From the NCBI GenBank assembly GCA_020354945.1, contig CP070655.1, positions 378,987 to 398,888 of the forward strand: DNA of 19,902 nt. Direction: 5' to 3'. Made by a program: the position numbers and the translations under genes. Source of the stretch: Candidatus Omnitrophota bacterium (GTDB lineage: Bacteria; Omnitrophota; Gorgyraeia; JABMRG01; JAFGKX01). The notes under the pieces were generated by a model. It had not been told where the DNA came from. It saw only the letters and a program-made list of their open reading frames with translations, and ran no database searches. Below, piece by piece: positions 1 to 19,902 of this stretch. Position 1 is the first letter of the stretch. The number at the start of each line of letters is the position of its first letter.

Positions 1-1248
1 GAAATAGGTGGACTTATGCGGCATTCTGTTGTTAGATTTTGCTATTGATTCTACCTGTTCTATTTTGGTGGGATTTAAGAATATCGCCATTTCAAACTCT
101 CCGGATTTTACCATTCTTACGGCAGAAGATGCGCCCCTATAATAATATATGTTGCGCTTTCGGTTTACCCTCTCTTTTATATTAAGCAATTTAGGGAAGA
201 TAAAATAATGCAAGATGCTCACATCCAATCTCTTCCAGCTTAAGCAATTATTCAAAGAACCGATATTACTAATAATCTTGTTATCTTCAAGCACCGCAAA
301 TATATAGGTATTATTGTAAAAAAAGCCAAAAGCATGTTTTTCCTGCTTACCAATCATTTGTAGCTTTTTAAGCAATTTCTTTTTGCTTTTCATTATGTCT
401 ATGGAAAAATATTTAGATAGTTCTTTTAGCATAAATCTTTTTGAAAAATTATCCGGTAAATATTTAACCGTTCTATGAATAGGAAGTATTGCAAGGCCTT
501 TATTTTGCATACTTAAAAAATAGGCCATGGTGTAATCATATGGCATATTGTGCCCTCTGTGGCGTTGTTTTTCTCTCAGATAATCTCTTAAGATTACGGA
601 TGCCTCAAAACGATGATGTCCATCAGCTATAAATATTATTTTCTTGCTCATAAGCCGGCGTAAACCGGATATAAAATTACTATTTTGAATCCTCCAGAGT
701 TTTTCTTTTACGCCTTCCGTGTTGATGTCTATCAATGGTTTTCTGTTTCTTACGGCTAAGGAAAGCAGCCCCTCAACTTTTCTTGCTTTATCATTAAATA
801 GAAAAAAAATAGGGCTCAGGTGGGCCTGAGTAGTTTTCATAAGGTCGAATCTTTCAAACTTAAATTTATCAAATATTTTCTCATGAGGTAGGACTTTTTT
901 CTTTCTAATATCCTCCAGCTCTAAAAGAGAAATAAAACCCAATCTGGATTTGGTAGCTCCGTCGATTTTGTATCTCTGAAGATAAACATATAAGGAAGGT
1001 TGTTTATCACGGATTAATATCCCTTTTTCTAACCATGCACCAAGCGCCTTTTTAGAATTCCGATGCCCTGCGAGTTTATTCTTACCTTTAGGCAACACTA
1101 AAGATACGGCGTTATATTTCGATTTTTTTATATATCCTTGCCGTTGCTGTTTATTTATGACATCGTAGGGGGGGCATACAACTTTAGAGAGACGCCCTAC
1201 CCCCTTAGCATTAAATCTTACGCCACAAAAAGGTTTTATCTTCGCCAT
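1..1248 (-). CDS. DUF1015 family protein (3' end runs off the window)
   Basis: Not in the ORF track. Manual translation from ATG 1248 gives MAKIKPFCGVRF...VVCPPYDVI, internal HEKIF and FIADGHHR, and MPHKSTYF at the window edge. These are DUF1015 motifs. Confidence 0.88.
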   Translation of the reverse strand, partial: MAKIKPFCGVRFNAKGVGRLSKVVCPPYDVINKQQRQGYIKKSKYNAVSLVLPKGKNKLAGHRNSKKALGAWLEKGILIRDKQPSLYVYLQRYKIDGATKSRLGFISLLELEDIRKKKVLPHEKIFDKFKFERFDLMKTTQAHLSPIFFLFNDKARKVEGLLSLAVRNRKPLIDINTEGVKEKLWRIQNSNFISGLRRLMSKKIIFIADGHHRFEASVILRDYLREKQRHRGHNMPYDYTMAYFLSMQNKGLAILPIHRTVKYLPDNFSKRFMLKELSKYFSIDIMKSKKKLLKKLQMIGKQEKHAFGFFYNNTYIFAVLEDNKIISNIGSLNNCLSWKRLDVSILHYFIFPKLLNIKERVNRKRNIYYYRGASSAVRMVKSGEFEMAIFLNPTKIEQVESIAKSNNRMPHKSTYF

Positions 1249-1266
1249 GGTCAGCTATAAGCTGTT

Positions 1267-1554
1267 TTATTTCTCGTCTTTCACTTTACAGGCAGAGCAA
1301 TCTTTCTTTTCGCCTGTTTTAGGACAAGCAGAATTGCTTTCCTGCTCTTTCTTCTGTTTCTCTTTATAGCCTTTGCTGCGATAGTCTGTCGCATAGAAAC
1401 CTGTGCCTTTAAACAAAAATCCGCCGCCTGTGCCGATGCGCCTTCTAACAGGAGATGAGCATTCAGGGCATTTCTTTATAGGCTCTGCAGTGATACTCTG
1501 AAAAACCTCAAATGTTTTATTACATTCTTTGCATTCGTATTCGTATGTCGGCAT
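1267..1554 (-). CDS. FmdB family zinc ribbon protein
   Basis: MPTYEYECKEC...CPEC...FKGTGFYATDY matches the FmdB/CxxC_CXXC_SSSS pattern. Confidence 0.9.
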   Translation of the reverse strand: MPTYEYECKECNKTFEVFQSITAEPIKKCPECSSPVRRRIGTGGGFLFKGTGFYATDYRSKGYKEKQKKEQESNSACPKTGEKKDCSACKVKDEK

Positions 1555-1575
1555 TTGCGTTTTCCTCGAAGGGAT

Positions 1576-1622
1576 GGGGCCAGACCCTAGGAATGGCTAT
1601 CTCCTTCTAAGGGTCTGACCCC
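1576..1622. repeat. Intergenic REP-like inverted repeat (GGGGCCAGACCCT...AGGGTCTGACCCC)
   Basis: 13-bp arms with one mismatch between dnaJ and the FmdB gene. The right arm contains the self-palindrome GGGTC-T-GACCC. Confidence 0.7.
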
Positions 1623-1637
1623 TCACTCAACATTCCA

Positions 1638-2798
1638 TTACATAAACAGCTTTTTCACCTTCTCCATAAACGACTTTACACCGGGGGTCATTTCCCCGCC
1701 TGCCTCAGCGAATTCTTTAAGCAGGTGTTTTTGTTTAGTAGTGAGTTTTGCAGGAATCTCAACGATAATCCTGACAAGTTCATCGCCCCTGCCATAACCG
1801 TGCATATCAGCAATCCCTTTGCCCCGCAATCTAAATATTTTACCGCTTTGAGTACTGGACGGTATCTTCATCTTCACCTTGCCTTCAAGCGTGGGTACGG
1901 TTATCTCATCTCCTAACGCTGCCTGGACAAAGGTTATAGGGACATAGCAGATTATATCATTGCCTTCTCTTTGGAAAATTTCATGTTGTTTTACATAAAT
2001 GAGTATATAAAGGTCTCCTCTTATACCGCCTCTTGGAGGCATCTCGCCTTCACCGGAAATACGCAGTCTTGTGTTAGATTCTATGCCGGCCGGGATACTT
2101 ATTTCTATCTTTCTTTCTTTCTTTATTCTGCCTTCGCCTCTACAGTTTTTACACGGGGTTTTTATTATTTCGCCTTCACCCTGACACCGCGAACAGCTTC
2201 TTGATATGTTAAAAAAACCGGTACCTGTTACTACTTTACCGGTTCCGTCGCATTGAGGACATGTTACTTTAGAAGTGCCGGGTTTAGCTCCACTGCCATT
2301 GCAAACTTCGCATGTTTCGTATCTTAAAAGTTTAACTGTCCGCTTTATGCCAAAGGCAGCATCTTTAAAAGATATTTCCATGCTCAGTTCTAAATCACGG
2401 CCCCGGCGCTTGCCTCTGCGACTCCTGGTAGATGTGCCAAACATATCACCGAATCCAAAAAAATCTCCAAAAGGGCTTTCTCCTTCAAAGGCTTCTCTAA
2501 AAGCCCTTAATGCTTCTTCTAAGTCAATTCCGCCGAAGCCGAAGCCCCTTGCGCCTGCGCCTGCGCCTGCATATTTAAATGCTTCAGCTCCGAATTGATC
2601 ATACTGAGCCCGTTTTTGAGGGTCGCTTAATATTTCGTAAGCCTCGGTAACTTCCTTGAATTTTTCCTCGGCCTCTTTATCGTCCCGGTTTTTATCCGGG
2701 TGATATTTAAATGCCAGCGTCCGATAAGCCTTTTTTAGTTCCTCGGCGCCGGCATTTCTACTTACGCCAAGAATTTCATAATAGTCGCGTTGTGCCAA
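1638..2798 (-). CDS. dnaJ: Chaperone DnaJ
   Basis: J-domain with HPD, a G/F-rich region, four CxxCxGxG repeats and the C-terminal domain; lies downstream of dnaK. Confidence 0.98.
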
Positions 2799-2800
2799 GG

Positions 2801-4765
2801 TTATTTCTTCTCCTCCTTGCCCTTATCTTCATCTTCGACCTTATAATCTGCATCGACAACGTCGTCCTTGTTTTTCTTTTCCTCCTTAGGAGGTTGCTGC
2901 TTTTGGCCTTGCTGCTGTTTAGCCTGCGCATCTCTATATACCTGCTCTGCAAGTTTATGCGATGCCTTGGCAAGTTCTTCCTGGGTTTTTTTAATCTGAT
3001 TTACATCTTCTGAAGTCAACGCCTTTTTAGCCTTCTCTAATGCCTCCTCTATCCTCTTTTTCTCATCGGTGCTTATTTTGCTGCCATAATCTTTAAGGGA
3101 TTTCTCAACGCTGTAAATCATTGTATCCAACTGATTCCTGGCCTCTACAAATTCTCTCTTTTTCTTATCTTCCGTAGCATGGGCTTCGGCTTCCTTTTTC
3201 ATCTTCTCTATTTCTTCTTTAGAAAGCCCGCTTGAAGACTCTATTCTTATTCTCTGTTCTTTGCCTGTTCCTAAATCCTTTGCTGAAACATGGACTATCC
3301 CATTCGCATCTATATCGAAGGTAACTTCAATCTGCGGAATTCCTCTTGGGGCCGGTGGTATTCCGACTAAGTCAAATCTACCAAGTGTTCTGTTATCAGC
3401 TGCCATATCTCGCTCGCCCTGTAAAACGTGGATTGAAACCGCCGGTTGGTTATCGGCGGCTGTCGAGAATATCTGGCTCTTTTTTGTAGGAATGGTTGAG
3501 TTTTTCTCAATCAACTTGGTCATAACCCCGCCTAATGTCTCTATGCCTAAAGAAAGGGGTGTAACATCTAAAAGTAGCACATCTTTTAAACCTTCTTCTC
3601 CGGTTAATACCCCGGCCTGAATTGCAGCCCCAACAGCTACTACCTCATCTGGATTTACGCCTTTATGGGGCTCTTTGCCAAATATTTCCTTCACCAATGC
3701 TTGCACTTTAGGCATTCTGGTCTGCCCGCCTACTAGTACCACCTGATCTATATCCGAAGCTTGAAAACCTGCGTCCTGTAGCGCCTGTCGGCATGGCCCG
3801 ACAGACCGCTGGATGAGGTCATCCACTAACTGTTCTAACTTAGAGCGGGTAAGAGCCATAGAAAGATGCTTTGGCCCGCTCTGGTCAGCGGTAATAAACG
3901 GTAAGTTTATCTCTGTCTGTAGATTGGAGGAAAGTTCGCATTTTGCCTTCTCGGCAGCCTCTTTGAGCCGCTGAAGGGCCATCTTATCCTGACGCAAATC
4001 AACACCGTTTTCCTTCTTAAATTCATCGGCTATCCAATTCATTACTCTCTGGTCGAAATTATCTCCTCCTAAGTGGGTATCTCCGTTGGTTGCCTTTACC
4101 TCAACTGCCCATTGCCCTTTTGATGCTTCACCCACATCGAGTATGGATATATCGAAAGTGCCGCCGCCTAAATCATAGACCGCTATCTTTTCATTTTTCT
4201 TTTTTTCTAAACCATAAGCCAGGCTTGCTGCAGTAGGCTCGTTTATTATGCGCAGGACATTCAATCCGGCAATTACGCCGGCGTCTTTTGTCGCCTGCCT
4301 CTGGGAATCGTTAAAATAGGCAGGGATAGTAATAACCGCATTTTCTATTTTTTCTCCTAAGTAATCTTCGGCGGTCTGTTTCATCTTTTGTAAAATCATA
4401 GCGCTTATCTCAGGCGGGGTATAATCTTTACCGCCGGCCTTCACTATGACATTACCTTTTGCGTCCTCTCCCACATGAAATGGCACAATTTTTTCCTCAA
4501 CCTCTACTTCCGAATGGCGCCTTCCCATAAAGCGTTTTATGGAAAATATAGTATTTTCTGAATTGGTAACTGCCTGGCGTTTCGCAGGCTGGCCGGTCAA
4601 TCTCTCTCCGCTTTTGGTAAATGCCACTACGCTCGGCGTTATTCGGGAACCTTCGGCATTTGCTATGACTTTCGGCTCGCCGGCTTCCATAACCGCTACG
4701 CAGGAATTTGTAGTTCCGAGGTCTATCCCTATCACTTTTCCTTTTACATTCTCATTTTTAGCCAT
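2801..4765 (-). CDS. dnaK: Chaperone DnaK (Hsp70)
   Basis: [32 protein letters not shown] and [15 protein letters not shown] motifs; GGAGAGG RBS upstream. Confidence 0.99.
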
Positions 4766-4804
4766 GTTTATCCTCTCCCTCTTTTTAGTTGTAAGGATTA
4801 AGTT

Positions 4805-5419
4805 TTATTGCTTAATCCTACCCTCATTTTTCCTCTGAGCAATTCTCACCTTTGCCGCCCTTAATAACCTTCCGTTTAGCATATAACCGGGGGAGACTTC
4901 TTCACAAACTGTATCCTCCGGAAATTCCTCCGTCTGGACCGTTGCGATTGCTTCATGCAGATGCGGGTTGAATTTCTCCCCGGCTGTCCTAATCTTCTCT
5001 ACGCCATTATCTTTTAAGAGCTTGTGGAGTTGATTTAATATCATCTCCACCCCTTTTGAAAATACTTCGCCATGTTTATGTTCCCTGGCAGCTTGATGGG
5101 CCCTATCAAAATCGTCTATTATAGGCAAAAGTCGTAACAAGATCTGTTCGTTAGAAAACTGCAAGAACTGCTCTTGTTCTTTATACATCCTCTTTTTAAA
5201 ATTTTCAAACTCAGCCATCAACCGCAGATATTTATCCTGAAGCTTTTCTTTTTCCTCAAAGGCTGCTTTTAGTTTATTAAATTCTTCGATAGCGATATTT
5301 ATTTTTTTAACCTTTTTTTCTTTTTTCTCCTGAGCCTTCTGTTGCTTTTGTTGCAGGGTTTCCTGCTGAGTTACTTCCTCTTGCTTTTTCTGCTCTTTCT
5401 TCTTTTCCTGCTCCATCAT
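4805..5419 (-). CDS. grpE: Nucleotide exchange factor GrpE
   Basis: RLMAEFENFKKR, LLPIIDDF, FNPHLHEA and GYMLNGRLLRAAKV motifs. Start moved to ATG 5419, just after the hrcA stop. Confidence 0.95.
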   Translation of the reverse strand: MMEQEKKKEQKKQEEVTQQETLQQKQQKAQEKKEKKVKKINIAIEEFNKLKAAFEEKEKLQDKYLRLMAEFENFKKRMYKEQEQFLQFSNEQILLRLLPIIDDFDRAHQAAREHKHGEVFSKGVEMILNQLHKLLKDNGVEKIRTAGEKFNPHLHEAIATVQTEEFPEDTVCEEVSPGYMLNGRLLRAAKVRIAQRKNEGRIKQ

Positions 5420-5424
5420 CGTCT

Positions 5425-6456
5425 CTATCCTAATATTTCGCTTAGAGTCTTTGATACATAATCGACTAAAGACACTATTCTGGCATATGGCATTCTCTTT
5501 GGGCCTATTATCCCTAATACACCCAAGTGATCTTTTTCTATTGTATAGTCGCAGACTACCAGACTGCAATCGCGAAGTTGATCTACCTCGATCTCTTTAC
5601 CAATATATATTCCTACCCCTTCACTATCTAAGCTTTTCTTTACAATGCTACTCAAGACCTGAGGATTTTCTAATGCCCTAAGTAGTACCTCAATCTTATC
5701 TAAATTCCTGAACTCAGGCTGCATAATTATCTTAGATGCACCCTCTAAATAGACTCTCTCGCCTTTTATAGCAGCCAAGATTAAATCTATCATTCCTTTT
5801 GTCTCGTCTAATATGTAAAAAAAGGCATCCCTTTCAATCAAAAGCTGCTGGGTTATAGCTTTCTTGGCATTACGCAATGATATACCGTGAAATCTGGTGT
5901 TTAAGAAATTCGTTATTTTATTCAGGTCGCCTTTTTTAAGCGGCTTTTCAAATTCTATGATAATATTTTTTACAAGTCCGCTTTTGGTCATTAGCACAGC
6001 CAGAATCTTGTCTTTATCAACTTCAACTAATTCAATATGCCTAAAAGCGCCTTTTTCCAGGGTTGGGAATGTAACCAACCCTGCCTCTTCTGCAATAGAG
6101 GAAAGCAGCCGTGAGGTATTAATTATAACATCGTCAATTTCTTCAAATTTTCCCTTAAATGACTCATCTATTCGCTTCTTCTCCACTTCAGTTAATAACT
6201 TTGCCTGCATAAGTACATTCACATAACGCCTGTAACCTTTGTCGGTAGGGACTCTCCCTGCAGAAGTATGAGGATGGGTAATAAAACCGGCATCTTCTAA
6301 ATCTGCCATAACATTCCTTATGGTCGCGGGGCTTAAGGCCCTACGAAGTCTTCGGCTTATTGCCCGCGAGCTTATTGGCAAAGCGTCATTGATATAATTC
6401 TCAATTATAAGCTCTAAAATTTTTTCTTTCCTTGATTCAAAATCATTTTTCGGCAT
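5425..6456 (-). CDS. hrcA: Heat-inducible transcription repressor HrcA
   Basis: SPATIRNVMADLE, PHTSAGRVPTDKGYR and GIIGPKRMPY motifs. Start placed at ATG 6456, downstream of CIRCE. Confidence 0.97.
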   Translation of the reverse strand: MPKNDFESRKEKILELIIENYINDALPISSRAISRRLRRALSPATIRNVMADLEDAGFITHPHTSAGRVPTDKGYRRYVNVLMQAKLLTEVEKKRIDESFKGKFEEIDDVIINTSRLLSSIAEEAGLVTFPTLEKGAFRHIELVEVDKDKILAVLMTKSGLVKNIIIEFEKPLKKGDLNKITNFLNTRFHGISLRNAKKAITQQLLIERDAFFYILDETKGMIDLILAAIKGERVYLEGASKIIMQPEFRNLDKIEVLLRALENPQVLSSIVKKSLDSEGVGIYIGKEIEVDQLRDCSLVVCDYTIEKDHLGVLGIIGPKRMPYARIVSLVDYVSKTLSEILG

Positions 6457-6476
6457 TTTTATTACCCTTGGATTAT

Positions 6477-6503
6477 TTAGCACTCTTAACCTTAGAGTGC
6501 TAA
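6477..6503. promoter_or_regulatory. CIRCE operator (HrcA site)
   Basis: Exact TTAGCACTC-N9-GAGTGCTAA; the arms extend to 12 bp (6474-6506). Lies directly upstream of hrcA. Confidence 0.98.
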
Positions 6504-6513
6504 ATAGATTATG

Positions 6514-6541
6514 ATTTTACCATACAAACTTTCTTTGTCAA
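6514..6541 (-). promoter_or_regulatory. Sigma70-type promoter of the hrcA-grpE-dnaK-dnaJ operon
   Basis: Minus strand TTGACA-16 bp-TAAAAT with a TGn extension, immediately upstream of CIRCE. Confidence 0.8.
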
Positions 6542-6592
6542 GGAATTTCTTAGGGATTGTCTTTGAATATTCCTTTTTACACTAATTCGTGT

Positions 6593-7885
6593 TTAAAAGG
6601 TTCTTTCAAGGAGGAAGGACAGCTTCTCTTTTATCCTGGCAGGTACGCGCGCTTTTATATATATACCTTCCGGCGTATCTTGTCTATTTATAATATTACC
6701 TTCATTATATACTATATTCACTAAATTCATATTATGGTATGGTATCAAAGCATCTATATCTACCAAAAGGCCAGAGAACTTCGCCGTTACCATATTTATC
6801 AATTCATCAAAACCATTCCCTTTAAGAGCGGATATAGTGACGGAATCGTTGATTTTTCTGCGAAGCCTTATTATATCAAACTCATTATTTGCTATATCTA
6901 TCTTATTTAAAGCTACAATGGTAGGTTTATTTTCTGCTCCTAATTCTTTAAGTATCCTGTAAACTGAATCCATAAGTTCATTGACCTTAGGATTGCTCAC
7001 ATCAACTACATGCAGCAGTAAATCTGCCCGCATTACTTCTTCTAAAGTCGCCTTAAAGGACTCTATTAAATTGAGTGGCAAATTATGTAGAAAACCTACT
7101 GTGTCTATAAACAACACTTTCTGATGATTGGGTAAAATAAATCTGCGTGATATGGTATCCAGAGTGCTAAAAAGTTTATCATCTACAAAGGCGCCCGCCT
7201 TGGTAAAAGCATTGAGTAATGTGGACTTACCTGCATTTGTATAACCTACTATGGCTACCGTAGATATTAAATGCTCTTTTCTGATCCGGCGTCTCTGGTT
7301 TCTCCTGTGTCTTAAAATTTTTAGTTCATTTTTTATTTTAAAAATTTTTTTACTTATCCGGCGCCTGTCTACTTCCAGCTTTTTCTCGCCTGGGCCACGC
7401 GTTCCTAATCCTCCGCCTAATCTAGAAAGTATAATACCTTTCCCGGTAAGGCGGGGTTTTAGATATTCCAGCTGGGCCAATTCAACCTGCAGTTTGCCGT
7501 CTATGGAATGGGCCCTCTGTGCAAATATATCTAAAATAAGCTGGGTTCGGTCTATTACCTTAACCCCTATAGCCTCTTCCAGATTCCTCTGCTGTGTAGA
7601 TGAAAGGTTTTCATTAAAAATTATCACATTGATCTCCTCGTTATAACTATGGACAAGTTGGTGTATCTGTTCTACCTTTCCTTTCCCGATAAAAAAATTC
7701 GAGGTTGGTTTCTCAATTCTTGCTGTAACTTTATCTACTACCTCTGCTCTTCCTGAAGAATCTGTTAGTTCTTTTAATTCAACGGTTGCATCTTCCTGGC
7801 TCCAACCCCTGCGTTCCTCGGAATGAAATGAGACAGCAACCAATACGGCCTTTTCTTTCTCGGGTTGGGTTTTGTATAATTTCAT
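6593..7885 (-). CDS. hflX: Ribosome-splitting GTPase HflX
   Basis: QQRNLE, DRTQLILDIFAQRA, RGPGE, GYTNAGKST, DTVGF and NKID motifs; follows miaA. Confidence 0.97.
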   Translation of the reverse strand: MKLYKTQPEKEKAVLVAVSFHSEERRGWSQEDATVELKELTDSSGRAEVVDKVTARIEKPTSNFFIGKGKVEQIHQLVHSYNEEINVIIFNENLSSTQQRNLEEAIGVKVIDRTQLILDIFAQRAHSIDGKLQVELAQLEYLKPRLTGKGIILSRLGGGLGTRGPGEKKLEVDRRRISKKIFKIKNELKILRHRRNQRRRIRKEHLISTVAIVGYTNAGKSTLLNAFTKAGAFVDDKLFSTLDTISRRFILPNHQKVLFIDTVGFLHNLPLNLIESFKATLEEVMRADLLLHVVDVSNPKVNELMDSVYRILKELGAENKPTIVALNKIDIANNEFDIIRLRRKINDSVTISALKGNGFDELINMVTAKFSGLLVDIDALIPYHNMNLVNIVYNEGNIINRQDTPEGIYIKARVPARIKEKLSFLLERTF

Positions 7886-8832
7886 TAGATATCGATTTTT
7901 TCCTTTATCCTTTCGGCTATTTCCTTTGAACCTTCATTATTATTTATATCGATCCAGCTTATGCCGGGTTCATTCCTAAACCAGGAAAGCTGCCTTTTTG
8001 CAAAACGCCGTGTGTTACGCTTTAGAATCTGTTTAGCTTCTTGTTTTGTGCATTTTTTATCAAGATATGCAAAAATTTCTTTGCACCCTAAAATCTGGGA
8101 AGCGCTTTTGGAAAGCCTTTTATTTTTAAGGCGTTTGCATTCTCCTATTATGCCCTGTTTAAACATCCTATCAATTCTTTTGTTTATTCTATAATAAAGT
8201 TGCTCTCTCGGCCTGTTAAGGCAAAATATTTTAATATTGTAATCCTTTTTTAAGCCCTTAGTCTTTTTTTTCAACTCAGACATCGGAATACCGGTCTTAA
8301 AATATACTTCAAGGGCCCTTATTATTCTCCTTGTATCATTTGGATGAAGCATCCCGGCAGTTTCAGGGTCTATTCTTTCAAGTCTTTTATATAAATACTC
8401 TTTTTTCTTAAACTCCGCCTCTTTCTTCAATCTTTTCCTTAATCTCAAATCGGGCTTGGGCGAAGGAAAAAGTCCGTCTATCAGAACCTTCATATAAAGG
8501 GCTGACCCTCCTACCAAAAGAGGGGTCTCATCTTTCTTGTGTATATTCTTTATTATCTTTAAGGCCATTTTTCTATAATCAGCTACGTTGAAATTTTGGC
8601 TGGGGGATATTATATCTATCATATGGTGTGGGACCTGCTTTTGTTTTAAACTAGTTGGCTTCTGCGAGATTATATCCATACCTTTATATACCTGCATCGA
8701 ATCGCAAGATATAATCTCAGCGCATATCTCTTTGGCCAATTTTATCGAAACTGCTGTTTTGCCGACTGCGGTAGGCCCGACCAGAAAGATTATCTGTTTA
8801 TTCTTATGGGTATATTCTCCCTGAGTAGCCAT
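7885..8832 (-). CDS. miaA: tRNA dimethylallyltransferase MiaA
   Basis: GPTAVGKT, DSMQVYKGMDI, VPHHMID, RRIIRALEV and TRRFAKRQ motifs. Exact start uncertain (29-bp overlap with the upstream gene). Confidence 0.95.
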   Translation of the reverse strand: MATQGEYTHKNKQIIFLVGPTAVGKTAVSIKLAKEICAEIISCDSMQVYKGMDIISQKPTSLKQKQVPHHMIDIISPSQNFNVADYRKMALKIIKNIHKKDETPLLVGGSALYMKVLIDGLFPSPKPDLRLRKRLKKEAEFKKKEYLYKRLERIDPETAGMLHPNDTRRIIRALEVYFKTGIPMSELKKKTKGLKKDYNIKIFCLNRPREQLYYRINKRIDRMFKQGIIGECKRLKNKRLSKSASQILGCKEIFAYLDKKCTKQEAKQILKRNTRRFAKRQLSWFRNEPGISWIDINNNEGSKEIAERIKEKIDI

Positions 8833-9565
8833 TTGCTTTTAATTCCCTCAATATATAAGTAGCATCTTCTCTATTCTCGAATTTCCCGGTACAAACTCTA
8901 TAAAATGTTCTATTATCTTTTACTGTTCTGTTTATATAAGAGTCAAAACCTTTCTTTACAAGCGTCTTTTGTAGTTTAGCCGCATTTGTCTTTCTGCTAA
9001 AAGAACCGGCTTGAACATAATAATAAAATTCCTTCAGGAGTTCTTTTTGTGCCTCTTTTCTTTCAAAACTATAGGGAAAATCCTCCACTACCTTCGAAAG
9101 TGACACTTTTGCTGCTGACCAATGCCCTAATCTTCTCTGCGACTGCCCTAATCTTAAGTAAGCCAAACTTCTCAGGCCTGAAGATTGAAAATTCTTTAAA
9201 AAATTAGTATATTCTGTCGCTGCTTTTTGAAAATCGCCTTCTAAAAAATACGAATCTGCTATACTTAAAATAATTTCCTCTTTTACATCTATCAGCGGAT
9301 ACATATCCAGAATAAAACGGAAATGTTCTCTTGCATGTGAAGGTTTGCCTAATTTAATGTAGGAAAGCCCCATGATATAATGGGCTCGGGCTTCTTCTGC
9401 CTTGTTAGCTTCAGAGATGGCTTTTTTATAATCGCATTTTAGAAAATAGCTCCACACACTATCTGTAGTTTCTGATGCATGGACATCTAAAGTAACGAGT
9501 AGCAGGCAGCAAATAGCGAGTAGCAAAATTTGTAATTTGTAATTTGTAATTTGTAATTTCCTCAT
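8804..9565 (-). CDS. Exported TPR + SPOR domain protein
   Basis: Signal-peptide-like N-terminus, TPR-like helices (AHYIMGLSY, AYLRLGQSQ) and a C-terminal SPOR motif YYVQAGSFS...NA...FYRV. Confidence 0.8.
   Translation of the reverse strand: MRKLQITNYKLQILLLAICCLLLVTLDVHASETTDSVWSYFLKCDYKKAISEANKAEEARAHYIMGLSYIKLGKPSHAREHFRFILDMYPLIDVKEEIILSIADSYFLEGDFQKAATEYTNFLKNFQSSGLRSLAYLRLGQSQRRLGHWSAAKVSLSKVVEDFPYSFERKEAQKELLKEFYYYVQAGSFSRKTNAAKLQKTLVKKGFDSYINRTVKDNRTFYRVCTGKFENREDATYILRELKANGYSGRIYP
9490..9559. repeat. Two adjacent heptamer tandem arrays in the signal-peptide coding region
   Basis: AAGTAAC GAGTAGC AGGCAGC AAATAGC GAGTAGC (9490-9524), then AATTTGT x4 plus AATTT (9527-9559). Confidence 0.85.
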
Positions 9566-11022
9566 ACTCTTTTCCCTATCAATGTATTCTCTTCTATATC
9601 TTTTATCTTCACATCCGATAAATGGCCTATTAATTCCGGATTGCCTTCATATATTACCTGCATATTTGTCCTTGTTCTTCCGTTTAAATAATATTTTCCA
9701 TTCTCGCAATAATAGGAAATAGGCCCTCTTTTAGCTTTCTTTGTCCCCAGCGCCTGCTGGATTGTATTAATAAGCAGCTTGTTTCTTTTCTTTTTGATTC
9801 TATCCTGAAGCCTTAACAAGGATTGGTTTCTTTCTTCTTTCGCTTCCTTTTTTATATCATCTTTCATTTTATAAGCAGCGGTATAAGGCCTCGGAGAATA
9901 TTTAAATATAAATGCGCTATCAAATTTTCCTTCCTTCATAAGCATATATGTTTTATAAAAGTCTTCTTCGGTTTCTGTCGGAAACCCTACTATAACATCG
10001 GTTGTAACAGAACCACCATTTACAATCTTTCGATATTGCTCTATGAGTTTAAGATAATTATTGGCAGTATATTTTCTATTCATTAATTTTAAAATTCTAT
10101 CCGAACCTGATTGAAAAGGAAGGTGCAGGTGCTCGCATACCTTATCTAAATCTCTCATTGCCTTAAATAAATCAATACTTGCATCTTTTGGATGAGATGT
10201 CATAAAACGGATACGCAGCAGGATAGGAATCTTGTTGATTTCCTCCAGCAATTTAACAAAATCTGACGACTGATGACCGACGGCTGACGACTGACCATAC
10301 GAATTTATATTCTGTCCAAGGAGCGTTACTTCTTTTACTCCGTCGTCTACAAGCATCTTTATTTCATCAATAATATCTTCTGATTTTCTGCTTGTTTCTC
10401 TTCCTCTTACATAAGGGACGATGCAATATGAACAAAAATTATCGCATCCATAGCTTATATTAACCCACGCCCTTATCTTCTCTTCGCGATAAAAAGGGGA
10501 CTGTCCCAATTTTGCCTTAGTCGAAGTCTTAGCAAAAATAGGGACTGTCCCCTTTTTTACCGGTCTTTTCCGTTTACCTATCGCCGAAAAATGTCCTTCC
10601 GGATCTTCCAGAACCTGCTCTATTAAATCTCCTACCTCATATATATTCGAAGGCCCGCATATAAAATTGACATGGGGTAGTCTTTCAAATATTCGCCCTT
10701 TTTGTGCTCTAGCCATGCAACCAATTATACCAATTATAGGAAAATGGGGCCGTCCCGTTTTTGCCTTAGCTGAACCTCCAGCAAAAATAGGGACTGTCAC
10801 ATTTTCTTTAAGTTTTTTTAGCTCTCCTACCTTACCCCATACTCTATCTTCCGCGTGTTTTCTTACAGAGCAGGTATTAAATAAAATCACATCAGCATCT
10901 TTATATGAATTTGCCTTCTGATAACCCTGCGCAAGAAGCATACTGTAAACAAGTTCCGAATCCGCCTCATTCATCTGGCAGCCAAAATTTTTAATGAAAA
11001 CTTTTTTCTTATCTTCTTTCAT
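9562..11022 (-). CDS. miaB: tRNA methylthiotransferase MiaB, with repeat-derived insertions
   Basis: FGCQMN, NTCSVR, radical SAM CDNFCSYC, LLGQNINSYG, TSHPKD, HLPFQSGSD, DVIVGFPTE and YSPRP motifs, plus a TRAM-like C-terminus. Confidence 0.95.
   Translation of the reverse strand: MKEDKKKVFIKNFGCQMNEADSELVYSMLLAQGYQKANSYKDADVILFNTCSVRKHAEDRVWGKVGELKKLKENVTVPIFAGGSAKAKTGRPHFPIIGIIGCMARAQKGRIFERLPHVNFICGPSNIYEVGDLIEQVLEDPEGHFSAIGKRKRPVKKGTVPIFAKTSTKAKLGQSPFYREEKIRAWVNISYGCDNFCSYCIVPYVRGRETSRKSEDIIDEIKMLVDDGVKEVTLLGQNINSYGQSSAVGHQSSDFVKLLEEINKIPILLRIRFMTSHPKDASIDLFKAMRDLDKVCEHLHLPFQSGSDRILKLMNRKYTANNYLKLIEQYRKIVNGGSVTTDVIVGFPTETEEDFYKTYMLMKEGKFDSAFIFKYSPRPYTAAYKMKDDIKKEAKEERNQSLLRLQDRIKKKRNKLLINTIQQALGTKKAKRGPISYYCENGKYYLNGRTRTNMQVIYEGNPELIGHLSDVKIKDIEENTLIGKRV
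10263..10297. repeat. Degenerate heptamer array inside miaB
   Basis: CTGACGA CTGATGA CCGACGG CTGACGA CTGACCA; encodes GQSSAVGHQSSD. Confidence 0.8.
10491..10557. repeat. Palindromic REP/MITE-like element, copy 1, in frame in miaB
   Basis: AAAAAGGGGACTGTCCC...GGGACTGTCCCCTTTTT hairpin; encodes KGTVPIFAKTSTKAKLGQSPF. Confidence 0.85.
10740..10806. repeat. Palindromic REP/MITE-like element, copy 2, in frame in miaB
   Basis: Aligns to copy 1 without gaps (about 51/67 by hand count) at an offset of 249 bp; encodes ENVTVPIFAGGSAKAKTGRPHF. Confidence 0.85.
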
Positions 11023-11780
11023 TTTTCCGCGACAACGAGCATTTCAAAATCATCGGTCGTAAGCTTGTCTTGCCTGGAAAAGGCGCCAAGCTTCGCTCCG
11101 AAGATGTCGATCTTTTTGAACCCGAGCGTCTTTAAAAGCCAAGTGATCTCGCTGGGCACGTAATAACGCTCGTTACACTTAAGCTCCCTTTTATTGCCGG
11201 AATCGTCCTCAAAAACAACGGTGTTATGATCACGGAAAGTCATCAGATCAAAGGAACACTCCTTACACTGGGACTGGCCTTCTTTCTGCGCCGACTCATA
11301 GAAGTCATTGACAGAATGAAACAGCGGGAACAATCCGTTTAATGCGGTGAAAATGAGCTTGCCTTTACTTTTAAGCGCTTTTGTTGCGTTCTTGAGAATC
11401 TCGAAATTCATCTCATCTGTTTCCATGAGAGAAAACCCGCCCTCGCAGAGCATGATCGCCAGATCAAATTCGCTGTCAAAAGGAAGATTGCGCGCGTCTT
11501 GTATTTGGAAGTCGATCGTCACCCCGGCCTCTTTGGCCTTTTCCCTTGCCCTTTTGATCTGATCCTCGGAAAGGTCAACACCGGTCACGTTATATCCCCT
11601 TTTCGTTAGCTCTATCGCGTGACGTCCGGTACCGCAACCGATATCTAGTATCTTTAGGGATTTATCCTGTTTTATTTCTTGTTCGATAAAATCGCATTCG
11701 CCCACGGTTCCCTGGACAAAGGGTTCTTTATCGTATTTGCGAGAGTAGTTCTCATATAATGATTCATACCATTGTTTCAT
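11019..11780 (-). CDS. Class I SAM-dependent methyltransferase
   Basis: ILDIGCGTGRH and VTGVDLS motifs; GGAGGAG RBS; ATGA overlap with miaB. Confidence 0.9.
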   Translation of the reverse strand: MKQWYESLYENYSRKYDKEPFVQGTVGECDFIEQEIKQDKSLKILDIGCGTGRHAIELTKRGYNVTGVDLSEDQIKRAREKAKEAGVTIDFQIQDARNLPFDSEFDLAIMLCEGGFSLMETDEMNFEILKNATKALKSKGKLIFTALNGLFPLFHSVNDFYESAQKEGQSQCKECSFDLMTFRDHNTVVFEDDSGNKRELKCNERYYVPSEITWLLKTLGFKKIDIFGAKLGAFSRQDKLTTDDFEMLVVAEK

Positions 11781-11924
11781 AATTTATCTCCTCCGTTTAC
11801 ATATGTAATTATTCTAAACCATTTATCATCTTTAGTACCCTTAACATCGTCTCTCGGTACTTACACCAACGGTCAGCCGAAAGTGCGGATGTAGATTTTA
11901 GGCATGGTTTTTCACTTGAAAATC

Positions 11925-14768
11925 TTAATTCGATTGATTAGAATGTTCCTTCGGAAAAACTCCCTCTAACCAACGCCAAAACCGCTTCATCTCTTCTTCT
12001 CTGACATCTTTGCGCGTCTGATATAAATTAATATACTCTTGCTTTACTTGATTGGCTTTTACCTTATTACCCGTAAGATACAACAAATACATACGTAACT
12101 GAAAAATTTGAGGATCTTTTACTAAGCTAGTTGCAATAGAATAATGATGCTCTGCCAGAAGATAGTTGTGTTGTTTAATAGCGCGAGCCGCTAAATGTAC
12201 ATGCTCATATGCACCTAACTCATTAATATCCCTTCGTGTAGCTATCGCTTCAGCAACAATACGTTGCGCGTACTCATCGCTGCCTACCGCCCATAAAATA
12301 TAGCTCTCCATTTCAGGGTTACGAAGACAAAAGTGTAACTTCTTATAGGGATTAATTCCTCTTAAGATTGACAATGCGTTAAAATTAATCGGGAAAAATT
12401 TTGCTGTTTCGTCAAAAAACTTTTCAGGCCAGAAACTCTTAATTTGAGTGCTATTCAAAAAGTTTTTTTGAGCAAAGTTAGGGTGCATGAATTCCAAATA
12501 AACAGGAGTTATTTTCCCTCTTGAAGGTGACCTATGCGATATGCGCAAAGGATAATTATCTACTAAGGGGGGAATTTGAGAAATCCATTCCAATATTCTC
12601 ACTCTATCAGCAATGAAAAGGGCACCAAACTCTTGAGGATTCCTAAAGCCGAGTGACTTCATTTCCGATCCAATGACCGGATCGTTCCATGGACGAACAA
12701 ACTCTTTTGTTGATACAGACTTCTGCGGCTCTTTAATACCGACTACCATCCAATCAAATAAAGTTCCTGCCCATAGTGAACAATTATTAAAAACATTGCA
12801 GAATCCCTGCAGAATCGCTTTCGCTTCTGAAGGCTCGAGTTCTTCTACCGGCAACCAATAGGTTACCATTCCACCGTCAGCTAAGCGATCATAAATTAAT
12901 TGGAAATACTCCCGAGTATAGAGATTTACCACTCCATTATTTTTTGGCGGAGGTGGTTCAGCAGTAATTAAGTCGTACCTACGATTCCTCGTCAAAAGAA
13001 AAAAGCGACCATCTTCAACGTAAACCCTTACCCGACGGTCATAAAGAGGGTCTTCCTTGGGATGAGGAAAAACAATACTGCTCATTTCGAAAATATCTTT
13101 TGAAGTGTCAACAACGTCAAGTGATTCCAATTGTTCTAGACTTACTAACGCTTTCGCTGTATTCCCACATCCGTATCCAATCAAAAGCGCATTTTTGAGT
13201 TCCGGATGGAGAACCATAGGCCAATAAGCAAATAAATTCATATATCGTTTAGCAGACAAATTAGTTGCAGACATGCCATGGCTATTTGTTATCAAACGGT
13301 AATAATGTGGTTTGTCAAAAAGACCAACTCGAATATATTGAATCGTTTCATTTATTCCTTCACGGGATGCAACTACCTGTTTGTTTATCGGGTCAAAAGG
13401 ATTCAGGGCAATAGCGCTCGGTAAAAATGTTTCTTTCATTAAACCAAAAGGAAACGCAGCAAGCGAAACGAAAAAGACCGATATCATCACGGCATGAGCT
13501 ACAACACTAAGTCTGTTGTATCGATGAGCAAAGATAACAAATAAGATAATACTTCCGTATAAAGTTGCAAATAAGAAAAATGAACCTTCGATGCCTAACA
13601 ATGGGATACATAACAAACCTGTGATGAGCGAACCACACGCTGCTCCTATTGTGTTTGCCATTGTCAAGAAACCACTCGACATTGTTTCGACCCCCATCCG
13701 ATCATGTAGGAACCTACCAAGCATGGTAAAAATAATGCCGGACATAAAAGAAATCGGGAACATTAAATAAAAAGAACATAACCCTTCTCCAAAATCTTTA
13801 ATATATCTTTGAGCAAACGCGAATACAGAATCAAAGCTGGGGTATAATATACATATCAATATACCATTTATAGCCAGCACGAAAATAAGGAAATGATGCG
13901 CATTCATTTTTATTTTGAACAAATGAGAAGCAAATAATCCGCCACTACTTATCCCTATCAAAACGACGCCGAGCATAATTGCAAAAAGTAAACTGGAACT
14001 TGGGTAAAATAATAACATAAATCGAAACCATACTACTTCTAAAGATAGCAATATAAATCCTGAAAGAAAACTTGCGATCAGGAAACGAATTGTTCTGAAA
14101 GAAAAATATGATTGCCGTAACTGTAAGGGAATTTTTTGCATTTCATGTTTCCCATTTATTGCTTTTTGTGAAATTATCAAGGCTATGACAACAGAAGTAA
14201 TATTGAGCATGGCTGCTAAAAGACCGGCCCCTCGAATACCCAAATGTATAATAAATAGAAATTCATTTGCAAAAACACCAAATACTGCTCCAAAAGTATT
14301 CCAACCATATAGCATTCCTAATACATTTCCAAAATTTTGTCTCCTCCTATTCAATGCCCTGACTAATATTGGAAGTGTAGCTCCCATCGCAGTAGTAGGA
14401 ACTAGCATAAGCCCTATCGCAAATATTGCACGTAGAAAATTAAGTGTGGCGGTTTTATCGACAAAGAAGCTGAATATCGGAGCAAAAAATCTTGTAAAAT
14501 GAGGAAAAAGAAGAACTATCGCATACCCTGAAACTGCGATAATACCTTCCAGCAAGGCATAAAATCTGATAGGAAATCTTATGCGATGACCAAAAAAAGT
14601 GACCAGAGCGCTCCCAAGAGCCAATCCCCCCATGAAGCTTGCCAAAACAATAGAAATAGCATGAACACCGCTTCCGAAAGTAAGTCCTGCGAGCCTAAAA
14701 AAAAGGGATTCGAAAATCAACGCTGAGGTACCAGACAAAAAGAAAATAATGCATACAGCTACTATCAT
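11925..14768 (-). CDS. Fused MFS-like membrane / spermidine synthase-like protein
   Basis: Many transmembrane segments with FMGGLALG, MGATLP and LYGWNTFGA, then a synthase domain with LLIGYGCGNT, EDGRFFL, YDLITAEPPPP and NLYTREYF. Confidence 0.88.
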   Translation of the reverse strand: MIVAVCIIFFLSGTSALIFESLFFRLAGLTFGSGVHAISIVLASFMGGLALGSALVTFFGHRIRFPIRFYALLEGIIAVSGYAIVLLFPHFTRFFAPIFSFFVDKTATLNFLRAIFAIGLMLVPTTAMGATLPILVRALNRRRQNFGNVLGMLYGWNTFGAVFGVFANEFLFIIHLGIRGAGLLAAMLNITSVVIALIISQKAINGKHEMQKIPLQLRQSYFSFRTIRFLIASFLSGFILLSLEVVWFRFMLLFYPSSSLLFAIMLGVVLIGISSGGLFASHLFKIKMNAHHFLIFVLAINGILICILYPSFDSVFAFAQRYIKDFGEGLCSFYLMFPISFMSGIIFTMLGRFLHDRMGVETMSSGFLTMANTIGAACGSLITGLLCIPLLGIEGSFFLFATLYGSIILFVIFAHRYNRLSVVAHAVMISVFFVSLAAFPFGLMKETFLPSAIALNPFDPINKQVVASREGINETIQYIRVGLFDKPHYYRLITNSHGMSATNLSAKRYMNLFAYWPMVLHPELKNALLIGYGCGNTAKALVSLEQLESLDVVDTSKDIFEMSSIVFPHPKEDPLYDRRVRVYVEDGRFFLLTRNRRYDLITAEPPPPKNNGVVNLYTREYFQLIYDRLADGGMVTYWLPVEELEPSEAKAILQGFCNVFNNCSLWAGTLFDWMVVGIKEPQKSVSTKEFVRPWNDPVIGSEMKSLGFRNPQEFGALFIADRVRILEWISQIPPLVDNYPLRISHRSPSRGKITPVYLEFMHPNFAQKNFLNSTQIKSFWPEKFFDETAKFFPINFNALSILRGINPYKKLHFCLRNPEMESYILWAVGSDEYAQRIVAEAIATRRDINELGAYEHVHLAARAIKQHNYLLAEHHYSIATSLVKDPQIFQLRMYLLYLTGNKVKANQVKQEYINLYQTRKDVREEEMKRFWRWLEGVFPKEHSNQSN

Positions 14769-14838
14769 TATCAGCCTCTATTAAATTCTGAAAACATATT
14801 ATAATCGAAAAAATAGATCAACAGAGGATTTATGTAAT

Positions 14839-14991
14839 TCATGTAGAGCGCACGTCCCCTTCTAAAAAAAGTCCTAAAAGCGCCTCGCTATCGCGGTCGT
14901 TCATTTGGCAGCCGAAGGTACGCAAAAGTACACGTAGCTTCTTTTTGCCTTTTTGGGCTTCTTCTCCCCGATTTTCTCCTGTTTCAGCCAT
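14839..14991 (-). pseudogene. miaB: Truncated 5' fragment of a second, divergent miaB (50 aa)
   Basis: Manual translation MAETGENRGEEAQKGKKKLRVLLRTFGCQMNDRDSEALLGLFLEGDVRST* contains the MiaB N-terminal TFGCQMNxxDSE motif; GAGGGG RBS upstream. Confidence 0.85.
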
Positions 14992-15106
14992 TTTAACCCC
15001 TCTTCATAACATAACTTCCAATTTGACATAGTCAAGATTTTGAGATTTTGTTTTATGCTTCATGTTAAAAGTAATTACGGAATCACCATATTATATTATT
15101 GTTAAA

Positions 15107-15209
15107 TGGCGGAGAGGCAAGGATTCGTTTATGCGTAATTCCCTAACTCACCGTCGGATAACATGTTATAACACAACTCCTTATTTGTAAAGGAATTAGC
15201 GATTCCATA
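15107..15209 (-). mobile_element. att-like site: tRNA-Ser 3'-end fragment plus flank (direct repeat copy 1)
   Basis: Reverse complement of 15107-15127 is CGAATCCTTGCCTCTCCGCCA (T-arm 3' side, acceptor strand, G discriminator, CCA). The rest of the tRNA is absent. Repeated at 16988-17090. Confidence 0.8.
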
Positions 15210-15291
15210 GAGTTTCGTCCTTTTTCAGAGTTTCGTCCTTTTTCGTCTGTTTTCGTCTAGTTTCGCTTTAGATGGTCCCAGAATAGTCCCA
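15209..15291. repeat. Short direct repeats next to the att-like site
   Basis: AGAGTTTCGTCCTTTTTC x2, TTTCGTC at 10-bp spacing, then GTCCCA x2. Confidence 0.7.
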
Positions 15292-15302
15292 AGAAACCCT
15301 AC

Positions 15303-16082
15303 CTAAACATTTTCTTTACTTTGAGGCGTGTATGCCTTAGGTACAAGGTACCACCATCTCATTCTTTCAGGTCGCCTTTCGTTTATCAAATTAACCAGAT
15401 ATCGCTTGAATACTAACTGAATTATCCATGGAATTCGAAACGGGTAATCAGAAAGTACTCTATCTCTTTGGATAATCTCAGTGATATTATGAGATTCTGA
15501 AAAACGGGATTTGATTACTCTCCCTATGTCTCTAAATACATAATCGTGTAATTCCACAAGTATAAAACAATTACGTAGCGGCGGTACAAGTGATGGGTTT
15601 AAAAGCTCTTTTTCTGCGCCTTCTGCATCTATAATTATGCAACTATCCGAAGTACATTCTTTCATTGTTGCTTGTAATGTAGGAATATTACAGCATCCTT
15701 TGAACGAGATCTGATTTTGACAATGGTTTATATGTGCATTATAAAAAATTAGCGGACTCTTTTCCGCCGTTTCAAAAGCAACTATTTTGGTACTTGGAAT
15801 ACTTCTTGCCAATCCAACTGTATAATAACCGCTTCCGGCACCTATATTGATAATTAATTGAAATTTATTTTTTACAATCCTTTTAACAATATCTTGTAAC
15901 TCTAATTCGTATGTCCCGAGAAGGTATTTACTAACCTTATAAGCATACTTCATCCCTTTGAATGGCCCGCCTCTGACTACATATAGACGATTGTTAGAAG
16001 TTGACAAAAAAATCTTGTTTTCCAATTTCTTTTCTACTATTTGACAGAGTTTTTGATATATCTTATAAAGAAGGTTTTTCAT
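15303..16082 (-). CDS. SAM-dependent methyltransferase, FkbM-like
   Basis: LLGTYELEL, INIGAGSGYY, IDAEGAEKELL and LVELHD motifs. Confidence 0.75.
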   Translation of the reverse strand: MKNLLYKIYQKLCQIVEKKLENKIFLSTSNNRLYVVRGGPFKGMKYAYKVSKYLLGTYELELQDIVKRIVKNKFQLIINIGAGSGYYTVGLARSIPSTKIVAFETAEKSPLIFYNAHINHCQNQISFKGCCNIPTLQATMKECTSDSCIIIDAEGAEKELLNPSLVPPLRNCFILVELHDYVFRDIGRVIKSRFSESHNITEIIQRDRVLSDYPFRIPWIIQLVFKRYLVNLINERRPERMRWWYLVPKAYTPQSKENV

Positions 16083-16170
16083 TCGATTTTTTTATCTTGC
16101 TTATATGGCCTGTTTTGGATAAATAATAGGGGCAAATTTGACAGATAAAATATTTTTAATGCTATCTATT

Positions 16171-16812
16171 TCATGTTGCGTTTTGGCTTGTTTGTGTATT
16201 TTTAGGTTGGCATCCTTGATACCAGCACTCTTGTTCGGGAATTTGAAAAATCTTCATAGACTCTTTCTTTTTGCCTATTATCCATATAAGTGAATCAGCT
16301 GCATCATTAGGATGTTTTAGTGGAACACCATCGTTAGAACTATATCTTTCATATTGAATTTTAAACTTATTTAATTTAAACGATTGTATTATTAGCTCAG
16401 GACTAAAAGTATGTAAGCCGTGATTAAAATAACCTTTAACTGGAGTATGTAAAAAATAAAATCCATTGGGCTTGAGCATTCTCATGCAATTATCAAGGCA
16501 TTGTTTGGTATCAAACACATGTTCTAAAGAACCTATGTCAAAGACTGTATTATATTTTTCATATTCGTCTTCAGGGATTGGGAGGTTTAAATCATGTTTT
16601 AAATCAGCTCTACTGTCAAATTTGTCTATCACAGTAATATTTTTTATTCCTTTTGAAATTAACAATTGCTTAAAATCTTTATAGCTAAAATCTTTGGGCA
16701 GATTGTCTCCAGAAATTGCTTGATACCCAACCATTAAGAAAGGCTCTGATATAACATTGGGTAATTTAAAAATTTCGCGATAAAAAAATATGTGTCTTTT
16801 TAAAATGGCCAT
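16171..16812 (-). CDS. Methyltransferase-like protein
   Basis: DLNLPIP, DIGSLEHVFD, MLKPNG and HGLHTFSP resemble class I methyltransferases seen in glycan loci. Confidence 0.7.
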   Translation of the reverse strand: MAILKRHIFFYREIFKLPNVISEPFLMVGYQAISGDNLPKDFSYKDFKQLLISKGIKNITVIDKFDSRADLKHDLNLPIPEDEYEKYNTVFDIGSLEHVFDTKQCLDNCMRMLKPNGFYFLHTPVKGYFNHGLHTFSPELIIQSFKLNKFKIQYERYSSNDGVPLKHPNDAADSLIWIIGKKKESMKIFQIPEQECWYQGCQPKNTQTSQNAT

Positions 16813-16850
16813 TTAATTCTCTTTTTCATTCTAAAATTTATATTTGCAAT

Positions 16851-16918
16851 ACTATATCTTATTAATTCATCCAAGGTAATATTTAACGACTTAGCAACCT
16901 TTCCATGGTTTGAATGGA
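16851..16918 (-). pseudogene. C-terminal remnant of an XRE-family HTH regulator (frameshifted)
   Basis: Reads SIQTM, then a 1-nt shift, then KVAKSLNITLDELIR, which resembles the end of an HTH_3 domain. Confidence 0.6.
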
Positions 16919-16987
16919 AATAACATTTGGAGATAATGGCGGTGCCGAAGCTACCTTCCATTCTTGTCGAAAGCCCCCTATCAAAAC

Positions 16988-17090
16988 TGGCGGAGAGGCA
17001 GGGATTCGTTTATGCGTAATTCCCTAACTCACCGTCGGATAATATGTTATAACACAACTCTTTATTTGTCAATGGATTAACGATCCTATA
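16988..17090 (-). mobile_element. att-like site: tRNA-Ser 3'-end fragment plus flank (direct repeat copy 2)
   Basis: Reverse complement of 16988-17008 is CGAATCCCTGCCTCTCCGCCA; 9 mismatches to copy 1 over 103 bp by hand count. Confidence 0.8.
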
Positions 17091-17118
17091 CAGTATACAA
17101 CTTTATACAAAATCCACA

Positions 17119-17286
17119 ATGTATATCGTATCATTCATAGAAGAGAAAGACATAATTAATAGGGCACTCTCCCACCGTAGTGAGCTTGAAGAGCGCACCC
17201 ATTCTCCACCGAAAGAAGAAGCTCAAGCTGTAGAGCATACCTATGAGCCCTGCTATGAGGATATATCTGTTAGCAAGATAGTTTGA
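17119..17286 (+). pseudogene. Possible IS91-family transposase C-terminal remnant (55 aa)
   Basis: MYIVSFIEEKDIINRALSHRSELEERTHSPP...TYEPCYED resembles the M(R/K)IIAFIE...I.KIL.HLG...PP tail of IS91-like transposases. Recognised by eye only. Confidence 0.45.
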
Positions 17287-17381
17287 TCTCGACATGGAGA
17301 GACAGGTTTAAGTTCAGACTTGGGACAGGTTGAACGGGAAATCGCAAACGTTACAAAACTATCCAGTTTTAGGAGGTCACG

Positions 17382-18539
17382 TCAATAAAAATCCCAGGCA
17401 TCTTTATACTCCCTATGCCAATTCGCAATAAAGCGCGGTGTTTGGAGTAAAGGAAGCTGATCAAATATTGCATATTCACCTGTATTTACATGGTAATCTT
17501 TATTCGCAATATCATCCATATAGCCTCTCAATCTATATATGTAGGATGAAAATGTTGAATAATCCTGGCCTATGAATATTACGGCTCTTGTACAGATCAA
17601 CTGTTCTATCATAGGTATTAGTTTAGAATTGACCTTTTTATCGCTGCTCAAGTCATCATAATAATAAACGTCATATTTGTCTTCCAGGGGTTTAAAGAAA
17701 TCCTTTTCTTTATGATCTGTTGCTATGTATAACTTGGATCCGGCCGGGACTCTCTTGTCTATGTTCTTGACAATATCTTCACAAGGTATCCTTACGTGCT
17801 TGTATTGGAAATCGTTACCCCTGACATGGATGGCGTAATAATCTTTATCTCCTAACTGATGGATGAACTCCCAAGCTAAATCAAAAATTTCAACCCTATA
17901 ATGAATATGTCTGGCAACATATTTTTTAACCTGCTGCATCTTAGAGCTATAAACAACTTGATAGAAATTACCTAACAAATTCTTGTTGAAGAATATTACA
18001 TGTTTAGAATCATCAACAATTTCCTTCCAATGAACTAATCTTTTCCATTTGGTAAATCTTTTTGGAGGGGTTATCTTTTCAAAGTTCAACGATACGTCTG
18101 TTGTGTCTGCATTTCCTTTGTTACTGTCTCCAATCTCAGTTGCTTCATATTTATGCTCCACGGCATCCCAGGATCTTTTTATCCCTTCCATATCGCAGAA
18201 CTCTTCAAAACTTATACTCTCAATACCTATATCATCAAGATCAAAGAAGTCGGATAAGTTGCTATCGCCTTCTAATCGATACATGTGATAAGTTGGAGGT
18301 AATACCAGGATTCTGTTTTTTAGATAGGCAAAAACTGCGGCCAATTCTAACGACATTCGTATGTTATTGAAACCTCCGGTCACCCGCCCCGTCCTCTTCG
18401 GGAGTCCCTGCCATGGCCTGAACACTAAAAAGCCGGCGGTTCCATCATAAAATTTAAACAAATTGTCAAAATCATATTTTAACCAATAAAAGTAATCTTT
18501 TCGATATCCTGATGAGTTTGTTGATAATTCTCTTCCCAC
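17382..18539 (-). CDS. O-fucosyltransferase family glycosyltransferase (GT-B fold, POFUT-like)
   Basis: GGFNNIRM, RILVLPP, YYAIHVRGNDF, LYIATD and EQLICTRAVIFIG..STFS motifs. GTG start is uncertain. Confidence 0.82.
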   Translation of the reverse strand: MGRELSTNSSGYRKDYFYWLKYDFDNLFKFYDGTAGFLVFRPWQGLPKRTGRVTGGFNNIRMSLELAAVFAYLKNRILVLPPTYHMYRLEGDSNLSDFFDLDDIGIESISFEEFCDMEGIKRSWDAVEHKYEATEIGDSNKGNADTTDVSLNFEKITPPKRFTKWKRLVHWKEIVDDSKHVIFFNKNLLGNFYQVVYSSKMQQVKKYVARHIHYRVEIFDLAWEFIHQLGDKDYYAIHVRGNDFQYKHVRIPCEDIVKNIDKRVPAGSKLYIATDHKEKDFFKPLEDKYDVYYYDDLSSDKKVNSKLIPMIEQLICTRAVIFIGQDYSTFSSYIYRLRGYMDDIANKDYHVNTGEYAIFDQLPLLQTPRFIANWHREYKDAWDFY

Positions 18540-18680
18540 TTACGTTTTTCCTGTCTGATTATATAATCTGTTTTCTAATACCTGCACAGTTTCCTTTCTG
18601 CACCAATTCAACGAATTGGTACAGAAAGGTTGATAATCTATGTTGAATGTTGGTGCTGCTGCCAAGGTCGTTTGCTTCGT

Positions 18681-18818
18681 TCATCCCGTTGTAGGCTTTT
18701 TTACCACACCTTGTTCGATTTTGGTTATTGCATTATAAAATAAGCCGGCTTTCTCAGACAATTTCTGCTGAGACCAGCCGGCTTTTTTTCTTAATTCCTT
18801 GACTCTCTTAGCTAATAT
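18681..18818 (-). pseudogene. N-terminal remnant of an XRE-family HTH regulator
   Basis: (ATA)LAKRVKELRKKAGWSQQKLSEKAGLFYNAITKIEQGVVKKPTTG*; the start codon is ATA and the last two helices are missing. Confidence 0.8.
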
Positions 18819-18864
18819 TTTATTCTTGACATATATACTACATCGGTATAGCTAAAATTGATCT

Positions 18865-18972
18865 TTAACTAGGGGCGGAGCCCATAAACACTGTTTTTAT
18901 CTTCCCCCTAGAAGACACCTTGGGTTTTTGGTAGCCACCCTTTTTTTTAGGTTTGCGGCTTTTTTTGTTCGT
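18865..18972 (-). CDS. Putative RiPP precursor-like peptide, 35 aa, ACG start (possibly inactivated)
   Basis: (M)NKKSRKPKKKGGYQKPKVSSRGKIKTVFMGSAPS* follows an AGGAGGTGA RBS directly after the RRE gene and has a YxxPxV leader motif. Confidence 0.65.
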   Translation of the reverse strand, partial: TNKKSRKPKKKGGYQKPKVSSRGKIKTVFMGSAPS

Positions 18973-18975
18973 TCC

Positions 18976-19071
18976 CCTTCACCTCCTTTTGTCATACTAA
19001 TAAGTTTATTAGTTAAGAGTTCCTTCACCTCCTTTTGTCATACTAATAAGTTTATTAGTTAAGAGTTCCTT
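18976..19071. repeat. Exact 46-bp tandem duplication
   Basis: CCTTCACCTCCTTTTGTCATACTAATAAGTTTATTAGTTAAGAGTT at 18976-19021 and 19022-19067, followed by CCTT. Confidence 0.95.
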
Positions 19072-19305
19072 AACGAAAATTATAAGATCCTCTTCTATAA
19101 CTTTATTATCTATGCCGTATTCCTTGTTCATGGTGCTTATTATGAACTTAAGGTCTTTTTTCCTAGCCATTAACTCCAATATTTCGGTACCGGTTCCATT
19201 CAGGCTGTAATGCTCCCCATCATTCAAATTAAGCACCATAGCCTCACCGTCGATCACCCTATAGGCAATATCTTCGCTCAACTCATAGGTATTGCTCAAA
19301 TTCAT
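19009..19305 (-). CDS. PqqD family protein / stand-alone RiPP recognition element (lasso B1-like)
   Basis: VIDGEAMVLNLNDGEHYSLNGTGTEILELM...EYGID...EEDLIIFVKELLTNKLI matches the PqqD/RRE pattern. Confidence 0.9.
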   Translation of the reverse strand: MNLSNTYELSEDIAYRVIDGEAMVLNLNDGEHYSLNGTGTEILELMARKKDLKFIISTMNKEYGIDNKVIEEDLIIFVKELLTNKLISMTKGGEGTLN

Positions 19306-19322
19306 GTCTTCTCCGGATTTAA

Positions 19323-19351
19323 ATTATATCACATGCGAGTATGCCTGTCAA
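19323..19351 (-). promoter_or_regulatory. Consensus sigma70 promoter for the RRE and peptide genes
   Basis: Minus strand TTGACA-17 bp-TATAAT with a TGn extension; GGAG RBS before ATG 19305. Confidence 0.88.
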
Positions 19352-19500
19352 ATCAGTTAGCAATCCTTTCGAATCGGCTCACATTAGATGTTGTCCAAAA
19401 TAAATTTTAAGGGTTTTTAAGTGTCACTGTACACTATCCGCTTCGGCTCTATTGTGCATAGGTTTATAATATGTTAAAAAAATAGAATGCCCCCTCATTT

Positions 19501-19902
19501 TTACTTACATAATCTTTGGGTAATAGGTTTAGATATTTTTGCTACTTTCTTTAGAATAGAAAGCATGTTATCGTTGTAAAAATATAGAAATGCGGCTATT
19601 ACGCTATATAAATCTTTTACTGATGTCGGCAGGGATTTTAAAAATTTTTTATAATTCGCCAACTGCATAATGATCTCTCTTATGATAAATATTTTAATAG
19701 GGTCCTCGTCTTTTATCTTATAACATATATATATAAATAAATTGACAAGGAAACTCCGTCTCATTTTTTGCATAACGACCTCTGGAATATCGGCAATTAT
19801 GATTTTTCGTGCTAAAAATAAGAGTGTGAATATCTTAAACTCATTCCCTGTCACATGTGCCCAGTGTAATAAGTTATCCCAGTTAATCTTATCACCGTAA
19901 TA
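19501..19902 (-). CDS. C-terminal part of a probable nucleotidyltransferase family protein (NTP_transf_5-like); start outside the window
   Basis: The frame is open to the window edge. YYGDKINWDNLLHWAHVTG...LFLARKIIIADIP resembles the (I/L)DW helical C-terminus of this family, and it sits next to an RRE gene. Confidence 0.5.
   Translation of the reverse strand, partial: YYGDKINWDNLLHWAHVTGNEFKIFTLLFLARKIIIADIPEVVMQKMRRSFLVNLFIYICYKIKDEDPIKIFIIREIIMQLANYKKFLKSLPTSVKDLYSVIAAFLYFYNDNMLSILKKVAKISKPITQRLCK

What the first reader, a model, noticed from the sequence alone, without database searches (positions are those of the whole stretch)
18865..19902. RRE plus hidden lasso-leader peptide with only a 5-residue core, next to a nucleotidyltransferase: candidate non-lasso RiPP-like system
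Seen: an ORF missed by the track follows a PqqD/RRE gene and a strong RBS. YQKPKVSSRGKIKTVFM|GSAPS keeps lasso leader spacing (Y-17, P-14, hydrophobic -12, G-8, G+1) but has Phe instead of Thr at -2. The core has no Asp/Glu and is too short for a macrolactam. Established: in paeninodin and pseudomycoidin clusters a C-terminal Ser is phosphorylated, and in pseudomycoidin it is glycosylated in a nucleotidyltransferase-dependent way. Inference: lasso recognition parts may be repurposed to modify a minimal Ser-ended peptide, or the peptide may act as an RRE ligand or regulator. No cyclase or peptidase is visible in this window.
Basis: partly seen in the sequence, partly recalled or inferred. Interest (0 to 1): 0.8.

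Follow-up and report, generated by a model that had tools for sequence, protein, structure and literature searches.

The report
Short lasso-type leader peptide beside RRE
Next to a small peptide-binding chaperone gene lies a tiny open frame that looks like the front half of a lasso-peptide precursor with almost no back half, and similar stub peptides are conserved in related uncultured bacteria, pointing to a little-studied way of decorating very short peptides.

Summary
The only candidate start is ACG, 9 nt after GGAGG, and that Shine-Dalgarno lies in an exact 46-nt tandem duplication of the PqqD 3' end.

The window is one whole MAG contig, so nothing real lies beyond 19902. PqqD is a lasso-B1-like RRE. 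The 133-codon fragment is the C-terminal third of a PF14907 nucleotidyltransferase.

Short Lys-rich peptides with the same [YW]x[KR]PxL leader sit beside PqqD homologues in genomes of the same class (Omnitrophota by record titles). Eleven of 19 aligned peptides, the window's included, have 5 or fewer residues past the leader. One subgroup shows coding-type conservation. Neighbours are GT2 (often fused to PqqD), PF14907, GNAT, rSAM/SPASM and ABC-2 genes. Lasso B2 and cyclase appear in 1 of 16 loci, so "lasso leader plus stub" is a real non-lasso family.

The window's copy is a weak member. A profile built without it gives 7.4 bits (E 6.5), or 17.2 bits without composition correction. It lacks Thr(-2) and ATG, and sits by a truncated XRE fragment.

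Best reading: a genuine RRE-plus-short-precursor unit of this family, alive or recently inactivated. Co-folding never ran; no reads cover the key stretch.

The parts
19501..19902 (-). 3' 133 codons of a PF14907 (NTP_transf_5) nucleotidyltransferase gene; the 5' two thirds are cut off by the contig end
   Evidence: Open to the contig end. phmmer found 27 proteins at E<=0.001. 20 of 22 scanned carry PF14907, with the fragment aligned to their C-terminal ~120 residues. No direct Pfam or NCBIfam hit.
19323..19351 (-). sigma-70-like promoter: TTGACA, 17 nt, TATAAT, with TG before the -10
   Evidence: 12 of 12 consensus matches. It is the best of 12 sites in 18400-19902; shuffles give a mean of 6.1 sites.
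19009..19305 (-). stand-alone PqqD-family RiPP recognition element (98 aa), lasso-B1-like
   Evidence: PF05402, E 1.2e-12. NF033536 lasso_PqqD_Bac scores 48.4 bits, below its cut-off of 80. A subfamily profile hits TbiB1 (5v1u) at 8.3e-13. It is 41% identical to the PqqD at L087:9317-9595 and is the only PqqD in the MAG.
18976..19067 (.). exact tandem duplication, 2 x 46 nt, spanning the PqqD 3' end and the Shine-Dalgarno of the peptide frame
   Evidence: Both copies are 100% identical. 46 = 3n+1, so it shifts the PqqD frame to a stop. Without it PqqD would be about 120 aa, whereas homologues are 88-93 aa. No reads or contigs cover it.
18979..18989 (-). Shine-Dalgarno-like AAAGGAGGTGA
   Evidence: Read directly. 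It aligns with the SD before the ATG of a relative's peptide gene.
18865..18972 (-). candidate precursor peptide frame: ACG plus 34 codons plus TAA. Lys-rich N-terminus, YQKPKV motif, 5-residue Gly/Ser/Ala/Pro tail
   Evidence: ACG aligns with the ATG of the peptide gene at L089:3953-4054. Motif statistics. Leave-one-out profile is weak. No NCBIfam or Pfam hit.
18732..18795 (-). strong hairpin followed by a U-rich stretch (terminator-like), about 75 nt after the peptide stop
   Evidence: -28 kcal/mol, z -4.36, 0 of 200 shuffles as stable. The simple terminator scan did not report it.
18681..18845 (-). truncated XRE-type HTH_3 fragment without a start codon
   Evidence: PF01381, E 1.3e-7, profile positions 1-37 of 55. 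The frame opens after a TAG, has no ATG, GTG or TTG before the HTH, and ends early.
17382..18539 (-). glycosyltransferase of the protein O-fucosyltransferase family; a possible tailoring enzyme (inferred from position only)
   Evidence: PF10250, E 1.4e-25. No homologue in the fetched related loci.
15303..16812 (-). two methyltransferase-like genes (16171-16812 and 15303-16082); possible tailoring enzymes (weak, by position only)
   Evidence: Weak Methyltransf_12/11 and FkbM hits below cut-off.

Best explanation
This is a small transcription unit. A strong promoter is followed by a stand-alone lasso-B1-like RRE (PqqD), then a roughly 35-codon peptide frame with its own Shine-Dalgarno, then a terminator-like hairpin. 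It lies directly downstream of a PF14907 nucleotidyltransferase gene.

The peptide belongs to a family of short precursors found beside PqqD homologues in the same bacterial class. These have a Lys/Arg-rich N-terminus, a [YW]x[KR]PxL leader of lasso type, and often only 1-5 further residues containing Ser, Thr or Cys.

Proposed mechanism (inferred, not shown): the RRE binds the YxxPx-hydrophobic motif and presents the short C-terminal tail to tailoring enzymes. Those would be the PF14907 enzyme, whose relative PsmN is needed for glycosylation of a phospho-Ser in pseudomycoidin, and glycosyl- or methyltransferases. No macrolactam is formed.

In this MAG the frame has ACG where relatives have ATG, so the gene may be freshly inactivated, mis-sequenced, or poorly translated. 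Which of these holds cannot be told.
For: - Motif, Shine-Dalgarno and position were read directly.
- The motif is rare. Nine frames in the genome have at least 5 Lys/Arg followed by [YWF]x[KR]Px-hydrophobic. I derive about 0.003 expected in the 664 flanking positions.
- The same filter gives 0.069 hits per kb (9 of 18 loci) and 0.046 per kb (7 of 19 loci) around PqqD homologues, against 0.0036 per kb in the own genome. The two locus sets share two contigs.
- Family: a two-row profile found six more genomes at E 2.6e-10 to 1.3e-5 among 401. A 19-row profile matched 16 of 401, of which 11 had contributed rows.
- Seven peptides over 17 codons differ at codon positions 1/2/3 by 55/44/219, with 180 synonymous against 70 non-synonymous codon differences.
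- Tails of 5 residues or fewer occur in 11 of 19 peptides; Ser, Thr or Cys is in the last 6 residues of 15 of 19.
- Across 16 peptide loci, a PqqD domain is present in 15, PF14907 in 6, and lasso B2 plus cyclase in 1.
- PF13471 is absent from 5 of 5 peptide-bearing genomes and from the own MAG, which is 89% complete.
- NF033521 lasso_leader_L3 weakly hits 6 of 19 peptides.
- The window's ACG-AAC-AAA aligns with ATG-AAT-AAA behind the same GGAGGTGAA in a relative.
- Promoter; hairpin.
Against: - There is no canonical start codon.
- A profile built without the window row scores its frame at 7.4 bits, E 6.5, rank 11 of 29,788 frames. Without composition correction it scores 17.2 bits, E 0.0056, rank 2, and then only the Lys-rich part plus YQKP aligns. 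A motif-only profile gives 3.8 bits.
- The peptide has no NCBIfam or Pfam hit.
- Phe replaces the conserved Thr at -2.
- The Shine-Dalgarno sits in a duplication that could be an assembly artefact.
- A truncated XRE fragment lies next door.
- The MAG lacks homologues of the GT2-PqqD fusions, the S24/GNAT fusions, the ABC-2 permease and the HprK-like proteins of the related clusters (tblastn at 1e-4).
- PqqD has only one close relative in 5.8 billion clusters: 59% identity, on a 524-bp contig. Conservation of this particular peptide therefore cannot be tested.
- No expression or binding data exist.
Confidence: 0.55

Rival explanations
1. It is a remnant of a true lasso cluster. The ancestral order N-B1-B2-C-A lost B2 and the cyclase, and the precursor was truncated to a stub and lost its ATG. 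Nothing is made now.
For: A genome of the same class carries PF14907, PqqD, Transglut_core3, an Asn_synthase cyclase and a precursor in exactly that order, with the same leader type (L110). The window has N-B1-A'. It also has a duplication scar at the B1/A junction, ACG in place of ATG, and a decayed XRE gene.
Against: The window's PqqD is closer to stand-alone PqqDs of non-lasso GT2-PqqD/rSAM clusters (41%, 39% and 37% identity) than to the B1 of L110 (29%). Stub tails are a conserved trait of intact peptide genes in relatives. Thr(-2) is absent. No cyclase or B2 fragment is seen between PqqD and the peptide.
Confidence: 0.12
2. It is chance: an A-rich, Lys-coding stretch left in an alternative frame of the PqqD 3' region happens to spell YxxP with suitable spacing. 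No peptide is made.
For: There is no canonical start. Without the duplication the stretch would be read in another frame as a PqqD tail. The leave-one-out profile with composition correction is not significant. The motif features were chosen after seeing them.
Against: Expected counts of 0.0009 to 0.04 for the motif in the flanking positions. The K/R-rich version is 13- to 19-fold enriched beside PqqD genes. The Shine-Dalgarno and the ACG align with the SD and ATG of a relative's peptide gene. PqqD homologues are 88-93 aa, so the un-duplicated long reading is unlikely to be the native protein.
Confidence: 0.15
3. The peptide is real but is not a substrate. It acts as an RRE ligand, for example a decoy or regulator that occupies the chaperone or tunes glycan-cluster enzymes.
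For: Tails of 1-2 residues in several relatives leave little to modify. In the f25/f10 subgroup the gene always lies antisense between PqqD and a GT2 gene. Many loci are polysaccharide-type (Wza, Wzc, Wzy, GT).
Against: RRE domains fused to GT2 enzymes beside the peptides argue for leader-guided catalysis on the peptide. S24/S26-like peptidase parts and ABC-2 exporters in the clusters fit processing and export. The tails keep Ser, Thr or Cys in 15 of 19 peptides.
Confidence: 0.08

Closest known systems
Lasso peptide leader / B1 (RRE) recognition, e.g. TbiA-TbiB1, TfuB1, paeninodin PadeB1
   Same: A discrete PqqD-family RRE whose best solved relatives are TbiB1 and other lasso PqqD chaperones. 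The leader has Tyr, Pro, a hydrophobic residue and Gly at the positions of the YxxPxL motif, which spans -17 to -12 (PMC10368454 passages). The family peptides weakly hit NCBIfam lasso_leader_L3.
   Different: There is no B2 peptidase and no cyclase in the window. PF13471 is absent from the MAG. The core is 5 residues without Asp or Glu, and Phe replaces Thr at -2. PqqD scores below the NCBIfam lasso cut-off (48.4 against 80).
Paeninodin / pseudomycoidin tailoring set (HPr-kinase homologue K, nucleotidyltransferase N, sulfotransferase)
   Same: An uncharacterised nucleotidyltransferase sits next to the RRE, and the peptide ends in Ser. In those systems the C-terminal Ser is phosphorylated, and in pseudomycoidin it is then glycosylated in an N-dependent way (PMC8498205 and PMC7533575 passages). 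Related loci show a PF14907-sulfotransferase fusion and a PF14907-peptidase fusion. One Firmicute locus has an Hpr_kinase_C-like gene, PF14907, PqqD and a short peptide, with no cyclase among the ORFs I scanned.
   Different: No kinase is seen in the window or the MAG. Whether PsmN itself is PF14907 was not checked here. The substrate would be a stub rather than a lasso core.
RRE-glycosyltransferase (PF00535) fusion clusters flagged by RRE-Finder and by the 2025 RRE survey
   Same: The window's closest PqqD relatives sit in clusters with GT2-PqqD fusions, rSAM/SPASM genes and short peptides. The papers list such fusions as uncharacterised candidate RiPP clusters (passages of PMC7470986 and PMC12710340).
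   Different: The window has no GT2-PqqD fusion. Its downstream glycosyltransferase is of the O-fucosyltransferase family. The papers' supplementary figures could not be read, so overlap with the loci seen here is unknown.
Scaffold-peptide pathways (pearlins) and glycocins
   Same: The idea that a ribosomal peptide serves mainly as a handle, with chemistry on a very short C-terminal part; or that a GT2 enzyme glycosylates Ser or Cys of a ribosomal peptide.
   Different: No aminoacyl-tRNA-dependent ligase and no SunS-type context was seen. This is a resemblance of concept only.

Membership tests
Lasso peptide biosynthetic cluster | Precursor leader with YxxPxL and Thr at -2 | tested here: not met
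   Tyr, Pro, Val and Gly are at the right spacing, but Phe is at -2. Ile or Val at -2 are the only reported exceptions (PMC10368454 abstract and passages).
Lasso peptide biosynthetic cluster | Core long enough to thread, with Asp or Glu at position 7-9 for the macrolactam | tested here: not met
   The core is 5 residues with no acidic residue, followed by TAA.
Lasso peptide biosynthetic cluster | B2 leader peptidase (Transglut_core3, PF13471) | tested here: not met
   0 matches at E<=1 in the 89%-complete MAG. None in the window.
Lasso peptide biosynthetic cluster | Asparagine-synthetase-like cyclase in the cluster | tested here: inconclusive
   None in the window. The MAG has one Asn_synthase fragment on another contig, cut by that contig's end, beside two ORFs whose GT2 parts match GT2 queries. 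The window's contig ends inside the nucleotidyltransferase.
Lasso peptide biosynthetic cluster | Discrete or fused RRE (B1) | tested here: met
   PF05402, E 1.2e-12. The best solved relative is TbiB1.
Short [YW]x[KR]PxL peptides beside PqqD in this class (alignment A4) | Lys/Arg-rich N-terminus followed by an aromatic-x-[KR]-P-x-hydrophobic motif in a frame of 100 codons or fewer | tested here: met
   One of 4 such frames in the genome.
Short [YW]x[KR]PxL peptides beside PqqD in this class (alignment A4) | Significant match to a family profile built without the candidate | tested here: inconclusive
   7.4 bits, E 6.5, with composition correction. 17.2 bits, E 0.0056, rank 2 of 29,788, without it. 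The motif-only model gives 3.8 bits.
Short [YW]x[KR]PxL peptides beside PqqD in this class (alignment A4) | ATG start behind a Shine-Dalgarno | tested here: not met
   A Shine-Dalgarno is present, but ACG stands at the place of ATG. All 18 other rows start with ATG, which was how they were picked.
Short [YW]x[KR]PxL peptides beside PqqD in this class (alignment A4) | Lies within a few kb of a PqqD domain gene | tested here: met
   36 nt separate the PqqD stop (19009) from the ACG (18972). 15 of 16 other loci have a PqqD domain.
PF14907 NTP_transf_5 nucleotidyltransferase | Match to the family, including the catalytic N-terminal part | not testable with these tools
   Only the C-terminal 133 codons are on the contig. 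They give no direct Pfam hit, but 20 of 22 homologues scanned carry PF14907 upstream of the aligned part. No N-terminal piece was found elsewhere in the MAG.
NCBIfam lasso_PqqD_Bac (NF033536) | Score at or above the curated cut-off of 80 bits | tested here: not met
   48.4 bits. It is the best-scoring NCBIfam model but falls below the cut-off.

The most novel reading that the evidence does not exclude
A conserved, undescribed RiPP-like route in which a lasso-derived leader is kept only as a handle for the RRE. The 'core' is a stub of 1-5 residues whose Ser, Thr or Cys is glycosylated or nucleotidylated by RRE-guided GT2 and PF14907 enzymes. It may then be acylated, cut off by S24/S26-like peptidase domains and exported by an ABC-2 pump. 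The product would be a small glycoconjugate built on a ribosomal scaffold peptide, or a peptide-primed glycan. The window would hold a divergent copy of the RRE/peptide/PF14907 module.
Probability: 0.3. Interest if true: 0.85.

Novelty: new variant of a known kind. Interest (0 to 1): 0.62.

Why it matters
Lasso leaders and their RREs are textbook recognition pairs. Finding the same pair conserved without the cyclase and peptidase, and with cores too short to be a peptide natural product in the usual sense, suggests the module has been reused for other chemistry.

The candidate chemistry is leader-guided glycosylation or nucleotidylation of a single residue. The PF14907 family still has no biochemically defined reaction, and these compact clusters would give it a minimal substrate to test with.

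The clusters come from uncultured Omnitrophota, for which I found no RiPP chemistry described in six full-text searches. Supplements were closed.

The window's own copy is an incomplete and possibly dead example. Its value is as the pointer to the family.

Tried and rejected
- **Close relatives of PqqD.** The search for related loci with the single PqqD found no relative in genome contigs or metagenome contigs. An 11-row PqqD alignment was too diverse for the tool. A 4-row alignment worked.
- **Longer relatives of the nucleotidyltransferase fragment.** The search for homologous proteins with 'longer' found none.
- **Sequencing runs.** No RNA holder is listed. The best holders carry 0.25 of the words. 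Their contigs cover 19172-19521, 18556-18801 and 19543-19575 only. Nothing lies across 18802-19171, so the duplication and the ACG stay untested.
- **Complex prediction (PqqD alignment A3 plus the 35-residue frame).** There is no result of any kind.
- **RNA genes.** Rfam gave 0 matches in the window. There are 0 tRNAs.
- **Earlier findings of the scan.** Nothing was found.
- **Weak nucleotidyltransferase hit in the same-genus genome G001:C69.** It has 8 stops and shows no blastn or tblastx similarity to window 14000-19902. I reject it as spurious.
- **PqqD as an un-duplicated ~120-aa protein.** Rejected as the native form, because homologues are 88-93 aa.
- **The 24-codon ORF at 19424-19498(-) between the two genes.** Rejected. 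It has a YYKP but no hydrophobic residue after it and no Lys-rich part, and it lies upstream of the promoter.
- **Regions beyond 19902.** The neighbours there are arbitrary.
- **Composition.** No anomaly: GC is 0.385 at 18-19 kb against 0.389 for the genome.
- **My first motif count.** It used x8 instead of x7 and missed the window's own frame. It was corrected.
Full report
**What the window is.**
The window is exactly one contig of a metagenome-assembled genome. Position 19902 is therefore a contig end. What follows it in the file (an MBL-fold hydrolase, hyp genes and so on) is not its neighbour. The MAG has 1.14 Mb, 38.9% GC and 89% estimated completeness. All genes discussed here are on the - strand.

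**The observation.**
The - strand frame 18978-18868 is open for 37 codons and ends with TAA at 18867-18865 (protein P0001).
- Tyr, Pro, Val, Gly and Gly stand at the lasso positions -17, -14, -12, -8 and +1. Phe stands at -2.
- The tail is a 5-residue Gly/Ser/Ala/Pro stub.

Three things differ from the description.
1. The frame opens right after an in-frame TGA. It has no ATG, GTG or TTG before the GTG that encodes the Val of the motif, so the ORF listing at 20 aa does not list it. The one candidate start is ACG at 18972-18970, 9 nt after GGAGG at 18986-18982.
2. The 'strong RBS' is part of an exact 46-nt tandem duplication (18976-19021 and 19022-19067). The unit is the 3' end of the PqqD gene.
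3. Because 46 = 3n+1, the duplication shifts PqqD to a stop and gives a 98-aa protein. With one copy, PqqD would run on for about 25 more codons, in another frame, through the peptide region.

Homologous PqqDs are 88-93 aa, so the duplicated form has the normal length. Whether the duplication is real could not be tested. The only public contigs that match cover 19172-19521, 18556-18801 and a 33-nt piece.

**The two flanking genes.**
- ORF 19009-19305 is a PqqD-family RRE. PF05402 scores E 1.2e-12. The best NCBIfam model is lasso_PqqD_Bac at 48.4 bits, below its cut-off of 80.
- A profile of the window's PqqD and its three nearest relatives hits TbiB1 (5v1u, 8.3e-13), a 'lasso peptide biosynthesis PqqD family chaperone' (9x90_B) and TfuB1 among solved structures.
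- It is the only PqqD in the MAG.
- The 133-codon open end at 19501-19902 has no direct Pfam or NCBIfam hit, and the word-based search found no longer relative.
- Full HMMER over 1.84 billion representatives gave 27 proteins at E<=0.001. Of the 22 I scanned, 20 carry PF14907 (NTP_transf_5). The fragment aligns to their C-terminal ~120 residues.

**Transcription signals.**
- A 12-of-12 sigma-70 consensus with an extended -10 lies at 19351-19323.
- A hairpin of -28 kcal/mol (z -4.4, 0 of 200 shuffles as stable) followed by a U-rich stretch lies about 75 nt after the peptide stop.
- Together these frame PqqD and the peptide frame as a compact unit.
- The hairpin lies inside a truncated XRE-type HTH_3 fragment that has no start codon. 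The downstream DNA is therefore partly decayed.

**Is the motif chance?**
In the six frames of the own genome (2.25 million codon positions):
- YxxPx[LIVMF]x3Gx7G occurs 3 times;
- YxxPx[LIVMF]x11G occurs 31 times;
- the same with any of G, A, S or C at +1 occurs 127 times.

The expected numbers in the 664 same-strand positions that flank the single PqqD gene are 0.0009, 0.009 and 0.04. An earlier count with a wrong spacing is void.

A second filter asks for at least 5 Lys/Arg in 14 residues followed by [YWF]x[KR]Px-hydrophobic. It finds 9 frames in the genome, of which 4 are frames of 100 codons or fewer. One of those is ribosomal protein S21 by my reading, and one is this frame. These tests are post hoc, but they make pure chance unlikely.

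**Related loci.**
- The window's PqqD has one close relative in the 5.8-billion-cluster collection: 59% identity, on a 524-bp contig. Conservation of this very peptide cannot be tested.
- Among 60 relatives of the same class, 14 have a PqqD match at 23-35% identity.
- I fetched 18 such loci and scanned them for short frames with the aromatic-xxP-x-hydrophobic motif. Many precursor-like ORFs appeared, each with a Lys-rich N-terminus.
- One, between a PqqD and a GT2 gene in G023:C4, has the full lasso pattern YxxPxLx3Gx5Tx followed by only two residues.

Profile searches then widened the set.
- A two-row profile (that peptide plus the window's) over 401 genomes of the class found six more genomes at E 2.6e-10 to 1.3e-5, all in one family.
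- A 19-row profile matched 16 of 401 genomes at E<=0.001. Eleven of them had contributed rows. Of the five new ones I examined four.
- A scan of the species-representative genomes with a 4-row PqqD alignment gave 19 loci. Ten of them carry record titles naming Candidatus Omnitrophota, and one PqqD there is 49% identical to the window's. Seven of these 19 loci hold such peptides. Two of the 19 are the same contigs as loci fetched earlier (L089/L090 = L087; L096 = L033).

**Are these peptides real genes?**
- For the seven peptides of the tight subgroup, 17 codons from the Tyr differ pairwise at codon positions 1/2/3 by 55/44/219.
- Codon differences are 180 synonymous against 70 non-synonymous. 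The two shifted frames put the excess at the other positions. That is the signature of a translated, constrained frame.
- Many family members have a good Shine-Dalgarno before ATG.
- Six of 19 weakly hit NCBIfam NF033521, 'lasso RiPP family leader peptide-containing protein' (best E 0.0037), and 3 hit lasso_cyano.
- From the aromatic residue to the stop there are 18-33 residues (median 21); the window has 22.
- Eleven of 19 peptides have 5 or fewer residues beyond the 17 leader positions. Fifteen of 19 have Ser, Thr or Cys in the last six.
- The 'tiny core' is therefore a family trait and not in itself a sign of decay.

**What surrounds them.**
I looked at the neighbours of 16 peptide-bearing loci by Pfam and by tblastn.
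- A PqqD domain is present in 15 of 16.
- PF14907 is present in 6. It is once fused to a sulfotransferase domain (L081) and once to an S26-type peptidase part (L108).
- GT2 genes occur in most loci. Several are fused to a C-terminal PqqD domain (L087/L089/L090, L033, L108, L109).
- GNAT fusions of 460-530 aa occur in the tight subgroup.
- rSAM/SPASM or B12-rSAM genes occur in seven loci.
- ABC-2 exporters occur in several.
- One Firmicute locus (L105) has PqqD, an Hpr_kinase_C-like gene, PF14907, a short peptide and an ABC exporter.
- Only one locus (L110) is a true lasso cluster: PF14907, PqqD, Transglut_core3, Asn_synthase cyclase, then a precursor with the same leader type and a 20-residue acidic core.
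- PF13471 is absent from 5 of 5 peptide-bearing genomes tested (91-98% complete).
- Other PqqD loci without a detected peptide sit with PF14907 between Wza- and Wzc-type polysaccharide export genes (L036).

**Where the window's copy stands.**
In favour of membership:
- Its PqqD is nearest to the stand-alone PqqDs of the GT2-PqqD/rSAM type clusters (41%, 39% and 37% identity).
- In a DNA alignment, its GGAGGTGAA...ACG-AAC-AAA lines up with GGAGGTGAA...ATG-AAT-AAA of a peptide gene of that type.

Against close membership:
- A profile built without the window's row scores its frame at only 7.4 bits (E 6.5, rank 11 of 29,788 frames) with composition correction.
- Without the correction it scores 17.2 bits (E 0.0056, rank 2), and only the Lys-rich part plus YQKP aligns.
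- A profile of the motif and tail alone gives 3.8 bits.
- The peptide hits no NCBIfam or Pfam model.
- The MAG has no homologue of the GT2-PqqD, S24/GNAT, HprK-like or ABC-2 proteins of the related clusters (tblastn at 1e-4).
- The genes downstream are an O-fucosyltransferase-family glycosyltransferase and two weak methyltransferases. Their link to the peptide is by position only.

**Reading.**
Shown:
- the motif, the Shine-Dalgarno and the missing start codon;
- the duplication;
- the RRE and the PF14907 fragment;
- the existence of a conserved family of short lasso-leader peptides beside PqqD genes without lasso enzymes.

Inferred:
- that the window's frame is, or recently was, a gene of that family;
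- that the RRE binds its YxxP motif;
- that the tail Ser is the site of modification by PF14907 and glycosyltransferases.

Not tested: binding (the co-folding job never got into the queue), expression, and the true base at the ACG.

I put 0.55 on a genuine RRE/short-precursor module (alive or just inactivated), 0.12 on a remnant of a true lasso cluster, 0.15 on chance, and 0.08 on a non-substrate ligand role.

**Literature.**
- Passages of PMC10368454 give the YxxPxL positions and the Ile/Val(-2) exceptions.
- Passages of PMC7470986 and PMC12710340 mention RRE-glycosyltransferase fusions as uncharacterised.
- Six full-text searches found no description of lasso-type leaders with stub cores in cyclase-less clusters. 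One search searched three sequence words of the family anywhere in the text and found 0 papers.

Noticed in passing
window 15104-15213 and 16985-17094: A 110-nt direct repeat (90% identity) lies in the two intergenic gaps that flank the pair of methyltransferase-like genes. It may mark a small inserted cassette or a repeated regulatory element.
   Followed up: no
window 18681-18845 (-): An XRE-type HTH_3 fragment with no start codon, covering only profile positions 1-37 of 55. The strong terminator-like hairpin lies inside it.
   Followed up: partly
G000:C1:615091-618563 (another contig of the same MAG): The N-terminal 178 codons of an rSAM gene are cut by the contig start. It is 35-36% identical to the cluster rSAM/SPASM proteins of relatives. 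It is preceded by what look, by eye, like a carbamoyltransferase and a PMT-type glycosyltransferase. Its orientation would allow it to join the window's open end at 19902.
   Followed up: partly
L110 (G334:C2:17000-28000): A complete lasso cluster in the same class: PF14907, PqqD, Transglut_core3, an Asn_synthase-type cyclase, and a precursor with the same leader type as the stub peptides. A GT1 and a carbamoyltransferase follow.
   Followed up: partly
L108:2-1702 and L081:5350-7308: PF14907 occurs fused to an S26-type peptidase part (567 aa) and to a sulfotransferase domain (653 aa). This echoes the nucleotidyltransferase-B2 fusions and the sulfotransferases reported for Firmicute lasso clusters (PMC8498205 passage).
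   Followed up: no
L038, L081-L086 (subgroup of families f25 and f10): In all seven loci the stub-peptide gene lies on the strand opposite to the PqqD, GT2 and GNAT genes. In some it sits in the gap between PqqD and a GT2 gene.
   Followed up: partly
L036 (G023:C2:59700-73900): A PqqD at the edge of the NCBIfam lasso cut-off (79.3 of 80 bits) sits with two PF14907 genes between duplicated Wza- and Wzc-type polysaccharide export genes. My motif scan found no peptide there.
   Followed up: no
window 11925-14768 (-): A 947-aa protein with a spermidine-synthase-like domain in its middle and a weak match to the fused MFS/spermidine synthase family.
   Followed up: no
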